Below, in pieces: positions 1 to 64,000 of a stretch of DNA of 64,000 nt; within the stretch, counting starts at the first letter, position 1; each line of letters opens with the position of its first letter. The position numbers and the translations under genes were made by a program. Under the pieces are notes generated by a model. The model did not search any database, had not been told where the DNA came from, and worked only from the letters and a program-made list of their open reading frames with translations. The stretch spans positions 321,586 through 385,585 of the forward strand of contig RQSC01000026.1 of the NCBI GenBank assembly GCA_013416795.1. Reading direction: 5' to 3'. The stretch is from Prasinococcaceae sp. CCMP 1430 (Eukaryota > Plantae > Prasinodermophyta).

Positions 1-473
1 GCGACGCGCGGGCGACGCGCGCGCGACGCAGCGAGCGCGCCGCAGAGCGCGCAGCGCAGCGCAGCGCAACGCGCCCTCTCCCGCTCTTCTCCCCCCTGCG
101 CGCGCTCCTCCTCTGCACCCCCCGGCTGCAGCCTCTGCTGCTCTGCTCTGCACTGCCGATGCCCCCTGCCCCCTGCCCCTGCAGAGCCTCTGCTGCTGCT
201 GCGTGCGCTGTGAGCGTCCGCCTGCTGACTGGTCTGACTGAGACTCGCTGCTCTGCCCTGCTCTGCCGCTGCTCTGCTCTCTGTGTGCCTCGATCGAGCT
301 CTCTCTGCTGTGTGCCTCTGCCGCTGCTGTCTGTGCAGTCGTGTGCTCTGTGTGCGCAGGCCGCAGCTCCTGCTGCTGCTGTCTGTGTCTGTCTGTCTGT
401 GGGCCCGCGTGGCGCCCCGGCCGCGCGCGCGAGCTGGCTCCGCGGCTGGGTGTGGGTCCGCGCGCCGGGGACC
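1..473. repeat. Low-complexity CTG/CT/GCGCA-rich sequence next to an assembly gap (N 474-573)
   Basis: Degenerate ctctg/ctgctg/gcgca runs; ORFs here are composition artefacts. Confidence 0.6.
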
Positions 474-745
474 NNNNNNNNNNNNNNNNNNNNNNNNNNN
501 NNNNNNNNNNNNNNNNNNNNNNNNNNNNNNNNNNNNNNNNNNNNNNNNNNNNNNNNNNNNNNNNNNNNNNNNNCGTCCCACACCTCGTACTCCGTGCCAC
601 TCATGAGCTTCCGAGGGCGGTACACGCGCGTCTTTTTCCCTGCTTTCCCCTACAGTACGTGACCTCGCCCCTCCCCCCCGCGGAGAGTTAGGGGTAGGGT
701 TTATTAAAATCGCGGTGCGAGTGCATTTTGACGTGACGGGTCTGG

Positions 746-1454
746 ATGGACGTACGCCGGTCGTCGGGCGACGCTCTATCCACTGGAAAATCAAAATCAA
801 AACGCGGTGCTGGCGCTTCCTTTGGGGGGGGGGGGGGCATCGCCGTGCGCCGCCCCATCGGCGCGGCCGTCGGCGCGCTGCCGCTCGCCGCGCACGTGCT
901 CGCGCCGGGCGCTCTGTCGTACGGCATGCTTTCAGTCCTCCTAGGCGCGGGCTACGGCGTGTATCGCACGGGGCAGCTGGGTCTCTGAGGCTGCGTGCTC
1001 AGGGGCAGGTACGTATGCAGCGCGAGCAGCTTGCCCGGCCATTTCTCGCACCGAGACGCGTGCGCGGCGCTGACGGCAGCAATCGCAGGTGGAACATAGG
1101 CGGCCGGGGCGTCGAGGTCCCGAAGAAGTACAAAGACTTTGTTGCGAGCAAGCGTGGCCAGTTCGTGCGGCAACTGCTGGCGGTGGGCCCCGCGGTCGCG
1201 TTCGCAGTGACTTGCATGCTCGCCCACATGAGAGGCGAGCTCACCTACGACGTGGCGATGCAGGTCCTCGTTGTGCAGCTGGTCATGGTGCGATCGCGGC
1301 GCGGCCGCGCCCTTGCGCGCGCTCACGCGCTCGCGCCGGCGCTCTCGTGGCGCGCGTGCGCGCGACGTGGCTGCTGACGAAACGCCGCGGCGCGCGCGTC
1401 CATGTGGCCGTCGATCAGGTCGTGCTCGCGGTCGTCATCTCATATAATAGCTGA
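746..1454 (+). CDS. Candidate small membrane selenoprotein; exons 746-1008, 1089-1287, 1419-1454; in-frame TGA at 986-988
   Basis: Intron 1009-1088 (GTACGT..CTGAC..CAG) and intron 1288-1418 (GTGCGA..CTGAC..CAG) join one frame: ..YRTGQLGL-U-GCVLRGR|WNIGGRGVEVPKKYKDF..VQLVM|VVLAVVISYNS*. Several hydrophobic helices. Start codon uncertain (746 or 927). Confidence 0.65.
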
Positions 1455-1489
1455 GCCGCAGCGAGCGATGCCAGCGACGCGCCATGCCG

Positions 1490-1575
1490 CCGCAGCGAGC
1501 ACATGACGGCACCGGGCCGCAGCGGGCAAACACTCATGCCCGAGGACGGCAGCCAGACAACGCGCGCGCTCCCGC
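1490..1575 (+). promoter_or_regulatory. SECIS-like stem-loop in 3' UTR
   Basis: ATGAC (1503-1507) faces AGAC (1555-1558) as a GA quartet; GGC/GCC, CCG/CGG, CC/GG and CGGGC/GCCCG pairings; lower helix AGCGAGC/GCGCGCT; apical AAA is further from the core than canonical. Confidence 0.45.
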
Positions 1576-1863
1576 GCAGCGCACGTCCACCGACGGCGGG
1601 GGCGCGCGCGGCTCGCAGCAGGCGCGCCACCGCGCACTATAATCTGCTGGTTTCGCGTCGACGCTCCGGGCGCCGGCTGCCCACGGCCGCTTCCGTGCGG
1701 TGGACATTTCGAGGGTGTGTACAGTACAATCAAGTAGTACTAGACAGAGTTATGAGCACCACAGCGTGAATGTTGGGTGTGGGCATGGGCGTGCGCGGGG
1801 TGTGCGCGAGGCTCCGCCCAGCCGTGCCTCGCGCGAGCTGCAAAACTGGATGGGAGCACGCGC

Positions 1864-3263
1864 TTAGATGACGGTGCCGTCGGGGATCGTCGAGCCCTTG
1901 ATGATGGTGATGATGCCCGACTTGATCCAGTAGCCCGCCGCCTCGTTCTCCGCCTCCTGCACGTTCTCCTTGTTGATGATCTGGACGTTCTTGCCGATGC
2001 GCGCGTTCTTGTCGATGATGCAGTTCTGCACCACGGAGCCCTCGCCGATGCCGATGGGCACGTCGCCCTCCGCGAGCAGCTTGGCGGCCTCGGCCTCCGT
2101 CTCGTAGTAGTCGGCGCCCATGAGCAGGCAATCCTTGACGGTCACGTTCTCGTTGATGACCGAGCGCAGCCCCACGACCGAGTGCTCGACGTTGGCGCCC
2201 TCCTTGATGAGGCAGCCGTCGCCGATCACGCTCTGCGAGACGGCCGAGTTCATGATCTTCGAGGGCGGCAGGTAGCGGCTCTGCGTGTAGATGGGCGCCG
2301 AGCGGTCGAAGAACGAGAACTTCGGGTCGGGGTCGGTGAGCGCCAGGTTGGAGTCGTAGAACGCCTTGATGGTGCCGATGTCCTCCCAGTAGCCGTCGAA
2401 GAGGTAGGCCTGCACCTTCATGCCCAGGTCCTTGGCGCCCGGGATGACCTCGCTGCCGAAGTCCATGGCCGTGGGGAAGTGCTCCTTGAGCAGGCTGAGC
2501 AGCGCGTCGCGCTTGAAGACGTAGATGCCCATGGAGGCGATGTACGGGAACTCCTTCGCGCGCTCCGCGTCGAGGCCCAGGACGGTGGTGTCCACCGCCA
2601 TCGCCTTGAGGGCGTCGCCCTTGGGCTTCTCCGCGAAGTCGATGATGCGGCCGGTGTCGTCGATCTTCATGAGGCCGAAGGCCTCGGCGCGCTCCTCGTC
2701 CATGGGGAGCGCCGACACGGTGATGTCCGCGCTGGCCTCGCGGTGCGCGGCGACGAAGGCGCCGTAGTCCATGCGGTAGAGGTGGTCGCCCGCGAGGATG
2801 AGGTACTCCTCGCACTTGGCCTCCTCGAAGAGCCAGATGTACTGGCGCACGGCGTCGGCGGTGCCCTGGAACCAGTCGGGGTTGGTGGGGCTCTGCTGCG
2901 CGGCGAGCACCTCGACGAAGCCGTCCTGGAAGGAGCCGCCGCGGTTGTACGCGCGCGACAGGTGGCGGTTGAGCGACGCCGAGTTGTACTGCGTGAGGCA
3001 GTACACGCGGCGCACCTCCGAGTTGATGCAGTTCGACACCGGGATGTCGATGAGGCGGTAGTTGGCGCCGAGCGGCACGGCGGGCTTCGCGCGCTTCTTG
3101 GTGAGCGGGTAGAGGCGCGAGCCCGCGCCGCCGCCCAGGATGATGCCCAGCACCGACGAGTTGGCCGGCGGCGCGAGGCACACGGGCGCGGCCTCCGTCT
3201 CGGTCGCGAGCGCGTTCACCTTGCCGGCCTTGCCCGCCTGCGCGCGCGGCGCGGCGCGCACCG
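1864..3263 (-). CDS. APS1: ADP-glucose pyrophosphorylase small subunit (plastid); 5' end cut by single-N join at 3264
   Basis: [73 protein letters not shown]-terminal IPDGTVI; very high GC3. Confidence 0.97.
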
Positions 3264-3264
3264 N

Positions 3265-4500
3265 AATAGCCACGGGAGACTCATCCCGAGGCGTGTGGTT
3301 TGATGAACGCGCGCGCGCGCGGTCTCACACCGGCCGCAGGTTGGCGCCCGGCATGCGCTCCGATGGCATCACCATGCAGGTTGGCGCTCGACATTCGCTC
3401 TGATGGCAATAATAGCCACGGGAGACTCATCCCGAGGCGTGTGGTTTGATGAACGCGCGCGCGCGCGGTCTCACACCGGCCGCAGGTTGGCGCCCGGCAT
3501 GCGCTCCGATGGCATCACCATGCAGGTTGGCGCTCGACATTCGCTCTGATGGCAATAATAGCCACGGGAGACTCATCCCGAGGCGTGTGGTTTGATGAAC
3601 GCGCGCGCGCGCGGTCTCACACCGGCCGCAGGTTGGCGCCCGGCATGCGCTCCGATGGCATCACCATGCAGGTTGGCGCTCGACATTCGCTCTGATGGCA
3701 ATAATAGCCACGGGAGACTCATCCCGAGGCGTGTGGTTTGATGAACGCGCGCGCGCGCGGTCTCACACCGGCCGCAGGTTGGCGCCCGGCATGCGCTCCG
3801 ATGGCATCACCATGCAGGTTGGCGCTCGACATTCGCTCTGATGGCAATAATAGCCACGGGAGACTCATCCCGAGGCGTGTGGTTTGATGAACGCGCGCGC
3901 GCGCGGTCTCACACCGGCCGCAGGTTGGCGCCCGGCATGCGCTCCGATGGCATCACCATGCAGGTTGGCGCTCGACATTCGCTCTGATGGCAATAATAGC
4001 CACGGGAGACTCATCCCGAGGCGTGTGGTTTGATGAACGCGCGCGCGCGCGGTCTCACACCGGCCGCAGGTTGGCGCCCGGCATGCGCTCCGATGGCATC
4101 ACCATGCAGGTTGGCGCTCGACATTCGCTCTGATGGCAATAATAGCCACGGGAGACTCATCCCGAGGCGTGTGGTTTGATGAACGCGCGCGCGCGCGGTC
4201 TCACACCGGCCGCAGGTTGGCGCCCGGCATGCGCTCCGATGGCATCACCATGCAGGTTGGCGCTCGACATTCGCTCTGATGGCAATAATAGCCACGGGAG
4301 ACTCATCCCGAGGCGTGTGGTTTGATGAACGCGCGCGCGCCCGGCGCGTCCGCGCGGACTCACACCGGCCGCAGGTTGGCGCCCCGCATTATTCGCTCCG
4401 AGGGCATCACCATGCAGGTTGGCGCTCGACATTCGCTCTGATGGCAATAATAACCACGGGAGACTCATCCCGTGGTTTGATGAACGCGCCCGCGCCCGGC
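3265..4500. repeat. Tandem array of a 146-bp unit: 7 identical copies (3265-4286) plus a diverged copy and a partial copy
   Basis: AATAGCCACGGGAGACTC recurs at 3265, 3411, 3557, 3703, 3849, 3995, 4141, 4287. Confidence 0.97.
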
Positions 4501-5065
4501 GCGTTTCCGTTCCCGTTCCGTTCCAACACCGCGCGCATCGGCGCGCGCCGTCGTTTCCGAAAGCATTCGCGTGGGTGTCTGAATTACGTCCTCTGCGTCC
4601 AAATTACGCTCACCGTCGAATTGCGTCACGTATGTGTATGTACTCGAGATGCGCACGGGGCATCGCATCATCCTTGGCTGCAGATCCTTCGAGACATCTT
4701 CTGAAGAAGAGGCCCGTGACTCGGAGGCATGTGTGCGCGGATGCTCCCCGCGCGGTGGCCGCTGCGGAGTGCGCCGCGCGTCGCAGGGACGGGAAACCGA
4801 CGCCCGGCTCGCGACGGTGCAGCGGGCGAGGCTGCACGCGAGGCCGCACGCGCGCGTGGTGTGCGCACGGGCGCGCGCGCCGTGGCGGAGGGTGCCCAGT
4901 GGCAACCGTTATTACTGTACATCAACCGGTGTTCGTTACAGTACAGAAGCAAGAGATACAAGGCCCTGGAGGCTCGTTCGGCCGGTCGCACTCTAGCGGG
5001 GGCTCGTCCGCAGGACGCACGCCCCCGTGGTAGTGTGTGTGTGTGTATATTGAGTGTGTGTGTGC

Positions 5066-8000
5066 TTAGGCGTCCGCGGCGGGAGCCGGGCTCTCGTCGG
5101 TGGGGACGCTGGGTCGGCGCCGCAGCCGCACGAGCCGTCTGCCGCCCCTGTCCCCGCCCCCGCCCTCGCCACTGCCGTCGGCCGCGCCCACGCGCACCCC
5201 CATGTATCGCCTGGCGAGCCACTTGGCGGTGTACCTGGTGCGATCCGATGGCTTGGCGCGCCCCAGAGTGGTGGCCGCCGCCTCCGCCGCGCGCGCCGAC
5301 GCGCGCGGTCTGCGGGCGGCCGCTCTGCGCCATGGCAGGCCTTCCCACCCTCTACCGACCCTCCGGCACGCCGGTCAGAAAGGGGGAAGGATGAAGGGGG
5401 GCAGAGGCGGGAGAGATGTGAGGGTCGGGGCTCGGTCGCCCCACGCGCGCGCGGCGCGCGCGCTGTGGCCGCTGGCCCGCGCCGCACCCCCCACCCCACC
5501 CCACCCCACCCCACCTCCCGTGCAGGAGGAGTGAGCGCCTGCCGGCGGTCACTCCGCAAGCGACGACAGCCACCCAACGCAGATCAGATATCTCGGGCCG
5601 AATTTCGCGCTTTCGCTTTCGCGCGACGCGAATTCGGAACCCGTTCGGACGCCCTCTCGCACGGCGTCGCGCGGCGATCGGGGCGCCGCCGCGGCACCCC
5701 TCCCCCCCCCCCGCTGCCTCCCCCGAGGGGGGCGGCGCCCGCCCGCCCGAGGCGATCGTCCACGGCGCGGCGCCGCGCACGCGCCTGCGGGGGGCGCCGC
5801 CCTCCCCGTGCAGCACGACGCGGCCCTCCCGCCGCTCGCGCAGACTCTTCTGCAGCACGATGCTCAGGGCGCGCGTGTAGTTGTCGGGGTTGTGATGGCG
5901 CGAGATGTGGCCCTCCGGGCCATAGGCTCCCGCGTCGGCGAGGATGTCCAGCGGGTGCGGCGAGTTGAGGAACGCGCGCTCGGCGGCCGACACCGCGCTG
6001 GCGACGCCCACGGACGACATGCTGCACGACAAGCCCACCGGCAGCGCGGGCGTGGACTCGGCGGGCGCGAGCGGTGGCAGCGGCGGCGGCGCGTCTCCCT
6101 CGTCGCCGGCGGGCGCGTCGGCGTCCTCGATGCGCTTCTGCGCGGCCCCTTGCCCCCTCCTCCTGCCGTCCCCCGCCTCGACATCCACGGCCAGGCCGCT
6201 GGCATTCCGCGCTGGGCCCACGATGGTTGTCGGCGGCGTCCAGCGGCCGGCCTTGCCCGCGCGCTCGCCGGCGTTGGCGAGCTGGTGGACCGACGAGCCC
6301 GGGGTGGACAGCATGTGCAGTCCCATCCCCTCCGGGAGCAGCGGGTGCTGCGTGGTCATCTTCAGTGGCGGCTGCAGCAGGTACATGCGCCCGATGGGCG
6401 CGAACAGCATGCTGTGGCACGCCAGGCACTCGTGGGTGCCGAACTTGTCGTTGACGTTGGCCAGCATGCGCGTCACGGCGTCCGGGTAGTAGCAGGCGAG
6501 CGCCCGCGGCACGATGTCCCTGTGCATCATCACCGAGCGGAACATGCTCGCCGGCAGGCTCCCCGTGCGCCCCATGAGCCCGTTGTGCGCGCCGCATATC
6601 GCTTGCGGCGAGCCCATGGTGTACACGGGGGCGAGGTGGTCGCGCGTGACCCTGCCCTCCTCGCGCTTGTGCAGGATGAGCGCGAGGAGCACCGCGATGG
6701 CCCCGCCCAGCGAGTGGCCCGTGAAGCCCACCCTCGGGGGCAGCGGCCTGCCGTCCTTGCCCACCTTGGGTGGGCTGTTCAAGTGCTCCAGCACGGTGGG
6801 CCTGACGATGTCGTACATCTCCATCGCGCTCTCGTAGAAGCCGCGGTGCGCGCTCACGTCCAGGCAGCCCTCGAAGGGCACGGGGTCGAAGCTCATGTTC
6901 GTCTTCCAGTGCGCGAGCGTCTGCGACCCCTGGATGACGATGTAGCGCACGTTGGTGTCCTCCTCGTCTGCGGCGAACCACTCCACGGGCTGGGGCGCCT
7001 CCTCCTGCTGCTCCTTGATGGCCTTCGCGAAGAACTTGGCGATGGTGCGCTCCATGGCGGACGCGCTCTCGCTGGGCTGTTTCGTGTCGCGCGCCGTGTC
7101 CGTCGGCTCTCCGGAGCGCGCCCCCTTGCGCCTTCGCATCGCCAGCGCGCCGTCGGCCGCGTTCGCCCTCACCGACGTCTTGCCCCAGCTGGCGCGCGCG
7201 CTGACGTAGCCGAACGAATCCGTGGCCATCAGCTCCTCCTTGCGCCTCTCGATCTCGCGCTCCTCCTTGGCCTTCTTCAGGGCCGCCGCTGCGGCGGTCG
7301 CGTGTTTCTTCTCCAGCGAGTGCGCGACGAGCTTCAGCCCGTACATCCTGCGCATGCTCTCGGGTCGCCTGGTGATGTCGGGCAGCTCGTACGTCATGGC
7401 GCTCATGGCGGCGCACTTCCGGATCGCGCGCAGCTCCTCGACCCCGACCGTCTCCAGGAACGGCGCCAGCGCCTCGCGGTCGAACGCCGGGGTCGCAGCA
7501 TCGCTGTCGCTCTCCTCGCCGTCTGTCTCGCCCCCCAGCACCACCTCCTCGTACATCGTCGTCGCGCCCGACAGCATGGCAGCCTCGCTGGCGATGCCGC
7601 TCGGTCCCTCCTCCCGCGCCTGCCTGCGCCAGTCCCTGGCGTAGTTGAGCACCAGGAAGCGCACTTTGTCGACCTCGATGCCCGCGATCGTCTCCGCGCC
7701 GGCCTTGGTCACGGCCACGGCGCTGTCGCGCACGACCGTGATGCCGCGCATGAACAGGTCGACGGTCGGCGCGCTGACGGCGCCGACGCGCTCCTGCGCG
7801 GCGCGCAGCACGCCGCCGAGCGTGCCCCCGTCCTCGCTCGAGCTCTCCTCGCTCTCTTCGACGGGGACGGCGGCCCCTTCTCCGCCCGCGTCGACGTCCG
7901 CTGCCGTGTCCACCCCGTCCGCCTCGTCGGGGCTGCCCGCGCCGCGCGTCGGCGTCTCGACCGCGTCGCACCGCCCTCGCCTCCCTCGCCTCCCTCGCCA

Positions 8001-8102
8001 CCTCGACCCTCTGCCACGCCCCCTCCCCCCACACCTGCCGCGCCGCTCCGCGCGCCGCGTGTGCCGCCCCCGCCCGCACACGCGCGCGCGCGCGCGTCCC
8101 AA
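5066..8102 (-). CDS. Class-3 lipase, PLIP (plastid lipase / phospholipase A1)-like; probable intron 5352-5514, last exon 5066-5351; start unresolved
   Basis: GFTGHSLGG nucleophile elbow, HRGFY, HRDIVPR, FLNSPHPLDIL, HHNPDNY; GT at 5514 and CTGAC..TAG at 5352 give a phase-correct terminal exon ending TAA. Confidence 0.85.
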
Positions 8103-8659
8103 CTTTTGAGAACTTTACTTTTTTTTCCTTTCGTTTTCTGCTGCGATGCTGCGCGCGCGCGCGCGCGAAAAAACGCTCCCGCCGGAACNACAGCCGTTCC
8201 GATGGCCGGCGGCGCCGCGCGCGCGCCGCCGTCCGCGAAATTTCGGTTACGAATCAGGGTTCGCGCGCGAGATGCCCCCCCCGCCTCGCAACGATTCGCC
8301 CGGGAAAAACGCGGCTTCGAATCCGGCTTCGACCCGCGGCGCCCCCCCGGACCGACCCCGCCCCCGCAGCGCGTACTTCCGAAAGCCCGCGACGCACCAA
8401 CACCGCGCAATCCTCCATGACGAAACCCCACCCAGAGCGACACACTTTCCCATTTGGGTCGCTCGCAACGCGCATCGGCGCGGTTCTTTTGCGCGGTTCA
8501 GCGCGGTTTCGACGCGAATTTGCGTCCCGCGGCGTCGCCGACCGACAAACGAAAAAAAAACGCATTCCCATTTCGCGCGCCGCTGTCCGTGGCTGCGCGC
8601 ATGGCGCGTGCGAGAGCGGGAGCGGCAGCGGGTTTGGGTCCAGCTCCCGCCCGCGCGCT

Positions 8660-8830
8660 CGGCAGAGCCTCGGCAGAGCCTCGGCACAGTCTCGGCCAGC
8701 GCCAGCAGGCCGCCTCCCTCCCTCCCTCGCTCGCTCCCTCCCTCCCTCCCTCCCTCGCTCGCTCCCTCCCTCCCTCGCTCGCTCGCTCGCTCCTTGCCAG
8801 CGGGCCTCCGGCCAGCCAGCCAGCCAGCGC
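8660..8830. repeat. CAGAGCCTCGG x3-like repeats, then (CCCT)n/(CGCT)n/(CCAG)n microsatellites
   Basis: Directly visible. Confidence 0.85.
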
Positions 8831-9314
8831 GCGCGCTCAGTCCGCGCTCAGTGCCACGTCGCTCCCGGGCCCGCGTCGCAGCGCGGCCGATGATGCCATG
8901 GGCGCGCGCGCGGCCCCGGCAGGGTGCTGGTGCTGGCTGGCCGGCCGGCGCATCCCCCCTGGCAGGCTGGCTGGCGCCCTGGCGCAGCAGCAGCAGGAGC
9001 AGCAGCAGCAGCGGCGGCCCCGACGCGAAGCCCCCCACCCCCCGGGGGGCCAGCGAGCTGAGCTGGCGCCGCGCCAGCGCGTCAGCGCGCGAGCGCGAGC
9101 GAAGCGCGCGGACCCTCTCTTTCGGTCTGGGGTATAGAACCCTAATTCCAGTAATTCGTATTTTGGGTCGGAGAGGGGCGCTCCGAAAAGCGCGCCACGG
9201 CCCGCACAGCGCGCGCTGCGCTGCGCTGCGCGCCACGGGGCGCGCGCGCGCGCGCGCGTGCGCGCGCGGGTGGCAGGGCCCCTTCCAGCGCCTCCCACTC
9301 CCCTCCGCGCCGCG

Positions 9315-10331
9315 ATGGCCGGCGCCGAGCCCGACGCGACGGGGCTGGTGCCCCCCGCCGCGACGGGCGTCAGGCGAGTGCTGCTGCTGGGTGTGTGGCT
9401 GGGCCTGGTGCATCTCAACGTCGGTGTCCTCGTGGTGCTCTTCCTCGCCCTGCGCCCGCTGTACGCGACCCTCGCGCTCGCCGCCTGGATCGCGACTGGT
9501 TTTTTGCCAGTCGCAGAGACGCGCGCGGCCGACGGCGGCTGGTTCGCCGCCGAGATCGTCCGCACAGCGGAGGCGTACCACAACATGAGCGTCGTCTTCG
9601 ACGACAAGGCCGCGCTCGAGGCAGCGGCGAGCAAAGCTCCGGTGGTCTTCGCGTACGCGCCGCACGCGGTCCTGCCAAACTGCGTCGCCGCGTTCGCCTA
9701 CGACGGGCCCGTGAGGCGGGCGCTCCATCATCTGCCCACCATCAAGGACATGCGCGTGCTCGCTTCCTCCTGCTTCATGTGGCTGCCGGTGCTTCATCAC
9801 GTGTGGACGTGGATGGGGGGGGCGCCTGTGAGTCGAAAGAAGATTCGCGAGCATCTATCCGCGGGGCGCTCCGTCGTCCTCACACCCGGCGGCGTCGCGG
9901 AGACGCTGCTGCTCGACCGCCAAGACGAGGTGCTCTTTCTCAAGAAGAGGTTCGGTTTTGTCAGACTCGCGGCAGAGCAGGGCGCGTACATCGTCCCGGT
10001 GTTCGCCTTCGGCCAACGCGACGTGTACTCGTGGTACATCCCCTTCCAGCACACAAAAATTCTGCACGCGGTGTCGCATTTCTTGCACGTCGTGCCTTGT
10101 CTGTACTGGGGACTGCTTGGCACACCCATTCCGGTGCCGAAGTCTGTGACGATCGTGGTAGGCACGCCCATACCCACGAGCGACGTGGGACGTGCTACGG
10201 GCGCCAGCAGGTACCCCGACAGAGGCGACGTGAGGCGAAAGCTGGCCGAGGTCGTGGCGGGGATGGAGGCGCTCTACCAAAAATACGCCGCGGCTTGCGG
10301 GCAGGGGCACGTAGCGTTGCGCATATGCTAA
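9315..10331 (+). CDS. DGAT2: Diacylglycerol O-acyltransferase type 2 family protein
   Basis: N-terminal TM pair, YAPHAVLP (PH block), LTPGGVAE, RFGFVRLA..IVPVFAFG, IVVGTPIP. Confidence 0.9.
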   Translation: MAGAEPDATGLVPPAATGVRRVLLLGVWLGLVHLNVGVLVVLFLALRPLYATLALAAWIATGFLPVAETRAADGGWFAAEIVRTAEAYHNMSVVFDDKAALEAAASKAPVVFAYAPHAVLPNCVAAFAYDGPVRRALHHLPTIKDMRVLASSCFMWLPVLHHVWTWMGGAPVSRKKIREHLSAGRSVVLTPGGVAETLLLDRQDEVLFLKKRFGFVRLAAEQGAYIVPVFAFGQRDVYSWYIPFQHTKILHAVSHFLHVVPCLYWGLLGTPIPVPKSVTIVVGTPIPTSDVGRATGASRYPDRGDVRRKLAEVVAGMEALYQKYAAACGQGHVALRIC

Positions 10332-10361
10332 GTGGTCACTTCAAGTGATCGAGGAGCCGTC

Positions 10362-13300
10362 TCAGGCTGGCCCGGCTGAAAGTAACAATCGTTTCCCGCC
10401 GCCGTCCGAGCTCTCCTTCTTGCGCAGGACCTTGAGCGTGCCGAAGGCCGCCGCGCCTTCGGAGGAACCTGAAAATACGTACGGCTTGTGACCAGTCTCG
10501 CTCGCGTACCTCTCGACGATGCGAGAGAGTGCGGCCTCGCCCGCCACGCCAGCGCGGCCGAGCACGCACACCGTGCCGCCGCTTCCGCCGCCAGTGATCT
10601 TGGCGCCATGTAACGCGCCACCGCCACTCTCGGCCTCCTCGCGCACCAGCTCGACCAGGCGATCGGTCCCCGTGCTACCGAGGCCGCACGCGCCGTAGCT
10701 CTCGTGACTTTGGAACATAAGCTCACCTAGCACCTCGAGCTGCTCATCGCTGTCCTCCGCGCAGAGCACCTGCGCGAACGCGCGAACGCGGAAGTGCTCG
10801 CGCACAGGATGTGCCGTGGGCGCTCGCACGGCGTACGTAGTGGCTCGGTCGATTGTCGTCACGGAGTCGCCATGGCCGTCGGGGCACACCCGCAGGAAGT
10901 CTTCGCCGCTCATCGTCTCGGGTAGCCTCCCCTCGTACACCTTCTCGAAGTCATGCACGCGAAGCTCCGCCAGGTGGCGGATGGGCTTGAGCGCGGCCTT
11001 GGCCGCACCGTGCATGTCGCCCTCCGCATCCGCACTGGAGCGCTCCACCTCTGCGCGCCGCGCATTGATGAGCGCCTTGCCCATGAAAGCACCCACGCGC
11101 ACCGACCCGTAGTCCGAGCCACCGACCGAGTGTCTGATGCCTGAATCGATGCCCCAAAGGGCGACGTGTGAGGGCACGTGCAGCTCGGGCTGCAACAAAT
11201 CTGGCTGGCACAACATGCGCATGAGCGAGCCGTCCATGCCACAGGCCGAGGCCATCTGGTCCATGAGACCGCATGGTGCACCGACCACGAGGTTTTCGAC
11301 TTTTTGGCACAGCACTGCAAGCTCCTTGCGGTCGAGCTCTAAGCCGTGCGCCCCGGCCAGCGCGCTCATTGCCGCCACCTCCACCGATGCGCTGCTGCTC
11401 ACACCCTTGCCCTCCGGCACCTCCGAGTGCACCAAGATCGCCATGCCGTCCTCGAAGCGCACGCCCTTTTCGCGCATGAGCACGACCACCGCGCCCACCA
11501 CATATGCTGCCCACCGGCGGCTGGTGTCCTGCTCGAAGTACGCGCGCGCGCGCTCGTACGATAGCACCTCCCCTGACGCATCGAAGAGGTCACGCAGGTC
11601 CATGTCAAAGGTGGGCGCGCGGTTCCCGGCGTCGGCGCCGGTGCTCACCAGGCGGATGGAGGCGACACCGTGCGCGCTGATGGCAGCCACGCCTGCGTCA
11701 CCGCTCGCATCTGAGCAGTTGCGCCGCAGTTCGTTGTGCCTGTGGCGCGTGTGCTGCCAGAGCCTCTGCTTGCCCACAGGCTGCCTCTGGAGGGCCACCA
11801 CGCACGCCTGCGCGATGGGCATTTGCAGCACAAGCGACCCCGAGTAGTCGGCAATGCCGCCCATGACATCGAGTCTGCCTGGGGCGCGCGACACGGTAAT
11901 AGGTGAGTCCCAATCAAAGAGCGCGCCCGCCGCACGCCACTCCGGCAGCGAGCGCGGCGAGATTTCTGCCTGTGGCTCAGAGAGGCGCGCAAGCAGCGAC
12001 AAGAAGCTGGACACGTCCGAGTCTGCATGCAGCATGGCGTCGCCATCAAGCACCGAAAAATGCGCGTCCATGGTGGGCTCGGCATCGGCGAGGCTGCTCG
12101 GGGCGGCGTGTGTCTGCTCGCCCCCGCTGTCTGCCGGCCAGCGCCTGGCGGCCTTCCGGTAGAGATCGCCATACCACTCGGGCACGTCGAACGTGCGCTG
12201 GTGCGCCCGCTGCAGCTGGTAGCCAAAAACTATCGTGTCCCTGAGCCGCACACGCGTGGCGCGTTCGGGCGGTGCCGATGCGATCAGCGGCGCTTCGGTG
12301 TTGCCAGCGGCGACCGCTTCGACGGCGTCGGCCACCATCTCAGCGCCGTTGAGCGCGCCTTTGTACTGCACGCGCAAGCGCAGCGCGGCCTCGAGGTAAG
12401 GCGCCCACCGACCTGCAAAAAAGTCGCGGCGTGGCATCTCCACGCTGGCACCGTTCACCTCGAGCAATTTTCTAAGGAAGGGCTCCTCGTTGAAGAAATC
12501 GCGCCGCACAAACACCATGGGAATGCCGTGCGCGAGCGCCTCCGAGGTGGTGCCGTACCCAATTTTGCCTAGCATTGCGTCGCATGCGTTGAGAATGTCA
12601 GGGATGTACGCGTCCTCTGAAGATGGGCGGAAGAAGCGCGGCGGCAGCTGGCTTTCACCATTGAGAGGCAGCATCGTGCACACCACACACTTCCAGCCCG
12701 GGGGCAGGAACTCCTCGAGCAGCTGCCAGCTGGCATCCTGCCCGCCGAAGTTGAACAGCAGCAGGCGCTCGCCCTCGCGAATGCCGAGCTCGGCTCGCAC
12801 ATCTGCACGGGCGCGCCGTGCGCGGCGGACCACGAGCGGGACATCGATCACCTGGCGAAAGGCCGGCATGGGCGTGAAGCCCGGCAGCCTGAGAAGCATT
12901 GCACAACTGGCGTAGTCCTCCGCAATCTGCCACACGATGTGCCTGGACTCCTTGCCCGCGGCCACCATGAAGTCCGCGTAGATGAAGTCCCACGAAAAGT
13001 TCGTCACGCACACACATGGGACGCGAGCGCGCGCGGCCGCCGCGCACGCGACAGGTACGCAATCGACAAGCACACAGTCCGCCATCGCTGCGCGCAGCCA
13101 CGCGGCCTCGGCGGCGACGATTGCCTCGCGCCCATCGACGGCCGTCTCCTTGTAACGTTGCAGCGAACCCACGCGGTCTACAGTGATGGCGTCGAGCTGC
13201 ACCGCCCCACAGTCGAGCGCCGCGCGCCGCACCGAGATGCGCTTTGCGGTGTCGGCGCCCGCATCGCGAGAAAACACGGCCGGCGGTGCCGCGCTCACGA

Positions 13301-13621
13301 CATGCACTGTGTCGCCGCGCTCGGCCAGCACGCGGCACACTGCGAGCACGCACGGGTGCAGTGGGGTGGGGCGGTGGTTGTTTTTGCAGCGTGGGCTGTC
13401 AGCGGGCGAGGCTCAAGCTCTGCTCCCTAGGTGTGGGCCCACGCGCCCGCAGGTTCGCTCGCGAGGTCGAGTCAGCTTGCCAGACGGCACAGCACGCGCG
13501 CCTGCGGCCGCGCACCTTCGGCCACGCGCGTCGCGTGGCCAAGCCCGTGCCCCGTCACGTAGTACGCCCACGCGAACGTCCGCCCCGCCGGCTGGCCGCC
13601 GCCGCCCGCGCCCGCGGCCAT
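10362..13621 (-). CDS. ARA1: L-arabinokinase (glycosyltransferase-like domain + GHMP kinase); exons 13516-13621, 10362-13339
   Basis: AYYVTGHGLGHATRV in exon 1; phase-1 intron 13340-13515; RAPGRLDVMGGIADYSGS, PEGKGVSSSAS, GAKITGGGSGG. Confidence 0.95.
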
Positions 13622-14258
13622 CGCACGCGCCGCGCGCGCCGCGCGCGCGTGAGAGCGACCAGACGCTAGGAGTCAATGAGAGCGGTGCGGCGATGCCGGT
13701 CGGGGTTGGGGGAGGGGGGGGGGGAGGAGCGTGCGCCGCGCGTGGGGGCAGCTGCCGAGCCCGCACCGCGCGTCGCGGTGTGGCGCCCCGCGCAACGCGC
13801 GCTGACATGTCACGCACACACACGCCAACGCCTCCCGGCACGCGAAAGACTCGAGGTTTTGGCCATGAACTGCTTCGTAACTTTAGGTATGTGTATCAGG
13901 GTTCAGTGTTGATCTACATTTACGTGCATCCATCGTTCACATGTCCACTATCGAAATGCACCACAACGAATCTGATGTGTTCCCCAAACGCAACGGGGTT
14001 AGCGCACCGAAATCGTGCGCGAGGCATGGCAGCCCAAGCGGCGCGAGGTAGCAGTGCGCGCGCGGCGCGCGCGTGCGGACCCCGCGGCCTGGCGCGGCGC
14101 GGGTGGTCTGCCGCGGCAGGGGGGAGGGGGCTTGAGTCTCAAAGGGGCGCTGCGCGTGCAGCCCGGCGCGCGCCACGCCGCGGCGCTCAGCACGCCGCCG
14201 CGCGTGCACGTGCACGCGCGCGCTCCGCGCCCGCGCGCACCCATACGGCGCGTGGCCG

Positions 14259-16156
14259 ATGGCGCGGCCAGGCACTGTCGACTACGCGCGCTTCGCCAAC
14301 GTCGACGCGAGCAGCGATGAGGAGGACACTAGCGCGGCCGTGCAGTCGGCGCGGCGCTACGGGCAAGGAGGTCTCGACTTGGACGACCCTCTGGTACAGA
14401 AGCTGCTTGGCGACGGCACAGGCGGCCTCGAGAGCGCCAAACCGGGCGCATTCGACGGCCTCGCGCGCGAGGAGCTGCGTCGCGGAATTGAGCTCAGCGC
14501 AGGCAGCGGCGATGTGCTCGGTGAGGCCAATTTCAGCAGACTCCTGGCTCGGGACATTCTCGGAGAGCCGCACACGAAGACCGGTGCCGAGGCTGCCGAG
14601 TGCGCGGAGGCGCGCGACGCGTACGCCACAGCTCTGCGCAAGTTCGAGCAGCTCGGTGCGCCAACCAAACGCTTTATCTTCGAGTGGCATGAGACGAACA
14701 TTGAGTATGCGAGCGCGCTGCGGCGCTGCAATGAGCATCACGCGGCCATATCGACGCTTAATCGCACGCGGAACTATGCCGTGGGCGAGGTGGCCGCGGC
14801 CGAACGCGACGTGTCCCGGCGCACGCCGGCTGCAGGGGAGGGGCCGGCAGATGGCGTCGGCGCGGCGTCTGCCGGCTCTTTGAGCGCCTCGTTGTTGCTG
14901 CTCGCGCAGGCGCAGCTCGGGCAGGGCGACGCGCATCTGGCGATGCAGGACCTCGGCGAAGCACGACGATGCTATGACGGATGCATAGACGCTGCGACAG
15001 AGCTGAGCGGCACTACAGGAGGAACGGCCGCCGGCGCCGCTGGCATTATATCCGCTGCTAAAGAGTCGCTCGCCGAGGTCACAGAAGGTGAGATGCTCAA
15101 TCGGCACGCGCCCTATCTGCAGGGGCTCTCAGAGGGCGAGCGAGCAGCCTTTGAGAGCAAGTACTTGGAACACATTCAAGCGGAGGCGGAGCGTGCACAG
15201 GTCATGGTGATTGCCGGAGAAGTCGACGATGACGATGATGGGCTCGACTATACCGTGCGTGATGTGGGTCCCAAGGCGATGGGCCCCGCCGCCGAGTCCA
15301 AGCGTTCGTTCCTGAAGGAGGTCGAGGCACTCGGACCAACGAAGCTCTTAAGTATGATGCGCAAGAGCGGGCAGGGAGCCAGTCCCGAGATGGCGCGAGC
15401 TGTACATCAAGCGCGCGCAATGGCGCATAGACTGCGTTCCAAAGGCCGCGACGAGGATGCACGCGCTCTTGAGAAGGAGTTTACCGTCGAGGTAAGCGCG
15501 CTACGCCATGCGCGCGTGCCTTTACAGGCGACGCGCGCGGATGTGTGTGGGGCGAATGCGCGTGAGTGCATATGCACACGCTGATCCTCCATTTCCTCCC
15601 TCCCGTCATTCTGTCGAAAACGATTGCACGTACGCCCGCCCTTCTCCAGAAGGATGGCGACATCGCGTCTATTCAGTCTGCCGAGGGTGGAAACAACATA
15701 AAAGGAAAGGGAAAGGGAAAGGGAACGGGCGAGGCGAGCAGTGCGGCGAAGCATGCATGGCACGAATCTATCGTGGCGGATGTAGACACAAGTTCGGATG
15801 AGGAAGGTGGCAGCAGCGCGGGCGGCAGCGGTGTGCCCAGAACTTGGGAGGAGGCGCGCAAGCGCATGCTGTATGACGAGATGAAGGGGGAGGTGGTCGA
15901 CGGGGGTGCTGTGATGCGCGCGCGTTCCCCTGAGCGCGCATCCAGCCCGTTGCGCGAGCCCGCTGCGCGTACGTTCACCACGAGCGGCAATGGCACCGTC
16001 GAGGACGACGAGAGCGACGCGGACGATGACATCATGTCATGGGTAGGCGGGGGCGATGGCGGCAGTGGTCGCCCACATGGCAGGGCGCGTGCACCGCGCT
16101 CTCTGCTCAGCGAGGAGGACGGCGTCATGGAACTCGGCGCTGATGAGGTGTTCTGA
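14259..16156 (+). CDS. Hypothetical helical (TPR-like) protein; exons 14259-15491, 15650-16156
   Basis: Long ORF; GTAAGC donor at 15492 and CCAG acceptor at 15649 join two ORFs in phase; TPR-like AQLGQGDAHLAMQDLGEARRCYDGCI. Confidence 0.7.
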
Positions 16157-16503
16157 GTTCGCACCCTGCGCACTTGCGCCACCGCATCGCCGGTATCGAA
16201 AGTAGAACTCTTCATCAGAATGCAAGCGACTGAAAAAAGAAAAAAGTAGGTCAAAATGCACGCAGCGTTCAAAAGAGCTGTTGAAAGGGGGCGATCTCGC
16301 GGCTGCGGCGCTGCCAGAGCGCGCGCGCGCGGCGGGCGCGCGCCGCGCCGCGGGGTGGGGGGTGCGGAGTGGTGCGGAGGCGGAGTTGTAGCGGGACGGT
16401 CTGCCTCCGCGTTCGAGGACGCGGGGGTGAAGAGGAGTGAGTGTGCGCGGGCGGGCGGTAGCGTGCGCGCGCGCGCGCTCGCGGCGGCGGCGGCGGCGGC
16501 AGC

Positions 16504-19500
16504 ATGTGGAACAACATCGCGGGTGCGCTCGGAAGCGCCGCGACGATTGCGGCCGAGAAGGCGTCCGAGTATGCGGCTGTAGCCGCCCCGCCGCCCACGC
16601 AGCCGCCTCAGAAGCAGCAGCAGCAGGAGCCGCAGCAGCAGCCACACATCCACTCCGCGGCGCTCTCGGCCACGGTCACGCCCCCGAATGCTGTTGCGGC
16701 TCCGGTCCCGCAGACCAGTGCTGCACCCGCTGGGTCTGACGAAGAGGACGACTGGTTGGATGAGCCGGTCGAGGATGTCATGGCATCGCAGCCACCACCG
16801 CCGCCGATGAGCAAGCCGCCTCCTGTAGGCCCGCCGCTGCCCGGTCCGGCCGGGCCGGCGCCGACACCCTACCAGCAGCTGAAACAGGCACAGCAGGCGC
16901 ATGCCGCGTCCGATCGAGCACCCAACGGGAATGGTCATGCTCCTGCTGCCACCGGCGCCGCGGACGCGGCTCGCGTTGAGGCGCTACAGGATGAGCTGTC
17001 CGCTGCCGCTGCCGCGCACGAGAAACATACGGCCGAATTACAGGCGCACTATGCTGCGCAGATGGAGCGGCTCATTGAGCAGCAATCTGCGGAGGCCGAG
17101 GCGGCCGAGGCGGCAGCTCAGACTGCGTCCCTCCTGCGCCAGCAGCTGCATGATGCCGAGATGAGGGAGAAGGAGCTCGAAGCGCGTTCTTCTCAAGCGG
17201 AGAGCGAAGCCAAAGAGCTCGGCGCGCGGGCAGAGACGCTTGAACATCAGGTGGCGCGCCTCGTCGAAGAGATGAACAGCGCAGGTGGCAACACGAATGA
17301 GCAGCAGCAGGCCGCGTCGGCGGACGCGGCACAGCTGGAGGCGCTGCGTGTGGAGGCCGACGAGGCGCGCCGGCGGGCGGAAGTTGCCGTAGAGCAGGTC
17401 CAGGAAGTGCAGGAAAGCGTGCAGGAGCAGATTACATTTCTACGCGATGAGCTCACTGATGCGTCGGAGCGAGAATCCGCGCTCCGAGAAGAGCTGCAAG
17501 CGTGCAAGAGTGGGGCCATCGCGAGCTCCGAGTCGGCAGAGGCAGCGGCGCGGTCTGAAGCGCGGGCAGTCGAGGCGGAAGAGGCCCTGCAGCTCACACA
17601 ACAGCAAAACGACCAGCTTCGCGAGGCTGTGCGCGCTGCTGTGGAGGCCGAGGACGGTGCCAAGCGAGCTGCGGCTGACGCCGACGAGCGTGCCCGAGCT
17701 GCCACAGAGGCGATGGCCGCCGCCGAGGAGCGTGCCAAGGCGGCTGTGGGGTCTGCAGCGATTGCACCTGCTGCTACCCCCAGCCCCGATGATGCTGCCG
17801 CGGCCATTGAGGCTGCTGCGCAGCTAGTCTCCGTCCAGGCCGAACTTGAGGCGGCCCGGGCTGAAGCCCTCGAAGCTGCCCAGACTTCGCAGGAGATGAT
17901 CACCTTTTTGCGCGAGCAGCTGCAGGAGGCGTCTGAAAGGGAGACAGCATCTCAGGCATCCCAGACCGCCGCAGAGGTTGCGCTGGCGGAGGTGAACGAG
18001 CGGCTGGGCGGCGCTGAGACCGCCGCCGCCGACGCGCAGGAAGAAATGACCGCGTTGCGTGGCCAGGTGAGTGCACTTCACGAGCAGCTGCGCGCCGCGG
18101 CAGAACGTGAGGACGTCGCCGCAGAGGGTGTGGAGGCAGCCAGTCACGCGCAGGAGCATGCGCTGAAGGAGATTGAAGGTCTCCGAGCGCAGGTGGCGAG
18201 CCTGCAGCAGCAGCTCGTTGCTGCGCAGGAGAGCATCGCAGAGAGCGATGCCCTTGCGACGGCAGCGGGCGAGAGCACAGCCGGGCGTGATATTGAAGTC
18301 GCTGCACTCACCGCTGCTCGGGCGGAGGCTGAAAGTATTGCTGCAGAGGCCGACCGCAGAGCGCAAGGTCTCGCGACGGACCTCGAAGCGGTCAGGCAGG
18401 AGCTCGAGCAGGTGCGCATGGCTGCTGAAGAGCAAGCACGGAAGGAGGCGGTGCAGCAACGCGAACGCGCTGCAGAGATCGGCGGCGCGAGCACGGGGCA
18501 TGACAGCGCCCGAGTGGCTGAGCTCACGACGCAGCTGCAGGCGGCGGAATCGGAACGGGAGCGACTTGAGGCGGATCTTGAAACCCTGAAGGCGCAACTC
18601 ATCGAAGTTTACGATCAGGAGGGCGAGCGCGCGGAGGCTGATGCCGCCGAGGTTGCCGCTCTCACAGAGTCTGTCGCTGCGGCCGAGGAGCGCGCAAAGG
18701 CGGCTGAGGCCCGCGCGACGGAGGCCGAGGTGCTCGCGTCGGCCGCGCAGGCCGGAGCGGGAGCGGCAGCCACGGCAGCTGCGATGGGCAAGTTCTCGGG
18801 AGAGCGTGCAGAGATGCAAGCTGAGGTCGATGAGGCCAGGAGGGCGATGGCTGCAGCTGAGCGCCGTGCAGATGCCGCCGAGGAGGAGGTCAATGGCCTC
18901 CAAGTCGCCCTTGGCGCGCTCACAGCCCAGAATGACGCTGGTGCTGCGGCCGTGGACGAGGCACGACTGGCTGTTCGCCGCTCGAAAGATCTCGAGCGTG
19001 AGATCGAGACCTTGCGGGCGTCGCAGGCTGCCCTCGAGCGCGACGCGGCGGAGTTTCAGCGCTCGATAGGCGCGGCCGGCGAGCGCCTGATGAAGGCGGA
19101 GAGAGACCGCGATGAGGCTCGGCGCGAGTGGGTGCGCACGTCTGCCGCGCTCGAACGTGCCGCAGCGCAGCTTTCGCGCGAAGCTTCGGGTGGCGGCGAG
19201 CACCTCGATCGGCGCATTGCCGGCAAGCTCCTGCTGACGTTCTTCGAACGAGGGCAGTCCGCAGCGGATCTCGATATCATGTGCCGGGTGCTCGCCGTGC
19301 CGGAGGATGCTCGGTTGGCCATGCAGCGCGAGCGAGCAGCGCGAGAGCCGAGCGTCGTGCGCGCCGCCGCGAGCGTTGCAACGATGCCATTCAAGGCGCC
19401 GCTGGCGGTCGGTGGACTGGCGCTGACGGCGCTGGGCAACGTTGCCGCGATGACCGGCATGGTCGCGGACAAGTCCCCGCAGGAGCTGGGCCAGGAGGCA

Positions 19501-19674
19501 CTCGAGTTGCAGAAGCGCGGCGAGCTCGTGGAGGCCTTCGTCAACTTCCTGGAGACTGCCGCCGAGGACGGTAGCGCCGATGCGCGGGGTGGCGGCGCAG
19601 CGGCGCTCGAGGCCCCGCCGGCTGCTCACCCGACCCTCCCACCGGCCGCGTGGGTCGACGCCCCGGATCCATAA
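16504..19674 (+). CDS. Golgin with long coiled coil and C-terminal GRAB domain (GC3/GC4, GMAP210-like)
   Basis: 1056-aa Ala/Glu heptad coil; LDRRIAGKLLLTFFERG..LDIMCRVL; LVEAFVNFL. Confidence 0.8.
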   Translation: MWNNIAGALGSAATIAAEKASEYAAVAAPPPTQPPQKQQQQEPQQQPHIHSAALSATVTPPNAVAAPVPQTSAAPAGSDEEDDWLDEPVEDVMASQPPPPPMSKPPPVGPPLPGPAGPAPTPYQQLKQAQQAHAASDRAPNGNGHAPAATGAADAARVEALQDELSAAAAAHEKHTAELQAHYAAQMERLIEQQSAEAEAAEAAAQTASLLRQQLHDAEMREKELEARSSQAESEAKELGARAETLEHQVARLVEEMNSAGGNTNEQQQAASADAAQLEALRVEADEARRRAEVAVEQVQEVQESVQEQITFLRDELTDASERESALREELQACKSGAIASSESAEAAARSEARAVEAEEALQLTQQQNDQLREAVRAAVEAEDGAKRAAADADERARAATEAMAAAEERAKAAVGSAAIAPAATPSPDDAAAAIEAAAQLVSVQAELEAARAEALEAAQTSQEMITFLREQLQEASERETASQASQTAAEVALAEVNERLGGAETAAADAQEEMTALRGQVSALHEQLRAAAEREDVAAEGVEAASHAQEHALKEIEGLRAQVASLQQQLVAAQESIAESDALATAAGESTAGRDIEVAALTAARAEAESIAAEADRRAQGLATDLEAVRQELEQVRMAAEEQARKEAVQQRERAAEIGGASTGHDSARVAELTTQLQAAESERERLEADLETLKAQLIEVYDQEGERAEADAAEVAALTESVAAAEERAKAAEARATEAEVLASAAQAGAGAAATAAAMGKFSGERAEMQAEVDEARRAMAAAERRADAAEEEVNGLQVALGALTAQNDAGAAAVDEARLAVRRSKDLEREIETLRASQAALERDAAEFQRSIGAAGERLMKAERDRDEARREWVRTSAALERAAAQLSREASGGGEHLDRRIAGKLLLTFFERGQSAADLDIMCRVLAVPEDARLAMQRERAAREPSVVRAAASVATMPFKAPLAVGGLALTALGNVAAMTGMVADKSPQELGQEALELQKRGELVEAFVNFLETAAEDGSADARGGGAAALEAPPAAHPTLPPAAWVDAPDP

Positions 19675-19916
19675 TCAACGACCGTTCAAAACCATATGCA
19701 GTCCAGTACCGTGTTCCTGCCCCATTTTTTGAAAATGTTGCGCAGCGCAAGCACGGGCGGCAGGACGTGGCACACGGGGCGCGCGGCTCGGCGCGGCGCC
19801 CGCGGGCGCCGTGGCGCGCGCGCGAGGCGCGCGCCGCCGTCCCAGCCGGCGCCCAGCACCGGCCGCTGGAGCGCGCTCCGCTGGAGCAGCTCCAGCAGGT
19901 GCAGACGGCGAGGCCG

Positions 19917-20453
19917 ATGGAAGTTGGCGTCCAGCGGCGTAACCCCTTCGCGCGCGCCGATGTGCGCTGCGCTGAAAGCCGCGTCGGTCCGACGTCAGGC
20001 GCCAGCCGCATTGCTGAGGGCGGCAATGGAGGCGACCGCGCACCGAGTCTTTCTCTCGCTCGCGTTGCAGCCGTGCGCCCCATTGGTCCACGCCGCACAC
20101 TCCCGCTGCTGAACGCTGGTGTTCCGAAGTCGAGCAAGGGCAAAGAAAAGAGCCGGAAATCGCCTTCCGTGCGCGGATCGGCAACGCTGGGCATGGCCGC
20201 GCCATCTGCTGCGGAGCTACGCAAGCGCGGGCCGCGACGGGTACGCAAGCGCGAGCACGACAACCTGTACCAACACTATCTCGACTGCGATCCGTCCATG
20301 GACGCGTCCACAGTCTTCGGCGCAGGAGACGGCGGCGCGGCATTCGGCCTGGGCGAGAGCTGCGGCGCCCGGGACGATGCCACAAGTGTCGCCAAGTCTG
20401 CTGGCGCGGGCGATGATCTGCGGTGGGAGCTGATGGGCGCGAAGACGTTGTGA
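19917..20453 (+). CDS. Hypothetical protein
   Basis: Open frame with plausible composition, followed by an AT/GTAC-rich 3' region; no motif recognised. Confidence 0.4.
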   Translation: MEVGVQRRNPFARADVRCAESRVGPTSGASRIAEGGNGGDRAPSLSLARVAAVRPIGPRRTLPLLNAGVPKSSKGKEKSRKSPSVRGSATLGMAAPSAAELRKRGPRRVRKREHDNLYQHYLDCDPSMDASTVFGAGDGGAAFGLGESCGARDDATSVAKSAGAGDDLRWELMGAKTL

Positions 20454-20612
20454 TGCGCGCGGGTCGCATCGCCCGGTAGCCACGTCTGCTTTTGTGTATA
20501 TGTAGTCTACAAGTACAGTACCAAAGACTCTTTATTTGACTGTGGCTCTCGATGCAAAGATCATCTCCAGCGTGTGTGCAACTCTAAGAGGGTGCTTGGA
20601 GCTTTCCAAGTT

Positions 20613-22163
20613 TCAGAACGGAATGTCTTCTCCAGCGTCGTCGAAGTCACCGACGGGGTAGCCCCCGTCGCCGCTGTTGTAGCCGTAGTCGGACCCCATA
20701 CCACCGCCCGCACCACCACCATAGCCCATGTCCGCACCGCTGCTGACTCCCTGGCCAGCGTTGCTGGGCGCAAAGTTGCCGGCGGCAACGCCCATGCCGG
20801 CGAATGCACCCGCGGCAGCGCCGGCAGGCATTGCGGGCTGCGCATCATACGGCGATGCGGGCGCGCGCGCGCCAGCGCCCGCACCACCATTGGCAGGAAG
20901 CGACGCAACACGCGCAGCGAGCTCTTCGGGCACCGAAGAGAGCCACAGCGCATCGCCATTCTCCTTGTGCTTGAAGTCGGGCGCCTTGGGGTTGCGCTTG
21001 CCCTCACGGTTGTCCCACCATGCGGATGGGCTATCCAGCAGGCTCTCCCACTTGGCCACGTCTGCGGGATTTGGCGCACGCCTTGCGCCGCCCGCGCCGC
21101 CTGCGGCGCCCATTGCCGGTGGCGGTAGCTCAGCCACGCGCGCGGCAATGCTGGGCGGCGCCGAGTTGAGCCACAGCGCGTCGCCGCTCTCCTTGTGCTT
21201 GAAGTCGGGCGCCTTCGGATTGCGCTTGCCCTCGCGGTTGTCCCACCACGCCGACGGGTCGGCGAGCAGGCTGTCCCACATGGCCTGCTGCGCGAGCGGC
21301 ACCGCGGATCCGCCTGCACCGCCCACCGGTGCGGGGGCCGCACTCGCGCCGGCGCTCGCGGCAGGCCTGGCGCCCATGCCCGCGCCCATGCCCGCACCCG
21401 CGCCCGGGCCCTGTGCCTGTTGCGCCGCGCCTGGCGCAGGTGGCGGTGGCAGCGTAGACGCCACACGCTCTATGATGGCTTCGCTTGGAGGATACGCGCC
21501 GCCGAGCCACAGCGCATCGCCGCTGTCCTTGTGGACGAAGTCGGGCGCCTTGTCGCTCCTCTTCGTGAGACGGTTGTCCCAGAAGCTACTGTAGTCGGCG
21601 AAGAGCATCTCCCAGAGCTCGGCCTTCTTCACAGGTGCGCCAGATCGCGACACGCCACCGGCCGGGCTGAAGTCTTCCGAGCCCAGGCTCGCGGCACGGC
21701 CAAGCTCGCTCGCCACCACCTTGAACGCGCGGCGCTTTGGGCCATCCGGGTTCATTTTGTCCTCGGGCCAAACGTCGACCTTGAGCCTGCCACGGATGGC
21801 GATGGCGTCTCCTGCGGACATATGCTCCGCGCACTGCTGCGCGACGGCGTCCCACATCTCTACGTTGTAGAAGTCGCGCCCCCGCCCAGCCCGCACCGAG
21901 ATGCTCAGGTTCGCCACGAGCTTGCGCTGTCCCTGAAAGTCGAGCTCCTTCAGCGCCACGCCGCGCTCGGTGATCTCTCCGATGAGGGCGACCGAGTTGG
22001 CGCGCTCGGGTGCGAACTCGACGAGCTCGGGCTCCGGCGTGGTGAGCGGCCCTCGGGAAGCTGCGCCGCCGGCAAAGTCGTGCTCGTCGCCCGCGCCCGT
22101 CGCCCAGTCACCCGCAACGGCGGCGGCCGCCACGCCGCGCGCGCCCGCGCTCGCCAGCCCCAC
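20613..22163 (-). CDS. OSB: Organellar single-stranded DNA-binding protein (SSB OB fold + 3 PDF motifs); start unresolved
   Basis: NSVALIGEI..NVEMWD..IAIRGRLKVDVW; three WDNR..K..P-D-F.HK..GDALWL motifs; acidic tail GEDIPF. Confidence 0.9.
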   Translation of the reverse strand: MGLASAGARGVAAAAVAGDWATGAGDEHDFAGGAASRGPLTTPEPELVEFAPERANSVALIGEITERGVALKELDFQGQRKLVANLSISVRAGRGRDFYNVEMWDAVAQQCAEHMSAGDAIAIRGRLKVDVWPEDKMNPDGPKRRAFKVVASELGRAASLGSEDFSPAGGVSRSGAPVKKAELWEMLFADYSSFWDNRLTKRSDKAPDFVHKDSGDALWLGGAYPPSEAIIERVASTLPPPPAPGAAQQAQGPGAGAGMGAGMGARPAASAGASAAPAPVGGAGGSAVPLAQQAMWDSLLADPSAWWDNREGKRNPKAPDFKHKESGDALWLNSAPPSIAARVAELPPPAMGAAGGAGGARRAPNPADVAKWESLLDSPSAWWDNREGKRNPKAPDFKHKENGDALWLSSVPEELAARVASLPANGGAGAGARAPASPYDAQPAMPAGAAAGAFAGMGVAAGNFAPSNAGQGVSSGADMGYGGGAGGGMGSDYGYNSGDGGYPVGDFDDAGEDIPF

Positions 22164-22589
22164 TCACCCCGGTCTACTCAGCACGCTTCGCCATCGAATC
22201 CGGGTCCTCCCATGAATTCCCGGTCATACGGTCCTCATACCGGGGAATGACGTGCAACCCCGGGTCTGACGCGGCTGCCACAAAAGATGAAACGCGCTTC
22301 CGCGTGGAGACGCGATGGCTCGATCGATGGATCTTCCCAGGGCTGATCCGCCGCGCGTCGTCGCGATTCGCGGCGCGCGCCCCCCCGGTTTTCGGATCCG
22401 CGCCCCACCGCGTCGCGCGCACGGGCCGCGCGCGCGCGCGCGCGGGCGCGCGAGGGTTTGGGATGGATTCCGGGGTCCGATTGGAAGGCGCCGTTGGGGG
22501 GCTGCGTCCTCCGAACTCGAGGTTTGTTTGTTTGGCTGTGCAGGCGGTGCTTGTTGTGTGCGTGTACGGGTGTGCGTGCCACCGCGCGC

Positions 22590-23046
22590 GCCAAGCCCCG
22601 CCGTCCAGCGTTCAAACATGGCCGCGTCGGCCAGCTGGCGCGTGGCCGGGTCGGCAACGCTGGTGCCCACCAGATAGGCGATGTCGGTTGCGCCACTGCC
22701 AATCCCCAGCGTTTGCCAGTCGACCACCCAACACTGCGCCCTGTCTGGTGCAAAGAGGAGGTTGTCGATGCGAAAATCGCCATGGGTCAGCGTGCGCGCC
22801 GCGGGTCGACGTTCGAGATAGGCTTCCAGCCGGTCGACGATGCTGTGACCCAGGTCGAGCACCTCTGCGGAGAGACTGCCGGCATAGCGGTCACGAAAGC
22901 CGGCATATAATGTCGGGAACATTGCCCGGACCATCGGCCGGGTGTCACGCTGGAGCCAGTCGATCCGGTCAAGCTCCGGCGAATTCCACAGGGCGGCGTG
23001 CAAGGCGACCGCCTCATCCACTGCGGCGGCGATGCTTGTTGCATCC
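22590..23046 (-). pseudogene. Fragment of a bacterial-type aminoglycoside/choline-kinase-like phosphotransferase
   Basis: LHAALWNSPEL, TLTHGDFRIDNLLF, VVDWQTLGIGSGATDIAYL; no N-lobe, start or splice context. Confidence 0.8.
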
Positions 23047-23631
23047 GCCCCGGCCTCCGCCGAGCCCCCCCCGCCCTCACCCCGCCGCCGCCCGCACGCT
23101 GTCGCACGACGACGGCGGGAAACAACAACAACAAAAACGACCCGCAAGCGGCAAAAATAATGACCGCCCTCACAAAAAAAAAAGACGCGCCGAACCCCGC
23201 ATTTGATAGGTGTTTTGTTTTTGGCGGGGGCGAGCGCGGGCCGCGCGCGAGGCGCGCGCTGCCCGCGATTCTTCCAACTCGGAGAGCGGGGGGAGAGAGG
23301 GAACAGTCCGAAAGCAGAAAAAGAAAAATGCGCGATTAGACCGTAGGATCCATTTGGAGAGCCTGTTCGTTGATCGAATTCTGGCGCGTAGACCGGGATG
23401 AGGACGCCCAGACCAGGGTCAGATGCGCGCGCGCGAGGTTCCCCGAACTCCACGCGGCCGTTGAATTTCGGAGCGCGCCCGACCGCGAGGCGCGGCGCGT
23501 GGGTGCCCCGAGCCCCGCGGCCGGCAGGACGCCACAACGCGCAGCGCACCGTCCCACCCGTGGGGCGGGGGCGGGGGTTGGGGTGAGGGAGGGGTGGGTG
23601 GGCTGGGAGTGGGGGTCTCGGTGGGCAAGTG

Positions 23632-26124
23632 ATGCCGCTGGGAGGCACGGGGGCGAACGTCTCGGAGGGCTATCTGAGCGCAGGCGAGGACGTGTACAGC
23701 GCCGCGCCGAGCCATCTGAGCAACTTGGGCGGCGACGGCAGCGACAGCGACTTTCGCGCGCCCTCGACGAGCTCGCCGGTCCAGCGCACGCCATCACGCA
23801 CCGAGCTCTCTACGAGCGCCGACGAGGCGACCTCGGTGCGTCGCAATAATGGCAACCGCAGCAGCGCTGCTTGGGAGACGCCCGACTCGCAATTGGTGGC
23901 TGCGGCTGTCGCCGAGGCGATCGATGGGCTCGCCATTGACGACGGCGATGGTGCCAGTAAGCAGCAGCGTGCGGGAGGCGAGAGTGGTGGAGAGCGTTGG
24001 GACTCTGTCGACGAGGGCGGAGGGGCGAGCGAGGGCTCGGACTCGGACTTCCACGGCGGGATGGCCACGGCACCTCCTTCCCGAACTGTGTCGAAAGGGT
24101 CGAGCGAGCAGGACGAAGCCAATTGGCAGGCGGCAGTTCAGGAGGCGCTTGCCAGCGTCGACTCGGAATTCCGCGGCGGGGTGGCCACTGCGCCTCCTTC
24201 CCGAACTGTGTGGAATGGGCAGGGCGAGCAGGACGAAGCAAATTGGCAGTCGGGAGATCAGGAGGCGCTCGCCAGCGTCGAGGGGGTGTCAAATCGGCAC
24301 GAAAGTGATACGGTGAATGGCGGCGCGGGGGGGCATGATGGCGCCACGCAGACGCGCTTCGCGAGCGGCGTCACTCCTGGTACGTTTGAACCGCAGGAGT
24401 TCGCGCCGGTGGTGCCCACAGGTAAGCCCGTGCAGCCGCTGGAGCTGAGCATCGATGTCGACGTTACCAGCCTGGGGCATACTCACCGTGAGGCAGAATC
24501 GTCGAAGGCAAATGAGGCAGCTGGCGAGCATCGTGGAGTGCGCGAAGGGGGCGATGCCTCGGATAATGACGCTGGGGGAGCCCGAGATTCTCCCAGCATG
24601 GTGGCGTACTTGGCGAATGCAGTCGCCAGCGCTGCAAAGGGCTCGGCCCAGGCTGTCACGAAGTCGCGCGAGGGCTGGGGCCAAGCCGCTTCCGAAAACA
24701 GAGTATCGCGCTTCGGACAATCTGCCTCGCGCACGGATGCCGCGGCGGACCCGTCAGTGGCTACGCGGCTGACGCGCAAGGAGCTCTTCATTTCCGATGA
24801 CAGCGACGGGGACGAATCGGCTCAACGCCCCAGTGCGTCCCAGCATAATTCTCCTCGACACCGCCTGGCAGGTGGTAGGGCGAGGTCTCTGCGCGGACGG
24901 CTGCTTGCGGGGAGCGATGGGGAAGTGCACAGGCCACGACTACTCGAGTATGAAGCACACGCGCGCCCCAGCGCGGACACATTCGGCGGCCACACGGCGC
25001 ATTTGGGCGGGCAGACCGAGCACCCCAATCCCGAGAGGGTTGCGCGAGAGCGTCGACGCACGCTTCGCAGGAACGCAAGGGAACGCTATCACGAGCGCCT
25101 TCGCTCAGGCAGCTTTGTCGGGGACGAGTCTTCGCCGAACGGTGGTGGTGGCTCGCACAGCCGCACGCGCCGGTCACGCCGTGCGCAATCTGAGCCTGAC
25201 TTCGTTGCTAGCGAGCCAAGATACGACGTCCACCCTGGCGAATTGCAGGCGAGGCAAGCGTCAGACTCGGTGCTCACTGCCGCAGACAGTACTGCACTGG
25301 CAAGCATGCAGGCACAGGCGAACCTGCGCATCCAAGCGCAGATGCAAGCGCAAGCACAGATGCAGGCGGCTGTGCAGGCACAGGCGCAGCTGCGCGCGCA
25401 GGCGCAGATGCAGGCGCAGATGCAGGCGACTGCCCAAGCGCACGCCCAGGCGCAGATACAGGCGCAGATGCTGCAGCAGATGCAGCAACAGCAGATGATG
25501 GCAGGAATGGTGCCCACTGCCGGCTCCTTTGGCGCAGGATCCCCGATAATGTCAGGCATGTCATCGCCCACAACGTTGCCGATGATGGCCGGGGGTGCCT
25601 TTTCGGGTGTGGCGCCCTCGCCGCTAAGCATGGTAGGGGTACCTTCGCCTATGGCAGGCATGCTGCAGATGGAAGAGAACATGGGCGTGCCATCGCAGCA
25701 GCAGCAGCAGCAAAGCAGGATGAGCGAGCAGGACCGAAGGCGTGGCTCTCGGCGGCAGAACTCGCGCTCGTCGGACGCAGAGGCGGAAAGCGACCTGAAA
25801 TTGGCATTGAGTGCCGTGCGACACGGGCGAGTTGAGGACGTCGACAAGTTGCTCGGTAGCGGGCTCGACGCCAACGCTGCGAACGAGAGCGGCACAACAC
25901 TGCTCAGCGTAGCGTGCCAGAATGGCCACAAGCGCATCGCCAAGAGGCTATTGCGCGCTGGCGCGGACATCAACGCGGGAAACCACCGCGGGCAGACTGC
26001 GTTGCACTACTCGTTTGCGTTCGGGCATTTTGAGCTCAGCGACTACCTCATCTCCAAGGGAGCGGACGACCAGGCCATGAACGAGTATGGACTTTCGCCG
26101 TATGAGGGCCTCGTTCCTCCATGA
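23632..26124 (+). CDS. Ankyrin-repeat protein with long disordered N-terminus and QA/M-rich tract
   Basis: GTTLLSVACQNGH, GQTALHYSFAFGH, GLSPYEGL; 120-bp internal duplication at 24040-24281. Confidence 0.85.
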   Translation: MPLGGTGANVSEGYLSAGEDVYSAAPSHLSNLGGDGSDSDFRAPSTSSPVQRTPSRTELSTSADEATSVRRNNGNRSSAAWETPDSQLVAAAVAEAIDGLAIDDGDGASKQQRAGGESGGERWDSVDEGGGASEGSDSDFHGGMATAPPSRTVSKGSSEQDEANWQAAVQEALASVDSEFRGGVATAPPSRTVWNGQGEQDEANWQSGDQEALASVEGVSNRHESDTVNGGAGGHDGATQTRFASGVTPGTFEPQEFAPVVPTGKPVQPLELSIDVDVTSLGHTHREAESSKANEAAGEHRGVREGGDASDNDAGGARDSPSMVAYLANAVASAAKGSAQAVTKSREGWGQAASENRVSRFGQSASRTDAAADPSVATRLTRKELFISDDSDGDESAQRPSASQHNSPRHRLAGGRARSLRGRLLAGSDGEVHRPRLLEYEAHARPSADTFGGHTAHLGGQTEHPNPERVARERRRTLRRNARERYHERLRSGSFVGDESSPNGGGGSHSRTRRSRRAQSEPDFVASEPRYDVHPGELQARQASDSVLTAADSTALASMQAQANLRIQAQMQAQAQMQAAVQAQAQLRAQAQMQAQMQATAQAHAQAQIQAQMLQQMQQQQMMAGMVPTAGSFGAGSPIMSGMSSPTTLPMMAGGAFSGVAPSPLSMVGVPSPMAGMLQMEENMGVPSQQQQQQSRMSEQDRRRGSRRQNSRSSDAEAESDLKLALSAVRHGRVEDVDKLLGSGLDANAANESGTTLLSVACQNGHKRIAKRLLRAGADINAGNHRGQTALHYSFAFGHFELSDYLISKGADDQAMNEYGLSPYEGLVPP

Positions 26125-26208
26125 GTACTCACTCACTCAGTGGAAGTAAGAAACGTATTATCCTGCGATTTGTCTGCTCGGCTGCGCGGCGCGCTGTCAG
26201 GTCACGAG

Positions 26209-28285
26209 CTACTTGCGCTGCCTCCTCTCTTCGAGCTTGGCTGCCACTTTGGCGCGCATCCGCTCTCTGAAAGTGAGCGAGCCATCCTCGCCCGGCTCTT
26301 TGATCGATGGCTGCAGTCGTGCGGCGTCGCCCCCCTCGCCACCTTCCTGCGCCACTTCTTTCTGCTGGCCCCGCTTGCTACGCGCCCATTGCCCGAAGCG
26401 TTCAAAGCGCGTTGGGTTCGCGGGCGTGTTTGGCTTCCTACCGGGGGTGCCTGCTGCTGCAGCATCGTGAGAGCGCGGCCTACTCGCGGTCTCACCGAGC
26501 ATGGTGGCTAGGTCGACAACCGGAGGTTCGTCCTCTTCGCTGTGGCTAGCATCGACATGTTTGATGGTCGGAGCAGACGCGGGCACGACGTTGTCCTCAC
26601 CGGCAGGCTCGTGCAGCTGTGGGGATCTGGGTTCGGGCACGTCCTCATCACTGCCAAGGAGTGTAGACACATCGACCATCGGAGGTTCATCCGACTCTTC
26701 GGCAACATCGGTCGCGCTCGCACCAACATCGATGTCTGTGTCCTGGACAGATCCCGACGGCGCTGTTTCTGGTGACCTCATCGCTCCCTCGTTCTCGGCA
26801 TTGCTCCCGGCCTCGGCCTCCGTCCTTTTGCGGTCCTCCTCGGCCTTCGCCGCGGCCTCGGCCTCCGCCCTCTTGCGTTCCTCCTCGGCCTTCGCCGCGG
26901 CCTCGGCCTCCGCCCTCTTGCGTTCCTCCTCGGCCTTCGCTGCGGCCTCGGCCTCCGCCCTCTTGCGTTCCTCCTCGGCCTTCGCCGCGGCCTCGGCCTC
27001 CGCCCTCTTGCGTTCCTCCTCGGCCTTCGCTGCGGCCTCGGCCTCCGCCCTCTTGCGTTCCTCCTCGGCCTTCGCCGCGGCCTTGGCCTCGGCTGCTTTA
27101 GCGACAGCTGTAGCCGCTTTCTCGGCAGCGCGCGCAGCCGCAGCTTCCACTCGCGACGCCTCCAAAGCCTGCTCAAGCTCGACTCTGCGGGCGTCCGCGT
27201 CTTCGGCTCGCTTGGCATTCGCCAGCGCCGTGGCCTCGGCCTCGGCTGCACGAGCTTCCGCCTCGGCTGCACGAGCTTCCGCCACAGCGGCCGCATCTAT
27301 AGCTGCGTCGGCAGCGCCCTCTGCAGATTGCTTGGCGTCTAAGGCCTCCGATGCGGTCGCGTTGGCCGCCGCCACGGCTGCTTCGAGCTCCTCGCGGATG
27401 CCCCCACCTGTGTATGCACGGAGGAACGCCAGCAGGGGCTCGCCGAGGCGCGCGTCACCGGCGAAGTCGTCCGCACCCGCGCTCGGAAGATGAGCACTCG
27501 CCTCTTCCTCAAACGTCACGGCGGTTTGGCGCAGCCCACGGGCGAGAAGATGTGTGCGGACAGCGGCGTTCAGCCGGCGAGACTCAGCTGGAGACGGCGC
27601 CGCTGCGAGCGCATCCGCCTTGGCAGGTGCGCCTGAATCGCCCTGCACGTTGCCATCTGCTCCGGCGGTGGACTGGCCGTCAGCTGCACCGACCTCCGTA
27701 CGAGCGCCGCCATCCATCGTCTCCGCGCTGTTTGCGGCCTGCAACAGTTCGCGCGCCTCGGCGAGGTCCTCTCGCGCGATCCTGAGCTCGTACTCGAGCT
27801 TGGCAGCCCTCTTGGCAGCTTCGCTAGACTTGGCTGCAGCAGCGGCCTCTTCGTCGATCGAGGTCTGCGCAGCCGCTAGCTCGGCATGAGAGAACGTGTC
27901 TGGGTGCGCGAAGAAGGCCTCCAGCGATGTGGCGGCGCTCGCCTCTTCCTCGTCGAGCACTGGGCAAAGGCGTGAGAGGCACGAGAGAGCATGCGGCGTC
28001 AGCGCGCATGCGTCGGCGTGGGCACGAGAACGCGCAGCGCCCTCTCCATAACAACCACCCTCTCTGGCGCGTGCGTACGCTCACACAGGCTGCATCGCTC
28101 CCTCAATAGCCCTCACCTGTCCCCACCGCGCCGCTGCGCCCCGCCTTGAGCTCGCTCAGTAGCTCGAGCGCGCTCAGGTGGAAGCCGCGCCGCAGCAGCG
28201 CGGCGCACGCCGCCAGCAGCTCGCCGCTCGCCGCGCCGCCCGTCGGTGTCGGCGCGGCCGCCGCCGCGCCGCCCCCCGACGCCAT
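26209..28285 (-). CDS. LisH/coiled-coil protein resembling the RELCH (KIAA1468) N-terminus, without HEAT repeats; exons 28117-28285, 26209-27959
   Basis: LLRRGFHLSALELLSEL..LEAFFAHPDTF..LEYELRIAREDL; LNAAVRTHLLARGLRQTAVTFEEE; phase-1 intron 27960-28116. Confidence 0.75.
26810..27090 (-). repeat. Coding minisatellite, 45-bp unit (AEAEAAAKAEEERKR) x about 6
   Basis: Near-identical tandem units. Confidence 0.95.
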
Positions 28286-28583
28286 CACCACCCCGAGCGG
28301 CGATCAGGGGGTGCGCGCCCGCCTCCTGCCTCCGGTGGCGAAGGAGGCGAAGGGGGGCGGGTGGGGGGGTTACGGCCGCCGGGCGCGCGCACGCGCTGTG
28401 GCGCATGCGCTCTCGCTCTCGGTCTCACAGCTCCGTCGCGCGCGGCGAGGCCTGGGCACGGAATAGTTGTTTCGTTGAGATTACCATTTTTCTACCGCAT
28501 CGCTCTCCGCACCACCCCACCCCGCATGCGCGCGTCGCCCTTGCGGGAGCCCAGGAATCCGTGACCGTGCACCTGGACCTGGG

Positions 28584-31487
28584 CTACTCAAAGCCAGCGA
28601 CCGGATCCTGGAGGATCTGCACCAGGCCCTGCAGCTGCATCTTCTCCGCCTCCATGGTTGCAAGCGAACGCTTGAGGCGACCTACCTCGTCCTGCGCCCG
28701 CTCCACCTCCGCCTTGCGTCCAGCTGCGATGTGCTTGAGCTTGGAGGCCTTCTCGGTGGCTGCCTCGAGGGCGGCAGCCTGCTCAGCGGCCTCCTCGTTG
28801 GCTGTCTTCAGGCGCTCGCTCACCAGCGCGACGTTGAAGTCCTTGGTACTCATTTCCTCAGTCAAGGCAGCCACGCGGGAACGCAGCTCCTCGGCGGCGC
28901 CCTGCGCTGCGTCGCGCTCCATCGCACACGCGGTGGCCTGCTCGGCGGCGGCTGCAGCTGCCGCGCGCGCATCCTGCGCCTCGGCGGTTGCATGTGCAGC
29001 CTGCGCACGCATCTGGTCATGCGCATTTCGCAGGACCTCCGCTGCGTCGCGCTCGCTTGAGGCGAGCGCACGAGCAGCAGTGGCGCGCCCGTCCGCACGC
29101 CGCACCTCCTCCTCGAGCGCCGCGAGCGCGCGGTCTGCCGCAGCAAGCTTTTCGCGCATGCTGCTCGCCTCGTCAGCAGCAACGCGGCGATCGGCGGACG
29201 CCTCTTCCGCCGCGGCGCGCCTGTCCTCGTGCATCCCCTCGAGTTGCGCCTTCGCGGCGTCCAGCTCACGCTGGCGCTCAGCAACGGTCCCCTCGAGCGC
29301 ATCGACGCGAGTCTGAAGCCGTCCGGCCAGCGCCTCGGCGTCGGTGGCGCGTTTGTTCGAGTCGAACGTGATGGTCTCGGCGTCCTTCGCAGACGCCTCC
29401 GCCTTCGCCGCGCGCTCCATCCATGTTGCGCGCTCCGTGTCCGCGTCGGCACGCGCACGCGAGGCCGCCTCAGCCTCCTTGACTGCCTTGTCCGCGCGCG
29501 CGCTCGACTCGGTCACCTCAACGCTGGCTGCCGCAGCGCGCTCGGCTGTCTCCACCAAAGCCCTCTCTTTGGCTGCGAGCGCCGCAGACACCTCGTGGAG
29601 CCTTGCTGCAATTCGCTCCACCTCATCCCGAGCGTTGGCCTCCGCCGCGCGACTGGCTTCTGCCTGCGCACGCGAGGCGGCCACCACTGCATTAAGCTCG
29701 CGTTCCTTCGACTGCGACGCCGCTGCCGTCGTCTCGAGCGAGTCCACAGCGTACTCGGTCGCCTCGCGCAGTCTCGCAGTCTCTGAGCGAGCGACCGATG
29801 CCTCATGCTCGGCTGCCTCGATGCGGCGCTCCGCAGCCTTGAGCGCCGATTCCGTGCGCTGCACAGCGACATCGCGTTCGGCGCGGATCGCCTCGGCTTC
29901 CTCGCGCGCACTCTCTGCATCCGCGCGGGCGGCCTCGACGGCTTGTTCTAAGGAAGCTGCGCGCTCGCTCTCGAGCTGGCTAGCCAGCTGCGTTGCCACC
30001 TTGAGCGCCGTCTGCGCCTCAGCAGCCTCAGCAAGAGCGCTTCGTTTGTCTTCCTCCGCCGCTGCGAGCGCCTCGACCTTAGAACGCTCGGCTTCAGCGA
30101 CGCGAGCTGAGGCTGCTTTGAGGGCAGCGCGCACCTCCTCCGCCGCGTTCGCGAGCTCCTTTCGCTTGGCCTCTTCGCAAGAGGCCTTTGCCTCCGCGGC
30201 AGCATTGGCGACTGCCTTCGACATGTCACGCCGCGCGTCTGCCGCTGCCGTCTCCAGCGATGCGATATACTCGCGATCTCGGTCAGCGGCTGCTGCCGCT
30301 GCTGCGGCCGCTGCTGACTCCGCCGCAAGCCTCGCAGCCTTTTCTTGTTCGAGCTCAAGCCCGACGCGCGCTAGCTCGGCGTTGGCCGACTCGACTGCTG
30401 CGCGCGCCTCAGTCGCCGCGCGCTCAGCCGCCTCGTTGCGCGCCTCTGCGTCGGCGAGGGCGACCTCCTTGTCGGTCGTGAGCAGCGATTTAGCACGTTC
30501 GGCGCCCACACGCTCGGCCGCTAGCCGTGCAGTCTCGGCGGCCAGAGTCTGCTGCTGGTGGATGAGCTGCCGCTTGGCTTCGTGCAGGCGCGCTTGCTCC
30601 GCCGCAAGCTCGACGCTCGCGGCAGCCGGCACGCGCGGCAGGTTGCCGTCCTTGGGTGCGACACCCACAGTCGCCAGAGCGCTGCTCGCACTGCGCGTAG
30701 CTGCAGAGCCCGTGCTGGTCATCGCGACTGCGGGCGCTTCCGCCGGGGGCAGGAGCGCCTTCTGCAGCCCGAGGGGCAGCTCCTCGTCTGCGACACGCAC
30801 TTGCTCCGCGATGCGCGACTCGATGGTGTTCATGCGCTCGCGGTTGTGCGTCCTGCGGGCGACGTCAATGGCATGCCGACGCAGGGACTCGGCGTCGGCA
30901 GCGGGAGAGTGCGGCAGTGCCGAGCGGCGCAAGTCTTCCATCCACTGTTTCGCTCGGTGGACGCTCCCATGCGAATTGCGGCTGCTCGCCAGTTCCACAC
31001 GCAGGCGACCGACCTCGCCCTCGAGCCTTCGAGCGGTCTCGGAGCCAGCGCGGCGCTCTTCCTCGATCGCGCGCTGCGCATACGCTCGCAGTGTGGACGC
31101 CTCCCCTGAGAATGCCGCACGCTCCGCCGCTAACGCACGCTCGGCTTGCGCCGCGCGCGCCTCCAGCGTTGTGCGGGAGGTCTGTGGGTCAGGCACGGCA
31201 GCTGAGGTCGGCGTGCGTGGCAAGGGTCTAGGGGTCCGCAGTGCCGCGCGCAGCTCGCCGACGCGGTCGTTGATGGAGGTCACGTCGTCCGCGAGCGAGT
31301 GCGCATGGTGCTGCAGCTCGACGACGCGCCGCACTGGCGTCCACGCCGCCGCGCTGCTCACTGCGGCGGCGGAGGTGGCAGCGGAAGCCGCGGCCGAGTG
31401 CGACGGTCTCAGCGGCGATTCGTACAACGACGGGCTTGCGAAGCTGATTCGCCGCCCCTGTGCGCCCGCCGATGGAGGGCTCGCCAT
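28584..31487 (-). CDS. Long coiled-coil protein of unknown function
   Basis: About 967-aa Ala/Glu/Arg heptad ORF from MASPPS. Confidence 0.8.
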   Translation of the reverse strand: MASPPSAGAQGRRISFASPSLYESPLRPSHSAAASAATSAAAVSSAAAWTPVRRVVELQHHAHSLADDVTSINDRVGELRAALRTPRPLPRTPTSAAVPDPQTSRTTLEARAAQAERALAAERAAFSGEASTLRAYAQRAIEEERRAGSETARRLEGEVGRLRVELASSRNSHGSVHRAKQWMEDLRRSALPHSPAADAESLRRHAIDVARRTHNRERMNTIESRIAEQVRVADEELPLGLQKALLPPAEAPAVAMTSTGSAATRSASSALATVGVAPKDGNLPRVPAAASVELAAEQARLHEAKRQLIHQQQTLAAETARLAAERVGAERAKSLLTTDKEVALADAEARNEAAERAATEARAAVESANAELARVGLELEQEKAARLAAESAAAAAAAAAADRDREYIASLETAAADARRDMSKAVANAAAEAKASCEEAKRKELANAAEEVRAALKAASARVAEAERSKVEALAAAEEDKRSALAEAAEAQTALKVATQLASQLESERAASLEQAVEAARADAESAREEAEAIRAERDVAVQRTESALKAAERRIEAAEHEASVARSETARLREATEYAVDSLETTAAASQSKERELNAVVAASRAQAEASRAAEANARDEVERIAARLHEVSAALAAKERALVETAERAAAASVEVTESSARADKAVKEAEAASRARADADTERATWMERAAKAEASAKDAETITFDSNKRATDAEALAGRLQTRVDALEGTVAERQRELDAAKAQLEGMHEDRRAAAEEASADRRVAADEASSMREKLAAADRALAALEEEVRRADGRATAARALASSERDAAEVLRNAHDQMRAQAAHATAEAQDARAAAAAAAEQATACAMERDAAQGAAEELRSRVAALTEEMSTKDFNVALVSERLKTANEEAAEQAAALEAATEKASKLKHIAAGRKAEVERAQDEVGRLKRSLATMEAEKMQLQGLVQILQDPVAGFE

Positions 31488-31839
31488 CGCGCCGGCCCCC
31501 ACCTTGCGGAGCTGACGCACCGGGCGACGAAAACGCCTCGCGTCGCCGGGCAGCCGCGCCGCGCCGCGCCGCTGCCGCCTGCTGCGCCGTCGCCGTCGCC
31601 ATGGCGCCCTTCGACACTCCCGCCCACCTCAGGCGAGCCTGCCCCATGCCCCGAAAACGGCGCGAAACGCGCGCGCGAAAAAAATAAAAAAACTTTTTTT
31701 TGCGAGGAAGGGGTGGCCTTCCAACAGCTTCGATCGCATCCGTTGCACCGAGGGCGCACCCAAAATTAAAAAAAAAAAACTCCCGCCCGACCGACCGCGC
31801 GCGCTCGCGCGCGCGTGCGCGCGCGCGCCCGCGAAACGC

Positions 31840-31932
31840 GGGATTTAGGGTCGAGAATGTTTTAGGGTTTGTAAGGCATATCGCGCGGGGTGGGGCGCCG
31901 CGGGGCGTCTGGGATCGTCTTGTAGGGTTTAC
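31840..31932. promoter_or_regulatory. Cluster of telo-box-like TTTAGGGT(TT) motifs in a divergent promoter
   Basis: Motifs at 31844, 31861, 31923 in an AT-rich island. Confidence 0.55.
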
Positions 31933-32172
31933 AAAGTAGTGTATTTTGAATGTATTTTCTTTGTAATATTTGGGGTTCGGTGCGTCACCGCCGTTTCGTG
32001 CGCCCGGGCGGGTGCGGGAGGTGCGGGGGTGCCGCCCGCGGAGCGCCGGCCCGCGGAAAGGGGGGCGCCAGCGGGCGCGGGTGATGCGGGCGACGCGTGC
32101 GCGCCGGGGACCGACCCGCGGGCAACGTGGAAGGTCGCGGCATGGGAGGTGGCGCCGGGGCACAAGTACGCG

Positions 32173-35100
32173 ATGATGGACCGCCTCTGGACCGCCGCAG
32201 AGCTGCACTCGAAGGTCAAGGTGCGTGGGCGCGCCGTGGGCGCTCGGGCACGCACCACCGTGCGCCGGGCGGAACTGATCGGCGCCACCTGGCAGGCGAG
32301 CAGCGCTGACTCGTGCACAGTCTGGCAAGCTCCTTGACGAGCACCAGGTGCGCGCCAATCCGATCAAGGCGTCAGAGTGTGGTGTTGGGAGCATAATGCT
32401 CGCCGGACTCACGAGCGTACGAGCTGCGCGCGGCGACTGGGTGGAGGTGGGGGAGCTCATCGCAGAGCTGAAGGCGCTGTGCCGCAAGGGCGCTAACTCC
32501 GCAGGTGTGACGTCGGCCGCCAAGGCTGCAGCGGCAGGGGGCGCGGTGGACACAGACCACCACCAGAGTGAGCGAGAGAAACAACAGCACTTACGCCCGA
32601 AAGTTGCGCATGGGCAAGGCAGGGACGAAACGACCTCGCAGGCTTCGCAGCTGCCCAGCGTCGTGCCGGCGCCCGTATCAGCGCCCGCAGCGAGGCAGGT
32701 CGCTACGCCATCTGGCCCGGAATCGACGAGCGAGCGAAGCAAGCAGGCGGCGCCTGCGCAGCCGGCGCCGACAATACTTGCGGTGGCGACTTCAAAACTG
32801 CCTGCCCCGCCGCCTCCGCCAACATCCGCGGCCTCAAAGCTTCCGGAGCCGCCGCAGCCCCCGCCTACTTCAGGTATTCGGGAGGCGCCGGTGCAGCAAC
32901 AGCCAAAGCAGCCACTGCAGCATCAAACACGCGAATATTGGGGACGCGACCAACGGGACGCGAGCCAGTCGTACGCATGGGTGCCGCCACGCGGGGACGA
33001 TGCACGCCGCAATGCCCATTTCGGGGATCGGGGTGAGCGGGAACGAGAAAGTGCGCAACGACCCACCGATGGGGGCTGGCAGGGAGGTGACTCCCTGCGC
33101 GGGCGAGCGCGTGAGCACGCAAGTATCGAGGACTACGCAGATCGCCGTCCGCTTGCGCATTTGCACGTGCGGCCACCCACTTATGGACCTCCGCCCGCAG
33201 GTGATCACGCCCGTCATGAGGCTGCTGAGTATGGCCGGCCTCACGAGCGCCCGCCGCTCTACGCGAGAAATTTTGGACGCCAGCATGCTCACCACCAATC
33301 CGAGGCACGGAGGCCTGCACATGGTGACCCTGCGTACCGTCCCGAAACTTATAATCATGAGGCGGCGCGCTATCGACATCACGCTCAAGCTCGCATTGGC
33401 AGGCCTGGTTCGAGTCGAGGGCGCTATGAAGACAGGTACGACTCGGGGGCTCCACACCACGTCGCGCCCGCGCGTGGGCCGCACGAGCTCGAGGAGCTGA
33501 GTGGCGGCCACCCACGCTGGGCGCACGAGCGGGCGCCCCCTCGTGCGCACGATGGTCAGGAGCACGCATGCGCTGGCGGGCGTGGACGAGAGCATGCGGC
33601 GCCCGCTCATGGCAGTCAGTCGGACCGAGGGCGTCCTGAAGTGGGTGATAGGTACGGCCAAGAGTTGGGATCGTATCACATCGGCAGCAGGCATGCAGTT
33701 GGCAAACGTGAACGCGACTGGGATCACGTTCGTATCGACGAGCAGACGCGGGCGCGAGCCCCTCCAGCTAAGAGACCCGCTGGCGAGCCTTCGAGCGCGC
33801 AACCGCCTGGCGTGGTGGACAATCGACAGCACATCCCAGGTCCGGCGCCCGCGCCCGCGCCGCTCGGCGAGCGGGTGAAACACGTGGAAACCAATGTTAG
33901 CAAGCAGGGAATGTACGGCGCGCTACCGGCGATTCCGAACATACAGCGGACAGAGAAGAGCTTCACGCTTGAGCACTGGCGCGTCGGAGACAAGCCCGAA
34001 CATTCAAGCATGTCGGTCGTTGGCATTTGCGCGCTACTTGCAGAGGGTGCTGCGCCCTTCCATGGCAGCACGCCAGTTGCTCCACTCGCCACGTGCGACT
34101 CGCGCTTCGCCGCGAAGGTTTTTGCCGACGGATCGAACGTCGCGGCGCTGCTGCAACACGCGGAGAAGCTTGCAAAGCTACTCGACGAGGCGGACGCCTC
34201 CATTTTTCCGACACCCGGGGCGACAGACAAGACTCGTGGCGACCAGCGGCAGGTGATGCACAAGCGAGGGAGCGAGGCATGCTCAGAAGGCCCAAAAACG
34301 GACGCCACTGACGTGCCAACACAAACGCGTGGCGTCAGTCAAGAGCGAGGCGAGGCGCAGCAATCTGACGATGAGACTGTTCTCGAGATCGTCGATGCAA
34401 CTTCAGCAGAGGAAGATATACACACGGATGCTTCCGACACGCCGGTTACAGCAGACACGGTCGAGTCGGCCGCGGCCGCGTGCTTGGACGCACTGTCTGA
34501 CACGGCGCTGAAGGAACTGACGTACAAACAGATCCAACCACTCGTGCTCGCTCACCTCGGTGGAAAGTGTGATCGTGCCAAGCTCAGACCTTTCAAAAGT
34601 GTGGTGAAGAATGCGATGATGCGTGCGTACAACGACCGCGTTGCCGTGCTTGATGACGTAGACCATGAGGAAGAAGCGCAGGCTGAGACAGAAGCGGAGA
34701 CGGAGGTAGATATGGAGGAGCTCCGGAATAGTGGCTCCGAGGTGAAGCTTTCGGAGGCAACCAAGAAACAAAGGTCCTCGAGGGAGGTATCGGTGGCTGA
34801 CCCTTCCCACACCATCGTGCCAACGCCTGTGCCCGTAGCACCCAGTGGCAATTGGAGCTGCATGATGTGCACGTTGGAGAACGATGCCGGGAGCAGGAAG
34901 TGCTTTGCCTGCGGCGCGCGGCGGCCGCGTTTTGTTGCGCCAACAGGCGTGGCAGCGCCTGATGTCCAAACTGGCCCGCGCGCGCGCACGCCCCAACAAC
35001 CGGGCCAAGGGGCACACAAGGTCAAAGACAAGCCGAGCAAAAGCGTGAGCAAGATCTCGAAGGGTACGAGTGCTCGCGCAGGGTCGCGCAAGGGGGCTGC

Positions 35101-36856
35101 AAAAACCGGGAAGGGGGCCGCTCCTTCAAAGGCCACAGCCGAAAGCAAGGGTGTGACCGCTGCGAAGACTTCGATGGTGCCGTTGAGCGAGGTGGTTTGG
35201 GATCTGGCGCCTCCTACGTTGCCCGTCGAAGACGACGCCGAGGTGTCAAGAGCTGCCAAACGTGGGAAGGGGCCCGCTCCTGCGAAGTCCACATCCAAAC
35301 TGAGGGGCAAAGCCTCTGCAAAGACTTCATCGGCGCCGCTGTGCGACGTCGTTTGGGATCTGGCGCCTCCTGCGTTGCCTGTCGAAGACGAGGGCGCTGG
35401 CAACGACGGCCACGCGCGTGGCGGGAGCGGAAGGAGCAACGACTACGGCGGCGCTGGCGGCGATGCCGACGGTGACCAGGGTGTGTCAGATTCCTCTGAC
35501 GAGGAGCTGTCCGAGTTCAAACGCGCGATGCAGCGTGACATTCCGCGGGGCTGGTGGCGCAACTTCGAGAGTGCGGAGGCGATGAGCAGCTACGTGCGCG
35601 GCTTGTTGGGCGAGGACAGATGGCACGTGAGCGCAAAGACGGGCCCCAAGGGCAATCCGACATTCGTGTGCAAGCACACGATCGGCTGCCACGTTTTCAC
35701 GTCGCTCACTGAGGCGCTCTATGTCAACCATGTACACGTCAAAAGAGTATCGCGCGCTTGGGAGGGGCGGCATGTTCTGGTATACTGGTCCAACGATGAC
35801 AAGTGGTACGCTGGATGGCTCACGAATCTCGAGGGCACAGTGGCGACCTTCGAGTATGCGGATGGCGATGTTGAGGAGAATATGAATCTCCTCGAGCAGA
35901 CCTTCGTATGGCAGTCTGATTCGCTGGGCAATCCCGAAGAACTCGCCGAAGTGACACCCGAGCTGCAGGCGATCCTGCGAGATGAGCGCGTGAGGGATCG
36001 CAAATTGCGGCGCGAGGAGCGCCGGCGCCGGCGCGCGGGCGCTGACGTCGCGCAGGTAGCCGACGAAATCAGGGCGGCGGCGGTCGTGGCCGAAGACGAT
36101 GCGGCGCCTTCCTCTCCGCCTGGCTGTGCGCGGTTGATGCCGCTGCGCTGGCGCAACGTGGCCACCACGCGACGGGTGCCTGATGGCGCGCCGCCCTCCT
36201 ACCCTCCGCAGAGCAACACCGCGGCGGACTCGCAGCGCCAGGCACGGAGGCGAGAGCTGAAGGGTCTGTCCGACCCGCGGTTCAAGGCCAAGGTAACGCA
36301 CGCCGCGGTGGCGTCGTCGCGCGAAGCGCGCGCGTCGATGCGCGCCACGCAGGGCCTGCTTGCCGCCAACGGGGAGTGGGGTGAGGGACTCGCGAGCGAG
36401 CTCGCCATCAACCTCGGCCGCCGAGAGAAGTATCTGCTCCTTCGTCGCTCGCCCATTCACGACTTCGGAGTGGTTGCCGGCGAGTTCATCGCCGCGAACG
36501 AATTCGTCGTCGAGTATGTGGGCGAGACCGTGGGTAAGGTGGTGTCCAACCTGCGCGAGCGGGCGTACGAACTCTCGGGCCTGGGTTCGTTCTACCTCTT
36601 CGGCGTGGACACTGACTACGTCATCGATGCTACGCGTGTGGGCACCATAGCGCGCTACATCAATCACTCGTGCGAGCCGAATTGCGTCAGCCGGATCGTG
36701 CGTTCGGATGGCACCTGCAAGGTTGCGCTGTACGCCAAGAGCGACATCAACCCCGGCGAAGAGCTCTGCTACGACTACAAACTCAACTACGAGGAGGGGG
36801 AGGACCGCATCCCTTGCATGTGCGGCGCGAAAACGTGCAGGGGCTGGCTCAACTGA
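32173..36856 (+). CDS. SET1/ATXR7-type histone H3K4 methyltransferase; intron 32221-32347; start uncertain
   Basis: SPIHDFG, EYVGE, ARYINHSCEPNC, EELCYDY, post-SET CMCGAKTCRGWLN; Win-like GCAR; RanBP2 zinc finger WSCMMCTLEN..CFACG; Tudor-like VYWSNDDKWYAG..YADGDVE. Confidence 0.92.
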
Positions 36857-37052
36857 GGGGCGTGATAATACTGTACTGTACACTCACAAGGCGGTGCCAG
36901 GCGCGCACGCCGCTCGGCGACGTCCGTCGCGCCCCTCCTGGCGAGCGCGTCCAAACGGTGCTGCACAACGCCCCACTTTTCGCGCACGGGTGTTCTGCGA
37001 GCGCGCTGACCACACCGCGCGCGGGGCGCGACTCGAGGCCAGGGGAGGGGAA

Positions 37053-37802
37053 ATGGCCGATGGCGCACTTAGAGTGACGCTCGCCGGCGCGGCGCCGCTC
37101 GCACTGCTGCACGGCGCGCTGCCGTCGCATTGGCTGCCCTTTGCCGCCGTCGCGCGGGCGCAGCGGTGGCCTCTGCGCCGCGCGCTCGGTGTGACAGCAA
37201 TCGGCGCTGCCGCACACGTCGCCGCGACCGCCGCGCTCGGCGCCGCCGCCGCGGTCTTCGCTGGCGCGGCGCTCGGCGAGGAGTTCGTCACGCGGTTGGC
37301 TTCGCTCACGCTCATTGCGCTCGGCGGACGCTACCTTTATGCCCACGCGCGCGCCAAGCCGAGCGACAAGCGCGCATGCTGTGCCGGACATTCGCATGGT
37401 GGCGCGCACTCACATTCACTCCTACCGCTCGACGAGAAGGCTGGCAATGAGAGCGCGCAGGTGGACGACTGGTCGGCGATGCTCGGCGTGGTGGCTGTGC
37501 CAGCGCTCTCCCCGTGCGCGACCACTCTGCCGGTCTTTTTTGCAGCAGCCGAGTCTGGCCCACTCGCTGTTGCCGCGCTTACATTGATGATGTTCGCTGG
37601 CGCTGCAGCGGCGATGTGCGGCCTGGTGGGCGCGACTCTCGTGGGCATTAGCACCGTTCGCACGCGCTGGATCGAAAGGAACGACAGGCTCGTCGTCGGC
37701 GCGTGCCTGCTAATCATCGGCATCGCCATGTTGCTGCTGCCTCACGACCACGGCCACGACCACGGCCACCACCACCATGACGACCACGACCAAGCGCGCT
37801 GA
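37053..37802 (+). CDS. His-rich membrane protein, NicO/RcnA-like Ni/Co transporter
   Basis: LLHGALPSHWLPF, ALSPCATTLPVF, about 6 TM helices, His-rich loop and tail. Confidence 0.8.
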   Translation: MADGALRVTLAGAAPLALLHGALPSHWLPFAAVARAQRWPLRRALGVTAIGAAAHVAATAALGAAAAVFAGAALGEEFVTRLASLTLIALGGRYLYAHARAKPSDKRACCAGHSHGGAHSHSLLPLDEKAGNESAQVDDWSAMLGVVAVPALSPCATTLPVFFAAAESGPLAVAALTLMMFAGAAAAMCGLVGATLVGISTVRTRWIERNDRLVVGACLLIIGIAMLLLPHDHGHDHGHHHHDDHDQAR

Positions 37803-38317
37803 GAAGCTCCGCGGGCCGCGCCGTCGGAAGGTCGCGCTGTACAACCACCGTATCATAGCTGTATTACCCCCTCTTACCGTCTCGCGGCGTAGGGTGCTCG
37901 CTAGCAGACGAGGCGCGAGAGCGCGTGTGCATGGGTCGGCGTGGGCGTGTGCGCAGACCATGCCGTGCTCTGCACCTTTTTGCATACGCCCATCTGTGGA
38001 AACCCTTTCCCGAGATCATGAGTAGAATGCGTGCAATTTGTGCAGATGCGTCTGTACCGTAATAATCATCTTACTGTACTGTAAACCTTAACTTAACTCG
38101 TTCCCCCGCCAAACGGGCGCGCGCGCGTCCTCGCTGGCCGGCGCAGCGCGCCCTCGAGGCCTGCCTCCAGCACTGCGCCAGACAGCGAGCGTCGAGGTGA
38201 CCTCGGCGGCGCGGCGTGCCCCGGCGCGCGCGCGCGCGTCACACGCGCACCTGCGGACCTCGCGCCGCCGGTCTCATCCTCTCAGACTTGTCCGCCCCCA
38301 CCTCCGCCCCCCCTTCC

Positions 38318-39394
38318 ATGTTCGCTGTGGCGGGCAGGTGGGCGGGCACCAGGCGGTCCGTGATGGCGCGACGCGTGCTCGCGCTCGCGTTCGGGCTCGC
38401 GGCCGTTGCCGCGCACGTGACCGCGCGCGCCGCTGCAGAAGGCAGAAGCGACGGCGGAGCGGACGGCTGGACGCCGCCGGCGCTCAACAACGCGACGGTA
38501 CTCGCAGCGCTGCGCCGGCCAGTGCTCACGCCACCTGCAGAGGTCGATCCGAGTGATCCCTACCAGCGCGATTGGCCCACAGATGCGCTACACACGCCCG
38601 CTGGCACCGTTTGCGGCGTGCGTATCGCGCGCGGTTGCGCAACGTACGAGCTGCGCACGTTCGCCGGGGCAGCCGGAGCGGGCGATGCAGAGGCTGCGGG
38701 CTTCCACGTCACGCACGCGGGAAGATGCGGCACATGCTCTTCACTTGAGGACCTCGCGGCGTACATTGAGTATCACGACATGACAACGCCTGTGCGCGCG
38801 TGTGCCATCCAAGATATCGCAGGGGAAATGGCGGCGGGCATCGACTGCCTGCGTGAGCTTGGTATGACGCTTGCGTGCGCGCACACGTGGCGCGCCAACT
38901 CACGCAACACGCGCGAGAACTGCCTCGACGTGTGCATGCAGGCCCTTCTTGAGCAATGGCCCAACAACAACCCCGACGGTTCACTCAACGCCTGCCTGCA
39001 ATGCGACGAGGATGAGAGCGGCCCGATCTTCAAGGTAGAAGCTGGTCGCACGCGCCGCGGCTCGGGGCTCGCATCCGCCATCGAGCGTACCGCAACCGAA
39101 ATGGCGAGGCTGCGGCACGGGTATTGGGAGGAGTGCGACCCAGGCCGGCTCTTCGGCGATGGCGATGACGCTAAGGGCGGGGCCAAGAAGGAGAAGAGCA
39201 AGACGGAGAAGAGCAAGAGGGAGAAGAGCAAGAAGGGGAAGAAGAAGAAGAAGTCAAAGAAGTCGAAGAAGCTGAGCAAGAAGCAGGTGAAGAAGCTGTG
39301 CAAGAGGGCCAAGTCCAAGAAGGCGTGCAAGGCGGGCGACGCCAGGAAGCACTGCGCCTTCAGCAAGCGGAAGGGCTGCGAGCCCACCAAGTAG
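38318..39394 (+). CDS. Putative secreted Cys-rich protein with Lys-rich C-terminal tail
   Basis: Signal-peptide-like RRVLALAFGLAAVAA; HAGRCGTCS, LNACLQCDE..SGP.FK..AGRTRR; alternative ATG at 38363. Confidence 0.75.
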   Translation: MFAVAGRWAGTRRSVMARRVLALAFGLAAVAAHVTARAAAEGRSDGGADGWTPPALNNATVLAALRRPVLTPPAEVDPSDPYQRDWPTDALHTPAGTVCGVRIARGCATYELRTFAGAAGAGDAEAAGFHVTHAGRCGTCSSLEDLAAYIEYHDMTTPVRACAIQDIAGEMAAGIDCLRELGMTLACAHTWRANSRNTRENCLDVCMQALLEQWPNNNPDGSLNACLQCDEDESGPIFKVEAGRTRRGSGLASAIERTATEMARLRHGYWEECDPGRLFGDGDDAKGGAKKEKSKTEKSKREKSKKGKKKKKSKKSKKLSKKQVKKLCKRAKSKKACKAGDARKHCAFSKRKGCEPTK

Positions 39395-39796
39395 CCGCAC
39401 GATCCGTTCGCGGATGCGAGGGCGCTGCGCACGCACGTCACAGAAGAACACACGCACCCTCGTCCGCCCGGTGGCGCTGTGGTGTCGCTGTCGCTGTCGT
39501 CGTACGCGCGTACGTTGCGTCTGTCGCTCGGCCTAGGGGCTGGGCGTCGGGCGTCAGTTTAGGGTTGTAATATTAGGGTTAATATTGAGGAGATGCGTAC
39601 GGACACAGTACCTCAGAGAGTTCCCCGCGGGCCGCTGAGCGCACGAGCGCACGAGCTCAGCGAGGTGCGCGCTCCCTTCTCGCGCGCCACAGGTGCGCGC
39701 ACGCGCGCGGCGACGGCCGCCGCCGCCGCCAAAGGCGCCCTGCTCCCTGCACGCGGCGCCCGGAGAGGGCGGTGCCCTGCGCCGCGGGGCCGCGGC

Positions 39797-41277
39797 ATGC
39801 GCGCGCGCCTCAGGGCGGGCGCGGCCGATCCGAGCCGCAGCGTCATCGAGCGCGCAGCCGAGGAGGCGGTGCTGCGCTTCCAGCTGGACTGCGACCGCGA
39901 TACGGACAGCAGTGACGGCGAGGGCGCCGGCAGAGCGGGGCTGGGCGCGTGTCAGTCGGGCGCTGGGTTGAGCCAACGTGTGGAAGAGGCCGCCCGAGCG
40001 CATGGGTCGTCGGAGGCTCCCGCCTCTGGCACGGTGGCGAGCGTGGCGTCGCCTCCGCGGCGCTGGCCGAGCAGGCGCCTCGCAGGGGCGGGCTTTGCTG
40101 CATCTGCCTCCAAGGACTCGTACGTCGACCGCCTCGTCGCGCGCGAGATCGAGCAGGCGCGGGCGAGCGCCGACGAGTCTGCCCGCAGCGCCACGAGGCT
40201 GCGTGCACGGGCCGACCAGCTGCGGCGCGAGGCTGCGCAGCTCGTCGTCGGCTCGCATGGCCGAGAGCGCGCCTGCAAGGACTCGGCTGCCACCGGTCGG
40301 GGCCAAAGGCTGTGCGCGCGACGCATGACCGAACGCGAGCTCGGCGCGGCCTTTGAGTGGATGCGCCTGGACCAAACCTTACCAGCGGCTAGCGCGGTGC
40401 GCTTCTGGGACAAAGCCGCAGAGTCACTCATGGAGCTCTTCGAGGGCGACGCGGCTGCCGCGGCCGCGGCGAAGAGCAGGGCGGGCGGTGGCTCCGCTCC
40501 GTCGCCCCCTCAGCGTTTGTACGGATACTTCAACGCCGATGGCGGCGCCAATGCCGTGCCGCTGGGCTTTGCCGCGCTCAAGGTCGACGGCGCCTCCGTC
40601 GACGTGATGGGGGTGCGAGTCGACGCGCGAGGGGGCGGTGTGGGGCAGGCCATCGTTGAGCATCTGCTTGAGCTGGCCAACGGGCGTGCGCTGAGGATGC
40701 GCGAGGAGCAGGTGCGCGCGCGATGCGTCGCCAAGCGCCTGTTGCTCCAGACAGCAGACTCTTTCTCTGCGCGCGTGTGAGTTGCTGACGCCTTCGCACA
40801 CCTCTGGACCCGCCGTAACTGCGTTGCGCGCAGCGTCAACGCAGTCAACACGCAGGCGGCGGCGACGGCGACGATGGTGGCAGCGACAGCGATGATGAAC
40901 GCGCGAGGTTGCGGCACTCACTCGCCGAGCCACCACGCCAGTATGTGCTCGACTCCATCCCGTCGGCGCTGGGATTCTGGAAGGTTCGAATTGCCCAGTG
41001 GTCGTGCGCGCCACGCCGCAGGCGCGTGGGATGTGAGCGTGCCGCACTTGCGGCGCTGTCCGCGCATGCTAACGCGCGTGCTGCGTCCGCGCCCCTCCCG
41101 CGTGCGCGCGCGCCATCCCAGGCGATGGGCTTCACCGAGCAGGCGCTCGAGGATGTCGACCCCGAGACGAGAGTACTCGCCAAGTTCAGCGGCGACACAC
41201 GGATGATCAAGACGCTTCCATGGGCGGCTGCCGAAGACCGTCGAAGCGCGCGTGAGAATGCCCGACACGCAGCGTAG
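39797..41277 (+). CDS. GNAT-family acetyltransferase; introns 40712-40833 and 40984-41121
   Basis: Motif A VRVDARGGGVGQAIV; splicing restores motif B SALGFWK|AMGF; CTGAC and CTAAC branch sites. Confidence 0.7.
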
Positions 41278-41571
41278 CCGAGGCGAGTGACCAGGGCACT
41301 CATAGCGACGTAATACAGTAGCAACGTGAAGACGATCCGATTGCGCGCGTGTGTTGCAGCGCGTGCGTTCTTTGAGAGTGTTCAAAATTATTTACAGGTA
41401 CAGGTGTACGTGTACATCACAAGTGTCGGGTGCACGCTGCGTATAGTGGGTCGCATGCCCCTGTGCAGAGGATGTCGGGATCGTCGCCACCGCTGGGTGG
41501 CGCGTTCATGTAGTGTACAACATTGGCGTGGCTTGGGCGACGCGCGAATCGGCACGCCGCCAGCCCCACCC

Positions 41572-43150
41572 TCAGGCGATGGGCCACGGGGGGGCGCATG
41601 GTCGCTGCAGCTCGGCGAAAGGGTCCTCGTCGTCGTCATCGGCGTCGACCTCGAACTCCCCCCGCGCGCGCTTGCGCAGCGGATGGTTGGCGGTAATCAC
41701 CGCGCGCGAGTGGCACGCCAGCAGGCGGCATGCCACGTGCAAGGTCGCCCAGCGGCGGCGGCACGCCACGCGGCCGCGGACAGCGCGCTCGACGGCCGGC
41801 GGGCCCTGGCATTGCCACAGCCCGCCCGGACCGCGCCTGCTCGAGATGGCCGCTGCGATCACCTTGGCACTGCTAGCGTTGATGCCGCCACCCGTGCCGA
41901 GCGTGAGCGACCGCAGCGTGCATGCGTCGCTCGCGAGGACCTCCGCGAGGCGCCTGGCGCCCGAGTCGCTGATGCGGTTGTTGCTGATCTTGAGCTCCCG
42001 CAGCGGGCACTCCGCGCCCCGGCGCAGCGCCTCGATGAGCGGGCGGGCGCCCTCGGCGCCGAGGCGGTTGCTGCAAACGTCCAGCGAGCGCAGTGCGCAC
42101 GCCCCGCCGGCGAGTGCATCGCCGAGCGCCTCGGCACCCTCCACGCCGATGGCGTTGTTCGCGAGGCTCAGCGAGCGCAGCGCGGACCTCCCGTCGCGCA
42201 GGGCCGCCGCGAGCGCCTCGGCGCCCGCCTCCTCTACGCCGTTGGCGAACAGGTTGAGCTCGTCCAGCACGCACCCGGGGGCGCCCAGCGCGCGCGAGAG
42301 CGCGCGCGCGCCGCTGCACCCCACGCGGTTGAAGGCCAGGTCGAGCGCCCGCAGGCCGCACTCGCCGCTGCCCAGGGCCCCCGCGAGCGCGCGCGCTCCG
42401 CGCGGCCCAACGTCGTTGTCCTCGAGGATTAGCCCCTCCAGCGAGCAGCGGGCGCTCGCGAGCGCCTCGGCCAGCGCGCACGCGCCGCCGTCGCCGATGC
42501 CGTTCTTGGACACCGTGAGGAAGCGCAGCTTGCACGCGCCGCTGCCCAGCGCGCCGGCGAGGGCGAGCGTGCCCTCCTCGCCCAGTCCGTTGTTGGCGAG
42601 CTTGAGGTAGCGCAGCGAGCACCCGTCGCTGCGCAGCGCCCCGGCGAGGACGCGCGCGCCGGTCGGGGTCAGATTGTTGTAGCCGAACACGAACGACTCG
42701 AGCTTGCACTCCCCGCTGCCGAGCGTCGCCGCGAGCGCGTGGACGCCGCCCTCGCTGATGTTGTTCTGGTAGAGGTTGAGCGACCGCAGCGCGCAGCCCT
42801 GGCAGCGCAGCGCGTCGGCGAGCACGCACGCCCCGTCCTCGCCCAGCGCGTTGGCGAACAGGCTCAGCGAGCGCAGCTTGCACTCGCTGCTGCGCAGCGC
42901 CTCGCCGACCGCGCGCGCGCCGACGGCGTCGATGTCGTTGCTGCGCAGCGCGAGCACGCGCAGCGCGCTCACGTCGGTGCGCAGCGCGTCGGCCAGCGCC
43001 AGCACCCCGTCGGCGGCCGTCGGCACCCCGAGCTCCTGCCGCAGGTGCCCGCCGTCCAGGTTGAGGCTCGACTTGGCCTTGACGAGCTGCGCCGCCCTGT
43101 CGCGCGCCTTGTGCCTCGCGGCCGCGGCGAGCTCTGGGCTGACCACTCGC
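41572..43150 (-). CDS. RI-like leucine-rich repeat protein (about 13 repeats of 29-30 aa); start codon not found
   Basis: Repeated LRSLxLxxNxIGxxGAxALAxAL. Confidence 0.85.
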
Positions 43151-43189
43151 CCGCACCAGCAGCCGCGCCGACGCCACCCCCCTCTTCCG

Positions 43190-44218
43190 ATGATGGACTG
43201 CCCGCTCGCGCTCGTCCGCAGCACCTGCGCGCGCGCCGCCTCCAAGCTGGCCCACCTCGTCGCCGTCGACCCCTCCCGCTGCGAGCAGCTCGCGCGAGAC
43301 TTCGTGGACGCCGAGACCGCCTCCTCGCCCGCCAACGACGGCTTGTTCCCCTCCCCACACCACGTCGCCCGTCAGTGGGCGGCCGACGGCATGCACCTCG
43401 TCGACCCCTCAAACCCCGAGCTCACCGCGCGCTGCGTGCTGGTGGTGGACGCGCTCAACTGGTGCTTCTGGCCGGACGGCGAGCTGGAGTACGAGCACCT
43501 CGCGGGTGGCGTCAAGGCGTCCGCCCTCCGCGACCCGTCGCTCGTCTCGCCCGAGCGCCTGGCCACGGCGACCGGCGCCTACGCGCGCGCCCTGCTCTCC
43601 TGGCCGCGCGCGCTGCCCAACGAGGAGGAGCGCGCGCGCCTGCTGCGCGAGCTGGGCGCCGCGCTGCTGGCGCGCTTCGGCGGGTCGGCCGCCGCGCTCG
43701 TGCGCGCATCCGACGGCTCGGCGTCGCGGCTCGTGGCTCTCATCGCGGACGCGCTGCCGGGCTTCCGGGACGCCGCGGTGGACGGCGAGGGCCGGCAGGT
43801 GTTCTTCTACAAGCGCGCGCAGATCGTGGCGGGCGACATGTGGGGGGCGTTCGGCGGGGAGGGCCTCGGCGCGTTCGGCGACATCGCGCGCATCACGACG
43901 TACCCGGACTACCGCGTGCCGCAGAGCCTGCTCGCCGCGGGCGCCATCTCGTACTCGGACGCGCTCATGGCCAAGGTGCGCGCGGGCGAGGAGGTGCGCG
44001 CCGGCAGCGAGGAGGAGATCGCCATCCGCGCGGCGACGGTGGTGGCGGTCGAGGCGGTGCGCGAGGCCGCCTCGCGGCTGCTGGCGGAGAGGGAGGGCGC
44101 CGGCGCGCCGCCGGTGCTGGCGACGCACGTGGACTGGTACCTGTGGAGGTGGGGCGAGGAGCGCCGTGCCGACGCGAAGCTGCCGCCCTTCCACCGGTGC
44201 CGCACGGTGTTCTACTGA
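43190..44218 (+). CDS. QNG1: Queuosine salvage protein (DUF2419; queuosine 5'-phosphate N-glycosylase)
   Basis: VDALNWCFW, FRD, FYKRAQI, DYRVPQ, DWYLW, PFHRCRTVFY. Confidence 0.95.
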   Translation: MMDCPLALVRSTCARAASKLAHLVAVDPSRCEQLARDFVDAETASSPANDGLFPSPHHVARQWAADGMHLVDPSNPELTARCVLVVDALNWCFWPDGELEYEHLAGGVKASALRDPSLVSPERLATATGAYARALLSWPRALPNEEERARLLRELGAALLARFGGSAAALVRASDGSASRLVALIADALPGFRDAAVDGEGRQVFFYKRAQIVAGDMWGAFGGEGLGAFGDIARITTYPDYRVPQSLLAAGAISYSDALMAKVRAGEEVRAGSEEEIAIRAATVVAVEAVREAASRLLAEREGAGAPPVLATHVDWYLWRWGEERRADAKLPPFHRCRTVFY

Positions 44219-44231
44219 CGACGGCAAGCTG

Positions 44232-44338
44232 GCGCCGGTCACGCGTGCGCCGGGTCACGCGTGCGCCGGGTCACGCGTGGGCTGGGTCACGCGTGGGCTG
44301 GGTCACACAGGCTTCGGTCACACAGGCTTCGGTCACAT
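44232..44338. repeat. Short GGTCAC-anchored 16-bp tandem repeats between the convergent QNG1 and RFC2 stops
   Basis: GGTCACGCGTG(C/G)GC(C/T)G x4, GGTCACACAGGCTTC x2. Confidence 0.85.
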
Positions 44339-45707
44339 GGGCGGCAGCGCCCCAGCCGCCGCCTTGCGCTTCACCCGCGCCAGCCGCGCGAGCAGGCCGC
44401 TCAGCTGCAGCAGCGTGTCGCACCCCTCCGCGACGCGCACGTGGCACGCGCCCACCTCGCGGATGTATTCCAGCTTGTAGAACTCGGGCATGTCGAAGTT
44501 TTTGACTGCCGCGGCGCGCACGGCGCGGCGGCGTCAGCGTCCGGAGGGGGAGGGGGGGGGGGGTTGCGTGCCCACGCGCGCCAGCACGCGTGCCCCCCTA
44601 CGCGCGCCAGCACGCGCGCCCCCCTACGCGCGCCAGCACGCGCGCCCCAGCACACAAACAAGCGCGCAACCCGGCAGCAGCGCACGCACCCACGCGGAAG
44701 AGCGTGCCCACCAGGTCGAGCGCCGAGTACCCCTGCGCCCACAGCGAGTGCAGCGCGTGGAACGCCGTGTCGGCGTCGCCGTCCATGCACGCCTGCACGC
44801 ACTTGCGCACGGTGGTCGGGTGCGGCTGGTCGCACACCTTCGCAGCGGTGGTGTTCGCGTTCGCGTCAGCGCGGCGAGCACGCGCGCGCGCGCCAGGGCA
44901 CCGCCACACGCCGCGAACAGCGCCAAGCAGGAGCTCGCATGAAAGGGCCTAATCGCTCGCATGAAAGGGCCCAATCGCTCGCATGAAAGGCCCTACCTTG
45001 TACACGTTCGCCGCGTTGACGAAGCTGAAGCCCGAGTGCGTCGCCTGCACGTTGTTGAGCGCCTGGCGCATGTCGCCGTCCGCCGAGAAGATGATCGCCT
45101 CGAGGCCCTCGTCGACGTGCGGCACGTTCTCCTCCTGCACCACGAACTTGAGGCGCTCGAGCACCTCGGCGTCCGACAGCTTGGTGAAGCGGATGACGGC
45201 GCAGCGCGACTGGATGGGCTCGATGATCTTCGTGCTCAGGTTGCACGCCAGCGCGAAGCGCGTGGTCTGCGAGTAGATCTCCATGGTGCGCCGCAGCGCC
45301 TGCTGCGCGCCCGTCGTCATCGAGTCCGCCTCGTCGAGGATGACGATCTTGTGCCTGCCCGGCGGCAGCGTCACCTTCTTCTGCGCGAACATCTTGATCT
45401 TGTTGCGCACGACGTCGATGCCGCGGTCGTCGCTCGCGTTGAGCTCGAGCACGGCCTCCTTCGCCGCGCTCCCCAGCAGCGCGTTCGCCAGGCAGAGCAC
45501 CGACGTGGTCTTGCCGGTGCCCGGCGGGCCCGCGAAGATCATGTTGGGCATGTTGCCGTCGGCCGCTATTATCTCCAGCCGCGAGACGGCCTCGGCGTTG
45601 CCCACGATGTCGCGCACGAGCGACGGGCGGTACTTCTCCACCCACGGCATGTTGTCGCGCCCGCCCGCCGGCGCGGCCGCCTTCTGCGGCGCCGACGCCG
45701 ACGCCAT
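44333..45707 (-). CDS. RFC2: Replication factor C small subunit (human RFC2 / yeast Rfc4 type); exons 44997-45707, 44690-44837, 44333-44505
   Basis: [53 protein letters not shown]; both introns phase-correct. Confidence 0.96.
44571..44993. repeat. Intronic minisatellites in RFC2 (about 27-bp x3 at 44571-44652; about 22-bp x3 at 44934-44993)
   Basis: CACGCGCGCCAGCACGCG..CCCC and GCATGAAAGGGCC.AATCGCTC repeats. Confidence 0.85.
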
Positions 45708-46834
45708 CTCGCGCGCCGGGCCGCGCTCGCGCCCCGGCCGCGGAACGGCAGAGGGCGGACGCGCCCTGCAAAAACCGGCCCGACCCAACCACCCCTTCGG
45801 CCCGCCCCCACTCCACCCGCGCCTCCCTGCGCGCAGCCCACCGGGCGCGCGCCGCGCGCGGTGTGGCCCCCCTCTCCCCGCCGGGCGCCGACGCCGACGC
45901 CGACGGCGGCGGCAATCGATCGCTCGCCCGCGAAAGCGCCGCGAATGCGAATGCGAATGCGAATGCGCAGGGAAATACACGGAAAATGGGAAACGGGGAT
46001 TGGTTGGAAGCAGCGGGCGCCGCCTGAAAGGCACTTGTACGGTAAAACACGAAAGCTTTGATGGAGCACAGCCTTGATGTAGCCACCTCTTCCAAACCTC
46101 GGTTGGCGGCGCGGCGGTGCGCCGAAACGCGCGGAAGGCGCGCGCGAAATCCCGCGTCGTCGGGCGAACGGGGCGGGGGATCCGGCGTGGGTGCGACGGG
46201 GACGAAACGCGCGCGCGCTGCGGCGGCGGGCNNNNNNNNNNNNNNNNNNNNNNNNNNNNNNNNNNNNNNNNNNNNNNNNNNNNNNNNNNNNNNNNNNNNN
46301 NNNNNNNNNNNNNNNNNNNNNNNNNNNNNNNNNNNNNNNNNNNNNNNNNNNNNNNNNNNNNNNNNNNNNNNNNNNNNNNNNNNNNNNNNNNNNNNNNNNN
46401 NNNNNNNNNNNNNNNNNNNNNNNNNNNNNNNNNNNNNNNNNNNNNNNNNNNNNNNNNNNNNNNNNNNNNNNNNNNNNNNNNNNNNNNNNNNNNNNNNNNN
46501 NNNNNNNNNNNNNNNNNNNNNNNNNNNNNNNNNNNNNNNNNNNNNNNNNNNNNNNNNNNNNNNNNNNNNNNNNNNNNNNNNNNNNNNNNNNNNNNNNNNN
46601 NNNNNNNNNNNNNNNNNNNNNNNNNNNNNNNNNNNNNNNNNNNNNNNNNNNNNNNNNNNNNNNNNNNNNNNNNNNNNNNNNNNNNNNNNNNNNNNNNNNN
46701 NNNNNNNNNNNNNNNNNNNNNNNNNNNNNNNNNNNNNNNNNNNNNNNNNNNNNNNNNNNNNNNNNNNNNNNNNNNNNNNNNNNNNNNNNNNNNNNNNNNN
46801 NNNNNNNNNNNNNNNNNNNNNNNNNNNNNNNNNN

Positions 46835-48465
46835 CGCACGTGGCCGCCTGCCGCGGCGCGCTCGCCGGCGCCGACGCGGACGGCGACGGCAAGCTGTCGG
46901 CCCTCGAGCTGCACGCGGCGTTCGACGCCGACGGCGACGGCGTGGTCACCGCCGAGGAGCTCGCCGCGGCGGCGCCGCATCAGCTCATCGACGCCGTCGA
47001 CGCGGACGGCGACGGCGTGCTGTCGGCGGCCGAGCTGCACGCGGCGTTCGACGTCGACGGCGACGGCGTGGTCACCGCCGAGGAGCTCGCCGCGCCAAAC
47101 GCGGCGCTCGCGGACGCCGCGCTGGCGGAAAGGGACTGGCTCGGGCTCGGCCGGGCGCTGCGCGTCGGCCGTGAATTCCGCTCGATGCTCGCGCGGCGCC
47201 TGACGCTCAGCGGCGCCGCCGAGCCCGGCGAGCTGCCGCGCGACACGGTGCGCCAGTTCCTGCGGCGGTACCTCGCCGAGTGCTCGCTCAGCGACGGCGA
47301 CGGCGCCGCGCTCACGGACAACGCCTTCGTGGCGCTGCCGCCCCGCTCGGCGCGCGAGTTCGGCGTGCGGCCAAACGCGCCCGACAGGCCCGGCGACAGC
47401 GAGGAGCGCGTGTGGGTCGGGCGCATGTGGCAGCTGCGGGAGCACCTGGCCGCGCGCAAAAGGGCGGAGGCGGCGGGGAGCGCGGCGGCGGCCGCCACCG
47501 AGGCGCCATGTCAGCCACTCACCACGTCGACCTTCCAGACGTCCCCCTCGCCCCAGGTGAGCCTGGGCGCGCGCTCGACGTCCCAGTTGCCGAGCGCGTC
47601 GCACGACCCGACGACGGCGAAGCAGTCGCCGAACTTGATCGTGCGCTGCAGCGCGAGCTCGACGGTCGCGCCGCCCGCCGCGCGCGGCGCGACGCGTAAT
47701 GCGCTCGCGCGCAGCTTCTTCACCGGCGTGCCCGCCGCGCTGGGCTCCTACTGGGACGACCTGGGCGCGTACCCCGGCGGCGGCGCCGGGGGTGACGCGC
47801 CGCCCGAGCCCCTCGAGGACCTCGCGGCCTTCCGCGAGGGCGCGAGCGGCAGCCGCGCGCGCGTGGGGCTGGCCGAGCTGTCCTTCGTGCTGCGCCGCCT
47901 GCCGCGGTGGGCGCGGCGCTGCGGCGCGACGCTGCTCGGCGTGGGCGGCGAGGGCGGAATGCTCGCCGCGCAGCTGGACGACTCGCACATGGGCGAGACG
48001 CTGCTGGGCAAGGTCATCGTGGGCTGGCCGTGCGAGGCCGGCGCGTGGGCGGCGCCGGGGCGCGCGGGCATTAACGGCTCGCGCGAGCACCCGGTGATGG
48101 CCATCATCGGCGCCGAGGACGAGTTCTTCGGGCAGGAGGGGGCGGGCGGGACCCCCATGCACGCGGGCGCCGCGCTCGCCGCCCATTCGCCGCTCGCGGG
48201 GCTCTCCGTGGTGGTGGAGGGCGTCGGGCACGACGTCACGGCCGACGCCGCGTCGGACGAGCTGGTGCGCGAGCTGCTGCTGACATTTCTGCACAGGCCG
48301 CACCGCTGCGCCGCGCTCCCCGAGCTCTGGGCGCACGAGCCCAGGCTGCTCGCGTGCCTCGCGGGCGAGGAGTTGGCGCAGGGCGCCGACGTGCTCACCG
48401 TGCGCGCCAGGCCGAAGGAGGCGGCCAAGGTGGACGCCGCCGAGAAGGCCCGGCTGCTCCTGTGA
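46835..48465 (+). CDS. EF-hand (4 x DxDGDG) protein with C-terminal alpha/beta-hydrolase-like region; 5' end in gap (N 46232-46834)
   Basis: DADGDGKLSALEL, DADGDGVVTAEEL; GVGGEGGM, PVMAIIGAEDEFFG, VVEGVGHD. Confidence 0.65.
47511..47690 (-). other. CBM20 starch-binding domain fragment, antisense inside the EF-hand ORF
   Basis: TVELALQRTIKFGDCFAVVGSCDALGNWDVERAPRLTWGEGDVWKVDV followed by GTGAGT. Confidence 0.8.
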
Positions 48466-48788
48466 GGACGGGCCGCGCTGCGCTCGGCTACCCAGCGCGG
48501 GAGAGGGGGCTCGCGCGCCGCTCCCCCCTCCCACCACCACCACACCACCACACACACACACACCACACCACAAGCGTACGGACGGACACATCCATCACAC
48601 CCAATCCGATCGTTCACGAGACAATGCGTCGCCCCTGCGACGCGCGCAGTAAATTTGTACCAGACGACCAGCACACGGGCGCGCGCGCCGAGCGCTCGCT
48701 TCGCGGCGGCGGTGCACTGTCGGATGGTACATGCGGGCTCAGGCATTACGGCGAGGGGCGCGGGAGAGCAGCTCGCTCGCAAATGCTG

Positions 48789-50246
48789 CTATTTCTCGCC
48801 GCTCCCGCCGAGCAGCGGCACCTGCTCGTCAACCAGCGCGGCGCGGGAGTCGGGAGTGGGGAGCGCGGCGGCGGCGCCGTTCCCCTGCTTGCCCATCCGC
48901 CCCCCACGCCACGAGCGCTGGCGCGCGTCCAGCGGAGACGCGAGCTGCGAGCCCGATGGGACCACGGTGACGTCGAGCAGCCCCGGGTCGCGGTCGCCGC
49001 CGCCGGCGCTCGGGTCCTGCAGGGGCGTGCCCGACGGCGTGTTGCCCACGCTGCGCGACGGCCCCCACAGCCGCCCGCCGCTCTTGGACCTGAGAAGCGC
49101 GGCGCCGCGCCCGTGGATGGGCGTCTCGTGTTTGCGCGTCACGTCCACGTACTCGTCGGTCTCGTCGACGATCTCCTCCAGGAGCAGCTCCTCCAGGACG
49201 TCCTCCAAAGTGATGATGCCCAGGACAGCGCCATCCGATGGCGGTGCGCGCGGGGGTGGCGTCTGCGCCTCGGAACCCGCGCCCGCATTGCCCCCCGCCC
49301 TGCCAGCGATCTGTGTGTCGTCGAGGACCAACGCCATGTGCGCGCCGCCGGCCTGGAAGATATTGAGCGCGTCGTACAGAGGCGTCCTGGCACCCATTCG
49401 CGGCAGGGGGCGGACCGCTACAGGCGGAATGTCCCTGGCCGGTCGCTCATCGCCAGGCTCGCGCAGCAGCAGCATCTTGACGACCAGCATCGAGCGAAGG
49501 GCGGTGCTGTCGCCCGGCTCGTGCAGGGGCACGCGGCTGTGCCCGCGCGCGACGAGGACATCCACCGTGGCCCTGTCGAGGGGCCGGTCGATGGGCAGAG
49601 AGAAGACGTTCGCCAAAGGTGTCATCACGTCGACCACGGTGCGCTCCGACACGTGGAGCGCGCCGCGCATGGCGCGCGCCTCCTCGGCGTTGAGCGGCCC
49701 CATCGAGCCGTCCTGTTGGGTCTCGTGGATGTCCACCAGAGCGCGCAGCTCCCTCTTCTTGTACATGAGGGCCTCGTGTCCCCCGAGGCACACGTCGAGC
49801 AGCTTGGCGAGAGGCCACGCGATGAACGACGACAGGGCCAGCAGGGCGTAGACGAGGGGAGCAGCGTACGCGCCAACGCTCATTCCATAGCGAGAACAGA
49901 TCGCCTGCGGGATAATCTCGCCGAAGAGCAGGACCGCGGAGATGGACAGCACGACTGCGGCGACCTTTCCGACGAGCTGGTCGAGGACGAGCGGCAGGGC
50001 CTCCATGGCAGCGGCGTTCCAGAGCAGCAGCGTCACCAGGAGTAGGTGCGGTCGCTTCACGAGCGGCTCGATGCGCCGCGCGTGGCGCTGCTCGCGCCGC
50101 GTGCCGACGCGCAGCTTGAGCTGCAGGTCGAGCGGCGACACCGACATCAGGCCGAGCGTGAGCCCGGACATGAGGCCGGCGAACGCCACGATGCCCACGC
50201 AGGCCCCCACGAGCTCCCACTGCGTCGGCGACATATCGTCGGCCAT
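48789..50246 (-). CDS. DUF21/CBS (CNNM-type) metal transport protein
   Basis: FAGLMSGLTLGLMS, HLLLVTLLL, FGEIIPQAIC, GHSRVP, GIITLEDVLEELLLEEIVDETD. Confidence 0.95.
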   Translation of the reverse strand: MADDMSPTQWELVGACVGIVAFAGLMSGLTLGLMSVSPLDLQLKLRVGTRREQRHARRIEPLVKRPHLLLVTLLLWNAAAMEALPLVLDQLVGKVAAVVLSISAVLLFGEIIPQAICSRYGMSVGAYAAPLVYALLALSSFIAWPLAKLLDVCLGGHEALMYKKRELRALVDIHETQQDGSMGPLNAEEARAMRGALHVSERTVVDVMTPLANVFSLPIDRPLDRATVDVLVARGHSRVPLHEPGDSTALRSMLVVKMLLLREPGDERPARDIPPVAVRPLPRMGARTPLYDALNIFQAGGAHMALVLDDTQIAGRAGGNAGAGSEAQTPPPRAPPSDGAVLGIITLEDVLEELLLEEIVDETDEYVDVTRKHETPIHGRGAALLRSKSGGRLWGPSRSVGNTPSGTPLQDPSAGGGDRDPGLLDVTVVPSGSQLASPLDARQRSWRGGRMGKQGNGAAAALPTPDSRAALVDEQVPLLGGSGEK

Positions 50247-50734
50247 CGCGGGTGGGCGCCGCGCGGCCTCCCGGGCGAGCGCCCCTGGCGCTCGGGCGCT
50301 TCTTCCCCCCACCCCACCCCTTGCCACGCGCCGCGCGCGTTGTGGCACCGCTTCTCCCCCACATACCCCCCCACCCCGCCCACCCCACACGCCTCCGCCC
50401 AGCGGAGGCGGTGCGCGCGCTGCCTCACCTGCACCGGGTGCGCTCTCTTTTCGAGCGGAATTCGCACGCGCGCGCGCGCGCGCGGCCTTTTTCCGCGGCG
50501 CCCCTTCAATCAAATCCGGATCTGGATGCGCATTCTTCGCGATTCGAACACCCGACGACCGCCCCGTGCCCCGGCGGGCAATCGGGATCTGGGGGTGGGC
50601 TCGGCGGCGGCGCCGCGCCACAGCGCGGGCGGGGCGCGCGCTCGCGGGGCCCGCGACCGACCTCCTCTCCCTCGCCTCCCCGCAGGCGCGCGCGCGCGCG
50701 CGCTTCGGCGCGTCGGGCTGGCCGCGGGATCGCC

Positions 50735-52063
50735 ATGGCGCCGCGCTGGGAGGTCGTCGATGCGGCGTCGTTCGCGTCGGTGCGCGTGGCTCTCCCCGCG
50801 GGCGCGCACGTGCACTGCGAGAGCGACGCCGTGGTGACGATGTCGCATGGCGTGGACGTCAAGGCCAACGTGTCGGGTGGCGTGCTGCAGGGGCTCGCGC
50901 GCTCGTTCCTGACTTCGGAGAGCTTCTTCACCACGCAGGTGCGCACACAGCGCACCCCTGGGCGCCAGCGCAGCCGAGCTGGCGGGGAAGGCGCGGGCGG
51001 CCCAATGGGGGGCGCCGCGCGTTCGCCGACGCGCGCCTGACCCGTGCGCCGCCCCTTCCCAACACGCGCGCTCGCCCAACCCACCCAAACGACGGCATCG
51101 TGCGCCAAAGGTGACGGCGCCTGCCGGCAAGCCAGGCGACGTCCTCCTCGCGGCGTCCGACCCCGGCGGCATCGTGCTGCACCGCCTGCAGCGCGGCGAG
51201 GACCTGCTCCTGACGTCGGGCGCATACATGGCCGGCGACGCCTCCGTCGAAGTCACGTCCGAGGTGCAGAGCAACATCGGCAACTCGTTGCTCTCTGGCA
51301 CTGGCTTCTTCCTCATGCGCGCGCGTGGCGCCGGCGTCCTCGCGCTCGCGGCGCACGGTGCGCGCGCGCCAGCGCATGCGCGACCGCGATCGCGCTGTCG
51401 CTCGGCGGTCGCAGCTGTGCGACACCAGCGCGAGTCGCCGCGTCCAGTGTGCCCGGAGGATTTCTGACCCTTGGTCGCGTGCTCTCGCTTCGTGCACGCG
51501 CGCTCGCGGCAGGCTCCGTCCACAAGTACACGCTGGCCGCCGGCGAGCGGCGCTCGGTTGACAACGGCCACCTGCTCGCGTGGAGCGCGTCCATGCCTTA
51601 CGAGACGGGCATGGCGACGCGCAGCATGTACCACTCCGTCGCCACAGGCGAGGGACTGATGTGCCACTTCATGGGACCGGGCACGCTTTACCTGCAGTCG
51701 CACAAACCTGACGAGGGCGGCGGCGGGGATGGGGGCAGCAGCACCAACCGTAGGCGCCCCGCGCGCCCCGCGACCGGTGCAGAGCGCGCTTTCGGCCTGT
51801 GCTTCGTGTGCGTCTTCCTTTCCATATTCGTGAGCGTGTTCGGCTTTGCTGCCTACCAATTCATCATGGAAGGCGGCGAGTACACCGTCAATGGCCAGCC
51901 CCGGCACTTCGAAGGCTACGCTCCGAAGAAGAGTGGCGCGCGCGCGCGCGTGCGCGACAGCCTTGGCGATGGCTACAGCGGTGGCGGCAGCAAGGGCAAC
52001 CGGCGGCGGCAGCGCGAGTATCGGTACGACGAGCCCCCCGAGGCACAGCACTGGGAGTTCTGA
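50735..52063 (+). CDS. AIM24: AIM24-family protein with C-terminal TM extension; exons 50735-50938, 51111-51357, 51513-52063
   Basis: CESDAVVTMS, ESFF, SGTGFF, VDNGHLLAW, GEGLMCHFMGPGTLYLQS; both introns phase-correct. Confidence 0.88.
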
Positions 52064-52293
52064 GAGGGGGCGCCAGCGAGCGCTTGCGGTGGTCCGGCTG
52101 CATGCACACACTCCCACGTGAATGCCTTCGATTGTACTACCATGCTACTAGTACTATGCTATCATACTGTCCTTCGGCGCGCTATGACGCGCACGTGCGC
52201 GTGCCATGGCCGGACGACAGCTTGCGAGCGCGGCTCTGTGGCTCGCACGGCCGCTCGCCTTCTAGCTACAGCTCGGTCTAGCTCCGGCCGCTC

Positions 52294-52875
52294 CTACCCC
52301 GCGATCGATTCGTCTGTAGCGGCGTCGGCTGCAGGCTCGGCAGCCGACGGCAGCAGCTGCCTCTTGAGGATGGCGTCGCGCGCTGCTCCGTGCACGTCGT
52401 CATCCCAGGCCGCGAAAGGGAGACCGCCTGCCGCATGCAGCGCCCCCGATGCGAGGCTACCTCGCACACACGCCGCAGCGCGCACCTCGAAGGCCTCAGG
52501 GTCGTCGTGCGCGAGCGAATCGGCGTCGGCATTCCTAACGCTCCCCCTGGCGCCCTCAAGCGAGCACTCCACCACTGCTTTGACGCGCTTGAGCACGTCG
52601 AGCGCGCTGTGCCGCGAGCCGTCCCACTTGCACCCCGCCGGCAGCGGGTCCACGCGCCCGCTCGTTTCCTCGACCTCCGGGTGGAACAGGTCCGACACGA
52701 AGCACAGCTCGGGCGCGGAGGCCGGGTAGTCCACGAACGCCAGTGCGAAAGCGAATGCGCCGCCTGCGAGCGGCCCGGAGCGCACGAATGCCACGCCGTC
52801 CCACACGGGCCAGCCCCCAGCGCCGTCGCGACCGCCCGCCCCATCGCCGTCCGGCGCCGCCGCCCCCGCCGGCCT
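52294..52875 (-). CDS. AKTIP/FTS-like ubiquitin E2 variant; 5' end cut by single-N join at 52876
   Basis: WDGVAFVRSG..GGAFAF, DYP..P...F.SDLFHPEV; no HPN motif or catalytic Cys at the expected site. Confidence 0.75.
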   Translation of the reverse strand, partial: RPAGAAAPDGDGAGGRDGAGGWPVWDGVAFVRSGPLAGGAFAFALAFVDYPASAPELCFVSDLFHPEVEETSGRVDPLPAGCKWDGSRHSALDVLKRVKAVVECSLEGARGSVRNADADSLAHDDPEAFEVRAAACVRGSLASGALHAAGGLPFAAWDDDVHGAARDAILKRQLLPSAAEPAADAATDESIAG

Positions 52876-52999
52876 NCCGAGCGCGATCCGCGCGGCGGCG
52901 CGTCACTGCGCGCGCGCGTGCGCGTGGCACACGCCGCGCCCGCGCCGCTGCCGCCGGCTTCCCGGCCTCTGGCCACAGGCGCGGCGTCTTCTCTCCCCC

Positions 53000-53032
<33 letters not shown>

Positions 53033-53103
53033 ACCCCCCGCCCCAAACCCAACCCGCGAGAGCTCTCTCTTATCTTTGGCCACCGCAGCGCCCGGCCGCG
53101 ACG

Positions 53104-54543
53104 ATGCGGGGGTGCGCGGCGCGAGGCGCGCGCGTGAGCTTGAGGGCGCTGACCGCGGCGCGGCGCGCGCCGCCACGACGCCGGCGGGCGGCGGCGCGGC
53201 TCGACACGACGCTGTCGCCGATGGACTTCAAGCTGGAGGGGGTGGTGGGCTCGCTGTCGGTCGAGACTGCTACGGAGGTTGCCACGCTGCGCGAGGGCGA
53301 GGCGTCCTCGTCTCTGTCCGGGCTGTCGTTTGCACGCAAGACGGAGGTGCGGCGGGAGGACGGCGTCGTCAAGGTGTACGCGGCGACCTTCGAGGGGCCG
53401 CGCGAGGTGGCGCTGGGCAGGAGGTGCTTCGCAATGCTCAAGGAGTACTCGCCCGGCGCGCGCTCCATCGCCGAAGCAGAGGTAGAGGCATACGGGGCCA
53501 TGCTTGCTGATGACTGCGAACTGCCCACATTCGACGCGGCCTCGCCCCCTACACTGCGTGAGCCGCCCGTCGAGCCGCTGCTGGGGTACTTCGAGGCGGT
53601 GGGAGTTGACGCGGGCGAGGTGCCCGCAGAGTCCTCGCTCGCGACGAACAGCCTGTGGCTGGTCTATCGAGTCGGGCTTGGTGGCCTGCGCTGGACAGAT
53701 CCGCCGCCGACGCTCGCGTGGTGCGCGAGAGACCTCGGCCGTGCGCTGCGCGCGGAGGAGCGGCGGCCGGCGCGGTCCTGGCCGCTAGGGGGAGGCAAGG
53801 TCGACGACGCGGCGGGGCAGGCGGCCGCACGGCTCACCGAGCTCGTGCGCAGCTCGTGCGTCGCGCTGGACTTCGTGCACAGCAAGGGCGTAGTGCATCG
53901 ATCGCTGAGCGCCGAGTCGCTGCTTGTGGCCAGCGTCGACCAGGGTGGCGCGCCCCCGCAGCTGCGCGTGTGCGTCGCCAACTTCGGCTTCGCAGCAGTG
54001 CTGCCGGATCCTCGGACGGACGCGGAGTTCGAGGAAGTGCGAACGGTGCTCGGCGAAGATGTCCATGCGCTTGGCGTCGCGCTGGTCACCGCGGTCGTGC
54101 AGGCGCTCATGCTGCCGGCGCCTAGGACCGCCGGCAGCGCGCCGGTGGGCGAGGGTGAGGACGACCCCGACGAGGATGAGGAGTTTAACGGCGTGCCGGG
54201 GACCATCAAGCGGCTGCTTGGCGGTCTCCTCTCGAGCGACATCGGCGCGCTGCGCTCGCATGCCGAGGCGCAGCCGCGCTGGGAGCGCGCGTGCGCGTGG
54301 CTCGAGCAGGACGACGACGCCGGCTGGGAGCTCGTGGAGGCGCTCGCATGCGAGCGCGCGCCCATGCGTGAGGTGATGCAGAAGCGGCTCGTGCGCGCGC
54401 CAGAGCCAAACGAGGCGATGAAGGCCGCCGCGACAGTGAGCGACACCATGCAACAGGGCGTCGACGACGCGACGGGGCGGATGAGGCGCTCCTTCATCAA
54501 CCTCTTCGACGGTTTGGGGAGCAAGTATGACCGAGATGCGTAG
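53104..54543 (+). CDS. Protein-kinase-fold protein, probable pseudokinase, with transit-peptide-like N-terminus
   Basis: AMLKEY, LDFVHSKGVVHRSL, ANFGFA, EDVHALG. Confidence 0.75.
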   Translation: MRGCAARGARVSLRALTAARRAPPRRRRAAARLDTTLSPMDFKLEGVVGSLSVETATEVATLREGEASSSLSGLSFARKTEVRREDGVVKVYAATFEGPREVALGRRCFAMLKEYSPGARSIAEAEVEAYGAMLADDCELPTFDAASPPTLREPPVEPLLGYFEAVGVDAGEVPAESSLATNSLWLVYRVGLGGLRWTDPPPTLAWCARDLGRALRAEERRPARSWPLGGGKVDDAAGQAAARLTELVRSSCVALDFVHSKGVVHRSLSAESLLVASVDQGGAPPQLRVCVANFGFAAVLPDPRTDAEFEEVRTVLGEDVHALGVALVTAVVQALMLPAPRTAGSAPVGEGEDDPDEDEEFNGVPGTIKRLLGGLLSSDIGALRSHAEAQPRWERACAWLEQDDDAGWELVEALACERAPMREVMQKRLVRAPEPNEAMKAAATVSDTMQQGVDDATGRMRRSFINLFDGLGSKYDRDA

Positions 54544-54643
54544 GAGCCCAGCGCATGTGGGTGCTTGCCACGTGTAGAGTAGACGATGAGTTTTTTTATT
54601 AGTTGTCTTGTGTAGTTTGGGCGCGCGCGGGAGCGCGCGCCTA

Positions 54644-57600
54644 TTAAGTGGCGGCGAGGTAGATGACCCACGGCAGGTCCACCTCGTCGCAGGTGATGGT
54701 GAGCTTGCCCTCTTTGGGCTTGCCGTCCATTGGCTTGTACCCGACGGCGATCTCGCTCAGCTTCTTAGGCCCGATGCGCTCGGTCGCCGAGCAGCTGAAG
54801 GCGGGGTTGTCGAGCTGCAACTTGAAGTCGACCTCCCGCACGAAGGGGTTGCGGAACTGCACCTTACCCGAACCCGACACCATGATGGGGCCGATGGGTT
54901 TCGGTGCGATGCATCGGCCCGACACGGGCACCACGAAGTCTCCTCCGACGTCCGACGTCACACGCAGCGTGTCCCGATGGTCGCCCATCGCGCGCGGCTC
55001 GAAGGTGATCTCGACCTCCATATCGAGGCCCTCGGCGCCTGCAGGGTGTGCGGTGACCGAGGTGTCCGTCTCGAAGCTGCTGCCGGCGCCGCCCTCGAAC
55101 GTGGTCTGGTACTCGCACTTGTCGGGCACAAAGTGCGTGAGAAAGATCGACTGGGTGACGCGCTGGCCCAGCGGCGCCGAGAGTTCCAGCCCGCGCTCGC
55201 GGCCCGGCGGGGTGCCTGCCAGCGCAACCGCGTAGGAGTACGCGCCGAGCTCCTCGCACGCGAGCGTGAGGCTCGCAGACGACTGGCCCACGAGCAGCGG
55301 GCGGAAGGAGACGTCCAGCTCGGCCGAGCCGCCGCCGGGCACTACCAGCGTCGCTGGCACTGTCACCTGCGCGCTGTCCACGCTGCACGTCATGGTGACG
55401 TCGTGGCTCAGCGGGTTCTTCACCACTACCGGTTGCGACGCCGTGACGCGCTGGCGCACGGGGCACTCGAGGGTGAACGAGCCCTGCAGGTCGGGCGCGG
55501 TGGCAGTGACGGCAACGTCGTAGTACAGCCACTCGCCAGTTGCCTCGTTCGTGAACGTGACGCGCGCCCGCGTGACGCCCTCGGTGTACGCCATAAACTG
55601 CAGCTTGCAGTCGCGGCTCGCAAGCGCCGGCACGTCGATGGTCGCTGGCCCCTTGAGCACCGTAGCGGGCTGAGGATCCTCCTGGTCGATCTTGACCACG
55701 AAGCGCTGCGCGGAGTTGAGCCAGTTCGACACCTTGACCACCACGGTGTGCGGTGACTTTGCGGGCACCGACTCCTCGATGGTCCCAGAGATGTCGGGCT
55801 TGCCAGCGTTGCCCACCAAGTCGAACATCAGCGCCGTGCCGTCGGGGATGGGCACGAAGATGGAACCCTCGTGCGGCTCGTCCTCTTTGGACATCGCCAC
55901 GGGGCGGTAGGTAATGGGGTAGTCCACCGTCTTCCCAGCAGGCACGTCGAGCACCTCGGGGCCTGACCAAATCTGATTGGTGAAGGACGGGCGCAGCTGC
56001 CAGTTCGCCTTCGACGCGTTCTTGATGGGCACTTTCTTCACCGCCTCGCCACGCACCTTGCACTCGAAGGCCACCGTCTCGCCCTCAACGTCCTGCGGCA
56101 CGCAGCGGCCCGTGAGCGTGAGGTGCTGCGGATCGGCACCCTCGAGGCGGCACGCGACGCGCTCCACGCGGATGTCCGGATCGACCGCCGTCGGGTGGAA
56201 CGCCACCTCGAAGCGCACGTCCTGGCCAGGCGCCAGGAAGCCCTCGCTTGGCGCGATCGAGAAGTTTTTCCCGAGCATGGCTGTATCCCACGTGAAGCGC
56301 GTGCCGACGTCGCCCGCGTTCTCGAGCTGCAGCCGCCACGTCTTGCGGCTGCCCAGCACCACCGCGCCAAAGGGTACGCTGTCTGCGGCGAGCTTGATCT
56401 CGGTGCCCAGCGCTGCTCCCGCGACGGTGAAGAGCGGCCGCGGCTCGCCACCCATGAGCGCGCACACCTCCTCCGTGAAAGGGCGCGTGCGGCTGGCTGG
56501 CTTGAAGCAGAGCTGCAGCGCAGCGGTCTCGCGCGGGCGTAGAGCGAGCTCCGTCCCTGGGCGGACGTCGATGCCGTGCCTCTCCAGCATGGCCGCGCTC
56601 GGCGCGAGGCTGAGTGGCGCGGCTATGCGCGAACGGTTGGTCACGCGCACCTCGCGCGTGGTCGCGGTGCCGAGGCGGATCGAGCCGAAGTTCACCGACT
56701 TCGCCGACGCATCGGCCAGCTCGAGGCGCAGGGGCGTGCCCTCTCCCTTGACGGCGACCTTAAAGGTCATCAGCCCGTTGACCTCGATGGGCACCACCGT
56801 CCTGTATGCCATTTCGTCGCGCGGCAAGAAGCGGATGATGATATCGCGGCTCTCGCCTGGCGAGAGCACGGCGGGCGCCGCTTCGACCTCGAGGTGGTCG
56901 GTGTTTTCGAAGAGCACCTCGTACGAAATGTCGTCGGTGTCCATGTTGGTCGCCGTAACGGTGATCGTGGCGGGCTCCTGGCCAGCGGTGTGCAGGAACC
57001 GCGGGCCGAAGTCCACACTGGTGGTGCTAAGCTGCAGGCGCGGGCGGTGCGCCAGCGCTCGCAGCGCGAGCGGGTAGCTCTTGCCATTGACGACCTGGCA
57101 GACCACGCGGTACCCGTCGAGCTTCTCGACCGAGCTTGGATGGTACGTGAGCTCGCACGTGGTCTTCCCACCCTTCCCCACTGTGCCGACCATTGGCTCG
57201 ACGCGCACTGCGTGGTTCTCGCCGCACTTCCAATGGAAGTCGAGACTGAGGTCGCCATGGTTGTACACGGCGAAGCGCTTGACCACGCGCTCATTGACCA
57301 TGACGGTGCCAAAGTCGACGACATTGGGGGAGCTCGGCGACAGCTGCAGGCTTCGGTCCTCGAGCTCCATGTGGAGCTCATCGTTGACAGCGTAGCCCTC
57401 GCCCTTGATGTTGAGGCTGAGGCGCGTAGGCTTCTTCTTGACGTTGCACATCACGTTGTAGTTGACGGCCTCCTGCAGCAGCGGCGAAAACTGGACCGTC
57501 ACCGGCAGCGCAGAATGGGGCGGCACCACCCCGCTGCTGGGCGTGAATGAGATGACGGGCCGGCTCTCGCCGCTGTCGAAGGTGCTCCTGACGAACGAGA

Positions 57601-60600
57601 AGGCAAAGGGAAGGCGTTCGTCGTTGACGAGGCTCACTACCTCGTGCTGCTTGGCGCCGCACAGCACCCGGTTGAAGTTGAGCGACGTTCGGTCGAGCGT
57701 CACGCGCGGCTCCACGACGCGGCCCACCATGAGAAAGGGCACCGTGATCTCCTGCTCCGGGATTCGGAAATTCCAGAACTCCTCCCTCAGCACCTCGGTC
57801 TCAGGGGTGTACTCGAAGGCCATTTCCGCCGCCTTGCCTGGGGCGATCATGCCGCGGCGGTTCACGCAGCGGAAGTCCTGGCCGCCCACGCCCACGACCG
57901 CAGGCACGTCGCCGGTTGCGGGCAAAGCGGGCTCCCACGTGTACTCGTATGCGACGCTCGTCGGGTTGAGCACTCGGAAGCGCCGCGTGTTGCGCACCTT
58001 GGTACCCACCGACTCGAACTCCACGGTGCGCGTGTTGGGGTCCAGAGGGCCGACCTTGCCACCGGGGCCGAGCATGGCCGGGTTGCGCCGGCCGGCGCTG
58101 ATGTAGTCCGACTCCGGCAGCTCGAAGTGACACCACGGGCGCGTGGCAGTGCCGCTCAATGAGATGTTGAGCGGCTCATAGCCAGCTTCCAGGTGCGGGA
58201 TGTCGCAGGCAAGCACGCGAGTGAAGTCGTCCACCTCCTTCGGTGCGAAACGCACCTTGATCATCTGCTCACGCCCGGCCTCGATGGTGCCCCTCGAAGG
58301 CGTCACCTCGTAAGGCCCATCCGTGTCGACGGCGCCTGTGTCAGGTCGCTTCACGCTGAAGGCGTACGCGAGCGCAGCGCGGCTCTCGTTTTTGAGCGCG
58401 AACGAGTGCACGCGCGCCTGAAACATCACGGTCGTGCGGAACGCCAAAGACGACGTGGCGCATTCGAAGCGGCTGTTGTCTGCGGTGGCATGCACGCGCA
58501 GCACAATCGCCTGGTCTTCGCCGTCCACCACAGTGTGCCCGGGCTCGGCCTCGACCTCGATCACCTTTTCCGTCTTGCTGTCGCCGCCCTCGGTCTCCAC
58601 GTAGCTGACCGACGTCATGCGGCTGTCCCATGCCGAGGCGTCGGACACCAATTCGATGCGCTTCAGCCCCAGCGCGGCCTCAAGCGCCACGTGCTCGGCA
58701 GGCTCGGTGGGCGAGAACGTGACCATGACGTCCTTGCTTCCGTGTGCGTGCAGGTGACCGTAGGCGGGCTCGAAGGTGAAGCCCACCAGCTCGCTCCAGT
58801 CAAAGCGGAAATTCTTTTCCGTGTGGTTGACCAGGGTGAAGGCGAGCTGCGTGCTGCCGCCCACTGGCCCGTCGGCGAAGTGTAGCTCGTCGTCGAAACC
58901 GCCCGGCAGGCCTGAGAAGGTGACGTCCTCCATGTAGCCCTCGCCCTTGAGCGCGATTGCATGCGAATCGAAGCGATTCTGATGAACAGCCACGGAGAGC
59001 ACATGCTCTGACGCGACCCTCTCGCCTGGCGCAAATGATACCTGCAGGGTGTGGGATTGCTTGGGCTCGAGCGTGAGCGAGCCGCCGGCAAGCGCGCCGC
59101 CAACGATCGAGAACACTTCCGACTGTTCCATCTTGCACGACACGGTGGCGGGCACGATGCCGTTGTTGAGCAGCGTCACGGGCATGGTGTGCGTCTTGCC
59201 GAGCAGCAGACGCGGGAACTCGAGCAATGGCGCGCCCTCTTCGGTGTGTGCGCTGGGCGCCTCAAGGATGACGTGCGGCAGAGTGCCCTCGCCGCGGACC
59301 TCACACGCAAACGAGCTCGTCCTGGGGTCGCCCCCGTTGTCAACCGTCGCCTCAAATGTAGCGGCGTACGCCGCGATGGCCTTCGGCGCGAAGTAGACGG
59401 TCACGTATCGGTGCTCGTGCGGGGGCAGGTCGCACTTTGAGGGCTGCACCTCCATGGGAAACTCGGAGCCTTCGGGCATGCCGGCCTTGGGCGTGAGCGT
59501 AAAGTTGACCGTGCACGGCACCTTGTTTTGGTTGGAGATCTTGAAATTGGCTCTGACGCCATCGGTGGCCGCCTCATCGGTGCCATGCATCTGCGCGATG
59601 ATGGCACCGAAGTCGAACGCGCGCTCGCGCAGCGCAAACACGCCGCCGCGGTCCGAGTTCAGGGGGTCTAGGTGCGGCACGATAGCGTGCTCTTCGAAGA
59701 TGGCGGTGGTGTCTTCAGCGTTGATGCCGGGAATGCACGACTCACCGGCGATCTCGTACGGGATGCCGCCGGGATGGTCGCTCGGGTCGCGGTCTGATAT
59801 CTCAATTCCGACGAGCTCGGCAAAGGTGCGCGCCTTCTCAGCGCGGAACTCGACAGAGATTGTCTGGGACGCCCCGGGCTCGATGGTGGCATTCGCGGGC
59901 GACAGGCTGAAGTTGCCGAGCGCGAGGTCGCCGTCCGCGGTCGGCGTATCCTCGCGGTTGCGCGGAGTCTCCTGCACCACGTCATCCTCGCCACCGTACG
60001 GCCCGAGCCCAACCCTCAAAGGGAACTCGCCATTGTTCGTGACTTCAAACGTGCGCGGCTCCGAGGTTGTGTTGTAGACGAGCGGACCGAAGTTGATGCC
60101 ACGAGCGGGCATGATGCTGTACTTGGAAAAGACTGCGCGCAGGTCAACGCGAACAGGCATGCCCTCCTCGCGCTTGCCCGTCAAGGGCTCGGTGATGGCC
60201 AACTGGATATCCGTATTGCGCGCGAGGGTCACCTCTCGCTTCAGGGTATGCATCTTGTTGAAGTGAACCTGCACGGTCACTTGACCCTCAGGCGCAACCT
60301 CGCCCTCGGCAGGTTCGATGATGAACAGCTCGCGCGCCACCTGGGTCTTGGTCGAGAACTTGAACTCAACAGGGTACTTTCCGCTGTTTGAGAGCGTGAG
60401 CTCCTGTGCCAAGTCGTCCGCGACCTTGACCACGCCAAAGTCGAAGCCGTCCTTATCCTCGGGGTACTTCACATCAACTTCGATCTTGTACGCCTCAGCG
60501 GACACAGAAATAGCGTTCTCTTGGGCGACCCCGAGCAGGTCGTCCGTGTCGCACACCTCAAGCTTCAGCTCATGCGAAAATTCCTCCTCTTTCTTGCCCT

Positions 60601-63600
60601 CGAAGGTGACCACCACATTTTCCTGGCAGCGCGCGTCCAGCGTGCCCTCAGTGGCGCTCACGCTGAACTCCTCTGCGAGGTCATCGCACCCGAGCAGCTT
60701 CCACTTCACCGGCAGCAGGCACACGTTCTTGATCTCCAGCGAAAGCGTCTCCATGCGGCCGACCAGCAGGCGCTCGAAGGCGAGGTCCTCACGCCCGAGC
60801 TCCACGAGCGGGCTCGAGCCAGTGCATTGCACTACAAACTCAGCCGGCGCGGGGTTGTGCTCTATGGTGGCCAGGATCGCATCCTCGGCGAGGCCCACCG
60901 TACGAGGGAACGCGTACACGGTGAGGTCTCGCGTCTCGTCGACCTTCAAGTCCATTGAAGGGGGGTCAAAGCCAAAGACGGGCTCCATATCCTGCACCGC
61001 GGCTGGCGCCTGAGCGCGCTCGCTCTCCTCGCCCCCCTCGCCTTCCGCTGCGGCGATGGGCTTTGGCCCCCGCAGCGAGAAGTCGACGTGCAGGTCAAAC
61101 AGGCCATTGTTGGTGATGCGGAACTTCTCCATGTTGTCTGGAAACTTGCCCTCCAGCACCTCGTCTTTGGACTTGCCGGCGAGCAGCGGGCCGAACTCGA
61201 ACGCGCCGCGGTTGACCACGAATTGGTGGCGAACGTCAGGACTCGCGGGCCGCGCCTTGGTTTTGCGATAGTACACGTTCCGGTAGTCCGTCGACACGCT
61301 GGGGTGCGCGCACACGCCGCGTAGTGGCGAGGTCATGGCCGCCTCAGCGCCGGCGCCAACCACCTCGAACGCCAGCACCTCGTCGAAGGAGCCAATCTCG
61401 CTCGATGTGAAGTTCGCCTGCAGCGCAATGGAGCCGTTCGCGGGGATGACCCAGCGAGTCTGCTTGGGTGCGTCCGCAGGTCCGTCGGCGCATTCCTCTG
61501 TGCTCGTTTCCTCGGCTTCCACACCCTCCTCGCCTCCCTCTTCGCCTCCACCCTCGGCCTCCTCCTTGGGCTCCTTGCCAGCCACGAGGGTGAAGTGCAT
61601 GACGGGCATCCTGGCTACGCGCGCCGGCGGGCGTCGCACCACGTGGCGGATGTACGGCTCGGGCACCTTGGCCGCCTGCTTCCGGAGGTCCTCTTCTGTG
61701 AGGGGCATATGCTCACAGCACTGTTCCATCAGCTCCTCGAGGCCCTTTCCGGTGACGTCGACGGTGCCAAAGCGGAGCTCGCCGTCAGTGGGGGACCACA
61801 CCATCATCTCGCTCAGAGCATGGCTGACAACAGCGAATTCCGCCTCCGCCTCCGCCTTGGCCACGGCTGCGGCGTCCTCGGCGGCTGCCGCATTGGCCTC
61901 GTCTTCGAAGGAATCCTCCTGCGCGTCGCTGACCGCCGCATCCACTTCGGCGTCCACCTCGGCGTCGGTCGCGCCCGACGCTTCGTCGCCTTCATTGCCA
62001 TCCCCGTTGGACACAGCACTGCCGTCAACCTCAGAAGGCGCGGCCTCTTCGGCAGGCGCGCTTGCGATGAGCTGCACGACCTTAACAGTCTTCTGGCCGC
62101 GCCAAAGCGCCACCTTCGGCTCTGCCTCGGCAGCCTCATCTTGGCTGCCTTTGCTCTCGGCCTCGCTCCTCGAGAGGCCGAGCGCCTCGACGATGATCCC
62201 GGCGACCAAGAGCGCCAGGCGCTTCGCCCGCTCGTGTGGCTCCTCGCCATCATTATCGTCACATGCCAGACTCTCGCAATCGACACCCGCGAATACCGCG
62301 CCACCAGCGCATTCTTCGGTGCCCAGGCGCCAGCTGACGGCCTGCACGAGCACGTCCCGCCCCACGCTCCCCTCTGCAGGCACGTCGGGCAGCTCGGCCG
62401 CCGGTGGCTTCGGGGAAGCACCTGCCTCCGACTGCGCCGCGACGTCCACACCGCCATCCTGGCTGCCTTGCTCCACGTCAGCGCCTCCTTCGGCGGCTGC
62501 AGTCTCCGCTCTCTCTCTCTCTCTCGCCGCCGCACGCAGCGCCTCAAGGCAGCTGTCGACAGTGAGCACCCGCACCGAGTATTTTGCCGCGATAGACGAC
62601 GCCACCTCGACAACTGTGTCGCGGTCATATCCGTACACGATCGCGTTGACCGGGTCGTCAGCCGGAAGCTCGGGGGAGGCAGGCTGCTCGAGCTCCCCGA
62701 TGCCATCCGCGGCCTCCTCGGTCGCAGTGGCAGCTGGCTCGTCGCTCTCATCTCCACCGGCGGGCTCCTCAGTGGCGCCCTCGCCATCGGCCTTCGCCAC
62801 GCCCTCCTCGCCCTCGCCATCCTCGGCACTGGCCTGTTCTGCAGCAAGCGCGGCAGCCGCAGCCTCCTCAGCAGCCTTGGCCTCTTCGGCAGCCTTGGCC
62901 TCGGCCACTTTCTTCACCGAGTAAGCCTTGGCGATCTCATCCCAGAATGGCTGGCCAGGCTCGCGCGGTGGCAGGAGCATTTTGCCCTCCTGGTAGCCCT
63001 CCATACACCGCAGCATCTCCTCTTCCTCTAGGTACTGCTTGTCGGTGTCCAGGCAATACACCTCGATTGGCACGTCCAAGTCATTGCACAGGCGCAACTG
63101 CTGCTGGGCCGGCTCGGCGTCCGGGAGGATCGCCCCGATATCCAGCAAGGGCGGGTCGAAGCGCATGCCCAGAGAGAAGCTGGTGCCGCGGCAGGTGACC
63201 GCAACCATGCGCGGATTGTGGCTCACCTTGAATGGCACGCGCTGGAGGTAGCTCTCCCTGCCGGCCACCGGCTCAAATGCGAACTCCACATTGAGGCGCT
63301 CGCCCGGCTGCAGCGTGCCTTTGTTTGGCCTGGCCTGGAAGAAACTCCAGTCATTGGCGCTGTCCATGGGGCGCTTCACCGTCCACTTGCATGGCACCTC
63401 CTTCGGGTTGTGCAGCTGAAGGGTGACCACCTTGCACCGCCCAGCTTGCACCAAGCCAAAGTTGACAGCCTCGGTCGAGACTGTTAGGTCCGGCACGGTG
63501 ACGTTGGCACGCAGCGTGACCAGCACCGTCGGGCCGCCACGGATCTCGATGGGCAGCACGCACTCGATCTGACCAATGGGCAGGCTCGCGCCGGTAGTTT

Positions 63601-64000
63601 GCAGCGTGACCGTCATGTCGACACTCTCGTGGTCGGGCGCGCCGGGCAGGCGGAGCACGGCCTTGGGCTCAAGCGAGAAGCCGTACGACGCGAGCACGTG
63701 CTTCTCGATGTTCAATGTGACGGGGTGGAGCCCGGTGTTTGTCAGGCGGAAGCTGCGTTTCTTGTGCGTCCCCTTGATGACGTTTCCGAAGTCGAGGGTG
63801 TAGCGCGACAGCACCACGCGCTCCCGGGGCGGGTGGCGGATCTTGCGCGTCGCGGGCGGCGCCACGCGGCGGCCAGACGAGCGGCTAGGCGCAGATGCAA
63901 GCGTGCCCGACGACAATCCGCCGCGAACCTCTCGCTGCACCACCGACCTGCGGTCAGGCGCGCGGGCAGCCGCGCGCTGTTGCTCCTGCTTGAGCAAGAA
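54644..64000 (-). CDS. HYDIN: HYDIN, flagellar central-pair protein; 3' portion, continues beyond the window
   Basis: More than 3100-aa ORF of repeated ASH/Ig-like modules (LDFG..L.N.G..F.W..P..G.L.PG), FEFGPLL, RPWCHFEL..SDY, C-terminal WVIYL. Confidence 0.93.
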   Translation of the reverse strand, partial: FLLKQEQQRAAARAPDRRSVVQREVRGGLSSGTLASAPSRSSGRRVAPPATRKIRHPPRERVVLSRYTLDFGNVIKGTHKKRSFRLTNTGLHPVTLNIEKHVLASYGFSLEPKAVLRLPGAPDHESVDMTVTLQTTGASLPIGQIECVLPIEIRGGPTVLVTLRANVTVPDLTVSTEAVNFGLVQAGRCKVVTLQLHNPKEVPCKWTVKRPMDSANDWSFFQARPNKGTLQPGERLNVEFAFEPVAGRESYLQRVPFKVSHNPRMVAVTCRGTSFSLGMRFDPPLLDIGAILPDAEPAQQQLRLCNDLDVPIEVYCLDTDKQYLEEEEMLRCMEGYQEGKMLLPPREPGQPFWDEIAKAYSVKKVAEAKAAEEAKAAEEAAAAALAAEQASAEDGEGEEGVAKADGEGATEEPAGGDESDEPAATATEEAADGIGELEQPASPELPADDPVNAIVYGYDRDTVVEVASSIAAKYSVRVLTVDSCLEALRAAARERERAETAAAEGGADVEQGSQDGGVDVAAQSEAGASPKPPAAELPDVPAEGSVGRDVLVQAVSWRLGTEECAGGAVFAGVDCESLACDDNDGEEPHERAKRLALLVAGIIVEALGLSRSEAESKGSQDEAAEAEPKVALWRGQKTVKVVQLIASAPAEEAAPSEVDGSAVSNGDGNEGDEASGATDAEVDAEVDAAVSDAQEDSFEDEANAAAAEDAAAVAKAEAEAEFAVVSHALSEMMVWSPTDGELRFGTVDVTGKGLEELMEQCCEHMPLTEEDLRKQAAKVPEPYIRHVVRRPPARVARMPVMHFTLVAGKEPKEEAEGGGEEGGEEGVEAEETSTEECADGPADAPKQTRWVIPANGSIALQANFTSSEIGSFDEVLAFEVVGAGAEAAMTSPLRGVCAHPSVSTDYRNVYYRKTKARPASPDVRHQFVVNRGAFEFGPLLAGKSKDEVLEGKFPDNMEKFRITNNGLFDLHVDFSLRGPKPIAAAEGEGGEESERAQAPAAVQDMEPVFGFDPPSMDLKVDETRDLTVYAFPRTVGLAEDAILATIEHNPAPAEFVVQCTGSSPLVELGREDLAFERLLVGRMETLSLEIKNVCLLPVKWKLLGCDDLAEEFSVSATEGTLDARCQENVVVTFEGKKEEEFSHELKLEVCDTDDLLGVAQENAISVSAEAYKIEVDVKYPEDKDGFDFGVVKVADDLAQELTLSNSGKYPVEFKFSTKTQVARELFIIEPAEGEVAPEGQVTVQVHFNKMHTLKREVTLARNTDIQLAITEPLTGKREEGMPVRVDLRAVFSKYSIMPARGINFGPLVYNTTSEPRTFEVTNNGEFPLRVGLGPYGGEDDVVQETPRNREDTPTADGDLALGNFSLSPANATIEPGASQTISVEFRAEKARTFAELVGIEISDRDPSDHPGGIPYEIAGESCIPGINAEDTTAIFEEHAIVPHLDPLNSDRGGVFALRERAFDFGAIIAQMHGTDEAATDGVRANFKISNQNKVPCTVNFTLTPKAGMPEGSEFPMEVQPSKCDLPPHEHRYVTVYFAPKAIAAYAATFEATVDNGGDPRTSSFACEVRGEGTLPHVILEAPSAHTEEGAPLLEFPRLLLGKTHTMPVTLLNNGIVPATVSCKMEQSEVFSIVGGALAGGSLTLEPKQSHTLQVSFAPGERVASEHVLSVAVHQNRFDSHAIALKGEGYMEDVTFSGLPGGFDDELHFADGPVGGSTQLAFTLVNHTEKNFRFDWSELVGFTFEPAYGHLHAHGSKDVMVTFSPTEPAEHVALEAALGLKRIELVSDASAWDSRMTSVSYVETEGGDSKTEKVIEVEAEPGHTVVDGEDQAIVLRVHATADNSRFECATSSLAFRTTVMFQARVHSFALKNESRAALAYAFSVKRPDTGAVDTDGPYEVTPSRGTIEAGREQMIKVRFAPKEVDDFTRVLACDIPHLEAGYEPLNISLSGTATRPWCHFELPESDYISAGRRNPAMLGPGGKVGPLDPNTRTVEFESVGTKVRNTRRFRVLNPTSVAYEYTWEPALPATGDVPAVVGVGGQDFRCVNRRGMIAPGKAAEMAFEYTPETEVLREEFWNFRIPEQEITVPFLMVGRVVEPRVTLDRTSLNFNRVLCGAKQHEVVSLVNDERLPFAFSFVRSTFDSGESRPVISFTPSSGVVPPHSALPVTVQFSPLLQEAVNYNVMCNVKKKPTRLSLNIKGEGYAVNDELHMELEDRSLQLSPSSPNVVDFGTVMVNERVVKRFAVYNHGDLSLDFHWKCGENHAVRVEPMVGTVGKGGKTTCELTYHPSSVEKLDGYRVVCQVVNGKSYPLALRALAHRPRLQLSTTSVDFGPRFLHTAGQEPATITVTATNMDTDDISYEVLFENTDHLEVEAAPAVLSPGESRDIIIRFLPRDEMAYRTVVPIEVNGLMTFKVAVKGEGTPLRLELADASAKSVNFGSIRLGTATTREVRVTNRSRIAAPLSLAPSAAMLERHGIDVRPGTELALRPRETAALQLCFKPASRTRPFTEEVCALMGGEPRPLFTVAGAALGTEIKLAADSVPFGAVVLGSRKTWRLQLENAGDVGTRFTWDTAMLGKNFSIAPSEGFLAPGQDVRFEVAFHPTAVDPDIRVERVACRLEGADPQHLTLTGRCVPQDVEGETVAFECKVRGEAVKKVPIKNASKANWQLRPSFTNQIWSGPEVLDVPAGKTVDYPITYRPVAMSKEDEPHEGSIFVPIPDGTALMFDLVGNAGKPDISGTIEESVPAKSPHTVVVKVSNWLNSAQRFVVKIDQEDPQPATVLKGPATIDVPALASRDCKLQFMAYTEGVTRARVTFTNEATGEWLYYDVAVTATAPDLQGSFTLECPVRQRVTASQPVVVKNPLSHDVTMTCSVDSAQVTVPATLVVPGGGSAELDVSFRPLLVGQSSASLTLACEELGAYSYAVALAGTPPGRERGLELSAPLGQRVTQSIFLTHFVPDKCEYQTTFEGGAGSSFETDTSVTAHPAGAEGLDMEVEITFEPRAMGDHRDTLRVTSDVGGDFVVPVSGRCIAPKPIGPIMVSGSGKVQFRNPFVREVDFKLQLDNPAFSCSATERIGPKKLSEIAVGYKPMDGKPKEGKLTITCDEVDLPWVIYLAAT

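Follow-up and report, generated by a model that had tools for sequence, protein, structure and literature searches.

A probable selenocysteine-encoding UGA in a small membrane protein gene of Prasinococcaceae sp. CCMP 1430

The window analysed here, a stretch of 64,000 nucleotides of GC-rich nuclear DNA from Prasinococcaceae sp. CCMP 1430, very probably carries a selenoprotein gene, in which the UGA at 986-988 would be recoded to selenocysteine (Sec) under the direction of a hairpin in the 3' UTR (1503-1558) and the last UGA of the frame would act as terminator. This is the reading that an earlier note on the same DNA had put forward from the letters alone, and it is now supported by assemblies that contain the TGA, by homology that continues past the UGA in seven lineages and by the splicing of both introns. 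It is derived from comparison of DNA and RNA sequences throughout.

The mRNA is predicted to have at least three coding exons, with the first ~25 codons outside the window, and to encode a protein of ~158 residues. The predicted layout is a basic N-terminus, two hydrophobic segments, Sec-Gly-Cys where the membrane ends, ~40 residues of basic linker and two further hydrophobic segments. In hydropathy analysis Ala/Gly-rich hydrophobic segments flank Sec, and both the N-terminus and the linker after Sec have a net positive charge. Besides Sec insertion itself, we infer a membrane topology in which, by the positive-inside rule, Sec-Gly-Cys would lie at the cytosolic face right after the second segment, and a redox role in which the Sec/Cys(+2) pair would cycle between the selenol/thiol and the selenenylsulfide form. 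Placed at a membrane boundary, Sec-Gly-Cys offers a testable candidate for a redox function at the membrane surface in picoalgae of the oligotrophic ocean. With this gene the eukaryotic selenoproteome would gain a gene family, one that would escape profile-based surveys, since these are confined to families already known.

Transcript structure and the published gene model

The features of the gene and its surroundings are:

746-840, forward strand: ORF start proposed in the earlier note, before the break at the poly-G run 825-837; excluded from the gene
841-1008, forward strand: remainder of the first coding exon, in frame from 842, encoding hydrophobic segments followed by the putative Sec and Gly-Cys-Val-Leu; aligned with the N-parts of the homologues
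919-920, forward strand: GT donor of the published model PRCOL_00002755, which skips the TGA; absent from the joints of the RNA contigs
986-988, forward strand: in-frame TGA, probably read as Sec; present in RNA and DNA assemblies, with a homologous TGA in lineages L001, L007/L015, L009, L011 and L013
1009-1088, forward strand: intron 1, 80 nt, GT..AG; joint in three RNA runs
1089-1287, forward strand: exon 2, basic linker and hydrophobic segments; from RNA contigs and homologues
1288-1418, forward strand: intron 2, 131 nt, GT..AG; joint in three RNA runs
1419-1454, forward strand: end of the coding sequence, closed by the terminating TGA 1452-1454; from RNA contigs and homologues
1455-1650, forward strand: 3' UTR as far as reached by RNA contigs, which end at 1556, 1619 and 1650
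1503-1558, forward strand: SECIS-like hairpin with AUGA, an interrupted lower helix, a GCAG internal loop, a 5-bp upper stem and GA

The frame opened at 746 reaches the TGA at 986-988, goes on with Gly-Cys-Val-Leu-Arg-Gly as far as GTACGT at 1009. Behind the AG at 1088 it continues unchanged as an exon of 66 codons and, after 1288-1418, with 11 codons and the TGA at 1452-1454. Contigs from four assemblies were placed on the window: X1 and X6 (culture transcriptomes of the same organism), X2 (a marine metatranscriptome) and X16 (DNA). The only joints found in all three RNA sets are 1008^1089 and 1287^1419, exactly those of the two introns that the earlier note had drawn from consensus signals. 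In the first coding exon, the aligned RNA contigs start at 841 (X1, X2) or at 922 (X6) and run unbroken to 1008; the mRNA therefore retains the TGA. In the DNA, one contig spans 841-3075, and no run lists a difference at 986-988; the in-frame TGA described previously, with the peptide quoted on both sides of it, is present in the sequence and is read as TGA in RNA and DNA assemblies alike. The strain sampled in the metatranscriptome differs from the window at 934 and 961, both silent third codon positions, at 1127, which changes Lys to Arg, and at 1578 in the UTR.

Exon 2 is 100% identical to part of an annotated protein, EukProt PRCOL_00002755-RA (128 residues) from the marine green picoalga Prasinoderma coloniale, to which the gene is assigned here. 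This model joins ...GALS directly to WNIGG and must therefore splice from the GT at 919 to the acceptor at 1088, by which 90 bases including the TGA are removed. If the model were correct, donor 919 would be the productive one, the protein would have 128 residues and no UGA, and the contigs would represent an unproductive isoform. GTACGG at 919 is a plausible donor that preserves the frame, and a minor or rare isoform made with it may exist, because the RNA evidence consists of assembled contigs, which drop rare variants. We nevertheless consider it extremely unlikely that the model describes the productive mRNA: its joint occurs in no run, and it deletes the block that is conserved best in the family and that is contiguous in intronless homologues. 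The annotation has thus hidden a probable selenoprotein gene, as the earlier note had expected of standard annotation, through its choice of a donor with which the UGA is spliced out.

The 5' end has to be drawn differently from the earlier note, which had opened the gene at 746. DNA contigs end at 837 and resume at 841, flanking the poly-G run 825-837. An RNA contig of the metatranscriptome has 72 letters upstream of 841 that match nowhere on 574-3400, and the last 30 of these encode Gln-Gly-Arg-Ile-Thr-Ser-Arg-Ala-Glu-Ala of the annotated N-terminus, a motif kept in the homologues; the annotated N-terminus itself is nowhere to be found in the 64,000 nucleotides. Given the break of the assembly at the poly-G run and an RNA that encodes the conserved N-terminus upstream of 841, 746-840 is outside the gene, and the real first ~25 codons are absent from the window.

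Some observations concern the surroundings of the gene. A run of 100 N occupies 474-573, ~250 bases before the poly-G run (825-840), and the piece 574-840 is probably misjoined to the downstream DNA, or else sequence is missing between them. At 574-628 there are RNA contigs of the minus strand from two culture runs, which continue past 628 with unrelated letters and look like the exon end of another gene beside the N gap. On the other side, an intronless ADP-glucose pyrophosphorylase gene with NTP_transferase and GlgC beta-helix domains lies at 1864-3273 on the minus strand, and RNA contigs cover 1779-3257. The 5' end of this gene is unreliable, with an N at 3264 and breaks of the DNA contigs at 3240-3265, and the metatranscriptome strain has an insertion of 20 bases behind 3243.

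Conservation on both sides of the UGA

When exon 2 was used as query in a HMMER search of 1.84 billion representatives, it matched, apart from a spurious repeat protein, the entries of the alga itself and two short ORFs of marine metagenomes. Starting from those metagenome contigs, further lineages were reached using alignments of both protein halves, which gave six additional lineages in all, each from marine metagenomes (L001, L007/L015, L009, L011, L013). In all six the upstream ORF ends with TGA at the aligned codon, and after this TGA there follow immediately Gly-Cys-Val-Leu and then Arg-Trp, the frame staying open for 85-100 codons up to a TAG, TAA or TGA. With the window included, TGA is found at the Sec codon in seven of seven lineages and a sense codon in none. 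The family has a further member in MMETSP, P0014, and the counts given here are of the lineages with a contig. The region around the TGA is intronless in five lineages, which keep the frame across it; L001 has two presumed introns, sited differently from those of the window, and to judge from its GT..AG signals and the alignment it also keeps the frame.

In comparisons among three related lineages, the 50 codons preceding the TGA have a dN/dS of 0.03-0.22 and the 85 codons following it one of 0.16-0.25, compared with 1.5-3.0 when the downstream part is read in either of the two remaining frames. These values indicate purifying selection on both sides of the TGA.

The conservation bears directly on the possibility that the UGA is a true stop, in which case a peptide of ~73 residues would be made and the downstream part would be either an ORF translated independently or a 3' UTR that is spliced. 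Gene callers did close the upstream ORF at the UGA in every data set. A true stop is most unlikely all the same, since purifying selection maintains the downstream part in the frame of the upstream one, the frames match in seven of seven lineages, and two introns downstream of a stop would be unusual. Moreover, conservation sets in with the codon that follows the TGA, no start codon being present there, and because the first Met is ~45 codons away, a separately initiated downstream ORF fails to explain it.

Homologues with Cys in place of Sec, which would mark the position as a redox site, were not found; a full-length Cys form was detectable only by the protein matching of exon 2, which led to PRCOL_00002755, and by the HMMER search; the word-based searches with the two halves left out proteins of more than 120 and more than 149 residues, respectively. 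Pfam gave nothing for all pieces of the family, and among the look-alikes of the C-part in the ESM Atlas the best score was 0.76, which is uninformative.

The hairpin in the 3' UTR

A hairpin with an (A/G)UGA...GA core is present in the 3' UTR of all seven lineages, 24-133 nt past the stop, and varies between them by compensatory changes. In its general form it consists of (A/G)UGA-C, a lower helix of 10-11 bp that has a bulge or two, then an internal loop, an upper stem of 5 bp and a returning N-GA-N. The internal loop opens with AA, 11-14 nt after the core, in six of the seven; the window copy has GCAG where the others have the unpaired AA, and its lower helix has three interruptions. The ATGA at 1503, 48 nt past the terminal TGA at 1452-1454, is where the earlier note had placed it.

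Using the raw MAFFT alignment with the structure taken from L001, 84.8% of the cells were paired, compared with 75.2% (sd 2.3) in shuffled alignments, and the covariation score was 0.327 compared with 0.149; none of 500 shuffled alignments reached either value. Pairing dropped to 40-51% when the partners were slid by 1-3 columns. The lower helix of L011 is almost entirely compensated. Folding was less informative: single sequences gave the SECIS shape for L001 only, and RNAalifold with three unaligned hairpins gave a different, unsupported fold.

A covariance model built from the seven hairpins had no other credible match in the 64-kb window; the one at 42440-42515 on the minus strand (12.7 bits, E 0.7) is most likely due to chance. 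In at least eight loci, the model matches the 3' UTR SECIS of the Ostreococcus-type hypothetical-protein-3 gene, and in one of these (L030) the match coincides with the Rfam SECIS_1 site. Outside that UTR, matches of 21-24 bits were seen at L059:3610-3679 (plus strand), L023:7439-7513 (minus strand) and L060:5667-5741 (plus strand), which may be SECIS of other selenoprotein genes on Mamiellales-like contigs. Rfam SECIS_1, by contrast, matched none of the hairpins of the family, also when stretches of 120 nt were searched, and it found no SECIS in the window at the gathering threshold, nor when small stretches were searched with E values of up to 10. The same Rfam model scores a known Ostreococcus-type SECIS with 26 bits, below the threshold of 35. 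Because the Rfam SECIS model misses them, the hairpins of this family are useful training cases for the detection of SECIS in GC-rich algae.

These data also allow one to weigh near-cognate readthrough, by which Trp, Cys or Arg would be inserted at UGA 986-988 and the hairpin would have another purpose. The lack of recognition by the Rfam SECIS model and the lack of the AA motif in the window hairpin would agree with it. It is very unlikely, however, in view of the fact that a sense codon never replaces the TGA in seven lineages, that the (A/G)UGA...GA core is followed by AA 11-14 nt downstream in six of them and that the hairpin model cross-detects the SECIS of a recognised selenoprotein family. 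In addition, the host alga uses Sec according to Li et al. (2020; PMC7455551), who report a high number of Sec proteins for P. coloniale. The genes of the Sec machinery lie outside this window.

Sec insertion at the first UGA is thus the favoured reading, and the positions of the two UGA codons relative to the hairpin are consistent with it. Reporter work has indicated that recoding of a UGA takes a distance to the SECIS of at least about 50-110 nt. Both UGA codons fit this spacing rule, the first, ~300 nt of mRNA upstream of the hairpin, as the one that would be recoded and the last, 48 nt upstream, as the one that would terminate. The proposal in the earlier note that the last UGA acts as stop because it is too close to the SECIS agrees with the data; the homologues end with TAG, TAA or TGA at 24-133 nt before the hairpin.

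Comparison with known selenoprotein families

Judged from sequence, the family appears to fit no named selenoprotein family among those compared. The earlier note had left the choice between a membrane selenoprotein of the MSP type and a new family; the former has to be given up because of the motif around Sec, and the latter fits, with a possible distant tie to hypothetical protein 3.

MSP, known from Chlamydomonas, Volvox, Ostreococcus and Dictyostelium, has Val-Gly-Ser-Sec-Cys-Trp-Pro inside the first hydrophobic segment of a protein of 170-230 residues (Lobanov et al., 2007; PMC2375036). It resembles the window family as an algal membrane selenoprotein in which Sec lies next to a Cys near a hydrophobic segment and of which hardly any form but that with Sec is known. 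MSP was rejected since in the published alignment (Lobanov et al., 2007) both the motif around Sec and the layout differ: the window family has Gly-Leu-Sec-Gly-Cys-Val-Leu after the second segment, and Gly-Ser-Sec-Cys-Trp-Pro is absent from it. The library-wide HMMER search with exon 2 also returned only members of the family itself and the spurious repeat protein. SelK and SelS are likewise small and membrane-anchored, with a single N-terminal anchor and Sec two or three residues from the C-terminus, a layout not seen in the window protein.

The closest known protein appears to be the uncharacterised hypothetical protein 3 selenoprotein of Ostreococcus, to which the similarity is weak. Possibly this is the protein named 'Hypo' by Jiang et al. 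2020. The two families agree in overall layout. Both have hydrophobic segments on either side of one Sec, Gly-Leu immediately ahead of it, a Trp-(Asp/Asn)-(Val/Ile)-x-Gly motif at +8, clustered basic residues in front of the first hydrophobic segment and a SECIS or SECIS-like hairpin shortly after the stop, and some members of hypothetical protein 3 have two C-terminal segments, as in the window family. For example, in the relatives at L025:672-908 and L028:121-363 (minus strand) the C-part is longer and contains a second hydrophobic segment. Hypothetical protein 3, which was described as a small uncharacterised Ostreococcus selenoprotein and printed in the supplement of Lobanov et al. (2007; PMC2375036), differs in having an invariant NIAQAGVWDV after Sec without a nearby Cys, where the window family has Gly-Cys-Val-Leu, and in ~100 extra N-terminal residues. 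Pfam gave nothing for all pieces of hypothetical protein 3.

For the comparison of profiles, 51 hypothetical-protein-3 loci were fetched by a degenerate DNA pattern. The window exons were used separately in the searches, and for hhalign the intronless metagenome loci were read across the TGA with X at that position. The unconstrained profile alignment placed Sec on Sec, with a probability of 2-9%. The N-part scored 19.5, compared with a mean of 9.8 (sd 2.0) for column-shuffled controls, none of 150 of which reached it (P 0.004), column shuffling being a lenient control for hydrophobic segments. With the same lenient control, one of 150 reached the score of the joined form (19.9, P 0.02), and the C-part (8 of 150) was indistinguishable from the shuffled profiles.

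A distant relationship to hypothetical protein 3 is possible, with chances that we put at about even. That the family is instead a separate Sec-only one, derived neither from hypothetical protein 3 nor from any described family, is a tentative reading with slightly less than even chances. It would then be a family of four-segment proteins with a Sec-Gly-Cys redox pair at the membrane surface, shared by Prasinoderma with several further marine picoeukaryotes of high GC content and absent from the published surveys of algal selenoproteomes.
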